Assembly: GCA_963662665.2 (NCBI GenBank)
Contig: CAXXJS010000017.1
Coordinates: 1 to 64,000 of the forward strand
Direction: 5' to 3'
DNA from: Candidatus Latescibacterota bacterium
GTDB taxonomy: Bacteria > Latescibacterota > UBA2968 > GCA-2709665
Length of the DNA: 64,000 nucleotides
Of this stretch, positions 1-64,000 are shown one piece after another. The notes under the pieces are model-generated. The model was not told where the DNA came from. It made no database searches and was given only the letters and a program-made list of their open reading frames with translations. The translations under genes and the position numbers were made by a program. Each line of letters begins with the position of its first letter. The stretch's first letter is position 1.

Positions 1-849
1 AACCTGGGTCTGAAAATCCTGGGGCGCCGGCAGGATGGTTATCACAATATCGTTTCCGTGCTGCAGACCGTGGACCTGTGCGACCGGCTGGTGTTCACGC
101 CCGCGGCGCCCGGGAAAACCCTGATCTGTTGCGACCACCCGGACGTACCCTCCGGCCCGGAGAATCTCGTCTATCGCGCCGCGGAGATACTGCGCCGCGA
201 GACGGGCGCCGGGCATGGGGTGCGCGTGGACCTGGTCAAGCGCATTCCCGCGGGCGCGGGCCTGGGCGGAGGCAGTTCCAACGCGGCCGCGACCCTGCGC
301 GCGCTGGATCGGCTTTGGGGATTGCATCTGAATCCTGAGCGTTTGGCCTCGCTCGCGGCGGAACTCGGGTCCGACGTCCCGTTCTTTCTCACTGGCGGCA
401 CGGCCGCTGTATCGGGGCGCGGAGAGCGGGTCCGGCCGGTGGATTGGGAGGGTGATTTCTGGTACGTGCTGGTGTATCCCGGGTTTTCCGTATCCACTGC
501 GTGGGCTTATCAAAACGTGAGAATTGGCTTGACAGAATCCGCGGCGTATGGTACATTTCTGGACTTTACGGTAAAATCCGGCCGGATCTGCGCTGGCCGA
601 TTGTTCGCGTGCCTGGAAAACGACTTTCTGCCTCTCGTGAAAGACGCCGGCGGCGACGTGGCGCGGATCCTTGCGGCTCTGGCCGGCGAAGGTGCGGTAG
701 CGTGCTCGCTTTCGGGCAGCGGATCCACCCTCTTCGGCGTTTTTCGTGAGGCCCGGCATGCTTCGGCCGCAGTTGTTTCCGTGCAGGGCCGTGGGCGTCG
801 GGTCTATCTGTGTCGCTACCGGCAGCAGGCGCTCCGAACGGCCGGGTAA
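1..849 (+). CDS. ispE: 4-diphosphocytidyl-2-C-methyl-D-erythritol kinase (5' partial)
   Basis: Frame open from base 1 (NLGLKILGRRQDGYH); GHMP motif KRIPAGAGLGGGSSNAA, LGSDVPFF, SLSGSGST. Confidence 0.95.
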   Translation, partial: NLGLKILGRRQDGYHNIVSVLQTVDLCDRLVFTPAAPGKTLICCDHPDVPSGPENLVYRAAEILRRETGAGHGVRVDLVKRIPAGAGLGGGSSNAAATLRALDRLWGLHLNPERLASLAAELGSDVPFFLTGGTAAVSGRGERVRPVDWEGDFWYVLVYPGFSVSTAWAYQNVRIGLTESAAYGTFLDFTVKSGRICAGRLFACLENDFLPLVKDAGGDVARILAALAGEGAVACSLSGSGSTLFGVFREARHASAAVVSVQGRGRRVYLCRYRQQALRTAG

Positions 850-859
850 CGGGTATAGA

Positions 860-930
860 TGCCGGGTCGTCTAAAGGTAAGACAGCGGCCTTTGGAGCCG
901 TTTATCGGGGTTCGAATCCCTGCCCGGCAG
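860..930 (+). tRNA. tRNA-Gln (anticodon TTG); CCA not encoded
   Basis: Acceptor stem tgccggg/cccggca, anticodon arm gcggc-ctTTGga-gccgt, T-loop ttcgaat; usual position after ispE. Confidence 0.93.
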
Positions 931-958
931 TACAAAAGTTCAGGTGGAGGATCAGTCA

Positions 959-1645
959 ATGGCTGACAATAACGGCGTAAGTTTGCAGGCCGATGTACGA
1001 GCGGGAACCGGAAAGGGCGAGGCCAAGCGAATCCGGCGTACCGGACGTATTCCGGCGGTAGTCTATGGGGACCGGAGCGCGCCCGTCGCCTGTTCGGTAA
1101 ACGCGAGGGAATTATCCACGGTCTTGCACGAACACGGGCGGAATACGCTGGTGACCCTGGTTGTGGGCAACGGAGAGGAACAGTCCGAAGACACCGCCAT
1201 CGTCAAGGACCTGCAGCACCACCCCGTCGGCGGCCATCTTCTCCATGCGGATTTTTACCGGATCTCACTCACGCAGAAAATCGTGGTGGACGTTCGCGTA
1301 GTGGCCGAAGGCATTCCGGCCGGCGTCCGCGCGGAGAGCGGTATTCTGGAGCAGTTGCTGCACCAGGTGGAGGTGTCCTGCCTGCCCGCCGAGATCCCGG
1401 AAAACATCGGGTTCGACGTTACGGATATGGATATCGGAGATTCCGTTCATGTTTCCGATTTGAGTGTCGCGGGGAACGTGGAGATCGTTACCGAGGGTGA
1501 CCGGTCGCTGTTCGTGGTGGTCCCGCCCACCATTGCGCCGGTTGAAGAGGAAGAGGAAGAGTTGATCGACGAAGAGGAAGAGATGCAGGAACCCGAGGTC
1601 ATCGAACGCGGCAAGCGGGACGAGGACGAGGAAGACGAAGCATAA
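959..1645 (+). CDS. rplY: 50S ribosomal protein L25/Ctc
   Basis: GKGEAKRIRRTGRIPAVVYG, LHADFY, acidic tail; GGAGG upstream of ATG 959. Confidence 0.95.
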   Translation: MADNNGVSLQADVRAGTGKGEAKRIRRTGRIPAVVYGDRSAPVACSVNARELSTVLHEHGRNTLVTLVVGNGEEQSEDTAIVKDLQHHPVGGHLLHADFYRISLTQKIVVDVRVVAEGIPAGVRAESGILEQLLHQVEVSCLPAEIPENIGFDVTDMDIGDSVHVSDLSVAGNVEIVTEGDRSLFVVVPPTIAPVEEEEEELIDEEEEMQEPEVIERGKRDEDEEDEA

Positions 1646-1677
1646 CGGCGCTCCGTTACACGCGCTTTTTGATTCAA

Positions 1678-1702
1678 GCTGACGGCTGATAGCTGATAGC
1701 TG
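1678..1702 (+). repeat. Tandem heptamer (GCTGAYA/G) run; related runs near 2750-2826, 6833-6856, 12134-12156 and, reversed, near 62218-62243 and 63917-63945
   Basis: agctgacggctgatagctgatagctg and degenerate copies, all intergenic. Confidence 0.7.
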
Positions 1703-1717
1703 CCTTTGGGGGTTTTC

Positions 1718-2278
1718 GTGAAGGTTGTCGTGGGTCTGGGCAACCCGGGTTCCGAATACGCTCATACCCGCCACAACCTGGGTTTTCGGGTCGTGGATCT
1801 GCTGGCAGAGAGATTGAAGGGAACCTGGTCGGAAAGCGCCTGGTATTTTTTTTGCCGTACCGCGAAAGGTCCCGAACCGCTGTTGCTGGTGAAACCGACC
1901 ACCTATATGAACCGCAGCGGCATTGCGGTTGCGCACGTTCTCGAACGGTTCGAAGCCTGCATTGAAGACGTCCTGGTGGTTGTCGACGACGTTCATCTCA
2001 GCCTGGGCCGGATCCGGCTGCGGCGCGGGGGCAGCGACGGGGGCCACAACGGGCTCGGGTCCATTATCGATTGTATCGGATCCACCGCATTTCCCCGGTT
2101 GCGGGCGGGTGTCGGCGCGCCGACGGAAGATGCGGACCGGATCGAGCACGTCCTGAACCCGTTCGAAGCCGGCGAGCTTGAAACGGTTGAAACGGTGATT
2201 CGCGAAGCGGCCAACGGCGTGGAATGCTGGATTGGATCCGGAATAGACGAGGCGATGAACCGTTACAATTCATCGTAG
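1718..2278 (+). CDS. pth: Peptidyl-tRNA hydrolase
   Basis: VVGLGNPG...TRHNLGF, KPTTYMNRSG, GGHNGL. Confidence 0.95.
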   Translation: MKVVVGLGNPGSEYAHTRHNLGFRVVDLLAERLKGTWSESAWYFFCRTAKGPEPLLLVKPTTYMNRSGIAVAHVLERFEACIEDVLVVVDDVHLSLGRIRLRRGGSDGGHNGLGSIIDCIGSTAFPRLRAGVGAPTEDADRIEHVLNPFEAGELETVETVIREAANGVECWIGSGIDEAMNRYNSS

Positions 2279-2322
2279 AAGCAAACCCAAATTCAGTATA
2301 AATCATTAATTTTATTTTTTTT

Positions 2323-2596
2323 ATGCCCTTTTTCTTTCTCGCCAAAGAAAAAGGGCCAAAAAGAACGGCGCCGCTCAGACGCCGCGGGGCTGCTTTACCG
2401 CGAATCGCCCCCGTGGCGAAATTGCAGTTGGGCGCCCTACAAGCCTGTCAGATGTACCAGTACTGTTGTGATGGACGGAATAACGCGCAAAAGCCCCAAC
2501 ACCACCACCGGGCGCTTGAAGGGAAAAACCGTGTGATCGGGCGCGACCTACCCCCTGTCCCCTTCCCAAGGGAAGGGGGGAACTGTCATCAACTGA
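2323..2596 (+). repeat. Modular intergenic element, copy A (69-nt variable core 2406-2474)
   Basis: Head ctttttctttctcgccaaagaaaaagggccaaaaagaacggcgccgctc and tail gcgcgacctacccc shared with other copies. Confidence 0.9.
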
Positions 2597-2858
2597 GGAC
2601 TTCACGCTTTGCTCCCTTTCCGCCGATAGCTATGAGCTTTTCCGAGCGGTCTCTGGATTTTGAATTTGGTTTTCGCCTTTTCGTTTTTGGCTGACAGCTT
2701 TTCTTTGTGTCTCCGTGTGAGTCGTTTCTGGTTTCGTTTTTGATCTTTGCTGACAGCTAATAGCTGCCTTTCCCATCGTGTCTTTGTGTGAGCTGATTTT
2801 TGCTTTTGGCTGATAGCTGATTGCTGCTTTGCAGATCGCCGCTTTTTTGGAGGTTTCT

Positions 2859-4871
2859 ATGTTCTGGACGCCAATCTTTGGGATCGCCGGGTTGCTGGTT
2901 GCCGGGCTGGTTTATCTCCGGATTACCCGTAAACCGGCCGGCACCGAACGGATGCAGGAGATTTCGGACGCCATCCACGAAGGCGCCATGGCGTTTTTGA
3001 AACGCGAATACGTGGTCCTGGCTATTTTCATCGTGGCGGTATTCATCCTGCTTTTGATCGGCATCCGGCCGTTCAGTACGGCCTTCGCTTTCCTGGCCGG
3101 CGCAATCTGTTCGATATGCGCCGGTTTTTTCGGGATGAAGGCGGCCACGAAGGCCAACGTGCGCACCGCGTACGCCGCCAACCGCGAGGGACAGGCAGCG
3201 GCCCTGAGCGTGGCTTTTTCCGGCGGCACGGTGATGGGTCTCTCGGTGGCCAGCCTGGGTCTGTTGGGGGTGGGGGTATTGTTCATCTTGTACGGCAACA
3301 CGGATCAGGCGGTAATCATCAACGGGTTTGCCATGGGCGCCAGTTCCATCGCCTTGTTCGCGCGCGTGGGCGGGGGTATCTATACCAAAACGGCCGACGT
3401 GGGCGCGGACCTGGTTGGCAAGGTGGAGGCAGGCATTCCCGAGGACGACCCGCGCAACCCCGCGGCGCTCGCCGACTTCGTGGGCGACAACGTGGGCGAC
3501 GTGGCCGGAATGGGGGCCGATATTTTCGAGTCCTACGTGGGCTCCATCGTGGCAACGATCGCCATCGCGGCCACGGCTGCACCGGCGTTGTTACCCAAAC
3601 TGTACGGCAGTTCCGTGTACGACGGCGAGGTTGTGAAACTGACGGCCATGCAACTGCCGCTGATCGTGGCCACCATCGGCCTGGTGGCGTCGTTGATCGG
3701 CGTCCTTGCAATGCAGGTCCTGCAGCGCTTCAGTCCCGCGGCCGCCCTCCGCTACGCTTCCTTTGTGGCTGCGGGCATCATGTTCGCGGGCAGCTATTTC
3801 GCGGTGGACGGCATGGGCCTCTCCGAGGGGGTTTTCTGGGCAATTCTCCTGGGCGGCCTCACCGGCATACTGATCGGGCTGCTCACCGAATACTATACCG
3901 GCGGCTCTCCGGTTGCCAGGGTGGCCGAAGCCTCCGAGACCGGGCCCGCCACCAATATCATTTCAGGCCTGGCCATAGGCATGCAAAGCACCTTCCTTCC
4001 CGTGCTGTGCATCTGCGCCGCCATCGGGTTCGCCTATCATTTCGCCGGGCTGTACGGCATTGGCATCGCGGCCGTGGGAATGCTGGGAACCGTGGGCATC
4101 ACCATGGCGGTGGACGCGTACGGACCCATCGCGGACAACGCGGGCGGCATTTCCGAGATGGCGGAACTCGGACCCGAAACAAGGAAGATCACCGACGGCC
4201 TGGACGCGCTGGGGAATACCACCGCGGCCATCGGCAAGGGCTTCGCCATCGGTTCGGCGGCACTCACCGCCCTCGCCCTTTTCTCGGCCTATGCGTCGAC
4301 CGTGAAGCTGGAGGTTATCAATCTCACCTCGCCGATGGTCGTGATCGGCCTGTTCATCGGCGGCGCCATCCCGTTTCTGGTTGCCGCGCAGACGATGACC
4401 TCGGTGGGGCGGGCGGCATTCCGCATGGTTGAAGAGGTCCGGCGGCAGTTCAGGGAGATTCCGGGATTGATGGAAGGCACCGGCAAACCCGATACCCGGC
4501 GCTGCGTGGATATCAGTACGGTCGCGGCGCTGCGTGAAATGGTGCCGCCGGGGTTGGTTGCCGTACTCACGCCGGTGCTGGTCGGATTCATCCTCGGCAA
4601 GGAAGCGCTCGGCGGCATGCTGGCCGGCGCCCTGTTGAGCGGCATGCTCATGGCGCTGATGATGGCCAACAGCGGCGGCGTGCTGGACAACGGCAAGAAG
4701 CATATTGAAGAGGGTCATTTCGGCGGAAAGGGATCCGAAGCCCACAAGGCCTCGGTGGTTGGCGACACCGTGGGCGATCCGTTGAAGGACACCTCCGGCC
4801 CCTCGCTGAACATTCTGATCAAGCTCATGTCCGTTGTCTCGCTGGTCCTGGCGCCATTGTTGATTGATTGA
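2859..4871 (+). CDS. hppA: Membrane ion-translocating pyrophosphatase, K+-dependent signature
   Basis: [30 protein letters not shown] (Ala = K+-dependent), [10 protein letters not shown]; many TM helices. Confidence 0.93.
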
Positions 4872-5164
4872 TTCTATAAAGGGAAGAAGGAAGAAGTGTT
4901 GGAAACATTGCCCCGTGACACGTCCGCAACGGGATACTTGCTGAGTGACGCGAGTAGTGAATTGCGAATGGGAGCGTGAAACCGGCGTGAATCACTTCAG
5001 TTCAGACCGGAGGCATAAAGGAAGAGCAGATCGAGCGTGGATTTCTTCTACCGGCTTCCGTCTCACGTCTTACCGCCTTTTACCTTTCCCTTTGTACCCT
5101 TTGTGTCTTCGTGTGAGTTGATTGTCTTCTTTGATGCTGTACGTAAATCGCTGTTTCCCATTCA

Positions 5165-5223
5165 CCCCGCTCGTGGGCGCCCGTCCGGGCCGTCCGCGGG
5201 CCACCTGTCCAGGGGGAGGTTCC
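5165..5223 (+). promoter_or_regulatory. Possible S6:S18 autoregulatory leader
   Basis: cccc...gtgg / ccac...gggggagg pairing that would sequester the rpsF SD; expected position; judged by eye only. Confidence 0.35.
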
Positions 5224-5583
5224 GTGTCAAAACGTTACGAACTCACGGTCATTATCAATACCCAGGCGCCCGATAACGCGGTGGACAACGTCGTCGCCCG
5301 TTTCGATCGCCTCGTTTCCGAAGGCGGAGGCCGGTCGGTAGAGGTCGACCGCTGGGGCACGCGCAAAATGGCCTACGAGATTGGCAAACAGCAGCGCGGC
5401 GACTACACGATCATCCGCTTCGAGGCCCCGCCGGACGTGCTGCCTGAGGTGGACCGGATGTTCAAACTGGATGAGTCCGTGTTGAGGCACCTGGTCGTTC
5501 TGGACGAAAGCCCGGTGGAGGAAGAACCGGAAGAAGAAGAAAACGCTGAATCAGGCGGCGAAAACGAGGAGGAGGGCGCATGA
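5224..5583 (+). CDS. rpsF: 30S ribosomal protein S6
   Basis: [27 protein letters not shown]; GTG start after GGAGG. Confidence 0.93.
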
Positions 5584-5804
5584 ACCGGTCCACCGTGAAG
5601 GTATGCAGATTTTGCGAAGACAAGGCGTTGACAATCGACTACAAGGACGTGCGGATGCTGCAGCGGTTCGTGACGGATCGGGGAAAGATTATCCCCCGGC
5701 GCGTATCGGGGACCTGCGCGAGGCACCAGCGCAACCTCACCCGGCATCTCAAACGCGCCCGCCAGATCGCGCTGTTGCCTTTTGCAACAGATCACATGAA
5801 TTAG
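5580..5804 (+). CDS. rpsR: 30S ribosomal protein S18 (Zn-binding form)
   Basis: [34 protein letters not shown]. Confidence 0.96.
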
Positions 5805-5878
5805 GGTGCTTTGGTCCGTAAGAGGCAGGGAGAGGGAAGAGGTAAGACGTTAGAGGAAAAACCTTGCCACCTTATGCG

Positions 5879-5986
5879 GCGCGACCTACCCCCTCCCCCG
5901 TGAGGGCCCCCGTGCCGTCATTGTCTCTATACTGGCGCGGCTATCGCTAACTGATCTCGCCAGTCCGTATCGCCAACCCTCCCCCT
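5879..5986 (+). repeat. 108-bp structured repeat, copy 1 (upstream of rplI)
   Basis: Near-identical to 6674-6781; begins with the gcgcgacctacccc junction of the modular element. Confidence 0.88.
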
Positions 5987-6129
5987 TTCCTTTAGGAGAG
6001 GGGGCCGGGGGGAGAGGTCTCGTCGATTCCATCTGTCAGCTTTCTCCGAGGTCCCTCGCGCTGACATTGATCGAATGGTTTTTCGTCTAACGTCTTCCCG
6101 CTGACCGTACTTAAAGGATGGTACTCACC

Positions 6130-6573
6130 ATGAAAATTATCCTCACCGAAAGCCATGATAACCTGGGCGATGCCGGCTCCGTTGTGGTCGTCAAGGACGG
6201 CTATGCCCGGAACTACCTGATCCCCCGCAAACTGGCCCTTGTGGCCAGCAAGGGCAACATGCGGGTATACGAAGAACTCAAACGGCAGAAGGAAGCCCAC
6301 AGCACCCGCGCCCAGCGCGAGGCCGTGGCCCTCTCCGGGAAACTGGAGAAGGCATCGTGCACCATCCCCGTGGCGGTGGGCAAGGAAGACCAGATCTTCG
6401 GCTCCGTGACCGCGCAGCACGTCTCCGAGCAACTCGTCGAGCAGGGTTTCGAAATCGACCGGCGCTGGATCGAACTCGAAGAGCCCATCCGCGCGCTTGG
6501 GGTCTATGACGTCTCCATCCGCCTCCACGCCGAAGTCCAGGCAATCGTGAAGGTCTGGGTTGTTAAGGAGTAG
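6130..6573 (+). CDS. rplI: 50S ribosomal protein L9
   Basis: MKIIL...LG..G.VV.VKDGYARNYLIP, IFGSVT, PIRALG. Confidence 0.96.
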   Translation: MKIILTESHDNLGDAGSVVVVKDGYARNYLIPRKLALVASKGNMRVYEELKRQKEAHSTRAQREAVALSGKLEKASCTIPVAVGKEDQIFGSVTAQHVSEQLVEQGFEIDRRWIELEEPIRALGVYDVSIRLHAEVQAIVKVWVVKE

Positions 6574-6617
6574 CTGCTACCGGCAGGAAATGTAATAGAT
6601 AAAGACAAAGGCAAATG

Positions 6618-6653
6618 AGATGGGTTTCGCCATTGGCGCGCCCATCTTTTTTT
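6618..6653 (+). terminator. Intrinsic terminator after rplI
   Basis: agatggg...cccatct stem followed by a T run. Confidence 0.75.
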
Positions 6654-6673
6654 ATTATTTACGCCTTTTTCTC

Positions 6674-6781
6674 GCGCGACCTACCCCCAGTCTCGTGAGG
6701 GCCCCCGCGCCGTCGTTGTCTCTATACTGGCGCGGCTATCGCTAACTGATATCGCTTCGCCGTATCGCCAACCCTCCCCCT
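6674..6781 (+). repeat. 108-bp structured repeat, copy 2 (downstream of rplI)
   Basis: Direct repeat of 5879-5986. Confidence 0.88.
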
Positions 6782-7197
6782 CTCCCCCGGGGTGATGTGG
6801 ATTTTGAATTTGGCTTTCGCCTCTTTGTTCTTAGCTGACAGCTGATAGCTGATGGCTTTTTCCGAGGGGGTGAGGGTCTTTTCTTTCACCTGCGTGAAAG
6901 AAACGTCCAATCCTTCGCCGCATTTCACCCCCCGATGCCTCACGCCTTGAATCCCAATACAGGCTGAGGCATTATCTGTATCTATCGTAACGCCCCGGTC
7001 GAAATCCCGCGCCATAGAACCCCCCAGCCCCGTTCCCTCGTCATTTTCCGAAAGCGTAGCGTCAACCATGTTTGTTTGCCCCGCGCCCGGCGTTCAGGTT
7101 GCGTCTGGCATGCTTTTTGCCTCGTTCTCCACCGTTGGTGGTTTCGTCGCCGCAAGGCGGGCTTGCGTGAACGGTCTGATTCTTAGGGAGGTTGGCG

Positions 7198-10100
7198 ATG
7201 CAATTACGTAGATTTCTGGGTCCGGTTCTGGCGATTCAGATGGCTTTCGGCTTCGTCCGCGTTGCCTGGCCGCAGGAAGTCGCGGACACGCGGGGTATCG
7301 CGATTCGCGTCGACAATCCTGCTGCCGGTGCGTGGGCCCGAATCGACGACATGATCGACATTCGCATCCTGACATTCGACGGTATTCTCGACGCCGGTTT
7401 CCGCGTGTCGGTCGTCGACGCCACGCTCGACGACGACGACGTCGGCCTCACCGCCGGTGGTTCCGAAGCCGGGGATGGGTTCGTCTATTACAATATTTAT
7501 ATACCGGATCCGGGCAGTCCTCCACCCGGTGTCGCGTTCGGCGACGGCGAGGCGTCGGGCGTCGACACGTTCAGGGTATCCTTCGCCGTCTCCCCTCAGG
7601 TTACAGCCTTCGAGTCGAGAAACAGCCGCGCGGTGAAAGTTGTGGTCGACCTCGACGCCGCCACGTCAGGCAACGAGTTGAACAACCTGATGGCGGATCG
7701 GAAGATCACCCCCGCATCCTCGGGTTTCGGCGCCAGCAGTGTCGGCGACGGGGTGCGGTTCGGTGTCGATGGCAATCGCCCGATCCACGCGGGCGCCTTC
7801 ACGTCCTTCTCCGTTGTAACGAAAGACCTGGGTGTCGATATCACGGATGAGGGCCTGATCGAGCGCGTGAGGATCAAAAGTGGGGACATGGTCACAATCG
7901 GACTGCGGCTCAACACCGGTAACGTGATAAATGCGGGAGCGTACGGAATCCGGGTCGGAATTGTTGAGGAAGACTCGGCGTTTTCCACGGCGCCAGTTTC
8001 ATTTGAGCTTCTCGGTGACAAGCTGTACAGCGCGAACCTGCGTGAATCCCAGGAAGTCAAGGAGGGGGATTTCGCAGACAACCGGCGGGTACGTATCGAA
8101 GCCTATCTCGTTGATGCCGCCGGCAACCTCGGCGGCGCCTCGATGGGCGCCCCGACCGAGTCTCCCGTCAACGCCGGTCACGGACTTCCCGATGTATTCG
8201 ATCCGGGCGGTGTCGAGTGGATCGCGGACGCTAACTCGCCCTCGATTGCGATCGTCCATCCCCGTCCGGACAGCCCGGAAGACCGGATTTCGGCGGACGT
8301 CACGCAGACGCTTTCCGGTTATATACCCCTGCCCGGTGAGGCTCAGGGTGTTCAGGCCAACCGCAGGTTGAACCCGCTCGAGTTCAAACTCAGCGAAGTT
8401 CCGGACTCAATCAGGATCACTCATGGCGACAGCACGCACGGTATTGGCAGCGGCGCTGTCGATAACCTGACCACACCCGATGAAGATATGGCGCCGACCG
8501 GCAGTGATTCCACTGCCGCGCTCAGTCTTCCGTGGAAATACGACAAGGCCGGCGGGGTACGGGAAGACCTGATGATCGAGGTCTGGGACAGTGTTGGAAA
8601 CAGGTCTTCAACGGTTCTTGCGGGAATCTGGTACGACGAGAGGGCGCCGGTGATCGGTGATCTGTTTCCCGCCGCCGCCGCCGCGCCCAGGGACGCGGAC
8701 AACAACAACGAACCTACCATCAATCTGGCCACCAGGGATCCGGTCTTTACCATCGACGAAGAGCTGGATTCGCTGTCCGTCCGCTATGTCGAGACCGGCG
8801 GAGGCGCCACGGCAATCGAGCAGGGTTTCGGCAGCGGCAACCCTCGCCTGGAGACCATCGGCGGACTGGTGAATTGGCCGGTGAGCGATACGAACTTTTC
8901 CGAACGGAACAGGTATGACTTACAGATTCTGGCGATCGACCTCGCCGGCAACGCAAGCGTGACCGGCGGCGGCACGCTAACCTTTACCAGGGGTTTCCTC
9001 AACCCCAGAGCCGATATATTCAAGGTCGCCGCCGTGCCGGACCAGGCGGACTCGGTGGTTGCCGGTCAGGATTTCTCGATGCGGATTACCGCGCTGGACA
9101 CATCGCTGACCCGCATCGAGGAAACCGACGTTCCCGCGGTGACCTATCATGGAGTTGCGGCGTTGGCGGTCATCGTTTCGGGAGAACAGGCCCGCGCGCT
9201 CACCGGCGTGAGCTTCAGCGGGTTCGGTGTATCCGATGCGCCGGACTTTTCCCTTCCCGCCGACCTGGCGGGCGTGGGTATGGTGGCGAAAGCCGCCGTT
9301 CTGGACGACGACGGATGGAATGCGGGCCGGCGTGACGTCAGGTTCAAATCCACAAAGCCGCTCAGCAATGTCATCGTGATGGCCGCAGCGGGATTCAAAG
9401 ATCCGGTCACCGGGAACGACTCCCTTGCAATCGTGGGGCGGCTCGATGGTCTCGTCCACGTCAGCGTCTCCGAATTGTCGCGGTTTGAGGTAACGGCCAT
9501 CGAAGACCGGGACTCAACCGGCGCCGTCGCTGGCGGGTTTACGGTCCGGGTGGTTCCAGCCGACAAATTCGGCAACCCGAGTATGAAGATCGATCCAACG
9601 CCCGATTCGGGAACGTATGAATCGGTGGCCGTTGCGTTCGCTTCCAGTAACGGCGCGGTAACCGTGCCCTTCGGCCGGCAGGAGGTAGCCCTGGTGGACG
9701 GGACGGAATTCGGTGCGGTGGCAGACGACGTGGACGGGAGTGCCAGGGTCTCGGTTCGGACGATCCGGGAAGACTACGTAACCGACGCGGATGACGACTT
9801 CGCAGCGGCCGATGGAACCGATCCCGATGATACAACCGGCGCCCTGAGGGGCAGCGTGACAGTCGCGTTTGTGCCCGACGGCGGTTCCGAGGCTCCTCCC
9901 CCTGGCACGCCTGCCGCGCCCGCGAACATCGTGGTCGCGGACTATCTCGGCGCGGACGGTCAGGGCGACCAGGGCGGGCTGGTGCTGATCAGCTTCCCGA
10001 ATTCGTCGCAGCACGAGGCCGTGATTCACTACGAGATCGAACGGGAAATTGAAACGACGCTGGAAGGATACGATGAGGATGGTAACGAGATTCACAGCGA

Positions 10101-11868
10101 AGAGCCAATGATGAGGTGGATGCACTGGGCCAGCATCAGCTCCACCTCCGAGGAAGTCAGCGACAGTCTGGGTGGCGACGTGCAGCGCGCAGTGGTCCCT
10201 GCGCTGGACAACGTAGCCACCAACTGGGGCGTCAGGTCCGTTGGCGGCGCCGATGCGACCCGTGTCGGCAAGCGCGTGTTCACGAAGGAGAGCGTGCAGC
10301 AGACGCTGCGTGTGCCGGGCACGGCGACCGATGCTGTTCTGACGGACGAGGAGTTGATGAACCGGTTCAACGCGCCCGAAGACTTCGTCAAAGCGGTCAT
10401 CGGCGATCGGAAGGATCTGATCTTCGTTCCCGTCAGTCCCGACGCGAGCGCGCTGACGGGCAACGCCTCTCTTCCGGAGAATATCCGGCCGGCGACCGCC
10501 GGCGGTCTGCTGGTATCCGCTCGTACGGTCACGGACGCGCCGGTGGCAGCCGTTGACAACGTCCCCCCCGCCGCGGTTACCAACGCTTCCGGCGACGGCG
10601 CGGGCGCGCTGCGTTGGACGGCTTCGGCCGATGACCGGATTGTGGGTTCCATCCCTTATCGTGTCTACAACGTGCCGATCCCGGGTGTGACGGGTTATAA
10701 GGTGATGAGAGGCACGTCTGCCGATGACCTTGAGCAGATTGCGACGCTCGACCCGGGTTCAACCCGCTTCACGGACGAGGACCTGCCGGATGGCGTCGCC
10801 TCGATGGTGTATCGGATCGACGCGTACGACGACAACAACGTCGCAACCGGCGATCTCATCACGGTTGACAACATCTCACTCCGCACCAGGTTTGTGGACG
10901 CCGAGGGCGAACCGGTGTATCTCATACGGCTGCCCTCCCGGGGCGGGAACCTGACGGTTGACTTCGAAGATTTCGTTGCCTTCGCCATGGCCTTCGATTC
11001 TAAGACAGGCGATGCGAACTATAACCCGCAGGCCGACGTCAACGACGACGGCAACGTGGACTTCGAGGACTTTGTTACGGCTGCCGCGTCTTTCGGTCGC
11101 ACAGCCGTGGTTCACGGGGGCGGCAAGATCGCTGTTGTACCGCAGCGCCGGGGCGTCAACTCCAATACGAACATGACGCTCGAACGGGTTGGCGGGAAGG
11201 TGCTGGTTGGCGAGATGATTTCGGTAACGGTATCCGTGACCAACGCTAATGAGCTGACAGGCTTCGGCCTTGAACTGACGTACGACGCGGCCGGGTTCGA
11301 ATTCGTTAGCGCAGCACCGGCGGACAACGATCTGCTGAAATCTCAGGGCGGCGAGACCCCGGTGTTCGGAAACTGGCCGGAAGACGGTCGGGTCCGGGTG
11401 GTCAACGCCATTGTCAACGCGGGTTCCGTGAGCGGCGCGGGTGCGCTCGTGACCTTCACCTTCAGGGTTGCGAGGGAGTTCGAGGACAACGCCAGGTTCG
11501 AGATTGCGAAGGGCGTGGTGTTCGATTCGGAGCAGTTGTCGAACCCGGTGGCTTCACTCGGATCGCTGGAGGTCCGGAGCGCGCCGGCTGAGTTCGCACT
11601 GTATCAGAACTACCCGAACCCCTTCAACCCTCAAACCAGCATTCGATACGATCTGGCGGAAGGCGGCGACGTGGTGCTTCGGATCTACAACCTGCTGGGC
11701 CAGGAGGTGCGCACGCTGGTGCGTGAGCGTCAGCCGGCCGGGCGCTACAAAATACACTGGACTGGAACGGACGACCGCGGCGTACCGGTCTCGAGTGGAA
11801 TTTACCTCTATCAGGTCTCGGTTGCCGGCAGGTTCCAGGATGCCAGGCGGTTGATGTTGCTCAGGTAA
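7198..11868 (+). CDS. Large secreted acidic multidomain surface protein with dockerin-like EF-hand pair, cohesin-like domain and FlgD-Ig/T9SS-A-like C-terminal domain
   Basis: Signal peptide; VDFEDFVAF...ADVNDDGNVDFEDF; ISVTVSV...GFGLELTYD...GALVTFTFRV; LYQNYPNPFNP...SSGIYLYQ. Confidence 0.85.
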   Translation: MQLRRFLGPVLAIQMAFGFVRVAWPQEVADTRGIAIRVDNPAAGAWARIDDMIDIRILTFDGILDAGFRVSVVDATLDDDDVGLTAGGSEAGDGFVYYNIYIPDPGSPPPGVAFGDGEASGVDTFRVSFAVSPQVTAFESRNSRAVKVVVDLDAATSGNELNNLMADRKITPASSGFGASSVGDGVRFGVDGNRPIHAGAFTSFSVVTKDLGVDITDEGLIERVRIKSGDMVTIGLRLNTGNVINAGAYGIRVGIVEEDSAFSTAPVSFELLGDKLYSANLRESQEVKEGDFADNRRVRIEAYLVDAAGNLGGASMGAPTESPVNAGHGLPDVFDPGGVEWIADANSPSIAIVHPRPDSPEDRISADVTQTLSGYIPLPGEAQGVQANRRLNPLEFKLSEVPDSIRITHGDSTHGIGSGAVDNLTTPDEDMAPTGSDSTAALSLPWKYDKAGGVREDLMIEVWDSVGNRSSTVLAGIWYDERAPVIGDLFPAAAAAPRDADNNNEPTINLATRDPVFTIDEELDSLSVRYVETGGGATAIEQGFGSGNPRLETIGGLVNWPVSDTNFSERNRYDLQILAIDLAGNASVTGGGTLTFTRGFLNPRADIFKVAAVPDQADSVVAGQDFSMRITALDTSLTRIEETDVPAVTYHGVAALAVIVSGEQARALTGVSFSGFGVSDAPDFSLPADLAGVGMVAKAAVLDDDGWNAGRRDVRFKSTKPLSNVIVMAAAGFKDPVTGNDSLAIVGRLDGLVHVSVSELSRFEVTAIEDRDSTGAVAGGFTVRVVPADKFGNPSMKIDPTPDSGTYESVAVAFASSNGAVTVPFGRQEVALVDGTEFGAVADDVDGSARVSVRTIREDYVTDADDDFAAADGTDPDDTTGALRGSVTVAFVPDGGSEAPPPGTPAAPANIVVADYLGADGQGDQGGLVLISFPNSSQHEAVIHYEIEREIETTLEGYDEDGNEIHSEEPMMRWMHWASISSTSEEVSDSLGGDVQRAVVPALDNVATNWGVRSVGGADATRVGKRVFTKESVQQTLRVPGTATDAVLTDEELMNRFNAPEDFVKAVIGDRKDLIFVPVSPDASALTGNASLPENIRPATAGGLLVSARTVTDAPVAAVDNVPPAAVTNASGDGAGALRWTASADDRIVGSIPYRVYNVPIPGVTGYKVMRGTSADDLEQIATLDPGSTRFTDEDLPDGVASMVYRIDAYDDNNVATGDLITVDNISLRTRFVDAEGEPVYLIRLPSRGGNLTVDFEDFVAFAMAFDSKTGDANYNPQADVNDDGNVDFEDFVTAAASFGRTAVVHGGGKIAVVPQRRGVNSNTNMTLERVGGKVLVGEMISVTVSVTNANELTGFGLELTYDAAGFEFVSAAPADNDLLKSQGGETPVFGNWPEDGRVRVVNAIVNAGSVSGAGALVTFTFRVAREFEDNARFEIAKGVVFDSEQLSNPVASLGSLEVRSAPAEFALYQNYPNPFNPQTSIRYDLAEGGDVVLRIYNLLGQEVRTLVRERQPAGRYKIHWTGTDDRGVPVSSGIYLYQVSVAGRFQDARRLMLLR

Positions 11869-11894
11869 ACGCTTTCGTACAGTATGGTATTCAG

Positions 11895-11932
11895 AAGCCG
11901 CCGGACGTCGTCATCGCCCGGCGGTTTTTTTT
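11895..11932 (+). terminator. Intrinsic terminator
   Basis: aagccgccgg...ccggcggtttttttt. Confidence 0.8.
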
Positions 11933-12300
11933 AGGCAGCGCCTGGGTTGCTCCCCCTTTCTTTTGGGAGAGGGGCCGGGGGGAGAGATCTCGCCGCCGAT
12001 AGCCGTGAATTTTTCCGAGCGGTCCTTGGGTTTTGATTCTGGTTTTCGCCTTTCCCTTCGTGTCTTTGCGTGAGCTGAATTTCGTTTTTTGCCACCCACT
12101 ACCGGCTTCTTGGTTTTCCCCTTCTTGTCTTTAGCTGATGGCTGACGGCTGACCGCTGTTTTTCCTGATCGCTGTTCTTTTTCCTTGATTTTTCGGGTGT
12201 CTTGGTCATATATTATCAACACGATAACTGCAATTAATGAAAATGCCCTCTCCCATCGGCGCAAACATCCTCACCCTGCGCCGGGAAGGACGCACATCCC

Positions 12301-12858
12301 ATGGTGGAAATGAACGTGGTCGGCGTGGCTGTAGAACCCAACACCAACCGGCCGCTGGTCTGGCTGAGAGACATGGAACAGCAGGTCTTCCTGCCCATCT
12401 CCATCGGCAATTTCGAAGCAACGACCATCCATATGGCGCTTTACGACGAAGGACCCCAACGGCCGCCCACGTGCGAGTTGCTCCGGTCCATTTTAGACGG
12501 GATGGGCGCCAAGGTCACGCGGGTACTCATCAACGCGCTGGAGGAAGACGTCTTCTTCGCCGAGGTCAGCCTCGATGCCAACGGCAGGAATATCGGCGTG
12601 GATTCCCGGCCCAGCGACGCCCTTGCCCTCGCTCTTCGCACGGGCGCGCCCGTGTACGTTGAAGAAAGGGTCATCCAGGAGGCCGGGCTGCCAATCAGTT
12701 CCTCTATTGATATCGAGGTCGAAGGTGTCGAGGGCGGCATTTCAGACCGGTTGACCGCCCTCAGGGCGGAATTGAAGGAAGCCGTGGCGCGCGAACAATA
12801 CGAAGAGGCAGCCAGCCTGCGGGATGAAATCCGGCGTCTCGAGCATCAGATGCGCTGA
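12301..12858 (+). CDS. Bifunctional nuclease (DUF151) family protein with C-terminal UvrB/UvrC coiled coil
   Basis: LPISIG.FEA, DSRPSDALALALR, AV.REQYEEAA.LRDEI. Confidence 0.88.
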   Translation: MVEMNVVGVAVEPNTNRPLVWLRDMEQQVFLPISIGNFEATTIHMALYDEGPQRPPTCELLRSILDGMGAKVTRVLINALEEDVFFAEVSLDANGRNIGVDSRPSDALALALRTGAPVYVEERVIQEAGLPISSSIDIEVEGVEGGISDRLTALRAELKEAVAREQYEEAASLRDEIRRLEHQMR

Positions 12859-12996
12859 AACAGCCTATTGTGGTAAGTGATGTGATAGGCCCTTTATGTT
12901 GTGGTTGCGCGGTGGTGCGTTTGAAGTTTAATTTACAATGTTTTAGGTCGCTTTGGCGTTTTCGCTCCAGTCGAATGAATAATCACAAAAAAAGAC

Positions 12997-13025
12997 TTGA
13001 CAGCCGATTTTGCCTTGCGTATAAT
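12997..13025 (+). promoter_or_regulatory. Perfect-consensus sigma70 promoter with upstream A-tract
   Basis: TTGACA (12997-13002), 17-nt spacer, TATAAT (13020-13025). Confidence 0.85.
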
Positions 13026-13420
13026 TAGGTTGCTTTTCGCTACATACAGGTGAACGAAATTGTCCGGAATGCCAGAAGATATGCGGAATATTGCGCCAAC
13101 ATTGTGGTGTTTGGATGTGGCAAAGGTTGGTCGCGTTTTCGCTTTTGTATATATTTATAAGGAGGTGCACACGGAAATGCGATGTTAAACGGTTGTCACG
13201 CATCACACACACCCACAATCACCATTCACACTAACGATTCATCGCAGGAATCGCAGCATAGAGAGAAGGGAGGCGCCCTATCGCCGCTGCGCATCAGGAT
13301 TCAACACATAGCCGCCATTCCGGACGGTTGAAGCAAAATTCAGATTCGGTTTCCGAGGAGTTAACAGGAGTAGAGGTTGTGAGGAAGTTTCCCAGTCGTC
13401 TTTTTTTCAGGGAGGTTGAG

Positions 13421-16400
13421 ATGCACGTTAAAAAGCTGTTGGGTTGCGGGTTTGCCTTTCTGTTTGTTCTTGCCTTTGCCGGCGTTGCATCGGCACAACC
13501 GGACGTTTCCGACGCCCGGGGCACCTGGGTCCGCATCGAGCAACCGGCCGACGGCGAGTATGCCGCGATTGGCGATACGGTCATTGTCGCGGTTTACACC
13601 GTTAGTGCTGCTACCGGTATTACTGTTACAGTCAAGGCGCCAGACGGTGACGATGAAGGTGAAGCGCCTGATGATGTTGCGGGTGGTCTAAGTTTGAACA
13701 ATACTAACCTGGGTGTCTTAGACGACGACCGTGCCGGCGACAGCACCGTCGAACTCGATGTGGGCGATGCAGACGCTACCTTAGTCAAATTTTACTTCGC
13801 TGTTGGTGTCGGCGGCACCGAGCTTCAGGATAACGGTTTGTTTGTTGAGGTCACTATAGCTGGAGGCGGAACTGCCGCAGGTACGATTTCCAGCCTGACC
13901 ACAGACGAACAGATCCTCCCCGGCGCCACCGGTTTTCCCACAACGGCGGTTGGCGACGGGAGGACGTTCGGGATCGACAACCGGCGTCCGGAACATGGCA
14001 CTGCGTTCTCTGACAACAATTTGATTCTGGTAGACTCCAAGAATAACAGGATCAACGGCGCTGAGGTAACTGAGACTGCCGATCCCATCGTTTTCCTCGA
14101 TTTGAACTCCGAGATAAAGGAGGGTGACAACGTCAGAGTCAGTCTCAAAATGGACCGGGGCCAGGTGATCAACTCCGGCGCCTCCAGGGCGACGATCATT
14201 TTTGTGAAGGAAACATTTATGCTCGGTGACCCCGCGGTGGAGACCCTGGTCACTGGCGCAACGCCGGGCCTGATTGATTCGGCGATCACGGTCGTCGAAT
14301 TTACCGATCTTCACGCGAAGCAGCCTCTCGAAAAACCGGTCGACACCTCAGAGGGTGTATTCGGCGACGGCCAGAGGGTCAGAGTCTTCGGGTTCCTTCG
14401 GGACGAGGCGGGCAACCTGGGCGGCACCGCCGCTAATGCTGAAGCCCCGTCGGGTCATGCCGGTTCACATGGCCCCGTGTTTGACGACGACGATGACGAT
14501 CCCACTACGGCCGCTAACGATGACCTTGGTGACGCCACTCAAATTGGTGACGGTACCCTTGACCCAACATACGTCAACCTGTTCCAGATCGACACGACGA
14601 CACCGGAGGTCACGGTGGCGTATCCCAAGTCGGGCGCGACGGATTCCACGTATGTGTCCGCTGCAAACGAACAGAAGTTGTCTTATTATTCCGACGCCGA
14701 CGGGACGCTGAGTGAGATTGATCGTTCGAGCCTGTTGAGGCCGTTGACGTTGAAGATCAGCGAGGCTGTTGACTCGATCAAGGTCTCTCACGGCGACTCC
14801 ACGGCAGCGTACATAACTACTGATGATAATAGTGGCCTGCCGGCCGACGTTAAGAAGGATTTCACATTGGCATTGCCGGTGTGGAATTACGCGGACGGCG
14901 AAGCCGGTATCTCCAAGAAACTGGTCGTGCAGGCTTGGGACGTCGTAGGTAACGAAATGAGTGTTGAGAATGCGGATATCACCTACGACGCTGTTGCGCC
15001 AGAGATCACGAACCTGTTCCCGACTGAGGACAGCGCGCCGAAGGATGACAGTGATAACCCGACGATCTCGCCGCAGACGTGGTTGCCGATATTCACCAAC
15101 AGCGAAGATCTGGACTCGTTGTTCGTGCAGTACGTGCAGAAAGACGCGGTGCCGGCGGATGAAGCAAGCCAGCCTTTCGGCGGGACAAGAGGGGAGCTCA
15201 AGGCGGGACGCGTCCGGCCTGCCATCGACGATACGCTCAAGGACGGCGTGGATTATTACCTCCAGATCATTGCGTTCGACAAAGCGGGTAACGGGAACGA
15301 AGAAATCACCAAACCGTTGAGGTTCGTTGACGAGTTCGAAAACCCGGTTGCCGACTCGTTTATGGTGGCTACGGCGGTAGAGGATCTCGAAGCGGTGGTT
15401 GCTGGCGCCAAACTGGAATTGGATCTGACGGCGCTGGATTCGACGATGACCGCTGCCGAGGGCGCCAACGTCCGAGGAGTCACGTATGGACAGGGCAACG
15501 AGAAGTCACGGGTGCGCCTTGAGGTTTCGGAGGACCAGACCGACCGGCTGGAGGGCGTTGAGTTCGGCGGAACCGGCGTCTCGATCGCCCCGGCGGATAC
15601 CGGGATGGGTATCGCCACGCTTTCCAGCGCAGACTGGGAAGCGGGTGAGCGCAGCGTGACCATCACGTCAGAGATGACGCTGACCGGCGCAATGGTCGTG
15701 GTGGAAGACCTGGACGACCAGGGCGACGTAAGTTTCAGTACGACTTTGGGTCCGTTCAGTTTCGACGCTGCCGTGTTCTCGCAGTTCACGGTTCAGGCGA
15801 TGGAAGACGGCGAGGCAACGGACAACGTCGAGGGCACGTTTCAAATCTCCGTGACGGCGACCGACGAGTTCGGTAACCCGAGCATGAAGAAAGGCAACAC
15901 GATCGACAGCGACGAAGAAGACGAGGTCTATGAGACCATCGCCATCGAACTGTCATCCAACAACAGCCAGGTGCAGGTGCCTGGCGGAAGGCAGGAGATC
16001 GTTGCTGGCGAGAACAGTTTCGACGCGAACGCATCGAATGCGTCGGGCACGGTTGTTATCTCGGTATACACCGAAGGTGCCGCCGAGACCGGGACGGCCA
16101 CGTTGAGCTTCGGTCCTCCGGCGCCGCCTCCGGCGCCTGGCGCGCCTGGTGCGCCCGCTTCGTTGATCGTTGAAGATTACAAGGGGCCCACAGGTGAAGG
16201 CGACCAGGGCGGGTTGGTGATGGTGACCTTCCCGAACTCGGCGGATCACGCCACGGTGGACAAGTATCAGATCTTCAGGGAGATGTCAGTGACCGCCACT
16301 AGTAAGGATACCCTCGGCAACTTCGTGGCGCTGGACGATTCCACGATGATGGCGTGGGTGCCGTGGGCGGCTCTGGAGAGCGAGGATCCGAACGCGGACG

Positions 16401-18121
16401 TACAGCGCGCGGTGATCCCTGCGCTGGACAACGACGCCACCAACTGGGCGGTGGCGGCGATTGGCGTCGGTGGTTCTTCGGACCAGACCCCTGCTACTGC
16501 GAAGCGGGTGTTTACGAAGGAGAGCGTGCAGCAGACCCTCGAGTTGCTGGGTATGCCCGAAGCGGAGCTTCTGACGAACGACGAATTGATGGACCAGTTC
16601 AATGCGCCTGAGGACTACGTCAAGTCGATCCTCGGGGACCAGAAGAACCTGGTCTTCGCGCCGGTGAATCCGGACGTGAGCGTACTGCTGGGCAACGCGT
16701 CGGTGCCGTCGAATATCCGTACGAGCGCGCACGGACGCCTGGCGTCCGAGCGTACGGCCACCGAGGCGCCTGCAGGCGCGGTTGACGACATCGCTCCCTC
16801 GGCTGCAACGGACGGGTCCGGTGCGGTGACAAGCGACGGTGACGCGGCGCAGGTGGCGCTGTCCTGGACGGTTTCGGCGGATGACGGAAGAATTGTTGGC
16901 GGTATTTCGTACCGCGGGTATGTCGTGCCAATTTACGGCTTGAAGGGCTACACAGTGCTGCGAGGCGCTTCGGAAGATGCCCTTGAGTCTATCGGCACGG
17001 TTGCCGCGGGTTCAACGGAGTTCGTGGACATGAATCTTCCCGAAGATCGGCGAAACATTTTGTATCGTATAGACGCGTTCGACGACAACAACGACACGCC
17101 GGGTCAGGTGATCACGGTCCAGAACCTTGAGGTGCGTGCGAAATTCGTGGACGCCAACGGTGGTCCTGTCTACCTGATGGTGTTGGCGCCTGTTGCTCAA
17201 ACCCCCGTGGACGTGGACTTGGAAGACTTTATCGCGTTTGCGGCCGCCTTCGGCAGTCAGAAGGGCGATGATGACTACAACCTGCAGGCCGACGTGAACG
17301 ACGACGGCATGGTGGACTTCGCGGACTTCACCACGGCGCTTGGGTCGTATGGTCGCACGGCGGCGGCGTCTGCGAACAAACTGGCGGTGGTTCCGCAGCG
17401 TCCCGGCCTGAACGCGGATACGGAGATGCGGCTTGAGCTGGCCAGTGAGAAGGTGCTGGTTGGCGAGGAGATCTCGGTCACGGTTTCGATGGCCAACGCC
17501 AAAGCGTTGAACGGCTACGGTCTGGAATTGGTGTATGACGCGGACAAGTTCGAGTTCGTCAGCGCCGTACCCGCCGAGAACGATCTGTTGAAGTCAGAGG
17601 GTGGCGAGACGCCGCTGTTCAAGAACTGGCCGGAAGAGGGCCGGGTCTCGGTGGTCAACGCCATTATCAACGCGGAGTCTGTGAGCGGTGAAGGCGCGTT
17701 GGTGACCTTCACGTTCAAGGTTCTGCGGGAATTCGAGGACAGCGCTCGCTTCGAGATCGCACGGGGCGTTGTGTTCGATCCTGACAGGCTGCAGAACCCT
17801 GTGGTGGCGCTTGGCGCGCTGGACGTGCAGAGCACACCCACGGAGTTCGCGCTGCATCAGAACTATCCTAACCCGTTCAATCCGCAAACCAACATTCCGT
17901 ACGACCTTGCCGAAGGCGGGGACGTGGTTCTCAGGATCTACAACCTGCTGGGCCAGGAAGTGCGGACGCTGGTGCGCGAGCGCCAGGCGCCCGGCCGCTA
18001 CACGATTCAGTGGAGCGGAATGGACGACCGCGGCGTATCGGTTTCGAGTGGAATTTACTTCTATCAGGTCTCGGTTGCCGGTAAGTTCCAGGATGCCAAG
18101 CGGTTAATGTTGCTCAAGTAG
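13421..18121 (+). CDS. Large secreted surface protein, paralog of 7198-11868 (dockerin-like + cohesin-like + FlgD-Ig/T9SS-A-like CTD)
   Basis: GGAGG + ATG 13421, signal peptide ending ASA-Q; same architecture; shared GDQGGLV, KRVFTKESVQQTL, NYPNPFNP. Confidence 0.87.
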   Translation: MHVKKLLGCGFAFLFVLAFAGVASAQPDVSDARGTWVRIEQPADGEYAAIGDTVIVAVYTVSAATGITVTVKAPDGDDEGEAPDDVAGGLSLNNTNLGVLDDDRAGDSTVELDVGDADATLVKFYFAVGVGGTELQDNGLFVEVTIAGGGTAAGTISSLTTDEQILPGATGFPTTAVGDGRTFGIDNRRPEHGTAFSDNNLILVDSKNNRINGAEVTETADPIVFLDLNSEIKEGDNVRVSLKMDRGQVINSGASRATIIFVKETFMLGDPAVETLVTGATPGLIDSAITVVEFTDLHAKQPLEKPVDTSEGVFGDGQRVRVFGFLRDEAGNLGGTAANAEAPSGHAGSHGPVFDDDDDDPTTAANDDLGDATQIGDGTLDPTYVNLFQIDTTTPEVTVAYPKSGATDSTYVSAANEQKLSYYSDADGTLSEIDRSSLLRPLTLKISEAVDSIKVSHGDSTAAYITTDDNSGLPADVKKDFTLALPVWNYADGEAGISKKLVVQAWDVVGNEMSVENADITYDAVAPEITNLFPTEDSAPKDDSDNPTISPQTWLPIFTNSEDLDSLFVQYVQKDAVPADEASQPFGGTRGELKAGRVRPAIDDTLKDGVDYYLQIIAFDKAGNGNEEITKPLRFVDEFENPVADSFMVATAVEDLEAVVAGAKLELDLTALDSTMTAAEGANVRGVTYGQGNEKSRVRLEVSEDQTDRLEGVEFGGTGVSIAPADTGMGIATLSSADWEAGERSVTITSEMTLTGAMVVVEDLDDQGDVSFSTTLGPFSFDAAVFSQFTVQAMEDGEATDNVEGTFQISVTATDEFGNPSMKKGNTIDSDEEDEVYETIAIELSSNNSQVQVPGGRQEIVAGENSFDANASNASGTVVISVYTEGAAETGTATLSFGPPAPPPAPGAPGAPASLIVEDYKGPTGEGDQGGLVMVTFPNSADHATVDKYQIFREMSVTATSKDTLGNFVALDDSTMMAWVPWAALESEDPNADVQRAVIPALDNDATNWAVAAIGVGGSSDQTPATAKRVFTKESVQQTLELLGMPEAELLTNDELMDQFNAPEDYVKSILGDQKNLVFAPVNPDVSVLLGNASVPSNIRTSAHGRLASERTATEAPAGAVDDIAPSAATDGSGAVTSDGDAAQVALSWTVSADDGRIVGGISYRGYVVPIYGLKGYTVLRGASEDALESIGTVAAGSTEFVDMNLPEDRRNILYRIDAFDDNNDTPGQVITVQNLEVRAKFVDANGGPVYLMVLAPVAQTPVDVDLEDFIAFAAAFGSQKGDDDYNLQADVNDDGMVDFADFTTALGSYGRTAAASANKLAVVPQRPGLNADTEMRLELASEKVLVGEEISVTVSMANAKALNGYGLELVYDADKFEFVSAVPAENDLLKSEGGETPLFKNWPEEGRVSVVNAIINAESVSGEGALVTFTFKVLREFEDSARFEIARGVVFDPDRLQNPVVALGALDVQSTPTEFALHQNYPNPFNPQTNIPYDLAEGGDVVLRIYNLLGQEVRTLVRERQAPGRYTIQWSGMDDRGVSVSSGIYFYQVSVAGKFQDAKRLMLLK

Positions 18122-18132
18122 TCAGAAAAAGG

Positions 18133-18167
18133 AATATGGGAGGTTCCTTATCGGGGCCTCCCATATT
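18133..18167 (+). terminator. Strong intercistronic stem-loop (terminator or mRNA stabiliser)
   Basis: aatatgggagg...cctcccatatt, 11-bp perfect arms. Confidence 0.65.
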
Positions 18168-18235
18168 TAAGTTTTCCTTCTGGAGCGAGCATGTATTCTG
18201 GAACCGAAACACACACACCGGGAAGGAGAAGCGAG

Positions 18236-19708
18236 ATGCATAGAGTTAAGCCGATTAGTTTCGTTATGGTCGCCGCAGCTTTTCTTGTGGCGTTTGGCAT
18301 TGGGGGCGCGGAAGCGGGCGCCCTGAAGGACTCGATGCTGGTGGTGGATACCGCGGTCAATATGGCGTATGACGAAGGTAAGAATACAGTCGCGCCTTCG
18401 ATGGCCATGGCCGGTGACACGGTTAGGGTGGAGTTGTATGTGAGAGGCGGCGGGGGTAACAAGGCTCTGGGGCTTGACGCCAAATTCGGCGCGGCACTCG
18501 GAGAAATGATGATTCCCGACGAGGCTTGGCAGATTGTCTCCGCATCCACCATATTCCCCTTGGAGTTGATGGTTGGGCCCCATGCAGTCCAGGTCGGGGC
18601 GTTGCCGCCGGCGGGTGCGGATATTCCGGCAAATGGATATATTGGCACAGTGAATATCGTTGGGGCCGGCGATGCCCCGGAAGGTGCTTCCTTCTATGTG
18701 AAATCTGCCGTCATTGCGCTTGCCGACGGGAGTTTGGATAGCCTGGACGTGACGGGCGCTATCGTGACCGTCGCAGCGCCGTCGGGCCCCAATGTGATGG
18801 GCATGGGCGACGCTTTGATGGCCGGGAATATGCTTCAGATTCCTGCCGATGGTGGAAGCGTCGAAGTGACCGTGGGGTTGGAGAACGTCGAGTCGGATAC
18901 GCCGAGCGTATCCTGGTCGGTGATGGAGGAAGGTAGCGGCACGCTGAGCGTCCTGGATAAGGAAGGCATGATGCTCGAGCTCGACGACCAGATGATGTTG
19001 ATGGACGCGCCGGCTGCAATAGTACTGAAGGTGACCGGCGGAAACCTCCAGGTCACGGTGAAGGCCGTCGTTGACGGTGTCGAAACGGAATCGGTAGAAT
19101 TTACGTTCACGCAGTTGAACCCCGCCGAACTGGCTTCTTTCGACGGTGCGCTGCAGAGCGACAAGGTGGTCCTGAACTGGTCCACGGTGTCGCAAACGAA
19201 CAACGCCGGCTGGCGGATTACCCGCAGTGTCGACGGCGAGACCTTCGAAGCGGTGGGTGATTTCGTACAGGGCGCAGGTACGGCCGACGCCCTGATGAAC
19301 TACACCTTTGAAGACAGGGAACTGCCGGGCGTGAATAAGGTTTATTACCGGCTCGAGCAGGTGGATCTGGACGGTTCGATTTCGCAGTCGAACGTGATCG
19401 AGGTGCTCCTGGGCGCGCGTATGCCGCTGCCCACGGAGTTCGCGGTCAACGTCTATCCGAACCCGTTCAACCCCAGCACCACGATTTCCTACGCGCTTCC
19501 TGAGGCTTCGCCGGTTACGGTCGTTATCTACGATGTGCTGGGCCAGCAGGTACGGCACCTGATTTCACAGCACAACTCGGCCGGCCGGTATCAGGTTCAG
19601 TGGGACGCCAGGGACAACCAGGGTCGCGGCGTTGCAAGCGGTGTCTACATCGCCAAGGTCAACGCGGGAACTTCCACCCTGTCGCAGAAAATGCTGCTGC
19701 TCAAGTAA
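18236..19708 (+). CDS. Secreted protein with possible N-terminal cohesin-like domain, Ig-like domains and FlgD-Ig/T9SS-A-like CTD
   Basis: Signal peptide; PAELASF...VLNWST..QTNNAG...YYRLEQVDLDG; YPNPFNP...ASGVY...KMLLLK. Confidence 0.82.
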   Translation: MHRVKPISFVMVAAAFLVAFGIGGAEAGALKDSMLVVDTAVNMAYDEGKNTVAPSMAMAGDTVRVELYVRGGGGNKALGLDAKFGAALGEMMIPDEAWQIVSASTIFPLELMVGPHAVQVGALPPAGADIPANGYIGTVNIVGAGDAPEGASFYVKSAVIALADGSLDSLDVTGAIVTVAAPSGPNVMGMGDALMAGNMLQIPADGGSVEVTVGLENVESDTPSVSWSVMEEGSGTLSVLDKEGMMLELDDQMMLMDAPAAIVLKVTGGNLQVTVKAVVDGVETESVEFTFTQLNPAELASFDGALQSDKVVLNWSTVSQTNNAGWRITRSVDGETFEAVGDFVQGAGTADALMNYTFEDRELPGVNKVYYRLEQVDLDGSISQSNVIEVLLGARMPLPTEFAVNVYPNPFNPSTTISYALPEASPVTVVIYDVLGQQVRHLISQHNSAGRYQVQWDARDNQGRGVASGVYIAKVNAGTSTLSQKMLLLK

Positions 19709-19735
19709 ACGCGGTCCAGCATTCATGGCATCACA

Positions 19736-19769
19736 GAGAGCCGCCGGACGTCCGTCCGGCGGCTCTTTC
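19736..19769 (+). terminator. Intrinsic terminator
   Basis: gagagccgccggacg-tc-cgtccggcggctcttt. Confidence 0.75.
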
Positions 19770-19776
19770 ATTGGGG

Positions 19777-20221
19777 TGGGTCTCTTTACGCCCCATAGAG
19801 CGCCTCGCCTCTAACGCGTCCGGTCCGGGCGGAAGGGGTTTTTGTTCGCGGCAAGAAACGTGCCGCTCACCAGCAACCTCGAACGCCAGAACCAGGCGTT
19901 CCCTGTTGTCCCGAAAAACTCCAGAACAACAGGTCACCCGCTTCGCGGGCGGAGGTTGGTTCCACGCGCTACCGTACGGCATCACTAACATTTCGTATGT
20001 CGTCAGGTCCCATCGAACGCACGGTTGTGGGGTGGGGGCTTTTCCACGCCATTCCGTCCAGCACAACAGTACTGGTACATCTGACAGGCTTGTAGGCCAC
20101 CCAACTGCAATTTCGCCCCTGAGGATATTCGTGGAAAAGCAGCCCCGCGGCGTTTGAGCGGCGCCGTTCTTTTTGGCCCTTTTTCTTTGGCGAGAAAGAA
20201 AAAGGGCAAGGGAATAGGGGA
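19777..20221 (-). repeat. Modular intergenic element, copy B (core 20058-20126)
   Basis: About 430 bp nearly identical to copy C. Confidence 0.92.
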
Positions 20222-20382
20222 CGTTAGCGGGGAGGGGGGAAATTCTATGCCTATTGATCTCCGGTTTTTCCCTACCCAAAAATTAACCTGGACACGGAAC
20301 GGAAACCAATCAGGTTCGTTAAAGGATTAGGTGGTTGCGGTATACTTATAAAGATAAGAGACAGCGCGAGGAGGGGAAATAT

Positions 20383-21210
20383 ATGAAAGGAAGAATCACA
20401 TTTCTTACCGCGATCTTGCCTTTCCTTATCGCCTCCCAGGCGAACGCAGGCGCCTGGACCCAGAAGAAGGGCGATTATTACGCGAAGGTTTCGGGCGGGT
20501 ATTTGAACACCACCCAGGACATCAACGCGGAGGGAGACAAGGTCGAAAAGGACGGCGAGGGCAGATTGCGTGACCTGAACTGTTCGGCCTACGTGGAATA
20601 CGGAATTACCGATGAGCTGACACTGGTTGGGACGGCGCCGTACAAGAATATGAAGGATACCCGGACGTTCCAGACGGGTACCGCCCTTGAGCGGCGGTGG
20701 GGGTTCGGCGACGTGGAACTGCGTATGCGCCGCCTCCTGTGGAACAAGGACTTCGTGGCGTCCGTAGCGGCGGGCGCAAAGATCCCGACTTGGTTCGAAG
20801 ACGACGAGAGCACGCGTGTGCCGTTGAGCAGCAAGAAGATGGACTGGGACGCGCGTGTCCTGCTGGGAAAATCCCTATACCCCGTTCCGGGCTATGTCAC
20901 CGGAGAGTTGGGCTATCGGCTGCGGGGCGGGACGTTCAGCAACGAGTGGTTCTACACGTTGGAGGCCGGCATTACCGTGGACCGGGTTCTCATCAAAGGC
21001 TTCATTTCCGGCATTCAGACGTTGGGCAACTGCGAACCCGGGGATGAAGTGGGGCTCATCGGAGACCAGAACGTGCTCAAGATCTCCCCGGGAATCATCT
21101 ATAAGCTGAACTCCAGGGTGGAACTGAGTGGGGACCTGATTCACATTGCATCGGGATGCAACACAACGGCCGGCAATACCTTCTTCGTCGGCGTCGCGCT
21201 GAAACGTTGA
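20383..21210 (+). CDS. Secreted probable outer-membrane beta-barrel protein
   Basis: Signal peptide ANA-GAW; YVEYGITD, GFGDVEL, alternating beta-strand pattern. Confidence 0.65.
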   Translation: MKGRITFLTAILPFLIASQANAGAWTQKKGDYYAKVSGGYLNTTQDINAEGDKVEKDGEGRLRDLNCSAYVEYGITDELTLVGTAPYKNMKDTRTFQTGTALERRWGFGDVELRMRRLLWNKDFVASVAAGAKIPTWFEDDESTRVPLSSKKMDWDARVLLGKSLYPVPGYVTGELGYRLRGGTFSNEWFYTLEAGITVDRVLIKGFISGIQTLGNCEPGDEVGLIGDQNVLKISPGIIYKLNSRVELSGDLIHIASGCNTTAGNTFFVGVALKR

Positions 21211-21261
21211 CAATGGGTTTTACCGCGTCGGGTACCCTGTTCATGTGTTGTTCAGGTTTTT

Positions 21262-21329
21262 AATCACAGTCAATCCCAGTCCGGTTTTAATCAGTCTTTA
21301 TTCATTGCAATCAGTCTCTAATTACAGTC
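21262..21329 (+). promoter_or_regulatory. Five AAT(CA)CAGTC direct repeats upstream of msrP
   Basis: Copies start at 21262, 21272, 21289, 21309, 21320; related block at 24664-24711. Confidence 0.55.
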
Positions 21330-21338
21330 GGAGGTGTT

Positions 21339-22364
21339 ATGGCAAATATAGTGATTCCTAAGGGATGGGAAATGCCGGAAAGCGAGGCAACGTCGGAAGA
21401 CGTGTACGTGAACCGCCGAAAGTTCCTGAAGGCGGGTGCGGTTGGCGCGGCCGGCGTGCTGGTGGGGTGCGGGAGCGAGCGTGTGTTCGAGCCGTTCGAG
21501 CCGGACCCGGTCACGCCGGACCCGGAGGACAAGGAAGAGGAAGAGGAAGAAGAGGAAGAGGAGGAAGAGATTAAGCCGGCGTACCCGGCACAGACGAATC
21601 CGGAGTTTTCGGAACTGGACCGCAACCTGACCAACGAATCGATCGCCGCCGGTTACAACAATTATTACGAGTTCAGCCGCGGAAAAACCGGCATCGAGGA
21701 GAAGGCGGAGAATTTTATCACGAATCCGTGGACGCTCGAGGTCAAGGGGTTGGTGGGGAACCCGATGACGTTGGATTACGACGCGCTGCACCGAAAATTC
21801 CCCCTGGAAGAGCGGCTCTACCGGCTGCGCTGCGTGGAGGCGTGGTCCATGGCCGTTCCGTGGACGGGATTTCCAATGAAGGCGCTGATTGACGCCGTGG
21901 AACCGCGTTCCGATGCCACCCACGTGAAGTTCAACACGTTCATCAATCCGGACCAGGCCCCCGGGCAGTTCGATAACCCCCAGTGGCCGTGGCCCTACCA
22001 GGAGGGTTTGAGGATAGATGAAGCGGCGAACGAACTTACCTTCATCGCCACGGGCATCTACGGCCACGAACTGCCGAAGCAGCATGGCGCCCCCGTCCGG
22101 ATGGTCATACCCTGGAAATACGGCTTCAAAAGCGGGAAGTCAATCGTGAGCATCGAGTTCGTGAACGAACAGCCGGAGACGTTCTGGAACAAGCTGGTGC
22201 CCAGGGAGTACGGGTTTCTGGCCAACGTGGAGCCGGAGGTGCCCCATCCGCGCTGGTCGCAGGCCACGGAACGGTTTATTACAACCGACGTATCGAAGCC
22301 CCTCGTGCGCCCCACGCTTCTGTACAACGGGTATCAGGAATTCGTCCAGGACTTATATGTCTAG
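21339..22364 (+). CDS. msrP: Protein-methionine-sulfoxide reductase catalytic subunit (molybdoenzyme)
   Basis: YNNYYEF, RLRCVEAWSM, PWKYGFKSGKSI, HPRWSQATER; Tat motif NRRKFLK. Confidence 0.93.
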   Translation: MANIVIPKGWEMPESEATSEDVYVNRRKFLKAGAVGAAGVLVGCGSERVFEPFEPDPVTPDPEDKEEEEEEEEEEEEIKPAYPAQTNPEFSELDRNLTNESIAAGYNNYYEFSRGKTGIEEKAENFITNPWTLEVKGLVGNPMTLDYDALHRKFPLEERLYRLRCVEAWSMAVPWTGFPMKALIDAVEPRSDATHVKFNTFINPDQAPGQFDNPQWPWPYQEGLRIDEAANELTFIATGIYGHELPKQHGAPVRMVIPWKYGFKSGKSIVSIEFVNEQPETFWNKLVPREYGFLANVEPEVPHPRWSQATERFITTDVSKPLVRPTLLYNGYQEFVQDLYV

Positions 22365-22391
22365 TTTGAAGGGTAACGACGGAGTATTCAA

Positions 22392-23174
22392 GTGATCATT
22401 GACGTCAACGCGTGGGTGGGACACTGGCCCTTCCGGCGGCTGCGCCACAATACGGTGCAGGGGCTGCTGAGGCTGATGGACCGCAGCGGTATCGACCGGG
22501 CGGTGGTTGCGTCCGTCCACGGGGTGTTCTACAGGAACGCGCATTCGGCCAACGAGGAACTGGCAAAGCAGGTGTTGCGCCACCGGGACCGGTTGATTCC
22601 GTTTGCCACGCTGAATCCCACGTACGCGGGATGGGAGGAGGATCTGCGCCGGTGCGCCGAAGACCTGGAACTGTGCGGGATTCGCCTGTATCCGCAATAT
22701 CACGGGTACGATCTGGACAGGGACGCGGCGTTGGACTTAATGGATGCCGCCGCGGACCTGGGATGGCCCGTACAGGTGCCGATGCGAATTGTGGACCGGC
22801 GACAACGGCATCCCTGGGATATGGCAGATGACCTGAAGCCGGCGACGTTTCGCCGGCTTTTTGATTTACGGCCCCATATCCGCTGGATGATTCTGAACGG
22901 CGCCGGCTTCACCGGACGAATATTAACCCCGGACGTCCGGTTCCTGGTGGACGTTTCCCGGCTGACCGCGGTATTGGAGCGCAGCATTCAGGAGCTGACG
23001 CAGGCCTGGGGCCACGGGCGCCTGGCCTTCGGATCGGGCATGCCGTTCAACTCGCCCGCACCCGCGGTGCTGAAATTACAGGTTCTGGACGCACCCTGCG
23101 AGGTCAGGGAAGCCATCGCCTGGCGAAACGCGGATGCAATGCTGCGTTGCGGGGCAACGGAACCACGAAAATAG
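22392..23174 (+). CDS. Amidohydrolase_2 family metal-dependent hydrolase
   Basis: IIDVNA..G.WPF, GIRLYP.YHGY, FGSGMP. Confidence 0.75.
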   Translation: MIIDVNAWVGHWPFRRLRHNTVQGLLRLMDRSGIDRAVVASVHGVFYRNAHSANEELAKQVLRHRDRLIPFATLNPTYAGWEEDLRRCAEDLELCGIRLYPQYHGYDLDRDAALDLMDAAADLGWPVQVPMRIVDRRQRHPWDMADDLKPATFRRLFDLRPHIRWMILNGAGFTGRILTPDVRFLVDVSRLTAVLERSIQELTQAWGHGRLAFGSGMPFNSPAPAVLKLQVLDAPCEVREAIAWRNADAMLRCGATEPRK

Positions 23175-23211
23175 ACCTCTCCCCAAAACTGGCGAGACGT
23201 AAGCCGGGAGA

Positions 23212-23713
23212 GGGGGTAGGTCGCGCCGAATCGCAGGTTTTCCCCATCAAGCGCCCGGTGGTGGTGTTGGGTCTCTTTACGCCCCATAGAGCGCCTCGCC
23301 TCTAACGCGTCCGGTCCGGGCGGAAGGGGCTTTTGTTCGCGGAAAGAAACGTGCCGCTCACCAGCAACCTCGAACGCGAGAACCAGGCGTTCCCTGTTGT
23401 CCCGAAAAACCCCGGAACAACAGGTCACCCGCTTCGCGGGCGGAGGTTGGTTCCACGCGCTACCGTACGGCATCACTAAGATTCCGTATGTCGTCAGGTC
23501 CCATCGAACGCACGGTTGTGGGGTGGGGGCTTTTCCACGCCATTCCGTCCAGCACAACAGTACTGGTACATCTGACAGGCTTGTAGGCCACCCAACTGCA
23601 ATTTCGCCCCTGAGGATATTCGTGGAAAAGCAGCCCCGCGGCGTTTGAGCGGCGCCGTTCTTTTTGGCCCTTTTTCTTTGGCGAGAAAGAAAAAGGGCAT
23701 AGAAATAGGGGAA
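23212..23713 (-). repeat. Modular intergenic element, copy C, the longest (core 23549-23617)
   Basis: Contains head, core, all internal modules and the gcgcgacctacccc tail. Confidence 0.92.
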
Positions 23714-23743
23714 TTTAGGGGCGGGGTAGACTGTAGTTCCCAA

Positions 23744-24480
23744 TCACTCTCCGAACGCCCTCGCAAAAACCACAAAATCCCCAAACCCGACGTTTCCGTC
23801 CTCGTCCAGGTCGAACCTCGCGTCAAAGTCCTCATCGGCAGACGTTCTGCCAAACGCTTCCGCAAACGCAATGAAGTCCGCGAAGCCCACCGTTCCGTCG
23901 CCGTTGAAGTCGGGAGACGGCGCCCCGCCAATTGAAATCGGCTCGAAACGTCTGTAGCCCCATGAACGTTCGCCGTTTCGCCAAAGCCAGACGTCCAGCG
24001 TATAGGTGTCTGAAACCTGCTGATCGTGCGAAAACACTGGAAAGGGGTTGCACGCTTCCAATTGCAGGGGAAGTTTCGGGCGAGACGAGAAATTCCTCAG
24101 GGCGAGGGAAGCGGCGCTGGCCGCTTGTGGAGTCCGCCAGAAAGGGCGCGGTGAATTCGAGCGCGGTGTTTAAGCCCGACCCGGTCAGAAACAGCCGCGA
24201 TAGAAATCTCTCGTAAACGTCGGTAATGCGGTCGCCGCCGGCGAGGAGCACTGCCGTCACGGTCGTATCGGGCAGGTTACCGAATGCCGGCACACGAACC
24301 GGCGGGCGCCGACCTGATGCGGCGCGACCTTCGTCGCCGGGGGGCGGTATCCGCCGGACTGTTGGACTCGGCGGGCGAGCTCCTGCTCCTGTCTTCGAAG
24401 CAGCGCTTCCAGTCCGCCGCTTGAGTATGAGGACAACCTCGCGCCCATCCCGTTAACCGTGGCGTCCTCTCGATCATTCT
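23744..24480 (-). pseudogene. Fragmented gene ending in a dockerin-like double EF-hand
   Basis: Protein-like segments spread over several frames; intact C-terminus PDFNGDGTVGFADF...FDLDEDGNVGFGDFVVFARAFGE. Confidence 0.6.
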
Positions 24481-24519
24481 GGTGTATTCTCGGTTATCAT
24501 GGGATTCTATAGTTATTTG

Positions 24520-24548
24520 TTGACATTCAAATATCGCCGGGCTATACT
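24520..24548 (+). promoter_or_regulatory. sigma70-like promoter
   Basis: TTGACA, 17-nt spacer, TATACT. Confidence 0.75.
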
Positions 24549-24723
24549 GTAAGAAACGCATTGATCCTGATTGATGAATTTTCGTGATTGGAGTGTTTCA
24601 TAAGGGCTGTCGCCGCTGGCCGAGGGTGGCGGCCTTTTCGGTAACACCACGCCGAAGTAATCCGGGTTTCAATCACAATCCATCCCAGTCCGCCTTGCCT
24701 TTATCACAGTTAAGGAGGGAGCC

Positions 24724-25626
24724 ATGGTCCGGTATCGTTTTCTCTGCCTGATAATTTCATACGTGCTGATCGTTCCTGCGGGAACGGCCTATGGCGAGAA
24801 GGTGGCGCTCAATTTCGTCTATAAATCGGGGCAGTCGAATCTCTACAAGAACTCCTGGACAATTGAGTATTACAGCGGCCGCGCCGATCTGATCGACGAC
24901 GACAAGACTTCCGGCACGGTCGACGTGCGGATCTACGGAAAATGGAACAGCCGGGAGGCCGTCAGCGCCATTGAAGAGGGGGCGGCAACCGTAACGGCGA
25001 CGGTTCAGAACGCTGAGAGTACGGTAATGGAAGACCGCGTCCAGATCAACGTGAACAATTTCCCGTATCTGCTCGATATGTTCAACGGTCGGTCGTTCTC
25101 GTGGAAGGTGACCGCAACAGGCGACGTGATGGGATTCAAGCCGGCCTTCAAGACGTATGAAGTGCGCCGCGAAGCGGCGATCAGCGATCTGCACCAGCTC
25201 TGGGTGCCGGAAATTCATCCGGTCCTTCCCAAAAGGGAGGTCGGATCGGGAGATTCGTGGAACGGGCTGCGCCGCCACGAGATCCCCATCCCGGCTCTGC
25301 AGGATAAAGGCCTGGTGGAAATCAACAGCGTTTACGTGATGAAGAGGCTGGCGAAGAAAAAAGGCCGGCGGGTCGCCCTGATCGACGAGACCAGGCAGAT
25401 GCGGTACCGCGGCTGGATATTTTCCAACGCGGTGTCGATTATGGTCGAAGGCACCGGCGAGGGAAAGGGCAAATGGACCGTCGACGTGAACAGGGGGCTT
25501 GTGATCGCGCATGAAATCAAGTTGAACTTCAAGGAGGTGGACGTCACGGTGATCAGGGGCAACGTCAAGGTGGAAAACGCGGCCGCCAAGATGAAGTTCA
25601 CCTTCAAACGCGAACTGGATGATTAG
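24724..25626 (+). CDS. Secreted beta-rich hypothetical protein
   Basis: Strong SD taaggagg, signal peptide; no family recognised. Confidence 0.75.
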   Translation: MVRYRFLCLIISYVLIVPAGTAYGEKVALNFVYKSGQSNLYKNSWTIEYYSGRADLIDDDKTSGTVDVRIYGKWNSREAVSAIEEGAATVTATVQNAESTVMEDRVQINVNNFPYLLDMFNGRSFSWKVTATGDVMGFKPAFKTYEVRREAAISDLHQLWVPEIHPVLPKREVGSGDSWNGLRRHEIPIPALQDKGLVEINSVYVMKRLAKKKGRRVALIDETRQMRYRGWIFSNAVSIMVEGTGEGKGKWTVDVNRGLVIAHEIKLNFKEVDVTVIRGNVKVENAAAKMKFTFKRELDD

Positions 25627-25632
25627 CGTTCT

Positions 25633-25971
25633 TCAGTTGATGACAGTTCCCCCTTCCTTCAGGAAGGGGGATAGGTCGCGCCCCATGGCGCATCTGCCCC
25701 TTCGCGCGAACGGTGGCGGAGAGGGGAGCTTTCCACCGCCCCGTAGAGCGCCTCGCCTCTAACGCGTCCGGTGGCTGAGTGGGGGCTTTTCCACGCGCTT
25801 CCGTCTGGCAGTGAAGTACCGTGGTACGGGATTCGTACGCAGGCCACCGACGCAGATAAATACCCTTGAGACGATTCGTGGAAAAGCAGCCCCGCGGCGT
25901 TTGAGCGGCGCCGTTCTTTTTGGTCCTTTTTCTTTGGCGAAAAAGAAAAAGGACATTGAAATAGGGGAAGT
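25633..25971 (-). repeat. Modular intergenic element, copy D (core 25805-25873)
   Basis: Head nearly identical to C, different core, tail aactgtcatcaactga shared with A. Confidence 0.9.
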
Positions 25972-26086
25972 CGGCGGGGTTGATAAATTCCATGCCTCTC
26001 CGAATCCAATGTCCCCAGGAACCGCAATTCCATTGCTCGAGTAACGCTGACAAACGCTGTTCACGGCCGCCATTCTGATTCCGGAG

Positions 26087-27808
26087 GTGAGTGCCATTAA
26101 CCGCCAGGACGACGGAAATCGCCAGCGAAAGTCGCCGGACGACTTTCTGCAGGACTACGTGGATATGCAGCACACGTTCCGGTCGCTGTCCATTATCGAC
26201 CAGATATTGATGTCCATGGACGAAAAGGACAAGCGGCGCCCCCTGCTCTACCATCTCCGCCGCCAGCTTCAGGAAGACGAGATTACGTTCGAGGAGGCCA
26301 GGCGGACCATCGTGGAGATGGAGACCGCGCTGGAGAAGGTGACGGCGCCGGCCAACCGCGTGGGAACGCTTCTGGAGGCCCCCCGCGACGGGGTGGCCTA
26401 TATCAGCGTGGGCGGCTCGGAATATTACGCGAACGTGGATTCCCGGCTGGACCAGGAGGCGCTGAAGGTGGGCACGAGGGTGCTGGTCAACGACGCGTTT
26501 GCCATCGTCGGCGAACTGGGAATTTCGGTTGCCGGCCAGGTGGCGAAGATCTCCGACGTGCTCGAAGACGGCCGGCTGCGCGTCGGCCAGGAGCCGGGCG
26601 GGCAGGTCACCGTGCTTTCCCGCTCCAGCGATTTGGCGCCGGTGTCTCTGAAGGCGGGCGACGACGTCCGCGTGGATCCGAATTTCCGCGTGGCGCTGGA
26701 ACGGATGCCCGAAAAAGACGCGAAAGACTACTACCTCGAAGAGATTCCACATCTGCCCTGGGATAAGATCGGCGGCCAGGAGGAGGCCATCCAGGCCATT
26801 AAGGATACAATTGAGATGCCGGCGCTGCATCCGGACCTGTTTTCCAGGTTCCAGTACAGCGTACCCAAGGGGTTCCTGTTGTACGGCCCGCCGGGCTGCG
26901 GCAAGACCCTGATCGGCAAGGCAACCGCCTACAACCTCGTCAAGCAGGCCCAGCAGGAGGCCGGTCTGAACCTGAAAGAATGTTTCATGAATATCAAAGG
27001 CCCGGAAATCCTGAACATGTGGCTGGGCGAGTCCGAACGCCAGGTTCGCGAGATTTTTTCCAGGGCCCGGGAGAAGCGGAAAGAGGGCTGCCTGCCGGTG
27101 GTATTCATCGACGAAGCGGAGTCGGTTCTCGGCACCCGCCGGGCCATGCGGTCGCACAGCATTTCAAATACGGTGGTGCCGATGTTCTGTTCGGAAATGG
27201 ACGGCATCGAGTCGCTGCAGGACGTGGTGATCATACTGGCGTCCAACCGGCCCGACCTGATCGATCCCGCCATTTTGCGGCCGGGAAGAATCGACAGGAA
27301 AATAAAGGTGAAGCGCCCGGACCGGTACGGCGCGCTCGATATCCTCAAGATCTACCTGACGCCCGACCTGCCGATCGATCGGAAGGCCCTGGAACAACAC
27401 GACGGCGACGCGTCCGGAGCGGTGGAATTCCTCGTTGCGCGCACGGCGGAAGAGATTTTTTCAAAGAGGGACCATACGCGATTTCTCGAAGTGACCCTCC
27501 GAAGCGGCCGGAAAGACGTTCTGCGCCGGGGGGATCTGGCCAGCGGGGCCATCATGGAATCGATTGTGAGGCGCGCGAAAGAAATGGCCATCCGTCGCTC
27601 GATCTCGTCGGGCATTGAAGAGGGCATTTCCCAGGACGATCTCCTTCAGGCGGTCGAGACCGAGTACACGGAGAATGAGATTTTCCCGCCCACGGATAAT
27701 ACCGAAGACTGGTTGAAGCTGCTGGACTACGATCCGGAAAACGTCGTGCGGGCGTCGCCTGTTCGCCCGGGGCGGGAAGTGGACCGGCGTGCGAGTCGCA
27801 CGGTATAG
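26087..27808 (+). CDS. arc: Proteasome-associated AAA ATPase (ARC/Mpa family)
   Basis: N-terminal coiled coil and OB-like region, LLYGPPGCGKT, VFIDEAES, ASNRPDLIDPAILRPGRIDRKI, SGAIMESIV.RAK; operon context. Confidence 0.92.
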   Translation: MSAINRQDDGNRQRKSPDDFLQDYVDMQHTFRSLSIIDQILMSMDEKDKRRPLLYHLRRQLQEDEITFEEARRTIVEMETALEKVTAPANRVGTLLEAPRDGVAYISVGGSEYYANVDSRLDQEALKVGTRVLVNDAFAIVGELGISVAGQVAKISDVLEDGRLRVGQEPGGQVTVLSRSSDLAPVSLKAGDDVRVDPNFRVALERMPEKDAKDYYLEEIPHLPWDKIGGQEEAIQAIKDTIEMPALHPDLFSRFQYSVPKGFLLYGPPGCGKTLIGKATAYNLVKQAQQEAGLNLKECFMNIKGPEILNMWLGESERQVREIFSRAREKRKEGCLPVVFIDEAESVLGTRRAMRSHSISNTVVPMFCSEMDGIESLQDVVIILASNRPDLIDPAILRPGRIDRKIKVKRPDRYGALDILKIYLTPDLPIDRKALEQHDGDASGAVEFLVARTAEEIFSKRDHTRFLEVTLRSGRKDVLRRGDLASGAIMESIVRRAKEMAIRRSISSGIEEGISQDDLLQAVETEYTENEIFPPTDNTEDWLKLLDYDPENVVRASPVRPGREVDRRASRTV

Positions 27809-27835
27809 GGTTCCGGCGCTATCCTTTCTGGCTTG

Positions 27836-27910
27836 GCGCCGCATCAGGTGGCAAGGTTTTTCCTCTACCGTCTCCCCGCCTCTCGAAAAGGACATTGAAA
27901 TAGGGGAAGT
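27836..27910 (-). repeat. Modular element fragment, copy E
   Basis: acttcccctatttcaatgtcctttt (as in D) fused to tagaggaaaaaccttgccacct.atgcggcgc (as at about 5851-5882). Confidence 0.8.
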
Positions 27911-28013
27911 TGGTGGGAGGTGTGAATCCAATTTCACACATTTTCACCCATATCCACGCGAAGCGAAACGCGGTATCTGCCTTTCCCTTGAAATCAAGAT
28001 CTGAGCATGAGTC

Positions 28014-29534
28014 ATGAATCGACTTTTCGGCCTGGAAACGGAGTACGGAATCACCATTGACGGTGTGGGCGGCATCGACGTGGTGGAAGAGTCGATGCAG
28101 CTGATCCGTTGCTATCTCCAGGGTGAATTCACACCCCTGTGGGACTATCAGCTGGAAAACCCCCGTAAAGACGTGCGGGGGTTTGAAGTGAGTTCCCTGC
28201 TGAACGATACGGACGAGAAGGTCCACCTCCAGAAGGACCGTCAGCGAAAGGTGCCCCTGAAGGAATTGAAAAGCGACCTGATTATCTGTAACGGCGCCCG
28301 ATTCTACAACGACCATACCCATCCTGAATATTCCACCGGCGAGTGCCTGAGCCTGTTCGAACTGGTCGCGCAGGACCGGGCGGGCGAGCGGATCGTGGAT
28401 ATCTGCGCACGACGGCGTACGGAGATGCTGCCCCGGGGCGAGGTCCGCATTTACAAGAACAACACCGACTTCGAAGGCCATAGCTACGGGTGTCACGAGA
28501 ATTACCTGATGGACCGCGGGACGCCGTTCGACAGAATCGTGAAGGGCCTGCTGCCCTTTCTGGTTACGCGGCAGATATACGCGGGCGCCGGGAAGATGGG
28601 CGTGGAACGCGGCGACAGGGCGTCCATCTATCAACTCTCGCAGCGGTCCGAATTCTTCGAGGTGATCGCCAGTGTCGATACCATGCACAAGCGGCCGCTG
28701 ATCAACACCCGCGACGAACCGCACGCCGACGCCGGCCGCTACCGCAGGCTGCACGTCATTCTTGGCGACGCAAACATGTCGGAATACGTCACGGCGCTGA
28801 AGGTCGGCGCCGCGGCCCTGGTGGTGGCGCTGGTGGAACAGGATGACCTGCCCGACGTGGTCCTGAAGGATCCGATTTCGGCCCTGAATGACGTATCGCG
28901 CGACCAGAGTTATCAGTGGCTGGTGGAACTGGATCGCAAGACGGATCGGCTGGTTCCGGCCGTTGACGTCCAGCGGATGTACCTTGCCCGCGCGAAAGAC
29001 CGGTTCGGAGGGCTGGACGTGGAGACGGACTGGGTCCTGAACGCCTGGGAGGAGATCCTGGCGGACCTCGAACGGGACCCCATGGCAACGGTGGGCGTCT
29101 GCGACTGGGCAAGCAAGAAGTGGTTGCTGGATTGTTTTCGCGAGGCCGAGGGACTCTCCTGGGACAATCCGGACGATCTGGCCTGGCTTCAGAGCCAGGA
29201 CCTGGAGTACCACAACGTGGACCGGGAGGCCGGTCTCTATTTTCTCCTGGAAGACCAGGGCAAGATGGTCCGGCTCCTGGACGACGAGCGGATCGTGGAA
29301 GCGATGTCCGTTCCCCCCACCGACACACGGGCGTACTTCCGCGGGCGGTGCCTGGAGAAGTTCGGCCACGACGTCAAATCGGTCAACTGGGACCGGATCG
29401 TATTTTCATCGAACGGGAAACAGCGTTCCGTGGATATGAAGGATCTGGTTGATGGAGAGAAGGTCGCGTATTATAATAGGGTGTTGGATCGCTCGGATGA
29501 ATTGGAGGAGTTCCTGAACGCACTCGAGGCCTGA
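28014..29534 (+). CDS. dop: Dop-like deamidase/deconjugase (PafA/Dop family)
   Basis: GLETEYGI, NGARFYNDHTHPEY (Dop-type DHxH), SYGCHENY, RPLINTRDEPHAD, RRLHVILGDAN. Confidence 0.88.
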   Translation: MNRLFGLETEYGITIDGVGGIDVVEESMQLIRCYLQGEFTPLWDYQLENPRKDVRGFEVSSLLNDTDEKVHLQKDRQRKVPLKELKSDLIICNGARFYNDHTHPEYSTGECLSLFELVAQDRAGERIVDICARRRTEMLPRGEVRIYKNNTDFEGHSYGCHENYLMDRGTPFDRIVKGLLPFLVTRQIYAGAGKMGVERGDRASIYQLSQRSEFFEVIASVDTMHKRPLINTRDEPHADAGRYRRLHVILGDANMSEYVTALKVGAAALVVALVEQDDLPDVVLKDPISALNDVSRDQSYQWLVELDRKTDRLVPAVDVQRMYLARAKDRFGGLDVETDWVLNAWEEILADLERDPMATVGVCDWASKKWLLDCFREAEGLSWDNPDDLAWLQSQDLEYHNVDREAGLYFLLEDQGKMVRLLDDERIVEAMSVPPTDTRAYFRGRCLEKFGHDVKSVNWDRIVFSSNGKQRSVDMKDLVDGEKVAYYNRVLDRSDELEEFLNALEA

Positions 29535-29692
29535 CCGTGGGTCGCTTCGCCGGTGCGTGTCGCGTGGCCGTTCGAGAGAACCTGCCTGCGTTCCTGAACG
29601 GATTCGAGGGTTCTGTCCCGGAAATAGATAGCCTGAATTCGGCGGATGAGCTGTGAAATATTCCCGGGACGGGACACAAGGAGGAGATGACA

Positions 29693-29884
29693 ATGAAGAA
29701 AGACCTGGCCGGTTTGGAACGGCGGACCCGGCGGACGGATCCGCCCGACGGAGGGCCGAACGAGGGGGACGACGGACCGTCCCGTCCGGACGTGGACCGA
29801 CCCGATACCCGCGACCTGTTGCGCCGGATGCGCCGCGTAGACCCGAACCAGGCGCGACGCTACCGTCAGCGTACGGGCGAGTGA
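29693..29884 (+). CDS. ubact: UBact, bacterial ubiquitin-like modifier
   Basis: 63-aa charged, probably disordered protein ending LLRRMRRVDPNQARRYRQRTGE (R[T/S]G[E/Q]), between dop and prcB. Confidence 0.88.
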   Translation: MKKDLAGLERRTRRTDPPDGGPNEGDDGPSRPDVDRPDTRDLLRRMRRVDPNQARRYRQRTGE

Positions 29885-29888
29885 GCCT

Positions 29889-30707
29889 ATGGGTGCGGGC
29901 GGAGATTTTCTGGATCTGCTGAAAGCGGAAGGATACCGGCTGCCCGGCGCCGACCTGCGGGAAAGCGCGCCGGGCGGCGCGTCGCCCCTTCCGTTCCAGC
30001 CCACCGAGGGCACGACCATCCTGGCGCTTCGCTACCGGGACGGCGTCCTCATCGCGGGCGACCGGCGGGCTACGGCCGGCCATACGGTGCTTTATGACCG
30101 CGCCGACAAGGTCATCGATATAGACGCGTATTCCGTAATGGCCATTTCCGGATCGCCGGCGATGGCGTACGAAATCGCCCGCATTCTCGAACACACGTTT
30201 CAATATCACAGGCGCCGACAGTTACAGGAAATGAGCCTGGCGGCCAAGCTGAGGCGCCTTTCCCTCCTGATCCGCGACAATCTGCCGATGGCCCTGCAGG
30301 GCATCGGCCCGGTAATCCCCATTTTTGCCACGTACGATCGGCAGGACAGCCGCGGCAAGATCTTCTTTTACGACGTGCTGGGCGCGCAGTTCGAAAGCGC
30401 CGATTTTTCCACGACGGGATCGGGCGCGGCGGCCATCCGGGGCGCGATGTTTTATAACAACCAGTGGGGCGAGCGCCCCTTTGCCGAACTGGACCGGAGC
30501 GAGAGCCTCGGAATGGCGTTGCGCCTGTTGCATACGGCCGCGGAATACGACGCCGCCACGGGAAGGTACGAGCGTAACTTCGGGGTGCTGCCCACGGTGA
30601 AGACAATTTCGGCTAAGGGACTGCAAACAGTGCCCGAGGAAGACCTGCGGGCGTCCTACGAGCATTATATCGCCCACGCCGACGGACCGGGAGACGCTGA
30701 AGAATGA
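29889..30707 (+). CDS. prcB: 20S proteasome beta subunit
   Basis: 41-aa propeptide then G|TTILA, AGDRRAT, TGSG. Confidence 0.92.
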   Translation: MGAGGDFLDLLKAEGYRLPGADLRESAPGGASPLPFQPTEGTTILALRYRDGVLIAGDRRATAGHTVLYDRADKVIDIDAYSVMAISGSPAMAYEIARILEHTFQYHRRRQLQEMSLAAKLRRLSLLIRDNLPMALQGIGPVIPIFATYDRQDSRGKIFFYDVLGAQFESADFSTTGSGAAAIRGAMFYNNQWGERPFAELDRSESLGMALRLLHTAAEYDAATGRYERNFGVLPTVKTISAKGLQTVPEEDLRASYEHYIAHADGPGDAEE

Positions 30708-31483
30708 TGCTGGAAGAACCCTATCGCTGGGCGGAGGCGGTTGCCAACCGGCGGGAATATATCGAGGACCAGCTTCGGGGCGGCAGCCCGGTTGTGGGCC
30801 TGGCCTATCGGGACGGAGCGCTTCTGTTGACGCTGAGCCAGGGCCAGCAGAAAATCTTCGAAGTGTACGACAGCATCGGCATGGGCGCCCTCGGACATCC
30901 CGCGGATATAGAGAAGTTGCGCCAGTCCGCCGTGGACCTGGCGTCCGTGATCGGGTTCAACTATTCGGAGCAGGACGTGAACCTGCAGCAGATCGTGCAC
31001 TTCGGCCTGGCCCCCGCGGTGAAGCAGGCGTTCGACGAGGTTTTCCGATCGCCGTATATCGTGCGAGTCCTGATGGTGGAGCTGGATGTATCGGAAAAGG
31101 GCGCCGTCTTCTATACGGTGGACTACGACGGCGCGTTCCAGAAACACGAGGGCCGCGGCGTTGTGGCAGAGGTTGCCGAAGCGGACGGGTTGATGCGGAG
31201 CTATCTGCCGGAAACCGGCCGCCTCAGCCTGCGAAACGCGTTGAAGGCCGCGCTGGAGGCCTGGGCGGCCGGACGTTTTGCTGGAGACCTGGACGAGATC
31301 CCCAGGGAGACGTCGGAGTTGGAACGGGCGGCCGCCGAGGCGGATCTGAAAGCTGTATTGAAGTCCGCGTTGAAATCGTCCACTGTCGAGGCCGTGGTGT
31401 TCAACCGGTCCGGGCCGGACAAACGCCGGTATCGCGTTGTTACGGATAGAGAGATACAGCCCGTGATCAGGCCGTATCGCTGA
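30704..31483 (+). CDS. prcA: 20S proteasome alpha subunit
   Basis: GSPVVGL, KIFEVYD, FYTVDYDG; ATGA overlap with prcB. Confidence 0.88.
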   Translation: MMLEEPYRWAEAVANRREYIEDQLRGGSPVVGLAYRDGALLLTLSQGQQKIFEVYDSIGMGALGHPADIEKLRQSAVDLASVIGFNYSEQDVNLQQIVHFGLAPAVKQAFDEVFRSPYIVRVLMVELDVSEKGAVFYTVDYDGAFQKHEGRGVVAEVAEADGLMRSYLPETGRLSLRNALKAALEAWAAGRFAGDLDEIPRETSELERAAAEADLKAVLKSALKSSTVEAVVFNRSGPDKRRYRVVTDREIQPVIRPYR

Positions 31484-31560
31484 GCGCGGCCCCGCCCCTG
31501 CCCGCGGGCGCGAACAGGGGGATGTGAATCCTTCAAGAGATAGACGTGTGAGGGCCCCCG

Positions 31561-33027
31561 ATGGAACGACGGATTTTCGGTCTGGAAACCGAATATGGAT
31601 GCATGGCGCCGGAGCACGAGGGGTTCGTGAGCCCGGATGCCATTACGGTGAAGGTGAAGGACCATATTTTCCACACCGAGCGTAAGGGAATTGTAGATAT
31701 CCATTATCGGGGCCGGGACGAACCGCCGGGAAACGGCGGTTTTTTGTTCAATTCCGGCAGGGTCTATATCGATATGGGGCATATCGAATATACCACGCCG
31801 GAATGCAAGAGTCTTTTCGACCTGGTGGCCTCCGACCGGGCGGGAGAACGGATTCTGCAGCGCTCGCTTCGTTCGCTGGGGCTGGCGAAGGAGGCTTCGT
31901 TCCTCAAGAACAATATCGACCACTATACCGGCGCCACCTTCGGCTGCCACGAGAACTACCTGATCCGGCGAAACGTGCCGTTTTCCATGGTGGTGATTCC
32001 CGCGCTGCTCCCGTTTCTGGTTACGCGGCAGATTTACAGCGGCGCCGGCCGCGTGGGCAGCTACGACGACAGTTTCTACTACTATGGCCGGGACGACGTC
32101 GACGACGCCGGCCACGAGGATCCCGTCGCCTTTCAGATTTCGCAGCGCGCGGACCACATTGTCACCGAAATCTACCAGTGGATCCAGTTTTCCCGTGCCA
32201 TTATCAACACGCGAGACGAGCCGCTGGCCGACTACAACAAGTACCGCAGGCTGCACCTGCTGATGGGCGACTCCAATATGTCGGAGTACGCCACCGCTCT
32301 GAAGGTGGGCGCCACCGCGATGGTGTTGAATCTGCTGGAGCAGAGGATCTTTCCACAGGACGTGGGCCTGGGTGACCCTGTCTGGGCGTTGAAGGAGATT
32401 TCCAGGGATCCCACCCACAAATGGATCCTCGAACGCAAGAACGGCCGGCCGGTGTCGGCAATCGATATCCAGCGGCGCTACCTGGACCTGGCGAAGCGCC
32501 ACCTGCGGGGGATGGACGAGGAGTCGGACTGGGTGCTGGTTGAATGGGAACAGACGCTGAACGCCCTGGAGCGGGACCCGATGGTCCTGAAGGACCGGCT
32601 GGACTGGGTGGCCAAGAAGTGGATGCTGGAGATGTTCGTGCAGTCGGAAGGCGTGGATTGGAACGACCCGTGGCTCCAGAGCCTGGACCTTGAGTACCAC
32701 AATATCGACCCCAACCAGGGATTTTACCTCGACCTCGAGCGCAAGGGGATGACACGCCGAATATTGACCGAGGAGCAGATCGCCCGCGCGGGAGACGAAC
32801 CGCCGGCCGATACGCGGGCCCGGGGCCGGTCCGACGTGATCAGGGCCCTGTCGGAGAACCGGATGCGGTATATCGTGGACTGGGACTCGGTCTATCTCGA
32901 AAACGAGAGCCACCTGAGTCTCCAGGATCCTTTCGATACCTACCGGGAAGCGGCGGCGGAGTTCATCCACGAGATCCGCTCGGCCTCGCCCTCTCCACGC
33001 CGCACCATGCGGCGCCGGCTGAAGTGA
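31561..33027 (+). CDS. pafA: PafA-like modifier-protein ligase
   Basis: RRIFGLETEYG, NSGRVYIDMGHIEY, FGCHENY, SRAIINTRDEP, RRLHLLMGDSNMSE, DLEYH. Confidence 0.88.
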   Translation: MERRIFGLETEYGCMAPEHEGFVSPDAITVKVKDHIFHTERKGIVDIHYRGRDEPPGNGGFLFNSGRVYIDMGHIEYTTPECKSLFDLVASDRAGERILQRSLRSLGLAKEASFLKNNIDHYTGATFGCHENYLIRRNVPFSMVVIPALLPFLVTRQIYSGAGRVGSYDDSFYYYGRDDVDDAGHEDPVAFQISQRADHIVTEIYQWIQFSRAIINTRDEPLADYNKYRRLHLLMGDSNMSEYATALKVGATAMVLNLLEQRIFPQDVGLGDPVWALKEISRDPTHKWILERKNGRPVSAIDIQRRYLDLAKRHLRGMDEESDWVLVEWEQTLNALERDPMVLKDRLDWVAKKWMLEMFVQSEGVDWNDPWLQSLDLEYHNIDPNQGFYLDLERKGMTRRILTEEQIARAGDEPPADTRARGRSDVIRALSENRMRYIVDWDSVYLENESHLSLQDPFDTYREAAAEFIHEIRSASPSPRRTMRRRLK

Positions 33028-33205
33028 TTACCCGCGTATAGTCGTTGAAATGCGCTGCCACAGGCAACGTCGCACACACGGGATGCCCGAAAGGATACAC
33101 ACACCTTCGCGCATCCCGTTTTTCTGTCGGGCAACGAGGCTCGACAGCGTGAAATGTGCGGTTTTTCAGGACGCGTTTTGTGTAATTCCCAATTCAATTA
33201 CTATC

Positions 33206-33235
33206 TTGACTAAATTTACTCAATAGAGTAAATTT
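33206..33235 (+). promoter_or_regulatory. Promoter overlapped by a perfect palindrome (candidate operator)
   Basis: TTGACT-17-TAAATT; aaatttactc-aata-gagtaaattt at 33212-33235. Confidence 0.65.
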
Positions 33236-33240
33236 GAAGC

Positions 33241-34494
33241 ATGCAATCTTTTCAACGTATTCAGGTAAAGACTCTGATGGACAGGTTGGACGAGGCGCCC
33301 CACCAAATCATCGCTCTTTTCGGGCCACGCCAAACGGGCAAAACGACCATCGTGCGCCAGGCGCTGCGGCAGATTGACCTCGAGAGTCGCTATCTGTCCG
33401 TGGACGAACCCGACAGTTTCGAAAATCGCGTTCATTCAGATATTGTCGCATCAACCTTCCCTTTCAGACAGGAGCGAGGTACCGAGTGGCTTGTGCGAAA
33501 CTGGGAAGACGCCCGGCAGGAGGCCGAACGTTTCCAACGCGGTTTCGTGCTGGCGATAGACGAAATTCAAAAGGTCCCGAATTGGTCAGACACCGTGAAG
33601 GGTCTGTGGGACGCGGACCGTGCCCGTAACTGTCCTCTGCACGTGGTGATCCTTGGCTCGGCGCCCCTGCTGATGCAATCGGGATTGAGCGAGAGCCTCG
33701 CCGGCCGCTTTGAGCCCATCGGTGTCTCTCACTGGTCGTTTTCGGAAACGGCCGAGGCATTCGATTTCGATCTGGCGAAATTTCTGTACTTCGGGGGCTA
33801 TCCTGGGTCTGCACGATTCGCACGTAACCCGGATCGGTGGCGCAACTACATCCTGGGTGCACTAATTGAACCGAACGTCGAACGGGATATTCTCGCAATG
33901 ACGCGGGTCGACAAGCCGGCACTTCTGAAACGCCTATTCGAAGTGGGCGCCGCACAATCCGGTCAGATTCTCTCGTATACGAAAATGCTGGGCCAACTGC
34001 AAGATGCCGGCAACACCACCACCCTTGCACGTTACCTGGACCTGCTCTCCAGCGCCGGTCTGCTCGCGGGCTTGCCGAAGTACTCCAACCGGTTGTTTCG
34101 GCGCAGGGCTTCGAGCCCCAAGCTCAACGTGCTCAACACCGCTTTGATGACGGCTGGCTCAGGATACTCTTTTAATGAAGCGCAGGCCGACCGGTCATTC
34201 TGGGGGCGCATTGTAGAGAGTGCGGTCGGCGCCCATCTATATAATACATCGCGACCGGACACCCGTCTCTACTACTGGCGGGATGGTTCACACGAAGTCG
34301 ATTTCGTCCTGCAACGCGGACCTCGCATCATCGCCATCGAGGTCAAAAGCAGTACAAGGAACCAGACTTTTCGTGGAATGCACATTTTCGAGCAGCAATT
34401 TCGTCCGTATCGGTCCCTGCTCGTCGGAGAAGGCGGTATCGGACTCCATGAGTTTCTGACTGTACCTGCCAGTCACTGGTTTGAGGAACAGTGA
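33241..34494 (+). CDS. AAA_14 ATPase with DUF4143 and C-terminal PD-(D/E)xK-like domain
   Basis: GPRQTGKTT, IDEIQ, ESLAGRF, GGYP, YYWR...EVDFVL...AIEVKS. Confidence 0.88.
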   Translation: MQSFQRIQVKTLMDRLDEAPHQIIALFGPRQTGKTTIVRQALRQIDLESRYLSVDEPDSFENRVHSDIVASTFPFRQERGTEWLVRNWEDARQEAERFQRGFVLAIDEIQKVPNWSDTVKGLWDADRARNCPLHVVILGSAPLLMQSGLSESLAGRFEPIGVSHWSFSETAEAFDFDLAKFLYFGGYPGSARFARNPDRWRNYILGALIEPNVERDILAMTRVDKPALLKRLFEVGAAQSGQILSYTKMLGQLQDAGNTTTLARYLDLLSSAGLLAGLPKYSNRLFRRRASSPKLNVLNTALMTAGSGYSFNEAQADRSFWGRIVESAVGAHLYNTSRPDTRLYYWRDGSHEVDFVLQRGPRIIAIEVKSSTRNQTFRGMHIFEQQFRPYRSLLVGEGGIGLHEFLTVPASHWFEEQ

Positions 34495-37400
34495 ACATGA
34501 TCGTCCAACGCACTTGTACCGTAATACCGCTCGGGGATGAGAAAGGAAATCCGGTAAGGGACTCACGACCCCTGGCGGATTTTCGGGATACTCCCGCCTA
34601 CGTGTTGCTGGGTGACCCCGGCTCGGGGAAGACCACTGCGTTCGGGACCGAAGAAAAGGCGCACGGAGACGATGCCTGTCTGATCTCCGCCCGGGACTTT
34701 CTCGCTCTGGACCTGGATATGCACCCCGAGTGGCGCAACACAACACTATTTATTGACGGTCTTGACGAGGTTCGGGCCGGTTCCGCCGACGCACGTACAC
34801 CCTTTGACGAAATCCGCAATCGTCTCGAAAGACTGGGACGCCCCCGTTTCCGATTGTCGTGCCGGGAAGCGGACTGGCTCGGGGACAACGATTGGAAGCG
34901 TCTGACAGCCGTTTCGCCCGGCTCAAGCGTCAAGGTTCTTCGCCTCGATCCCCTTACCGAACTGAACATAGTGCAGATATTGGAAGGCAAGGGTGTCGAA
35001 GATCCCCAGGCCTTCATGGAAAACGCCCGGGAACGGAGGATTGACGGACTGCTCCAAAACCCGCTGACCCTTGAGTTGCTGGCCACTGTTATAACACGAA
35101 ACGAACAATGGCCGGAGAGCCGCCAGGAAACCTTCGAGCTAGCCTGTTCGCACCTGGTGCGAGAGCACAATATAGAACACTTGGTTGCAAGTCGGCCGGC
35201 AAATACGAATCAGTTGTTGGACGCCGCGGGGCGTCTTTGCGCCATCCATCTGATTTCAGGTATAGAAGGGTACACGCAGGGCACCGGTGATCCGGACTCG
35301 GACTTCCCGGCTTTGGAGGAGATTCAATACGAAAACCCGGACGCGCTACAGTCCGTGCCGTCGACAAAGCTGTTCAAGGCGCACTCCGGTTCGTTTAGCC
35401 GTTTCGCCCCGATTCACAGGCATGTCGCTGAATTCCTTGCCGCGCGGTATCTGGGCGGGCTCATTGACAACGGGCTTCCCGCCCTGCGCGTCCTTTCTCT
35501 TATCACGGGAGAGGACGGGATCGTGGTGACCGGGCTGAGGGGGCTGTCCGCCTGGCTCGCGGCGCACTGTAAGAGCGCCCGAAGTGAGCTTATCATTCGG
35601 GATCCCGCAGGTGTCGGTCTCTACGGCGATATCCGTGGATTCTCACTAGACGAGAAAAGGATACTCTTAAACACATTAAACCGTGAGGTCTCCCATCTGG
35701 ATTCCATTCCTTCGGTGTCTGCGTTCAGTCCTCTCGCGACTCCGATTCTGGAACCTGTATTCAGAGACATCCTTAGCAATTCAAGCCGCGAAACCGAACA
35801 TCAGACGTACGTCGATTTCGTACTGCGGTTGCTGCGCGAGGGGTCCGCTATTCCGGGTCTTTCCGATCTCCTGGTTGATATCGTCCGCGACGAGACACGT
35901 TGGCCGGGCATCAATGTATTGGCACTTGATGCGTTTGTTCTCTGCGAGGCCAAAGAACCTCGAATTCTTAAGTCGCTGCTAAAGGATGTTGAGGCTGGTC
36001 ATGTATCCGATCCGGACAATGAAATCCTCGGAACGCTTCTGTGGCGCCTTTACCCCAAAGAAATACCTCCCTCAGTGGTGTGGAAATACCTATTCGAAAA
36101 TGCGAGTACCAGTGTAGCTGGCAGGTATCTGCGGTTCTGGGAGTATGATCTTATCGAAATCTCCTCCGATGCGCAGGTCGCCGAGCTTCTCGACAACCTT
36201 AGGCTTAGGCTTGCCGAATTGAACATCGAGCCGGCACGCGCCGAGCTTCCGTATTCATTCCCGCTTAAGCTGTTGTCCCGAGGTCTGAGCGTCCAAGGAG
36301 ACAAACTGGACATCGACCGCCTGTACGACTGGCTGGACGCAGGTTTGTCCGGTAGTCACAATCGGGACGAAATCGTCGGTGACATACGGATATGGATCGA
36401 TAAGCGGCCAGAGCTCCAGAAAGACATCATCCTTGAAGGACTGAAGCGTTGTCCAGAATCCGACGAATTCAGGTATCACGCCATGAAAGTACAAGAGCGT
36501 CTTTACGGCGCCGTCTTGTCACCCAATGTCGGTCTTTGGTATCTGGAGCAGGCTGTCCTTAACGCACAACTGAAACCGCAAGTTGCGAAACATCTTTTGG
36601 AGCTTGCCTGGCTGTGCCATTCTCAACAGAGCGGTAACGAGGGGCTGTCACTCGAACATTTCGAGAAATATACAGGGAAATGTGAGTTACTGAAATCACC
36701 TCTCGCAGTGTTGCGTGCCCCCGACACCGTCCCGAGAGGCGACCGTGTGGCAGACCAGGACAGGTACGGAGAGCGGTACATCGATCAGAGCAGGCGTCAG
36801 AATGAGGAGTGGCTGGATCATCTTAGCGCTAACGAGGAAGCCTTGCGCGAGAACAGGGCAGCTCCCGCCCTGCTCCACAAAATCGCAGAGGTGTATTTCG
36901 GCAACTTCCTCAATTTCAACGTCGAGAGTGCAACTGGTTCAATTGAAAAACACCTCCGGGGCGAACGTAGCTTGATCGAAGCCGCCCTACTGGGACTTCG
37001 TCTTACAATTGAAAGGGAGGATATCCCCGGCCTGAACGAGATTCTGGAACTGAGGGAGAAAGGACGAAAGCACTATCTCGAGTGGCCTTTCTTGGCGGGC
37101 CTCGCGGAAGCGGAGAGAACGACGCCAGTAGATTCGATTCTTTCAGATAGGGGCCGGATCTGTTCGGCAATCGCGTTCTATTATTGTACTCCCCACGGTG
37201 AATACCGGCCCGAATGGTATGCAAGGCTTCTTATGGAGCGTCCTGAAATCGTAGCCGATGTACAGGTCCGGTTTGCTTCCGCCGAGTTGCGTGGCAGTTG
37301 TCATCCGATTCCCAAGTTGTGGGAACTCGCACAAGACCAATGTCACGCCGCCGTCGCGAAGTTCGCCAGCGTTTCACTTCTGCGAGCCTTTCCGACCCGT

Positions 37401-38579
37401 TGCCACGACGCGCAGATTGAAGCGTTGGACAATCTCCTCTGGGCTGCAATTCAACACGCGGATAGAGCGACTTTGCAGAAGTTGGTCGAAAAGAAATTGT
37501 CCCGTTCGAGCATGAACGTGACCCAGCGCGTGCACTGGTTGGCGGCTGCGGCCATCCTTTCTCCAGAGCCGCACATAGACCATTTGGAAGAATACGTACA
37601 CGGTAAAGAAAAACGGATTCGACAACTAGCGGGGTTCTTTCCCAATGTATTTCCCCGCGCTGCATTCTCACTTGCCAACGTTGAGCTGGGAATCGGCGTA
37701 TCGGAAGTCTTGGTTCGCCTTATTGGAGTTTATTTCGGACCACATCAGAGATGGCATGACGTCGCCAATGAACGAATAGGCGGTTGGATTGGACCGGAAA
37801 TGCAAGCCGCCTGGCTTGTGGACGGTCTGATTCAGCGACTCTCGTGTATGCCTGGCAAGTCGGCGAGCATCGCGCTGGATAAGCTTCTCGAGAATAGCAC
37901 GCTTTCTGCCTGGCACGAAGTACTTTCTAGTGCGCGAGATTCACAGCGGGTCATTCGCAGAGACGCCTTCTATCGCCATCCCGATATCCAGGATGTTTGC
38001 CGGACTCTGGACAACTGCAGCCCGGCCAACGCGGCTGACCTTGCCGCGCTCCTGGTGGACAAATTGGACGAAATCGCCACGCAGATCCACGCCGGCAATA
38101 CCAACGATTGGCGGCAGTACTGGAACGAGGATCCCTACGGACGACCATCCAAACCGAAACCAGAGAATTCATGCAGGGATGCACTGCTTTCGGATCTTAA
38201 TCAATGCCTCCCGGGGGAAATCGACGCACAGCCGGAAGGACAGTATGCCAAGAACAATCGAGCCGACATTCGCGTATCGTCAGGCCGGGATTTTCAAGTG
38301 CCGATTGAAATCAAAAAAAACGACCATGCAGATCTGTGGACTGCGATAAAGACGCAGTTGATCGCAAAATACACCCGAGACCCGGGCGCTTCCGGACACG
38401 GCATCTACGTGGTGTTCTGGTTCGGCAAGGCGTACACCCGGCTTCCTCCATCGGGAAGGCGGCCTGAGACTCCCGAAGAGCTACAGCAACAGCTCAAGGC
38501 GACGCTTTCAGAGGATGAAACTCACCGGATATCGGTGCGTGTAATTAACGTTAGCAAAGACCCTGCGGATTCGCCATAG
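34491..38579 (+). CDS. NACHT/STAND-type NTPase with long helical region and C-terminal restriction-endonuclease-like domain
   Basis: LLGDPGSGKTT, LFIDGLDE, LSCR, NPLTLELL, HRHVAEFLAA; C-terminal RADIRV...PIEIK. Confidence 0.82.
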   Translation: MNMIVQRTCTVIPLGDEKGNPVRDSRPLADFRDTPAYVLLGDPGSGKTTAFGTEEKAHGDDACLISARDFLALDLDMHPEWRNTTLFIDGLDEVRAGSADARTPFDEIRNRLERLGRPRFRLSCREADWLGDNDWKRLTAVSPGSSVKVLRLDPLTELNIVQILEGKGVEDPQAFMENARERRIDGLLQNPLTLELLATVITRNEQWPESRQETFELACSHLVREHNIEHLVASRPANTNQLLDAAGRLCAIHLISGIEGYTQGTGDPDSDFPALEEIQYENPDALQSVPSTKLFKAHSGSFSRFAPIHRHVAEFLAARYLGGLIDNGLPALRVLSLITGEDGIVVTGLRGLSAWLAAHCKSARSELIIRDPAGVGLYGDIRGFSLDEKRILLNTLNREVSHLDSIPSVSAFSPLATPILEPVFRDILSNSSRETEHQTYVDFVLRLLREGSAIPGLSDLLVDIVRDETRWPGINVLALDAFVLCEAKEPRILKSLLKDVEAGHVSDPDNEILGTLLWRLYPKEIPPSVVWKYLFENASTSVAGRYLRFWEYDLIEISSDAQVAELLDNLRLRLAELNIEPARAELPYSFPLKLLSRGLSVQGDKLDIDRLYDWLDAGLSGSHNRDEIVGDIRIWIDKRPELQKDIILEGLKRCPESDEFRYHAMKVQERLYGAVLSPNVGLWYLEQAVLNAQLKPQVAKHLLELAWLCHSQQSGNEGLSLEHFEKYTGKCELLKSPLAVLRAPDTVPRGDRVADQDRYGERYIDQSRRQNEEWLDHLSANEEALRENRAAPALLHKIAEVYFGNFLNFNVESATGSIEKHLRGERSLIEAALLGLRLTIEREDIPGLNEILELREKGRKHYLEWPFLAGLAEAERTTPVDSILSDRGRICSAIAFYYCTPHGEYRPEWYARLLMERPEIVADVQVRFASAELRGSCHPIPKLWELAQDQCHAAVAKFASVSLLRAFPTRCHDAQIEALDNLLWAAIQHADRATLQKLVEKKLSRSSMNVTQRVHWLAAAAILSPEPHIDHLEEYVHGKEKRIRQLAGFFPNVFPRAAFSLANVELGIGVSEVLVRLIGVYFGPHQRWHDVANERIGGWIGPEMQAAWLVDGLIQRLSCMPGKSASIALDKLLENSTLSAWHEVLSSARDSQRVIRRDAFYRHPDIQDVCRTLDNCSPANAADLAALLVDKLDEIATQIHAGNTNDWRQYWNEDPYGRPSKPKPENSCRDALLSDLNQCLPGEIDAQPEGQYAKNNRADIRVSSGRDFQVPIEIKKNDHADLWTAIKTQLIAKYTRDPGASGHGIYVVFWFGKAYTRLPPSGRRPETPEELQQQLKATLSEDETHRISVRVINVSKDPADSP

Positions 38580-38799
38580 AATTGGCAGGGAGGTTGGTGC
38601 GGGCGGCGGGGCTCGAACGAGTAAGCCTTCGGCCCTGGGAGACTCGATCTCGCTTTGCCGCTGCCCCGTATCAAGTGACCATAAGAAATCTTATAATAAC
38701 ACAAGAAATTTTGTGATTGCGGCTTGCAGGCATATTTGCCGTGCCAACCGGGAGTATTAGCGGTTCATTCCACCATACAACCATACAGGAGAGAAACCG

Positions 38800-39090
38800 A
38801 TGCCGGAGTCCATATTAGAAAGGCTGAATGAGGGTGTGGTGCTGGGGGATGGGGGGTACCTGCTCGCGCTGGAGAACCGGGGCTACGTCCAGGCCGGTCC
38901 TTTCACGCCGGAAGTAACCATCGAGAATCCCAACGCGCTTCTGGCGCTGCACGAGGAATTCCTGCACGCCGGGGCCGAAGTCCTCCAGGTGCTTACGTTT
39001 TACGCCAGCGAAAACAAACTCGCGCAGACCGGATACGCGGGCATGCTGGAAGCAATCAACCGCGCGGCCGTCCGGATCGCCCGGGCCGGC
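38800..39090 (+). pseudogene. Truncated homocysteine S-methyltransferase (first ~95 codons)
   Basis: VVLGDGG, LHEEFLHAGAEVLQ..TFYAS, INRAAVRIAR, then similarity stops and the frame runs antisense into the PPTase gene. Confidence 0.78.
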
Positions 39091-39094
39091 GGGT

Positions 39095-39859
39095 TCAACC
39101 GGCCCGCCACTCCCAGCACGTCACCCGGTATCCCTGTCCCTTCAACGCCACGGCGCCAACGTAGCCGTCTCCGGGCTGCAGCGCCTGCAAAAACCACTCT
39201 GACGGCGCCGACGGATTGTCGGTGGCTTGCAGCAGCGCCGCGGGCGCACCGGGCGCCAGCGAAACTTCGAACCCATCCAGGGGGCAGGCAAGCCCGGTCC
39301 CCAATGCCTTTATATACGCCTCTTTACGGGTCCAGCAGTTGAAAAACGCCTCGTACTGGACCTCCGGCGCCAGCGCCCGGATCACGTCCACTTCCCCCGG
39401 TGCGAAATAACGACCCGCCAGCCGCAGGTGCGCTTTCACGGCCCGGATGCGTTCCACGTCCACCCCCACCTCCCGCGCGCGCACCACCGCCAGGACGGCG
39501 AGTTCGCCGGTATGGGATAGGTTGAAGCGCACCGCGTCTCCATCCGAACCCGTCTTAAGGAACGGTTTGCCCCGCGAGCCATACCCGAATTCCAGCCGCT
39601 CGGGCGCCAACCCCACGTACCCACCCAGGATCCTCCGGAGAGACGCCCTGCCGGCAATGAAACGCGCCCGGTGTCGGTCAAAGACAAACCGGGCGGCGCG
39701 GGCGTTCTCGTCGTCGGAAAGCACGTCCTGCATCTCTGGAACCTCTGAAGCCGGCCGGTCCAGACGCATGCGCCAGACCTGAATCTCACTATCCGATACG
39801 GCAGGAGGTTCCAACGTGGGGCGCCAGATTGCGGTTTCAGTCTTGTTGAAATGACTCAC
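39095..39859 (-). CDS. Sfp-type 4'-phosphopantetheinyl transferase
   Basis: [27 protein letters not shown]; GTG start overlaps the upstream stop codon. Confidence 0.9.
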
Positions 39860-41844
39860 GTGGACGAACCGCCGTTCAACCGTTTCACAATTGCCTCCAC
39901 GTCGTACACGCAACCCCCCCAGGTCCCTCCGCCCACGTTCTGCAGCGCCGCCCACAGCCGTGTATCCTCCGGCAGGTCCGGGTCGGGCGCCAGGTCGGAG
40001 CGCGGGGCCCGGTCGGCCAGAATGCGGCGACCCTCGTCCGGGTCAAAACGGGTCCCGTCCGCGCCAACAAAGTGGATGCTCCCCGAAAGGCCATTCCGGT
40101 CGATCACGATTTCCACGACGTCTCCATCCTCCAACTTGCCGATCGGGCCGCCGGCCAGCGCCTCCGGGCCAACGTGACCGATGCACGCTCCCGTGGAGAA
40201 CCCCGAGAAACGGGCGTCCGTCAGCACCGCCACTTGTTTTCCCCAGTCCAGGTATTTGAGCGCGGTTGTGATCTGTGCAATTTCCTCCATCCCCGCGCCC
40301 ATCGGGCCCCGCCCGATCAGTACCATCACGTCGCCCGGTTTAACGCCGCTCGGGCCGGGATCTTTCAGCGCGGCGGCAGCTGCCCGTTCGGTGGTGAACA
40401 CCTTGACCGGGCCGGTCATCCGGTAGACGCCATCCGCGTCCACAACCGAAGGGTCGATCGCCGTGCTCTTGACCACGGACCCTTCCGGCGCGATATTTCC
40501 AGTGGGAAAACAGACGGTGCTGGTCAACCCTCGTTCCCGTGCGCGGTCGGCATCCATAATCACGTTGTCCGGATCGATTCCGTCCTGAACGCGAAGCGCC
40601 TCCCGTAACCTCGATCGCCGCTCGGACCCCTCCCACCAGTCCAGGTTATCACCCAGCGTCCTTCCGGAAATCGTGAGCGCGTCAACTTCGAGCAACCCGA
40701 GTCTTCGCAGGTGCAGCATGACCTCCGGCGCCCCGCCCGCCAGAAACGCCCGGATCGTTGGATGGAACTGGGGGCCGTTCGGCAGGACGTCCACCAGGCG
40801 CGGAACCTGGCGGTTCACGTGGTTCCAGTCGGCCACGGCAGGGCGCTTGCGCCCGGCCGCATAGGCCACCGCCGGTATATGCAACAGCAGGTTGGTGGAT
40901 CCGCCGAAAGCGGCATGCGTTGCCATCGCATTGTGGACCGCGGCGTCCGTGATCACGTCGGCCGTGGTGAGCCCTGAGACCTGCATCGCGAACACCGCAC
41001 GGGCGGATCTGAGCGCCATGTCCAGCCAGACCGCCTGTCCCGACGGCGCCAGGGCTGAATGGGTCACCGCAAATCCGAGCGCTTCGGCCACCACCTGCGA
41101 AGTCGCCGCCGTGCCCAGAAACTGGCAGCCTCCCCCCGGCGACGCGCACGCCCGGCAACCCAGGTCCTGCACCTCTGAAAGCGTCATTTCACCGTGCGCC
41201 AGCCGGACGCCTGCGGACTGGATCTTGCCGGCGTCTTCACCGTCTTCCGGCGGAAGCGTCACGCCTCCCGGAACGATCGCCGTGGGCAGCGAATGCATCG
41301 CCGCAAGGGCGATCATCATCGCGGGCAATCCCTTATCGCATGTGGCAACGCCAATGACCCCTTTTCGGGTGGGAAGCGAGCGGATCAGGCGCCGGAGCAC
41401 CGTGGCCGCGTCGTTGCGGTACGCGAGGCTGTCCATCATGCCCGTCGTGCCCTGCGTACGTCCGTCGCAGGGGTCGGAGCAATACCCCGCAAAGGGAATT
41501 CCGCCCAGGCGATGAATCTCCAGGGCGGCCTCCCGCATCAGCAGCCCGACCTCCCAGTGCCCGGTATGATATCCCAGCGCAACGGGGCGGCCGTCCGGCT
41601 CCCGGATCCCCCCCATGGTACTCAGGATCAGGAACTCCGGCCGGCCCAGTTCCGCCGGATTCCACCCCATACCCGCGTTTTGGCTGTACCCGAAGATATC
41701 TCCGCTGGGCGATTCGATCACGCGTTCTTCGGTCAGCGAAATCAGACGGCCTTCGGGACCCGGCGCACGCGTGCGAATCTCGTATACGGATTCGTCTCCG
41801 GATTGCTGGATCGTTTGAAAGGATGGATTGCCTGCACCAGGCAT
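39856..41844 (-). CDS. YjhG/YagF-family D-xylonate dehydratase (IlvD/Edd superfamily)
   Basis: [51 protein letters not shown]; start uncertain. Confidence 0.88.
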
Positions 41845-41874
41845 GAAAACTCCTCACATCGCAGCCGTCGCCGG

Positions 41875-41946
41875 CCCTTCGACAGGCTCAGGGCGAGCGC
41901 TCAGGGGATGGGCTCGGCTACTGCGACTCCCACTCAAGTGGGGAGT
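41875..41946. repeat. REP-like palindromes
   Basis: cccttcgacaggctcagggcga and actcccactcaagtggggagt hairpins. Confidence 0.55.
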
Positions 41947-42064
41947 GATTGAACCTTCAAACGGGCTCGCCCGATAACTGCCACCTGTTTGGTTGCGGCT
42001 AAAGCATAGCGAAACCGCGCCAGGTATTCTTGGGACGGGACATCTGTTCCGGATGGGACGTCGT

Positions 42065-42835
42065 TCATTCCAGCCCCATTCCCCGCAGGTTGCGCAGACT
42101 GATGCCCAGGGCTTCGAACGGGTCCCGCTGGCAGGTGTCCTGCTCCACGATGTACCACCGGGTGCCCGCGGCCTCACAGGCATCCAGAATTGCCGGCCAG
42201 TTCAGGTTACCCTCGCCCACCTCGGCGTAAAGCTGCTCCCGGCCGCGCATCGCCATATCCTTCACGTGAACAAGGTCCGCCCTGCCCGCGGCCTTGCGGA
42301 TCCACGCGGCAGGATCTCCGCCTCCGTGCTGTATCCAATAGGTGTCGATCTCAAGCTGAAAAACCTCCGGATCGCTTTCTTCAAACAGGATCTGCAGTCC
42401 CGTGCGATCGCCGAATCGCTCCAGTTCAAAACTGTGGTTGTGATACCCGAACGTGAGGCCGGCCGCCGCAAGCTTTCCCGCCACCTCGGATGCTTCGAGG
42501 GCGAACCGTCTGTAACCGTCTCCGCCGGCTTCGCGATAATTCTGGGGAAGCCCCCCGATTGCCGGGTACCGGCATCCCCACAACAGATGCTCGTCGATGA
42601 CAGCCTGTGTTTCATCCCTCATGCGTTCGAAGCTCGTGTGGGTGGCGCAGATCTCGAGGCCCTCGCCGTCCGCCAGGTTCTTGAGTTCCCGGGGGCTGAT
42701 CTCCCCGAATGCCGACACCTGCATGGCGTCGTATCCCAGTGCTTTCACCTTTTTCAGACTGGCAGCGACGTCTGCGGGGGTTTGTGTGAATTCCCGCACT
42801 GTATACATCTGCGCAGCCAATACCGTACCGGCCAT
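42065..42835 (-). CDS. Sugar phosphate isomerase/epimerase (xylose isomerase-like TIM barrel)
   Basis: QMYTVR, YHNHSFE, EIDTYW, VHVKD, YIVEQD. Confidence 0.88.
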   Translation of the reverse strand: MAGTVLAAQMYTVREFTQTPADVAASLKKVKALGYDAMQVSAFGEISPRELKNLADGEGLEICATHTSFERMRDETQAVIDEHLLWGCRYPAIGGLPQNYREAGGDGYRRFALEASEVAGKLAAAGLTFGYHNHSFELERFGDRTGLQILFEESDPEVFQLEIDTYWIQHGGGDPAAWIRKAAGRADLVHVKDMAMRGREQLYAEVGEGNLNWPAILDACEAAGTRWYIVEQDTCQRDPFEALGISLRNLRGMGLE

Positions 42836-43099
42836 CTTCCGCTCCTTTCAACAATCGCGAATACATCCTGAATACGCTCGATACCAGGTAGAAAATACCA
42901 CAGGACCGCCGAATTTACAAGCCGAGTTTTTCCGCCGGAAGCAGGATGCCGCTCGAAGATTGACGAAATAATTTTTAGCTGGTTTTTTTGCGAAACCACT
43001 GTATTTTAAGTTCGAAGTTTCCGCTCCCCGATCCGTCCCCCGTAGTGCGCGATCCCCCCTGTTTCAACCGAACCCCCTGCCTCGCAGAGGAGCCCGTTT

Positions 43100-45364
43100 A
43101 TGTCTGCATTGCAGTACGCGACAACCCGGCAGGAACGCCGTAACCGGACGCTGCTGGACGGTTCGCGATATCTGTCCGACGTCGTCACGTCCCAGGTCCT
43201 CCCGTTTCATATCGACGTCCGCCGTACCGATGCACTAACCGAAGGGCAAGTCAATACGCTTACCGCGCTTCAGATCGACGCCGCCCGCACCGCCGTTCGC
43301 TCCCTGGCGTCTCTGGCCGGAATCGGCGAAGCGGATCACCTGGGCGGCGGTATCGGCCTGATACCCCCGCTGCTGCTCACCCTTGCGATTGTCGACTTCG
43401 AACGCATCGAGTATACAATAGAACACGCCCACACCAGCATCGGATACTATGCGGCGCTTTCCGCCATGGGTTTTGTAAACCCCGAACACGTGGTTGCCGG
43501 CTTTCGCCGCGGCCTCGACCTTCCCGGCCATGTTTCCTGGCTGCCGGGCGGTACGCAGATGAACGGCGGCCGCCTGGGCGTGATGATTCCCGTTGCGGTT
43601 GGCAACGCGCTGGGCAAACGCGGCGCGTACGGCGACGGGTGCTGGGTGGTGGCCCACTGCGGCGACGCCGGGTGGATATCGGGCCAGGCGCTCAACGGCT
43701 TCAACGCGGCGCACGTTCACGGGGCGCCCGTCACGTTCGTGATGGACCGGAACGGCATCCAGCTCTCGGGCAGCACCAAAAGCATTCTGGACAAAGATCC
43801 CCGTTCCATCGTCGCGGCCATGGGTGTCGAGGTCCTGGAAATCCCAACGCTGCTGGATCCCGCCGGTCTGTACAGGGGGTACCGGGAAGCGTACGCCCTG
43901 GCGCAGGAAGGCCGCCCCTGTATGATATATCCCGTGGGCTTCCGGTCCGGGAACGGCAAACGGATCGACCTGGCGCGTTTCGGCGAATACCACGGCATTC
44001 TCCAGGAGGTTAAAGCCTTCGCCGGCCGGCACGACGTGCCTCTGGATCACGAGATCTGGGTCCCCGGATCGCTGATGAGTTATAGAGACGTGGAACCCAT
44101 GCTTGAGTGTCTCTTCCTTGTGAACGATCTCCCCGGCGGCGCGGGCCATCACGACGGGGGCATGAAGGGCCGAAACGAAGCCGACGTGCTCGCCAGTCCC
44201 ATGTTCCGGGCCTCGCCCGTCCAGGAGGAAGCGCTTGAGAACCTGAAGTCGCAGCCGGCCCGCAGGGTTGAAACCCGCGCCCGACCGGCACCGGGAAGCC
44301 CGAACCTGGTTCTGCCCGACGGCGCGGTGGAGAGCGTCTCGCTGCCCGGACCGGGTGAGATGAAGAGCGCCCGCGACGGTTCGGAAGCCGGTTACGCGCT
44401 GGTGGCCGAAGCCTTTCCCGACCAGGTCTTCGTGGTCAGTTGCGACCTGGACGCCTCCACCAAACTGGCAAAGGCACGGAGCTACCTGGCACAAAACCAT
44501 CAGTTCGAGATCAGCATCGAAGAACAGGCCGCTACCCTCATCGCCAACGGCCTGGCCACGAGTACGCGGAAACCGCAGCTGAACGTGGTGTCCACCTTCG
44601 CGGCGTTCTTCGAAGGTATTGCCCGCGAGGGCTTTGACATGTGGCAGTATCAGCGCAACCTGACGGGCGTGAACGAAGGCCTGAACGTGGCTTTCCATCT
44701 CTCACACGTCGGCGCGTGTACGGGCCGTGACCACTTCTCCGGCTGGGGCCTGGACTGGATCAACGTGGGCCTCAGCTACCTTCCGTACCTGCACCGGTTC
44801 TACGCCCCGGCCGACGCACGGTCGGCCTTTCTCGCCGTGATCGACGTGGCCGCCAGCTATGGCGGGCACATCATCGGTATCCCGCGGGACAACCTGCCCG
44901 TACTCGAGAAGCAGGACGGCTCCGGCCCTCTCTGGGCGCAGGATGAGAAATGGCGAGCCGTCACACCCTACCGGTCGTATGCCAATGCCAGGCGCGCGAT
45001 TCTGGCATTCGGCGCGCCGGCCTTCCTGGCTGCCGAGGCCGCGCACCGTCTGGATCAACGGGGCGTTGGCGCAGACGTATACATCGTGAACGGACTGCCA
45101 GTGCCGAACGGATGCCTGGAATCGTTGATTTCACGATATCCGGAGGGTGTCGTCACCATCGAAGACGGCAAGATCGGCACGCCCGAAACCGGCCTCAGGG
45201 GGTTTGCGGGGCTGGCGGCCACCGTGGCCGGATCCCGCGATATTGCCCATGCGCACGTGGGCCTGACCGATCCGAAAACCGCCCCATCGGACGGGCATAT
45301 GGAAACCTGGGCGCACTTCGGCATCACCACCGATGCGCTGGTCGATGCGGTCGCAGGTCTGTAA
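43100..45364 (+). CDS. Divergent transketolase-like ThDP enzyme
   Basis: DHLGG, LPGH, GD...DRNGIQLSG ThDP motif, DLDAST, ISIEEQ, TFAAF, VGACTGRDH. Confidence 0.75.
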   Translation: MSALQYATTRQERRNRTLLDGSRYLSDVVTSQVLPFHIDVRRTDALTEGQVNTLTALQIDAARTAVRSLASLAGIGEADHLGGGIGLIPPLLLTLAIVDFERIEYTIEHAHTSIGYYAALSAMGFVNPEHVVAGFRRGLDLPGHVSWLPGGTQMNGGRLGVMIPVAVGNALGKRGAYGDGCWVVAHCGDAGWISGQALNGFNAAHVHGAPVTFVMDRNGIQLSGSTKSILDKDPRSIVAAMGVEVLEIPTLLDPAGLYRGYREAYALAQEGRPCMIYPVGFRSGNGKRIDLARFGEYHGILQEVKAFAGRHDVPLDHEIWVPGSLMSYRDVEPMLECLFLVNDLPGGAGHHDGGMKGRNEADVLASPMFRASPVQEEALENLKSQPARRVETRARPAPGSPNLVLPDGAVESVSLPGPGEMKSARDGSEAGYALVAEAFPDQVFVVSCDLDASTKLAKARSYLAQNHQFEISIEEQAATLIANGLATSTRKPQLNVVSTFAAFFEGIAREGFDMWQYQRNLTGVNEGLNVAFHLSHVGACTGRDHFSGWGLDWINVGLSYLPYLHRFYAPADARSAFLAVIDVAASYGGHIIGIPRDNLPVLEKQDGSGPLWAQDEKWRAVTPYRSYANARRAILAFGAPAFLAAEAAHRLDQRGVGADVYIVNGLPVPNGCLESLISRYPEGVVTIEDGKIGTPETGLRGFAGLAATVAGSRDIAHAHVGLTDPKTAPSDGHMETWAHFGITTDALVDAVAGL

Positions 45365-45563
45365 GGAGGAACTGCAAGAATCGGGAAAGGGACTACGGAA
45401 GGAAGGTAAATCAAACGGTGACGGCCGTTGGACGGCCCCCGTATTTATACCGGCAGGTGAGAAAAAGATCTGATTCTGAGTGTGTGATCGCCTGCGCTCG
45501 GGCGCCTTGCGAGCCGGGCGACTCGGCGGCTGAATTCAGGCAACTTATTTCTGGGACAGAACA

Positions 45564-46892
45564 CTAGAATATTCTGTAACTCAGCCCCATATTGAAACTC
45601 TGCCTGGAATCTTCCCCTCGAACAACGCGAAAGGATTCAGAGAGCGTCATATTGAACTTGTTTTCAATATAAAAGCTGAGCGCAAAAGAAATATTCGAAC
45701 TTAACTGGGCCTCGTCGTCTTGCCGTTTCTGCGCACGGATTATTTTCAGTGTCGTGAACCTGATCCTGTTCGTTACCTCGTAGATGAAATCCGTCCTCAG
45801 GCGCAGATGGTACCCCCTTCCAAAGGCACTTGAAAAAGGCGTATCGTAGCTGAAGTCGGTGTTGATCTGCGTGCTCCAGCTGATCGGGTGGGAATACCGC
45901 AGACCGATCAGCAGACCGGGCGGCCGCCGGTCCTGGTCCCTGTATGGATTCAACATGTGAAACTGCACGCCGGTGGTAATATCCCAACCGTAGAATCTCT
46001 TGCTGATCTGCTCCTGGGTCAGCACTTCCTGTATCCGCACCAGGCCGAATCCGATCTCGTCTCCCAGAACCCTCCGCGACTTCCTGATTTCCGCCAGCAT
46101 GTCTTCGAACCAGTAGTTCTGATACCGGTCTCCATGCTGTTCCTTGTACTCGCGTTCCCTGTCTATGATGTGCGCCAGTTCAATCATCGTTTCCTTTGAG
46201 AAATGATCGCCGATGATGCCTTCCTCCAGAAAGAAATCCTCGATCCTCACGGCTTTTCGAAGCGCGGTCGCGTCAATAAAGCGTCCGTGCCCGAAGCCCA
46301 GCGTCATTTCGATATTCGGTCGATCGTATCCGGTATCGAAGTCGGATTCCGTGCCCCACGAATAGAAAAAGCTGCCTTCATGCCGGTGGTACTTCTTCAC
46401 GTTCGTCTTCACCTGGGTCAGGGCGTCGCTCTCGATTTCCTTGTTGATGATATTTTTCCTGAACAGACCCTCACCAGTGGCGTCTACGGAGTAGGCATAC
46501 GGAAGCGACTCGTAGAACTTCTTGTAGACAACGGTCATGTTTCCATTCTGAACAACGGTCTCGTCACCCTGGGTTGCGTAGTTGAAGCTGAGCGCGTCGA
46601 CGCGGAGGTTGTGCGCCCGGCTGACGGGTACCACGTAATCGGTAATGGACACGTTCTGGGCCGCAGCCGGTGAAACCGTCAGCAAAACGACCGCGGCGGG
46701 CCTTGCAAGCAGTATCCGCAGCAGAAAATGCAAATATCCGGGCAGAGCAAGGAGATTGTGCGGCAGTCCCCGGCTTTGCGGATACACCCGGCCTGCGTTG
46801 TACGTTTCCGCGGAACCGAATCCCGGCCTGTGCGCCCGTTCCGTGAATGTCTTCAGGATCTGATCCCGCCTCACTCCTGTGTTGCCTGTCAT
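45564..46892 (-). CDS. Probable outer-membrane beta-barrel protein (true start likely internal)
   Basis: Signal-like LLTVSPAAA-Q; C-terminal MGLSYRIF aromatic signature. Confidence 0.65.
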   Translation of the reverse strand: MTGNTGVRRDQILKTFTERAHRPGFGSAETYNAGRVYPQSRGLPHNLLALPGYLHFLLRILLARPAAVVLLTVSPAAAQNVSITDYVVPVSRAHNLRVDALSFNYATQGDETVVQNGNMTVVYKKFYESLPYAYSVDATGEGLFRKNIINKEIESDALTQVKTNVKKYHRHEGSFFYSWGTESDFDTGYDRPNIEMTLGFGHGRFIDATALRKAVRIEDFFLEEGIIGDHFSKETMIELAHIIDREREYKEQHGDRYQNYWFEDMLAEIRKSRRVLGDEIGFGLVRIQEVLTQEQISKRFYGWDITTGVQFHMLNPYRDQDRRPPGLLIGLRYSHPISWSTQINTDFSYDTPFSSAFGRGYHLRLRTDFIYEVTNRIRFTTLKIIRAQKRQDDEAQLSSNISFALSFYIENKFNMTLSESFRVVRGEDSRQSFNMGLSYRIF

Positions 46893-46906
46893 TGTTCGGT
46901 CCCCCT

Positions 46907-47662
46907 TTATTGGTCCGGGGCGTCTGCCCCGGAATCCATATCCGGTGAATCCGGTCGCTCCTTCAAGAATGAAATATCGTCGTAATCGGCTTTTACGTGC
47001 GCGTGTGTGTTATCCGAGTCCGTTAACACGGCAACGGCGCCGACGAGTCGGGGATCGCTGCCGAAAAGGCGTTTGTAGTCTTCATAGGCGTTGACTTCCT
47101 CCCAGATCCATTCGCCCAACTTTCCTCTGCCGGATTCCAGGACGATCACTTTGGTATTTTCACTGTGCGGGCTTTCCGTCTCCGTACCCTCCGGCAGCGA
47201 CGCGCTCCAGACGTACTTCAGTGTTTTTGGGATATATCGGCCCTTGAAAACCAGCCGCACAGCCGCCGCGCTGTCGTTTGTCTTCTTGCGGGTCTCGTTA
47301 CCGCCGGCCGGGAGGCTGTGCACCCGCCACCGCCACCTCAGCTTCTCGAAGACACGGAGGTTGATTTTTACGGGGAGTCCCGCGTTCGTGGCCTTGCCGA
47401 CGGTTTCGGCCCTCAGGAAATGGTCGCCGTCCTCTGCCTGAATCGTATAGTAGAGATCCTCTTTCTTCCTTGTTTTCTTCTGGCGCCAGCCCACCCTCGC
47501 TTCCCAGTTCCCGGGAAACCGCCCGAGCTGATCGGGGTACTCGAATCGTTCCAGAACGAGGATCGAATCTCCCGAAGGCGTATAGAAACCCGGGGGCGGG
47601 TCGCCTGCATATGCCGTGGATCCGATCAGTAATCCAAGGAAGATTTTATGGACGCGTCTCAT
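46907..47662 (-). CDS. DUF3047 family secreted protein
   Basis: LRWRWRV..LP.GGNE, DSAA, LKYVWS, AVLTDSDNT, ADYDDI. Confidence 0.8.
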   Translation of the reverse strand: MRRVHKIFLGLLIGSTAYAGDPPPGFYTPSGDSILVLERFEYPDQLGRFPGNWEARVGWRQKKTRKKEDLYYTIQAEDGDHFLRAETVGKATNAGLPVKINLRVFEKLRWRWRVHSLPAGGNETRKKTNDSAAAVRLVFKGRYIPKTLKYVWSASLPEGTETESPHSENTKVIVLESGRGKLGEWIWEEVNAYEDYKRLFGSDPRLVGAVAVLTDSDNTHAHVKADYDDISFLKERPDSPDMDSGADAPDQ

Positions 47663-47944
47663 AGGAAATTGGGCTGATTCCACTGCACGGAACGCCGCGG
47701 AACCGGCAAATCCCCGTCGAATTCGTGGTCGATCCGGGCCAACCGGTTGGTACCCGCCGCGTATTCCGAAAATATAGGAAATAGACTCTTCATGGTGTAC
47801 AAAAAAGCCCGAAACAACTGCCGCCTGCCGGTATCCCGCCCTTCGCGCCAGGGGTCGCACGATAATGGCAAAGTAAACCGCCACGGAATCCGTTTCCGTG
47901 GCGGCGATAATACCCATATTCACCACAAAGCGTCCGCTTATGCG

Positions 47945-49075
47945 CTAAGTGCCGAATTCCCGTGCAAACCGGACGAAATCGCCAAACCCGATGCGCCCGT
48001 CTCCGTCCAGGTCGAATCGATCCTCGAAATCCACGTCCCCGGCCTCGGAGCCGAAGGCCTTTGCGAAAATCAGAAAGTCACTGAAATCCACCTGCCCGCT
48101 GCCGTCGAAATCCGCTGATCTCCCCTGGACACTGACGCTCGCAACGGGCAGAATTCCTTCGCCATAGTTCCATCCCGTCCCCCAGGCCACCGACTTCGCC
48201 GCCGCGTCCACCGATCCGACGTGATACCACAAATCAAGACTGTTATACCCCTCATGTACCTCCATAACGATTCCGTTGTCCAGCGCGACGTTGGGTGCGA
48301 TGCCCCGGTCGAACCTTGTCGCGTCTCCCCATTCAACAATCCTGCGCGCCGCATCCAGGACGCCAACGTTATACCATAGACGCAGTCCGTCGATGGACTC
48401 ATGCATCTCCACCACCACGCCATCATCCATATCTACGGAGGGCGTCTGTCCGCCGTCGTATTCCTGCGAGGCGCCCCATGCGATTGACATTGCCGTGGTG
48501 TCCACAATACCCACGGTGTACCAGAGACGATCGCCCTCTTCGGACTGGTGGACTTCCATAACCACGCCATCCGAAAGCGCTACCGACGGGAACCGCCCAC
48601 CGTCGTACTTCTCCGAATCTCCCCAGACTATGGAATCGGCCGCGGTATCCACGATGCCCACGTGGTACCAGAGATTCGTGCCGATATGAGACTGATGCAC
48701 CTCCACGACGACCCTGCCGTCCAGCGCGACCATGGGAAACTTACCCGCGTCGTACCTCGTCCCCTCGCCCCACAGGATGGCCTTTGTCCCCGTGTCGACC
48801 TCGCCCACCTTGTACCACAGATTCGTACCGACGTGAGACTGGTGGACCTCGACGACAAGCCTTCCATCCACCGCGACGGAAGGGGCCTGACCGTCGTCGT
48901 GCGCCCCAACGTCACCCCAGTCGACCGTACGCGTTTCCGCGTCGATCACGCCAACTCGGTACCGCAGTTCCGCCTCTTCTTCCTCCTGGTGCATCTCCAC
49001 GACAACGTCGGCCGCCGGAATCGAAATCCACCGAAGGAACGTACACAGAAAGATCGTGAATCGAACGATTCGCAT
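47945..49075 (-). CDS. Secreted six-repeat beta-propeller-like protein with C-terminal dockerin-like double EF-hand
   Basis: Six ~49-aa repeats VVEVHQ...LWY.VG...WG...YD.G..P.VA; ADFDGSGQVDFSDF...FDLDGDGRIGFGDF. Confidence 0.82.
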   Translation of the reverse strand: MRIVRFTIFLCTFLRWISIPAADVVVEMHQEEEEAELRYRVGVIDAETRTVDWGDVGAHDDGQAPSVAVDGRLVVEVHQSHVGTNLWYKVGEVDTGTKAILWGEGTRYDAGKFPMVALDGRVVVEVHQSHIGTNLWYHVGIVDTAADSIVWGDSEKYDGGRFPSVALSDGVVMEVHQSEEGDRLWYTVGIVDTTAMSIAWGASQEYDGGQTPSVDMDDGVVVEMHESIDGLRLWYNVGVLDAARRIVEWGDATRFDRGIAPNVALDNGIVMEVHEGYNSLDLWYHVGSVDAAAKSVAWGTGWNYGEGILPVASVSVQGRSADFDGSGQVDFSDFLIFAKAFGSEAGDVDFEDRFDLDGDGRIGFGDFVRFAREFGT

Positions 49076-49163
49076 AACGTCTCGTTTCGCGAAATATATC
49101 ATCCCGTGGCGATCAGCAGTGCCGTATGGATTGCCGACCCGCGGCCGGACGGAAACCGGGCGC

Positions 49164-49919
49164 CTATTTGAGGCATAACCCGCCGTCCACTTTCAGAATC
49201 GTCCCCGTAATGTAATCCGCGGCGCCGGAACACAGAAACGTTGCCGCTTTTCCGAGGTCCTCGATGGTGGCCAGCCTGCCCCACGGCATGCCCCTGGCCG
49301 CCTCCCTGATCTGCTCGTTTGTGGCGAATTGCCGTTCCCCCGGCGTGTCGGTGTAACCGGGTTCGATCACGTTCGCGCGGATACGATGGGGCGCCAGTTC
49401 GGCGGCGATGGTCCGGCACATCTGGTTGATGCCCGCTTTGGCCGTATTGTACGGCATGGACGTGGGCATCGGTACGTGCGCCAGGACGGAACTGATGAAC
49501 AGGATGCTGCCCCCGCCGCCCTGTTCCACCATCTGCCGGGCGCCGGCCTGGGCCGTGTGGAAACTGCCCCACAGACAGACCGCCCACGTCCGGCGCACCG
49601 CCTGCACCGACAGTTCCAGAAAGGGCTCGCGTTTGCTGTAATATGCATTGGCCACCACGGTGTCCAGACGGCCGAAGCGGCTAACGGTTGCGTCGACCAT
49701 CCGGTCTACAGCCGTCCGATCCGACACGTCGGCCTGAACGACAATCGCTTCCCGTCCCAGTTCGCGGACCTCGTTCGCGACGGATTCCGCATCTTCCGGA
49801 TGCGAATGGTAGTTTACCGCGACGTCCGATCCGGCGCGGGCCATCTCCACTGCACATCCACGTCCGATGCCCCGGGAGGACCCGGTTACCAGCGCCACCT
49901 TACCTGTCATGTCAACCAT
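49164..49919 (-). CDS. Short-chain dehydrogenase/reductase
   Basis: TGSSRGIG, YNTAK, IEPG. Confidence 0.92.
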   Translation of the reverse strand: MVDMTGKVALVTGSSRGIGRGCAVEMARAGSDVAVNYHSHPEDAESVANEVRELGREAIVVQADVSDRTAVDRMVDATVSRFGRLDTVVANAYYSKREPFLELSVQAVRRTWAVCLWGSFHTAQAGARQMVEQGGGGSILFISSVLAHVPMPTSMPYNTAKAGINQMCRTIAAELAPHRIRANVIEPGYTDTPGERQFATNEQIREAARGMPWGRLATIEDLGKAATFLCSGAADYITGTILKVDGGLCLK

Positions 49920-50009
49920 AGGGAACCTTCCTGTTCTATATAGCCGGGAGTCCGGGATCCGGAGGAACGCCGGTACCCACCTTGATTCGTTGTATTCTTG
50001 GGATTGAGG

Positions 50010-53000
50010 CTAATCGTCATTCGAACGGCCGGATTCCCCCGCGCCGGCGCGAACGGGTTGGGCGTGCGTACTCCCCGTGGCAGGCTTCGCCTGCTGGTAC
50101 CGCGCTTTCTGGCGGCGGGCTTCCCTGTGTGTTTCCCGATAGCGATCCGGAATGACCAATTCGTCGCCGTGGTCGGGCGCGTGGGGCGAAACCTTCCAGA
50201 ATTTGGGCAGAAACCTGTCCCATCGGGCGATAATGGCGCTCGCCCGGCGGCTGTTGGTTTTTTCGAGGTGCCGTCCGATCATCTTTTTCAGCAGGCCGAC
50301 GTCGTCCGCATGGTCCACGCGCTCGATGGCGACGAGCTGCGGGTTGAACCGGTTCTCAAACGATCCCTCTTCGTCCAGCACGTACGCCGTACCGCCCGTC
50401 ATTCCGGCGCCGAAGTTTCGTCCGGCGCTTCCCAGCACAACCACGACCCCGTCGGTCATGTACTCGCAGCCGTGGTCGCCAACACCCTCCACAACCGCGT
50501 TACCGCCGCTGTTACGCACGCAGAATCTCTCCCCCGCACATCCTGCGGCGTAGAGCACGCCGCCGGTGGCGCCGTACATGACCGTATTGCCAATGATAGC
50601 ATTCCTGTGGCTTGGAAACCCGGCGTCGCCCGGCGGTCGGACAATGAGTTCTCCGCCGTGCATACTCTTGCCAACGTAGTCATTGGCCTCGCCCGTGAGG
50701 ACCAGCCGGAGCCCGCGTATGCAGAATGCCCCGAAGCTCTGTCCCGCGCTGCCGCGAAAACGGCATTCTATCGTACTGTCGAGCCCCCGGTCTCCGTAGT
50801 GATACGCGATTTCGCCTGCCAGTTTGGCGCCAACCGCGCGCCTCGTGTTCCGAACGTCGTAACTCAGCGTAATCGAGCTATTCTCCTTGATCGCGTCCAT
50901 TGCGTCCTGAAGCAGCAGGTCGTCAATGGATGCATCGGGGCGGTCGTTACGCTCCCGGGTATGCAGTCTCGGCCTCGTGCCGGCCGGGTCCGGATCGGCC
51001 AACAGGTCGCTCAGGTCGATTCCCCGCCACCGGTGTTTCTCCAGGTCGTCCCTGGCTTCCAGAATCTCTGTCCGGCCGATCAGGCTATCCAGCGACCGGA
51101 ATCCCAGCCCTGCCACGACCTCACGGATCTCACCGGCCAGGTTGGTAAAATAGCGGATCACGTTTTCCGGCGAGCCGTTGAATTTTTCCCTCAATTCCGG
51201 TTTTTGCGTAGCCACGCCAACCGGACAGGTATTCAGGTGACACTGGCGGGCCATCACGCAACCCATGGATACGAGGGCCGCCGTACCGAAGCCATACTCC
51301 TCGGCCCCCAGCGCTGCCGCCACCACCACGTCCCTGGCCGTCTTCAAGCCGCCGTCCACGCGGAGCACCACCCGCCCGCGCAGATCGTTCATTACCAGCG
51401 TCTGCTGGACTTCCGCCAGACCCGGTTCCCAGGGTCCGCCCGAGTGTTTGATGGCGCCCAGGGGCGAGGCGCCGGTTCCGCCGTCGTGCCCGCTGACGTG
51501 GACCACGTCCGCGTACCCTTTGACAACGCCCGCCGCGATCGTGCCGATGCCTGCCACCGAGACCAGTTTGACGCACACCTTTGCCCGGGGATTCACCCGT
51601 TTCAGGTCGTAAATCAGTTGAGCGATGTCTTCGATACTGTAAATGTCGTGATGAGGGGGCGGTGAAATCAGCGTGACGCCGGGGACGGAGTGCCGGATCA
51701 GCGCGATTTCCGCGGAAACCTTGTGCCCCGGTAACTGCCCGCCCTCACCCGGTTTCGATCCCTGCGCCATCTTGATTTCCAGTTCCTTGGCCGACGCCAG
51801 GTATTCGGGCGTAACGCCGAACCTGCCGGACGCCACCTGTTTGATGGCGCTGTTGGGCCAGTCCCCGTTGGGCAGCCGCCGGTACCGGGCCGGATCTTCC
51901 CCGCCCTCTCCGCTGTTGCTCTTGGCGCCAATGCGGTTCAACGCGATGGCGAGCGTTTCGTGGGCCTCCCGTGAAAGCGCCCCGTGCGACATCGCCGACG
52001 ACACGAAACGCCGGCAGATGGCTTCAGCCGGCTCCACTTCGTCGAGCGGGACGGAGCGTCCTTCCCGAAAGGCCATCAGGTCCCTGAGCGAAGCCGCGGG
52101 CCGCCCTTCCACGAGGCGCGAATAAGCCCTGAAATCCTTGTAATTCCCGGTTTTGGCCACGCTGTGGATGGCCTTGAAAACCGGGGGATTGAAGGCGTGG
52201 TACTCGCCGTCTCGCCGGAACCGGTATATGCCCGCGTCCTTAATCCTGGGCGAACCCTCGTGCTGGAACGCCAGCAGGTGTCTTTCGGCCGCATCCTCTG
52301 CAATTTCCGCGAGTCCGATCCCGCCAACCTGGGATACCGTACCCGAGAAATACCGGTCCACCACGTCCCGATGCAGGCCGACGGCGTCGAAAATCTGCGC
52401 GCCGCAGTAGCTGCTCAACGTGGATATGCCCATTTTGCAGATCACCTTGAGGATACCCGCCTCCAACGCGTGACGATAGTTGTCCAGTGCTTTCGCGTAG
52501 GTGACGTCGCCTTCAAGCCTGCCGGTGCGGATCAGTTCGTACATGCCTTCGTAGGCCAGATAGGGATTCACGGCGCTGGCGCCGTATCCGATGAGAGCGG
52601 CAATTTGGTGAACTTCCCTCGGTTCGCCCGATTCCACGATCAGGCTTGCCTGCATCCGCTTTCCTTCGCGGATGAGATGGTGATGTACGGCGCCCACGGC
52701 CAGCAGCATCGGGATGGGCGCATGGTTCGAATCCACGCCGCGGTCGCTCAGAACCAAAAGGGTCTTGCCGGACTCGACCGCGCGGACCGCCTGCCTGCAC
52801 ATTGTGTCCAGCGCGCCGTGCAGGCCCTCGACGCCCTCCGACGGAACGAACAGCGCGGGCAGCTTTTGGGCTTCGAATCCTGGCAGACCGGAGCTGGAAA
52901 GGCGCCGGAATTCAGAATCCAGCAGAACCGGAGAGGGGATGCGGACCAGCCGAGCGTGAGGCGCCTTCTCGCTGAAAAAATTCCGTCGACGCCCCAGAAG

Positions 53001-54620
53001 CATGTCCAGAGACATCACCAGTTCTTCCCGCAGGGGATCGATCGGCGGATTCGTGACCTGGGCGAACCGCTGCGAAAAGAAATCATACAGAAGCCGGGGC
53101 CGCTCGGACAGGACGGCCAGAGGCGTATCGTCCCCCATGGATCCCACCGGTTCCTTTCCGTCGTTCGCCATGGGCACCAGGACGTACTCGATTCCGTCGG
53201 CGGTGTACCCGAATGCCACCTGCCGCCGCGCCAGGTCCGTCTGCTCTCCAACCGGCATCGGCTCGCCGCGGGTATCCGCGGGTTCGAAGGGGACCAGGTT
53301 GTCCCTCACCCATCGCTGGTACGGGCGGCGGACCGCAAAATGGGATTTTATCTCGTCGTTTTTCAGCAAGACGCCCGTGCGCGTATCCACCGCGATCATC
53401 TGTCCCGGCCCGAGGCGCCCCTTTTCGACCACGTGGCGGTCGTCCATCTCCAGCATCCCGACCTCTGAACCCATAACGATCAGACCGCTATCCGTAATCT
53501 TGTAACGCGCGGGCCGCAACCCGTTTCTGTCCAACGTGGCGCCCACGACCGTGCCGTCGCTGAACGCGACGGCGGCGGGACCGTCCCAGGGTTCCATCAG
53601 GCATTCGTTATATTCGTAAAAGCCGCGCAGGTCTTCCGGCATGTCCGGTATTCCCCGGTACGCCTCGGGAATCAGCATCATCATGGCGTGCATCGGGTTC
53701 CGCCCGGCCACCACCAGCGTTTCGAAGACATTGTCGAGCATCGCGGAATCGCTGCGGGTCGCGTCTATAATGGGCTTGATCCGATCCAGGTGCCGTCCCC
53801 ATGCCCGGGATTTGAGTTCCGCCTCGCGCGCCCGCATCCAGTTCACGTTCCCCTTCAGGGTGTTGATTTCGCCGTTGTGGGCGAGATACCGGAACGGCTG
53901 CGCCAGAAACCAGTCGGGCAGCGTGTTGGTGCTGTAGCGCTGATGAAAGACAGCCAGCGCGGTTTCGAAGTCCGGATTCTGCAGGTCCCTGTAGAACCGG
54001 GCAAGCTGCGCGGCCACCATCATTCCCTTGTAAACGATGGTCCGGTTGGACAGCGAGCAGATATAGCAACCCTCTATTCCGTGCCGACGTACGGATCGCT
54101 CCACCTGACGTCGAACCAGATACAGCGCCCGCTCGAACTCCGCGTCGGACATCCGCTTTCCCCGGGCGATCAGCACCTGCTGAATATCGGGCATCAACTC
54201 GGCTGCCCGGTCGCCGAGGACCGTACGATCCACCGGAACCGTCCGCCATCCAATCAGCAGGAGCCCGTAATGGTCCGTCGCTTCGTCGACGATGATCCGA
54301 TACCGGTCGTTCGTTACGGTGTCCTGAGACAGGAACAGCATGCCGATGGCCAGGTCTTCCGCGCGGGGCGCCCTGTACCCCAGCCGTTCCGCCTCCCTCA
54401 CGATCAGTCGCGCGGGAATCTGGGTGAGTACCCCCGCGCCGTCGCCGGTTTTCGCGTCCGCATCCATCGCGCCGCGATGGGTCAGATTGGCCAGCCCAAG
54501 CACGGCCTGACGCATGATTTCACCGTTGCGGTTGCCTCTGATATCCGCAACAAAACCAACGCCGCAGGCATCGTGCTCGAATTCGGGCCGGTACAGCCCG
54601 TTTGTTGGGGTTACTTCCAT
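50010..54620 (-). CDS. gltB: Glutamate synthase large subunit
   Basis: EHDACGVGF, HQRYSTNT, HNGEINT, KMAQGSKPGEGGQLPG, PPPHHDIYSIED, CHLNTCPVG. Confidence 0.96.
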   Translation of the reverse strand: MEVTPTNGLYRPEFEHDACGVGFVADIRGNRNGEIMRQAVLGLANLTHRGAMDADAKTGDGAGVLTQIPARLIVREAERLGYRAPRAEDLAIGMLFLSQDTVTNDRYRIIVDEATDHYGLLLIGWRTVPVDRTVLGDRAAELMPDIQQVLIARGKRMSDAEFERALYLVRRQVERSVRRHGIEGCYICSLSNRTIVYKGMMVAAQLARFYRDLQNPDFETALAVFHQRYSTNTLPDWFLAQPFRYLAHNGEINTLKGNVNWMRAREAELKSRAWGRHLDRIKPIIDATRSDSAMLDNVFETLVVAGRNPMHAMMMLIPEAYRGIPDMPEDLRGFYEYNECLMEPWDGPAAVAFSDGTVVGATLDRNGLRPARYKITDSGLIVMGSEVGMLEMDDRHVVEKGRLGPGQMIAVDTRTGVLLKNDEIKSHFAVRRPYQRWVRDNLVPFEPADTRGEPMPVGEQTDLARRQVAFGYTADGIEYVLVPMANDGKEPVGSMGDDTPLAVLSERPRLLYDFFSQRFAQVTNPPIDPLREELVMSLDMLLGRRRNFFSEKAPHARLVRIPSPVLLDSEFRRLSSSGLPGFEAQKLPALFVPSEGVEGLHGALDTMCRQAVRAVESGKTLLVLSDRGVDSNHAPIPMLLAVGAVHHHLIREGKRMQASLIVESGEPREVHQIAALIGYGASAVNPYLAYEGMYELIRTGRLEGDVTYAKALDNYRHALEAGILKVICKMGISTLSSYCGAQIFDAVGLHRDVVDRYFSGTVSQVGGIGLAEIAEDAAERHLLAFQHEGSPRIKDAGIYRFRRDGEYHAFNPPVFKAIHSVAKTGNYKDFRAYSRLVEGRPAASLRDLMAFREGRSVPLDEVEPAEAICRRFVSSAMSHGALSREAHETLAIALNRIGAKSNSGEGGEDPARYRRLPNGDWPNSAIKQVASGRFGVTPEYLASAKELEIKMAQGSKPGEGGQLPGHKVSAEIALIRHSVPGVTLISPPPHHDIYSIEDIAQLIYDLKRVNPRAKVCVKLVSVAGIGTIAAGVVKGYADVVHVSGHDGGTGASPLGAIKHSGGPWEPGLAEVQQTLVMNDLRGRVVLRVDGGLKTARDVVVAAALGAEEYGFGTAALVSMGCVMARQCHLNTCPVGVATQKPELREKFNGSPENVIRYFTNLAGEIREVVAGLGFRSLDSLIGRTEILEARDDLEKHRWRGIDLSDLLADPDPAGTRPRLHTRERNDRPDASIDDLLLQDAMDAIKENSSITLSYDVRNTRRAVGAKLAGEIAYHYGDRGLDSTIECRFRGSAGQSFGAFCIRGLRLVLTGEANDYVGKSMHGGELIVRPPGDAGFPSHRNAIIGNTVMYGATGGVLYAAGCAGERFCVRNSGGNAVVEGVGDHGCEYMTDGVVVVLGSAGRNFGAGMTGGTAYVLDEEGSFENRFNPQLVAIERVDHADDVGLLKKMIGRHLEKTNSRRASAIIARWDRFLPKFWKVSPHAPDHGDELVIPDRYRETHREARRQKARYQQAKPATGSTHAQPVRAGAGESGRSNDD

Positions 54621-54837
54621 GATGAATGTTTTCTTCCTTCCTTGCAGAATGAAATGTACGGTTTAGCGATAGCTGAGTTTTAAATCCGGCGAAATGTTAT
54701 TCCCCCGGAAGTCACGGTCCGGTCCATCCCGCCTCGCTGCGTCTTTCACATTGGCCTGTCGGCGGAAAACCCACTCAAAAATTGCTTTCCTGCAAGAGAC
54801 AGGCCTTACGTCATCAATCACCTTTCTTTTTCTCTTC

Positions 54838-55098
54838 GTCCTTTTTCTTATCCGCGGAAGAAAAAGGACCAAAAAGAAGCGCGCCGCTCGGCGCGGGGCC
54901 GGTTTTTCCACGAATCACGAAACTGGTGAATACAAACGCGTCTGTCCTGCGGGCGATCAAGCACCCACAAGGCGACTGTGGTGGACGGATCAACGTGGAA
55001 AAACCCCCAACCCCACGATCGTACGGGTAATTGTACACGCGAGGTTCGATACAACGACAATGTGTCACCTTAAGGCGCGGATTCAACGTCCACCTGCG
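54838..55098 (+). repeat. Modular intergenic element, diverged copy F (core 54916-54984)
   Basis: gtcctttttct...agaaaaaggaccaaaaagaa...gcgccgctc head; ttttccacgaat-69 nt-acggatcaacgtggaaaa. Confidence 0.85.
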
Positions 55099-55112
55099 TC
55101 CATATTGTATGT

Positions 55113-55182
55113 GTAGGGGCGACCCTTGTGGTCGCCCGCCTTTCCGCTGCCCGCCACCGGCCGGTTCGCGAACTGCCCCTAC
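55113..55182. repeat. GTAG-type REP doublet
   Basis: gtaggggcgacccttgtggtcgccc ... gcccctac in inverted arrangement. Confidence 0.7.
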
Positions 55183-55364
55183 AAAAACCCAGGGTTTCGT
55201 GAATTGACGTCACGGTACCTTATCGCTGCCCGACGGGGCTCGGTGGGGTCGTCTACCGTCTCACCTGGCACGGCCTTCCGGTGTTTCAATTGCAAAATGC
55301 CAGGATCGGTCGGATCCTGGCATTTTCCTCACGTCGATTGAACGAGCGAAGAGGTTGGAACGCC

Positions 55365-55628
55365 TTACTCGAACGCTTTCGCATTAATTTCGATGTATTC
55401 CTTCCATTCTTCGGGTGTGTCGTCCTCCTCAAAAATCGCCTCAACCGGACATTCGGGTTCGCAGGCCCCGCAGTCGATACACTCGTCCGGATGGATGTAG
55501 AGCATCTGACGCTGCTCGTCTTCCGGCAGATTCGTTGCATCGGGCTCGTAAATACAGTCGACAGGGCAGACCTCCACACACGCCCTGTCCATCACGTCCA
55601 GGCATGGTTCGGCGATAATGTACGTCAT
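55365..55628 (-). CDS. Ferredoxin (7Fe, FdxA-like)
   Basis: MTYIIAEPC...[11 protein letters not shown]...[13 protein letters not shown]. Confidence 0.93.
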
Positions 55629-55823
55629 TCTTCTCACCCCTTTCCTTAAATCAGTCTACACGCCGCTCATCTTAAAACATTGAACTCAGGTACGTGAGAC
55701 GGGAATTCCCGAAAAAACACGCAATTCGGAAAGTCTCGCGAAGTCCGCCTTCAGGCAACGCCATCCAGCGCAAATCTCATTCGAAATATAGAACTTTATT
55801 GCCGTTTGTCAAGCGTCAAAAGG

Positions 55824-56405
55824 TCAATTATCCCCATGGAGATGCCGCAATAAATCAGCGACGCCTTGCCGGCAGCCTGAATGGACTTTGAGGGTGAAGC
55901 GCTGTCCGGGGCTTGAATCGCGATCAACGTCGTAGTCGGCGCCGTCAAACAGCTTATTCAGCACGGGGTCCAGGTCCGCCTTAACTGCGGTATGCGTTGT
56001 CTCTGAATTGGGGGCCAACAACCGGTCGTTCAACGCGATCAGCACTTCATCTGTTCTGAATTTCGCGCGTCCTGCCAATATGGAATCCCGTTCGAGCTTG
56101 TTGCAGGCTCCCAGCGCCGAAACGAAAGCCCCCTCCAGCCGGTCCGCAAAATCGCCGTGGGACGGTTGCTTTCGGTCGTAGAGGAGCCCCGTTTTACCGT
56201 CGGTGCGATCGATACTGTAGTTGGCCTGGTGTCCAACCAGCAGGGTGACCGGCCCCCTGTGTACGTGGCTGTAATCGGCCACGTCGATGAGTACCTCCTC
56301 CCGGGTCTCCGGAATCCAGGTATTGAAGACCCGGAACCAGGTATCGGGCGCCACGTCCTGCCCGCGCTCGAGGTAGAATTTGATCTGAATTCTATACGCG
56401 TTCAT
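55824..56405 (-). CDS. Hypothetical protein downstream of the nitrite/sulfite reductase
   Basis: Clean 193-aa ORF in operon position; no family recognised. Confidence 0.7.
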   Translation of the reverse strand: MNAYRIQIKFYLERGQDVAPDTWFRVFNTWIPETREEVLIDVADYSHVHRGPVTLLVGHQANYSIDRTDGKTGLLYDRKQPSHGDFADRLEGAFVSALGACNKLERDSILAGRAKFRTDEVLIALNDRLLAPNSETTHTAVKADLDPVLNKLFDGADYDVDRDSSPGQRFTLKVHSGCRQGVADLLRHLHGDN

Positions 56406-56429
56406 AGGTCGGAAGCACAGTTCAGAACA

Positions 56430-58686
56430 CTAACTGCTGACTACGTTCATCCGCCCGTAGCATGCATACGCCGCTTCGATAAAGAGCTGCGTTTCCTCGA
56501 TGAAACGGTGCGCCAGGTCTTCATTGTAGGATTCGACGTTGCGCCTCTGGGCGTGAAAGAGATAATTGGCGAACTTGCCGCGGGTAACGGGATTGTCGTG
56601 CAACAATCCTGTATCGACGATCCGGGTGCGGAACTCCGATACGATGGTATCCGGATCTTCCGGAACATCCAGGAATTGCGATTTTACCAATGCCTTGGCG
56701 GCGTGAACCATTGCGCTGTACGCCTGTTTATAGGCCGTTTCATATTGGCCGTTGTCCAGAAGCACCTGGGCTTCGAAGGCCTCGCGCTCGCAACTGGAAA
56801 GCTCGAACTGGACCAGCGGCACCACCTCGCCCGCGCACTCGCCCTTGCCCATATCTCCGGTTGTGAACACCCGGCTGTCGCCCCAATCCATATAGTACGA
56901 CGAGTCGATCTCATAAGGCGGCACGTTTGTAAGGTCGTCGAGCATACGTTTCACTTCCACCTTGCCGATCCTGCGGATATACTCCTGGAAACTTTCGTCC
57001 CCCGGTTCGCCCCTGGATATAGCTCTGGCTGATACGCGCAACCACGTCGGGGATCCGCTTGGAAGGGACAGCCCCCATTGCCAGCCCGAAGGACGCGGCG
57101 TTACCGGTCCACTGACCCCCCAGAACCACCTGAAAATGCGGCACCGTGTAACCACTCACCTTGCGGCTGATCCCATAGAATCCCAGATCCGCGACGTGAT
57201 GCTGCCCGCATGAGTTGAAGCAACCGCTGATTTTGATTCGGAGCCCTTCAACGGCGGCATCCATTTCCAGGCCCTTCTCGGCCAGACGCGTGCGCAGTTC
57301 GCCGGCCAGACCGCGGGACGAGGCGATGCCCAGCTTGCACGTATCCGTCCCCGGGCACGCCGTCACGTCTACGATCGTCCCGGCCCCGGGTTCATTCAAC
57401 CCGATCCTGGCGAGCGCGTTGTAGAGTTCGGGAAGGTCGTTCTCGCTCACCCAGCGGAACACGATGTTCTGCTCCACGGTGGCACGGATCGTATCGTTCA
57501 CGAAACGCCTTGAAATATCGGCGAGCGCCCGCGTCTGGTTGGACGTGAGGTCCCCAAGCGGCAGCGTTACCGTAACCACGGCGTAGCCGTCCTGGCGTTG
57601 CCGATACACGTTGGTTCGCACCCACTCATCGAAGCCGTCGGCAACGGCGGCGCCGTTCAGGGGCTGTGCGATCTTCAGCGGTTTTTCGTCGTAGGCGTGA
57701 AGGTCCGAGAGAAACGACGTCCACTCCGGGTCGTCGGGCATCACCTTCCGCTCCTCGTCCACCAGGCGCTTGAACTCCTCGAGACCCAGTTTTGCGATCA
57801 GGAACTTAAGCCGTGCCCGCGCACGGTTCCGCTTCTCGCCGAGGCGGGCGAACACGCGCGAGATGGCCTGCGACACGGGTAGAAGCTCCTCTTCCGGCAG
57901 GAATTCGTCGAACAGCTTCGCCTGGTGCGGTACGGCGCCCAGCCCGCCGCCAACGTAGAACCTGAACCCGCGTTTCTCGCTGCCATCCACCATCTTTGTA
58001 ACCGCTACGGCGCCGATATCGTGCATATTTGCAAGCCCGCAGGCCTCGTGTTCGCATCCGGAAAAGGCGATTTTGAACTTCCGGCCGAAGTCCTGCGCGT
58101 CTTTGTGCCCCAGCAGAAATCCGGAGCAGGCACGCGCATAGGGCGTTACGTCGAATTTCTCGGTCCGGCACACCCCCGAAAGAGGGCAGGCCGTGACGTT
58201 CCGCACCGTATTGCCGCAGGCTTCCCGGGTTGTGATGCCCACCGATGCCAGGCGGTACATCATTGCCGGCGTATCATCGATGTGTACGTAATGCAACTGG
58301 ACGTCCTGGCGTGTGGTAATGTGCAGGATCGCGTCCGAATACTCCTCCGCCACGTCGGCCAGCACATCCAGCTGATCCGCGGTCAGTCCCCCGAAGGGAA
58401 TCTTGATCCGCTGCATTCCAGGCGCGTCCCACACGGTATCCGGCCCCTTCACCAGGTCCCCGCTCGGGAATTCCAGTACCTGCGTATTGTTCCCGTCGAA
58501 CCGTTTGCCGTTATCGTAACGCTGCCCGTAAACCCCCCGGCGCAACCTGGTCTCGGCAAAAACGGTATCTTCTATCTTGCCCTGTTTCCGCAGTTCGATC
58601 TGCGTGGCGAATATATCCACTTCCCGGCCCAGTTCAGGGGGTATGCGATCCGCGAGCGCTTCTTTCCAGGTTGTCGATTCAGACAT
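56430..58686 (-). CDS. Ferredoxin-dependent nitrite/sulfite reductase with HEPN-like C-terminus; +1 frameshift at the C5 run 56999-57003
   Basis: TTRQDVQ, ACGNTVRN, RKFKIAFSGC, CPGTDTC...SGCFNSCGQH; removing one base joins the two ORFs as QGRTGDESF. Confidence 0.85.
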
Positions 58687-58939
58687 GGCAACGTCTCCCG
58701 GTTCCGGATTACAGAGGCGACGGTATCAATCAGGCGGGTAATCTATTGAACTCACCCTGCGAAGTCAACGAAATAATCCCGAAACGGCAGCCGTTCCGAT
58801 CGGGAAGAATGGGCTTTTCGGAGATATTCTTGAGTATTTTGATCAACAATATAATAAATAACAAAACAAACGGGAATGCTGTCAATCAAAAACGAGAGAC
58901 GAAAGTCTCTCGTTTTTCAAGTGAATTGGTGGACGGGAA

Positions 58940-58990
58940 ACCTATCCCGCCTGCCTGGCGGCAGGCACCCTTTCCTGACGGAAAGGGTGA
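58940..58990. repeat. REP-like nested hairpins
   Basis: acctatcc-gcctgcc tggc ggcaggc-caccctttcc tgac ggaaagggtg. Confidence 0.55.
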
Positions 58991-59102
58991 AGCGGATTGC
59001 GCGATGGGAATTCGGTTGCCCCCTTCGGGGGAGAAAAGCGAAAGGCGGGTAGGTCCGCGGTCGCGGAGGCGCCTGCCTTTCGGTTGTTTCCCGGACAGAA
59101 CG

Positions 59103-60125
59103 CTAACCCCCGATCTGGTACATTTCCACCTTGGAAAATGACGGCATTTCGGCCGTCTCGGACGTACGCATTTCCGAGTACCGATCCTCGCGCTCATTCC
59201 AGATTTCCGAGATCGTGGCCAGAAGCTCGTCGTCGCCCGCCCCGTCCCGCAGGGGTCCTCTGAGATCCACGCCCGTCCCGGCAAACAGACAGGTATAGAC
59301 CTTTCCGTCGGTGGACAGCCTCGCACGCGTACAGTCGCCGCAGAACGGTTGCGTGACGGAGGCGATCACGCCGATCTCCCCGCTCCCGTCCAGGTATCGG
59401 AACCGTCGCGCGACCTCACCCGGGTAGTTCGGCGCAATGGCGGCTACCGGCATTTCTTCATGGATGCGCTGCACGATCTCGGCCGCGGGAACCACCTGAT
59501 CCAGGCGCCATCCATTCCGGTTGCCCACGTCCATATACTCGATAAACCGGACGATATGCCCGGTGCCCTGGAAATGCCGGGCGAGATCCACGATGGTATG
59601 GTCGTTCACCCCGCGCTGAATCACCGCGTTGATCTTCAGCGGGGAAAACCCCGCCGCTTCAGCGGCACGGATCCCCTCCAGTATCTGCGATACGTGATAG
59701 CCTCTCCCGTTCAACAGTTCGAATGCGTCCTCGTCCAGGGAATCCAGGCTGACCGTAATCCTGTGCAACCCCGCTGCCTTGAGTTCTCCGGCCTTTTGCG
59801 GCAGCAGGTAGCCATTGGTCGTGAGCGTGAGGTCTTCAATGCCGTCAACCGCCGCAAGGCGCCGGATCAGCGCTTCGATTTCCCTCCGGAGCAGCGGCTC
59901 ACCGCCGGTGACACGGACCTTGCGCACACCCAGGCCCACGAACAGCCACACCAGCCGTTCCGTCTCCTCGAACGTCAGGATTTCGGTTCTGGGCAGGAAG
60001 GCGTAGTTTTCCCCGAAGACCTCGGCCGGCATGCAGTACGGACACCTGAAATTGCACCGGTCCGTTACCGAAATCCGGAGGTCTCGCAGCGGTCTGCCGA
60101 GTCTGTCTGTCGCAACGTCCGCCAT
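59103..60125 (-). CDS. moaA: GTP 3',8-cyclase
   Basis: LRISVTDRCNFRC.YC, TGGEP, FCGDCTRARL, C-terminal IGG. Confidence 0.96.
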   Translation of the reverse strand: MADVATDRLGRPLRDLRISVTDRCNFRCPYCMPAEVFGENYAFLPRTEILTFEETERLVWLFVGLGVRKVRVTGGEPLLRREIEALIRRLAAVDGIEDLTLTTNGYLLPQKAGELKAAGLHRITVSLDSLDEDAFELLNGRGYHVSQILEGIRAAEAAGFSPLKINAVIQRGVNDHTIVDLARHFQGTGHIVRFIEYMDVGNRNGWRLDQVVPAAEIVQRIHEEMPVAAIAPNYPGEVARRFRYLDGSGEIGVIASVTQPFCGDCTRARLSTDGKVYTCLFAGTGVDLRGPLRDGAGDDELLATISEIWNEREDRYSEMRTSETAEMPSFSKVEMYQIGG

Positions 60126-60146
60126 AACAGGAATCTCGTCTGCCCT

Positions 60147-60728
60147 CTAAAACGACTCCGCCCGCGTAACGGCTGTCTCAAACTGTCTCTTATCCACAAT
60201 CGCCCCGCGCAGGCGCGCCTCGTACAGGAATGCGCCATCCAGATTGGCGCCCCGCAAATCTGTTCCCCGGAAATCCGTCGCGCCCACCACCGCCGCTTCC
60301 AGATTGGCGTTCCTGAAACTCGTGGGACGCCCCGATGGATTCGGGAAGGACGCGTGTACCACACCCAGGCGGGCGCGCTTGAGACTCGCGCGGGTGAAGT
60401 TCGCGCCTCCGAGTACCGCGCCCGATAAAAACGCGTCGTCCATCACCGCGCCCGACAGGTTCGCGCCCAGGAGATCGGCGGCCACCAGATACGCCCCCCT
60501 CATTTTCGCTCCGCTGAGGTCGGCGCCCTTCATGCTCGCGTTGTGAAACCTCGTTTCCAGGAGTGTTGCGTCCGTGAACCTGGCGTTGTCCAGATTCGCG
60601 CCGGTAAAATCTATACCGGAGAGATCCTCTCCTGCAAGATCAACGCCCGCCAGATCTTCTCCCGCCAGATTCCCGGTTGATTTCGCTCTGGCGATCAGCA
60701 CTTCCTTGTCCAGGAACGCGGCGTCCAT
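60147..60728 (-). CDS. Pentapeptide repeat protein
   Basis: Tandem A(D/N)Lxx repeats. Confidence 0.9.
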   Translation of the reverse strand: MDAAFLDKEVLIARAKSTGNLAGEDLAGVDLAGEDLSGIDFTGANLDNARFTDATLLETRFHNASMKGADLSGAKMRGAYLVAADLLGANLSGAVMDDAFLSGAVLGGANFTRASLKRARLGVVHASFPNPSGRPTSFRNANLEAAVVGATDFRGTDLRGANLDGAFLYEARLRGAIVDKRQFETAVTRAESF

Positions 60729-60919
60729 CCGTTACCCCTCTCTGCCGTCGGCTGCTTCGGGTTCTTGTCGAAATATACCAAACTTCCCCGGGGGGTCAAC
60801 CCATATCACAGGAGTCCGAAACTGGAGACCTCCGGACCGTTATGCACGGCAACACCGCTTTGAACCCACTGTCTTGCGCGGCACACGCGCATCGCGAACG
60901 GCATGGGTCCGATACGCGA

Positions 60920-62200
60920 TCAATCCACCGCAATCGTTTCCTTGCGGTCCGGTCCCACGGACACCATGGCAATTGGCGTGCGGCTCAACTCCTGAATTCT
61001 GTCCAGATACCGCCTCGCGTTTTCCGGAAGGTCCTCCCACCGTCTCACGTCGCTGGTGGGCGCCGTCCACCCCGGCATCGTTTCGTACACGGGCCGGCAT
61101 TCCGCAAGTACCTTCACGTCGCTCGGGAAGTGTTCCAGCCGCTTTCCACGGCAGGTATAGTGCGTGCAGATCCGGATCTCTTCCAGAGGATCCAGAATGT
61201 CCAGACGGGTCACCGCGATTCCGGACAGTCCGTTCACCCTCGCGGCAAACCTCAGAATGACGGCATCCAGCCAGCCGCACCGCCTCGGCCGGCCCGTGGT
61301 CGCCCCGTACTCGTGCCCGATCTCCCGGATCCGGTCTCCCATGGCGCCGGTCAGTTCGGTGGGAAACGGACCATTGCCAACTCGCGTCGTATATGCCTTC
61401 ACCACCCCCACGACCTCGGAAATCCGGGTGGGTCCGATACCGGCGCCCGTGCAAGCGCCGCCGGCCGTGGTGTTCGAAGACGTCACAAAAGGATAGGTCC
61501 CATGATCGATATCCAGCAACGTGCCCTGGGAACCTTCGAACAGGACGTCCTTTCCGGCGTCGATCATATCGTTGAGGTAGACGGACGTATCCGTAACGAA
61601 TGGCTCCAGGCGCTCGCCGAATGCTATGTAGGCCTCGATGATGGGCGCCGCGTCCAGCCCGTCCTCCCCGTACACGTTCCTGAGTATCTCGTTTTTCTGC
61701 CGGACGTTTTCCCGCACCTTGCCGGGCAGTGCGTCCGCATCGAAGAGGTCTCCCACGCGAATGCCCGAGGACCGGTTGACTTTGTCCTGGTAGCAGGGTC
61801 CGATGCCCCGCAGCGTGGTCCCGATCGCGTCCGCCCCGATCCTTGCCTCGCTGGCCTGTTCGACGCGTTTGTGATACGGCATAACCAGGTGGGTATTCGG
61901 ACTCACGAACAGCCGGTTGGCAATGGAGATGCCCTTCGACTCCAGTTCTTCCACCTCCTGGAACAGGGCCTCGGGATCCATCACCACCCCGTTGCCGATC
62001 ACACAGGTCTTGTCGGGATGCACAATTCCGGCGGGAATGAGATGAAACACGAACTCCAGATCCCCCGCCTTGATGGTATGCCCCGCATTGGCGCCCCCCT
62101 GGAACCGCACCACGACGTCCGAGTCCGCCGTCATGTAATCCACAACCTTGGCCTTGCCTTCATCTCCCCACTGGGCGCCCAGCACAACGCGCACGGACAT
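60920..62200 (-). CDS. purA: Adenylosuccinate synthetase
   Basis: GAQWGDEGK, GGANAGHT, GTYPFVTSS, EYGATTGRPRRCGW. Confidence 0.97.
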   Translation of the reverse strand: MSVRVVLGAQWGDEGKAKVVDYMTADSDVVVRFQGGANAGHTIKAGDLEFVFHLIPAGIVHPDKTCVIGNGVVMDPEALFQEVEELESKGISIANRLFVSPNTHLVMPYHKRVEQASEARIGADAIGTTLRGIGPCYQDKVNRSSGIRVGDLFDADALPGKVRENVRQKNEILRNVYGEDGLDAAPIIEAYIAFGERLEPFVTDTSVYLNDMIDAGKDVLFEGSQGTLLDIDHGTYPFVTSSNTTAGGACTGAGIGPTRISEVVGVVKAYTTRVGNGPFPTELTGAMGDRIREIGHEYGATTGRPRRCGWLDAVILRFAARVNGLSGIAVTRLDILDPLEEIRICTHYTCRGKRLEHFPSDVKVLAECRPVYETMPGWTAPTSDVRRWEDLPENARRYLDRIQELSRTPIAMVSVGPDRKETIAVD

Positions 62201-62309
62201 GATCTATCTCCTCGAATACAGCTGTCAGCAATCAGCTCTCAGCTAAAAGCAAAAACCGGGTCGGGCGGTGTGGCCCTCTCCCGTATCACGGCTTGCGGCT
62301 ACCCGATTC

Positions 62310-63896
62310 TTAAAACTTCGCCTTTCGTGCCCACAGAAACTGAGGCGAACCCGCGATACGATTCAGCACGGCGTCCGATGCCGGTGAATCGAGGCTGATT
62401 ACCATGATGGCCTGTCCGCCCCTGTTGTCTCGCCCCAGCGCCATATCGGCGATATTCAGTTTCTCCTCGGCCAGCAGCGAGCCGATCCAGCCCACCACGC
62501 CGGGAACGTCCCGGTTGCAGCAGATCAGCACGTCGCCTTCCAGTTTGGCCTTCACCTCGAACCTGTCGATACGCACCACCCGGGCGTCGCTGCTGCCGAA
62601 TACGGTAGCCGAAATCGATGTTTTACCCGCCGACGTTTCGTAATGCACCGTCATCAGATTGGTATAGTCCTTGTGGGCGCTGCTGCGTGTCTCGTCTATC
62701 TTCACCCCGCGCTTTTGCGCAAAGAGATGCGCGTTCACGTAGGTTACGAGTTCATCCGTCAGATTCGTAATGGCCCCCTTCAGGACCGCTGCCGTCATCG
62801 GCGACGTTGCAAATTCCAGCATATCTCCGTGATACTCGATCGCAATTCGACGCAGACTGCCCCGGCTCAACTGTGCCTGCAGCGCACCCACCTTCTCGGC
62901 CAGCAACAGATACGGACGGACGTCCTCGTAAAGCGACGGATCCACCGAAGGCATATTCACCGCGCGCTGGGCCGGCCTGTCCATCAGGACCTCCAGGACG
63001 TCCTGCGCGATCTGGCGGGCCACGCGCTCCTGCGCCTCCAGGGTTGAAGCGGCCAGATGCGGCGTGCAGATCACCTCGCGCCGCCGCAGGAGTGGATGAT
63101 CCCTTGGCGGCGGTTCTTCCTCGTACACGTCCAGCGCCGCTCCCGCGGCCCTGCCCGATTCGATCGCTTTCAGAAGCGCCGCCTCGTCGATCAGCCCGCC
63201 CCGCGCGCAGTTGAGAACGCGTACCCCGGGTTTGCATTTATCCAGCGACGCCGCCGAAATCAGATGCCGAGTGGTCTCCATCAGCGGCGTATGGAGCGTA
63301 ATATAGTCCGACGCCGCGTATATCTCTTCCAGAGAAACCAGCCTCACCTGGAATCTGGACGCCATTTCGTCGGAGAGAAAGGGGTCGTAACCCAGGGTCG
63401 TCATCCCCAGAGCCCTGGCCAGACGGGCGACGTGCTGTCCCACCCGGCCCACGCCGATAATCCCCAGCACCTTCCCGTTCAACTCCACGCCGGTATAGGA
63501 CTTCCGCTCCCACGCCCCGCGCTTCAGCGAAGCGGTCGCCTGCGGAATATTGCGGCTCAGCGCCAGCAGCATCCCCACCGTATGCTCGGCCGTTGCGGTC
63601 GTATTGCCTCCGGGAGAGTGTACCACCACTACGCCCCGCTCCGTCGCGGCGCCGACGTCGATATTGTCTACTCCGACTCCCGCGCGGCCCACCACGCGCA
63701 GCCGCCGCGCCTCATCCAGCAACGCCCGGTCCACCCGGGTTTCGCTTCGAATAATCATCCCGTCATAGGCGCGGATTTCACGCGCCAGCGCCTTCGCCGA
63801 AAGGCCCGTCCGGACGTCCACCCGGACGTCCGGGGCATCCGCGAATACGTCTTGCCAGCCACGAGACAACGTATCTGCGATCAGAACCCGCTTCAT
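62310..63896 (-). CDS. serA: D-3-phosphoglycerate dehydrogenase (long form with ACT domain)
   Basis: GRAGVGVDNID, G.GRVG, NCARGG, TPHLAAST.EAQ, NRDVPGVVG. Confidence 0.95.
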   Translation of the reverse strand: MKRVLIADTLSRGWQDVFADAPDVRVDVRTGLSAKALAREIRAYDGMIIRSETRVDRALLDEARRLRVVGRAGVGVDNIDVGAATERGVVVVHSPGGNTTATAEHTVGMLLALSRNIPQATASLKRGAWERKSYTGVELNGKVLGIIGVGRVGQHVARLARALGMTTLGYDPFLSDEMASRFQVRLVSLEEIYAASDYITLHTPLMETTRHLISAASLDKCKPGVRVLNCARGGLIDEAALLKAIESGRAAGAALDVYEEEPPPRDHPLLRRREVICTPHLAASTLEAQERVARQIAQDVLEVLMDRPAQRAVNMPSVDPSLYEDVRPYLLLAEKVGALQAQLSRGSLRRIAIEYHGDMLEFATSPMTAAVLKGAITNLTDELVTYVNAHLFAQKRGVKIDETRSSAHKDYTNLMTVHYETSAGKTSISATVFGSSDARVVRIDRFEVKAKLEGDVLICCNRDVPGVVGWIGSLLAEEKLNIADMALGRDNRGGQAIMVISLDSPASDAVLNRIAGSPQFLWARKAKF

Positions 63897-64000
63897 AGTT
63901 CACAGTCTGAAAAGAAGCTGTCAGCGATCAGCTTCAGCCGTCAGCGCGTACTGCGCGGCCTTCACACCCGCTCCCGCGTCGAACGTCCATCCGGTCTCCC

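Follow-up and report, generated by a model that had tools for sequence, protein, structure and literature searches.

The window, that is, the whole stretch of 64,000 nucleotides analysed here, is the first part of contig CAXXJS010000017.1 of a Candidatus Latescibacterota genome (GCA_963662665.2) and carries five copies of a dispersed element at 2323-2596 (A, + strand), 19777-20221 (B, −), 23212-23713 (C, −), 25633-25971 (D, −) and 54838-55098 (F, +). The genes beside these copies encode a peptidyl-tRNA hydrolase, an H+-pyrophosphatase, a protein with a secretion sorting tail, an amidohydrolase, a proteasomal-type AAA ATPase, a ferredoxin and a glutamate synthase. Copy A lies between the peptidyl-tRNA hydrolase and H+-pyrophosphatase genes, copy D upstream of the AAA ATPase gene and copy F upstream of the glutamate synthase gene, which is on the − strand. 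The window also includes two paralogous giant genes (1558 and 1597 aa, at 7192-11868 and 13328-18121) having 71-81% identical stretches in common. An earlier, sequence-only reading of the window had placed all five copies correctly; the spans that it assigned to them were too short, since B and C have approximately 430 nt in common at 98% identity.

The copies are described here in the orientation first assigned to them (original orientation), which runs from the head through the 5′ clamp arm, the core and the 3′ clamp arm to the tail. The arm pattern TTTTCCACGAAT-N-ACGGAWNNNCGTGGAAAA picked out B, C, D and F in the window and had no match in 100 dinucleotide-shuffled sequences; copy A, the arms of which are degenerate (TTTACCGCGAAT ... 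CGCGCAAAA), was recovered once mismatches were allowed. Clamp and core together occupy 2394-2492 (+) in copy A, 20040-20138 (−) in B, 25787-25885 (−) in D and 54904-55002 (+) in F, and a terminator-like site lies next to each of them on the other strand (2365-2385, −; 20147-20167, +; 25894-25914, +; and 54880-54895, −, respectively). The core is exactly 69 nt long in all five window copies (2406-2474, 20058-20126, 23549-23617, 25805-25873 and 54916-54984), as had been reported, and the ungapped core identities counted earlier were reproduced to the position: 32/69 for C and D, 29/69 for both C/F and D/F, an identical core in B and C, and 8 differences between A and C. As shuffled core C shared just 17.5 ± 3.6 positions with core D, even the most dissimilar cores of the window are still homologous. 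In the head of approximately 77 nt, C and D were said to differ at 2 positions; we counted 4, a figure that shifts with the boundary chosen.

The whole conserved unit of copy C extends from 23268 to 23723 (− strand in the original orientation, with a terminator-like polarity on the + strand) and is 98% identical with copy B at 19777-20232. A polypyrimidine/polypurine hairpin (GCCCUUUUUCUU..AAGAAAAAGGGC), to which no strand was assigned, is located at 23667-23698; one of its stem pairs alternates between C-G and U-A among the copies (columns 64/94: CG 10, UA 5, GC 1). It is adjoined by an intrinsic-terminator-like site on the + strand (23638-23666), opposite to the original orientation, consisting of a GC hairpin at 23638-23658 and the T-run TCTTTTTG. 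The remaining parts are on the − strand: the 5′ clamp arm TTTTCCACG with a conserved AAT (23618-23629), the core (23549-23617), which forms the loop and has the islands CCUCA, GG, UGNCCU and UG between variable stretches, the conserved ACGGA followed by four variable bases and the 3′ clamp arm CGTGGAAAA (23531-23548), and a tail (23268-23530) built of modules that are found also in other copies. One of these modules, GACGCGTTAGAGGCGAGGCGCTCTA, sits immediately after the clamp in copy D.

Pairing of the clamp and the terminator-like site

In the original orientation, a T-rich or C-rich flank is followed by the polypyrimidine/polypurine hairpin, the linker CAAAAAGAA, a short GC hairpin, GGGG, a few bases and the 5′ clamp arm UUUUCCRYG. 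The sequence GAAU leads from this arm into the core, after which come ACGGA, four variable bases, the 3′ clamp arm CRYGGAAAA with CCCC, and the tail. The assumption that the two arms pair was borne out: 98.9% of 847 cells in the clamp were paired, an invariance partly imposed by the pattern with which the sequences were collected, and both sides had changed at 4 of 11 pairs. The pair lying outside the pattern was free to vary (UA 45, CG 16, AU 13). None of 500 shuffles reached the covariation score of the clamp, and shifting the partner by one to three columns abolished the pairing. Exceptions to Watson-Crick pairing were few, G-U and A-C being equally rare. In copy A, the A-T to G-C compensatory pair noticed earlier is present, together with two mismatched positions. 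An alternative outer clamp, GCACAGCGCG/CGCGCUGUGC, keeps its pairing around the same GAAU, UGGCCU and ACGGA in two copies of this genome and in the neighbouring genus. Clamp variants travel together with core subfamilies (GTG in 32/36 members of one cluster, ACG in 15/17 of another), and the independent compensatory events are thus few. Taken as a whole, the constant scaffold around a far more variable segment of constrained length, as proposed earlier, was found again in the enlarged family. The conserved sequence continues approximately 75-110 nt past one arm and 25-260 nt past the other, so the inverted repeat is internal rather than terminal.

The version with the GCACAGCGCG/CGCGCUGUGC outer clamp also has another head (C53:16161-16247, C50:552-637 and loci L212-L218), and it is the only version seen in the neighbouring genus. 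In copy C, the T-run of the terminator-like site reads CAAAAAGAA in the original orientation, a sequence that mirrors the purine arm of the adjacent hairpin; this mirror relation between the linker and the purine arm AAGAAAAAGG (23658-23698 of the window) recurs at the same place in other copies. On the opposite strand, the T-run TTCTTTTT could lie on the hairpin as a third strand, forming U.A-U and C.G-C triples. The run lengths, 5-5-5 in 93/151 copies, 4-4-4 in 2 and mixed in 5, vary too little to bear on such a triple helix. In copies of relatives (L019, L022 and L034), short palindromes CCTGCCTGC...GCAGGCAGG sit in the region of the GC hairpin, sometimes serially.

In the reading direction of the opposite strand, the complement of the linker, a T-run, comes immediately after the short GC hairpin, a feature overlooked when the strand was first assigned. 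A hairpin with a T-run within 90 nt past the clamp was detected on this strand in 144 of 151 copies vs 4 of 151 shuffles (121/151 copies under stricter rules), and in 125 of the 144 it starts 2-6 nt past the clamp. The same rule applied past the clamp on the original strand gave 15/151 copies and 15/151 shuffles. An independent scan tool called terminator-like sites in all five window copies, those of B, C and D lying on the + strand and those of A and F on the − strand, and distant subfamilies with unrelated heads have such a site as well, in one of them in 16/16 copies. The strand first claimed therefore has to be qualified, as the terminator-like hairpin and T-run after the clamp lie opposite to it. 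Since folding showed no clear strand preference and the G-U and A-C exceptions are equally rare, it is this site by itself that points to the RNA strand. On the original strand, a weak 5-bp hairpin abuts the T-run of the clamp itself in 99/151 copies, and is missing in all 31 copies having the head type of window copies A to D. Judged from sequence, transcripts arriving from either side may be halted by the A-run, hairpin and T-run in copies with the commoner head type. A scan for sigma-70-type promoters near copies A, B, C, D and F gave none on either strand, and other promoter types looked for by eye were likewise not seen. On visual inspection, the genes preceding B and F already have a GC hairpin and a T-rich run of their own at the end, ahead of the element (approximately 19737-19770, + strand, and 55285-55320, − strand), neither of which was listed by the scan tool.

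The orientation of the neighbouring genes was judged by our own crude codon-usage gene caller. In the source genome, the next gene on the terminator side is co-directional in 14/16 copies (copy A added separately), and in other genomes, among copies with at least 2 kb on both sides, in 23/37. Where the element lies between co-directional genes, its terminator-like side points downstream in 44 cases and in the opposite direction in 16. The frequency of the terminator-like site and its possible bidirectionality would also be expected of a cassette that serves passively as a terminator and insulator, like BIME/REP of E. coli or pneumococcal BOX. Such a cassette would stop or dampen transcription between genes and shield the 3′-ends of mRNAs, and its loop would lack a specific partner. 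The strictly intergenic location of the element in the 16 rows examined, the ordinary housekeeping nature of the flanking genes and the composition of the tails, a mosaic of modules common to other repeats, agree with this as well. Nevertheless, we regard such a cassette as unlikely: the genes upstream of copies B and F appear to be provided with terminator hairpins already, the gene on the tail side runs towards the element in only 57/95 cases, and the conserved islands, the constrained loop length and the 93-99% identity of clamp and core between orthologues exceed what a terminator needs.

The core and its conservation

The core length was surveyed in 151 distinct copies with a pattern that permitted 65-73 nt. 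Lengths of 67 nt (18 copies), 68 nt (12), 69 nt (69) and 70 nt (52) were found; the fixed 69-nt core described earlier thus holds for the five window copies, and family-wide it is replaced by a range of 67-70 nt. The per-site entropy in the same 151 copies revealed the conserved islands GG, UG-CCU and UG before ACGGA, and stretches of near-maximal entropy between them, mostly in the 3′ half.

A fold of its own could not be assigned to the core. Its MFE was no better than that of shuffled sequences (mean z-scores of −0.20 and −0.01 on the two strands for 60 of the 151 cores), and only 3.9 of 19.5 predicted core pairs continued the clamp, that is, were centred on the core midpoint, from which it follows that the core is not a palindrome or hairpin. 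RNAalifold, run on both strands with all copies and with six subfamilies, returned differing and poorly supported helices with many broken pairs instead of a consensus structure. Several structures suggested by eye, namely a hairpin CCUCAG..GG, a GGC/GCC helix, a pseudoknot between GGUGG of the core and CCACC of the tail, and a k-turn or loop-E junction, were unsupported too. Complementarity specific to a copy, inside the core or to either flank, was the same within a copy as across copies for each pair of regions tried. A coding core was rejected, as no frame is open in all copies (the best in 92/151) and the ATG present in some cores is not conserved. Mimicry of the anti-Shine-Dalgarno sequence was rejected likewise: the 16S rRNA of the source genome (contig C21) ends in GGATCACCTCCTTTCT and about half of the cores start similarly, with CCTC or CTCC, yet this start is found in just 78/151 and the 8-mer of the 16S 3′-end, ATCACCTC, in 7/151.

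Comparison of orthologous copies showed how strongly the copy-specific sequence is retained. Clamp and core of copy F differ at 1 of 119 positions from the sister species; the surrounding block (54800-55200) is 97-99% identical over approximately 400 nt, and the flanking genes are 79-92% identical. A copy on another contig of the source genome (contig 65) differs from its orthologue at 3 of 119 positions. In two further species pairs, clamp and core are 93-97% identical, the adjoining intergenic DNA 25-75% and the genes 86-99%. The description of the core as a hypervariable payload was not upheld by these values, nor by the co-inheritance of core subfamilies and clamp variants; the core is not a payload, and it is not random either. 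The puzzle left by these data is a length-constrained loop that has no fold, frame or target of its own and yet keeps its copy-specific sequence as conserved as coding DNA.

A constant scaffold that carries copy-specific sequence kept between species, and does so in many paralogues per genome, recalls the guide-like RNA of an RNA-guided enzyme (the omega RNA of TnpB/IscB, the bridge RNA of IS110 or a CRISPR RNA), in which protein binding would fall to the scaffold and the choice of target to the core. We consider this earlier proposal very improbable. The cores had no match longer than 15 nt in their own genome (E 0.21), the element had none in plasmid and phage records and the arm pattern none in viral contigs. 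In the source genome (92% complete) there was no match to TnpB (PF07282) or IS110 (PF01548), no gene family of any such kind recurs beside the copies, and the three reverse-transcriptase genes were assigned to group II introns, with no element there. Moreover, the variable sequence lies in a closed loop broken by islands, not in a terminal guide segment. The reverse-transcriptase genes are located at C24:9048-9713, C61:81626-82291 and C16:124715-125380 (E 1.2e-36 to 1.6e-36), and the one examined lies in a group II intron.

A related possibility, which we rate as doubtful, is that the copies are trans-acting small RNAs, 16 to about 50 per genome, having a common protein-binding scaffold (clamp, junction bases and terminator) and each its own recognition sequence of 30-40 nt in the closed loop. 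If this were true, they would constitute a programmable, guide-like regulatory system peculiar to one Latescibacterota order.

Distribution, turnover and partner enzymes

The source genome (4.86 Mb in 66 contigs, 92% complete) contains 16 full copies, 13 with a 69-nt and 3 with a 70-nt core. A covariance model built from 77 diverse copies recovered all 16 and, in addition, two partial matches with a different clamp sequence. The exact arm pattern was matched in 20 of 41 related genomes, including 14/14 of the same genus, the highest number of matches in any one genome being 49. Among 151 genomes sampled across the phylum, the covariance model was positive in 43, comprising 18/18 of the family of the source genome and 24/30 of a sister family, and in 0/102 genomes of twelve other Latescibacterota families; the three genomes of the source family in which the exact arm pattern was not found in the 41-genome search lay outside this sample. 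Within the 151 genomes, the element occurs only in two families of one Latescibacterota order. Public records matching the element were titled Candidatus Latescibacterota and, in a few cases, Gemmatimonadota. The family had been called unrecognised, and Rfam agreed with this: at the gathering score, the sole match in the whole window was a tRNA-Gln, and copies C and F searched at E up to 10 gave chance-level microRNA and leader matches far under the cut-offs. The parts of the literature on Latescibacteria with repeats or non-coding RNA that were accessible contained nothing relevant.

The dispersed character of the element, evident from the 16 copies, was also reflected in gain and loss between relatives. 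In a syntenic stretch compared among six congeners, individual intergenic gaps contain the element in some genomes and lack it in others. Two of the six have tandem triplets of it, and the core subfamily found at one and the same site varies. In the nearest species, at least 5 further sites are filled that appear empty in the source genome. No base-by-base alignment could be made of the intergenic DNA around the filled and empty sites, and the ends of the element and target duplications are unreadable there. Contigs of four sequencing runs over the window gave nothing but short pieces with joints between repeat copies, which were set aside as assembly ambiguities uninformative on gain and loss. 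Integron attC sites were considered and set aside; the copies are scattered over syntenic loci of housekeeping genes.

In front of the pyrophosphatase gene, two species have a common head, and the clamp, core and tail, from the GC hairpin on, belong to different subfamilies (57 of 119 positions differ). The idea of an exchangeable segment was therefore correct in the sense that clamp, core and tail were swapped together behind a conserved head at one syntenic site. The tails are mosaic: one core cluster occurs with at least 5 tail clusters, which in turn occur with several core clusters, and tail modules recur at varying distances from the clamp. Other repeats were seen in the same intergenic DNA. 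A separate palindromic repeat, CTCCCCCTCTCCC-loop-GGGAGAGGGGG followed by GGGGGGAGAGGTC, is present in the window at 5982-6025 and 11952-11995; the CTCCCCCTCTCCC/GGGAGAGGGGG repeat recurs in the intergenic DNA of the source genome and its relatives and in the tails at loci L020, L023, L025, L036 and L037. Short tandem units resembling GCTGAYNGCTGA adjoin several copies (approximately 2690-2830 of the window and the tails at L016, L017 and L035-L037).

Presence and absence at syntenic intergenic sites, tandem copies (three in each of two relatives) and the genome-specific expansion of subfamilies are all consistent with a selfish mobile DNA element that is non-autonomous, akin to REPINs or MITEs. 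In such an element, the clamp would have to form a hairpin in single-stranded DNA so that an enzyme whose gene lies elsewhere could copy it, and the core would serve as a length-critical spacer. The almost purely Watson-Crick pairing of the clamp also fits a DNA hairpin, and REPINs likewise combine conserved inverted arms and compensatory changes with a spacer that is of set length and less conserved (PMC3116915). The search for an enzyme pointed the other way. As had been noted for the window, no cognate enzyme was visible, and the whole source genome had no match to Y1/RAYT (PF01797), in addition to the lack of TnpB and IS110 genes. The presence of RAYT does not track the element across the 41 relatives, 7 of the 15 element-bearing genomes of the genus, the source genome included, having no match. 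The five Y1 loci examined had no full element and no head hairpin, just isolated single-arm matches with mismatches. Clustering of 234 proteins flanking the copies, judged from the sequences and not by Pfam, gave no recurrent transposase; the families recurring next to the copies were abundant metabolic paralogues only. The core does not form a hairpin, the inverted repeat is not terminal, and orthologous cores are conserved at the level of coding DNA or better, unlike a mere spacer. Mobile DNA of this kind thus seems unlikely to us, and of the earlier suggestion of a non-autonomous mobile element the dispersal, with gain and loss between relatives, was retained, and the assignment to MITEs was not, given the internal inverted repeat and the missing transposase partner. 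In four relatives (G007, G009, G011 and G016), partial Y1_Tnp (HUH) matches covering profile positions 40-121 (E approximately 1e-7 to 1e-10) were found in open frames of 1203-1441 aa; frames of such length are an unusual setting for this domain.

Proposed function and comparison with known systems

The explanation that we favour, with moderate confidence, is that the element is a structured RNA module ended by a terminator, which acts either as a small RNA of its own or as a leader. It would constitute a lineage-specific family of modular, non-coding intergenic units, the constant part of which works as RNA, most likely that of the opposite strand. Read 5′ to 3′ on this strand, variable modules would be followed by the clamp, a predicted long-range helix of 11-17 bp that encloses a loop of 67-70 nt with few conserved islands and copy-specific stretches. 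In most copies, 2-6 bases past the clamp, the GC hairpin and U-run should end the transcript, and the polypyrimidine/polypurine hairpin comes thereafter. Each copy would then yield a terminated structured RNA, that is, a small RNA or an attenuator-ended leader before the next gene, in which the clamp may present the loop to a putative partner that recognises the islands as well as the sequence peculiar to each copy. New copies probably arise by duplication and recombination between copies, and would do so without a dedicated transposase.

The Latescibacterota are uncultured, and the family fills much of the intergenic space near housekeeping genes such as those of glutamate synthase, H+-pyrophosphatase and the proteasomal-type ATPase. 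As terminated small RNAs or attenuators, the copies would represent a major layer of gene control in the phylum; as mobile DNA, they would move without any known hairpin-using transposase. With the covariance model and 151 aligned copies, the family could now be deposited in a database of RNAs or repeats.

Among described systems, the REPINs come closest in form, REP doublets that form hairpins in Pseudomonas and enterobacteria and are mobilised by RAYT transposases; in the GI REPINs, 71 bp separate the two 16-mers (PMC3116915). The features in common are inverted arms, a less conserved spacer of characteristic length, compensatory changes, extragenic location, tens to hundreds of copies and tandem clusters (PMC3116915). 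In contrast to REPINs, the Latescibacterota element has no link to RAYT or Y1 and its core does not pair with itself; furthermore, it has asymmetric junctions (GAAU vs ACGGA and four bases), a strand-specific terminator-like module and strongly constrained orthologous spacers. Two of the three defining features of REPINs, a single symmetric hairpin and a cognate RAYT, were tested and found absent, and the element is consequently not a REPIN.

The resemblance to BIME/REP of E. coli and BOX of Streptococcus pneumoniae is of another kind. These are modular intergenic mosaics of hairpins, co-transcribed with their neighbours, for which effects on termination and mRNA stability have been reported. 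BOX has a variable middle enclosed by outer modules that pair with each other, and BIMEs are known for protein binding. The element resembles both in being a modular intergenic mosaic of hairpin motifs. It has no sequence relation to either of them; its middle is of near-fixed length with islands, and it spans two families of an order.

T-box leaders, attenuator leaders with a variable specificity element, can be compared in their working principle only: many paralogues, a conserved scaffold, a copy-specific segment, and a terminator before a co-directional gene, as in 14/16 copies of the source genome. The differences are that no T-box or leader match was obtained from Rfam and no antiterminator alternative was identified, and that the orientation is mixed in other genomes (23/37) and the downstream genes are functionally unrelated. 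The element thus belongs to the broad kind of structured intergenic repeats and matches no described family; what sets it apart from the described repeats is its asymmetric junctions, a closed loop that is unfolded yet constrained, and a built-in terminator polarity.
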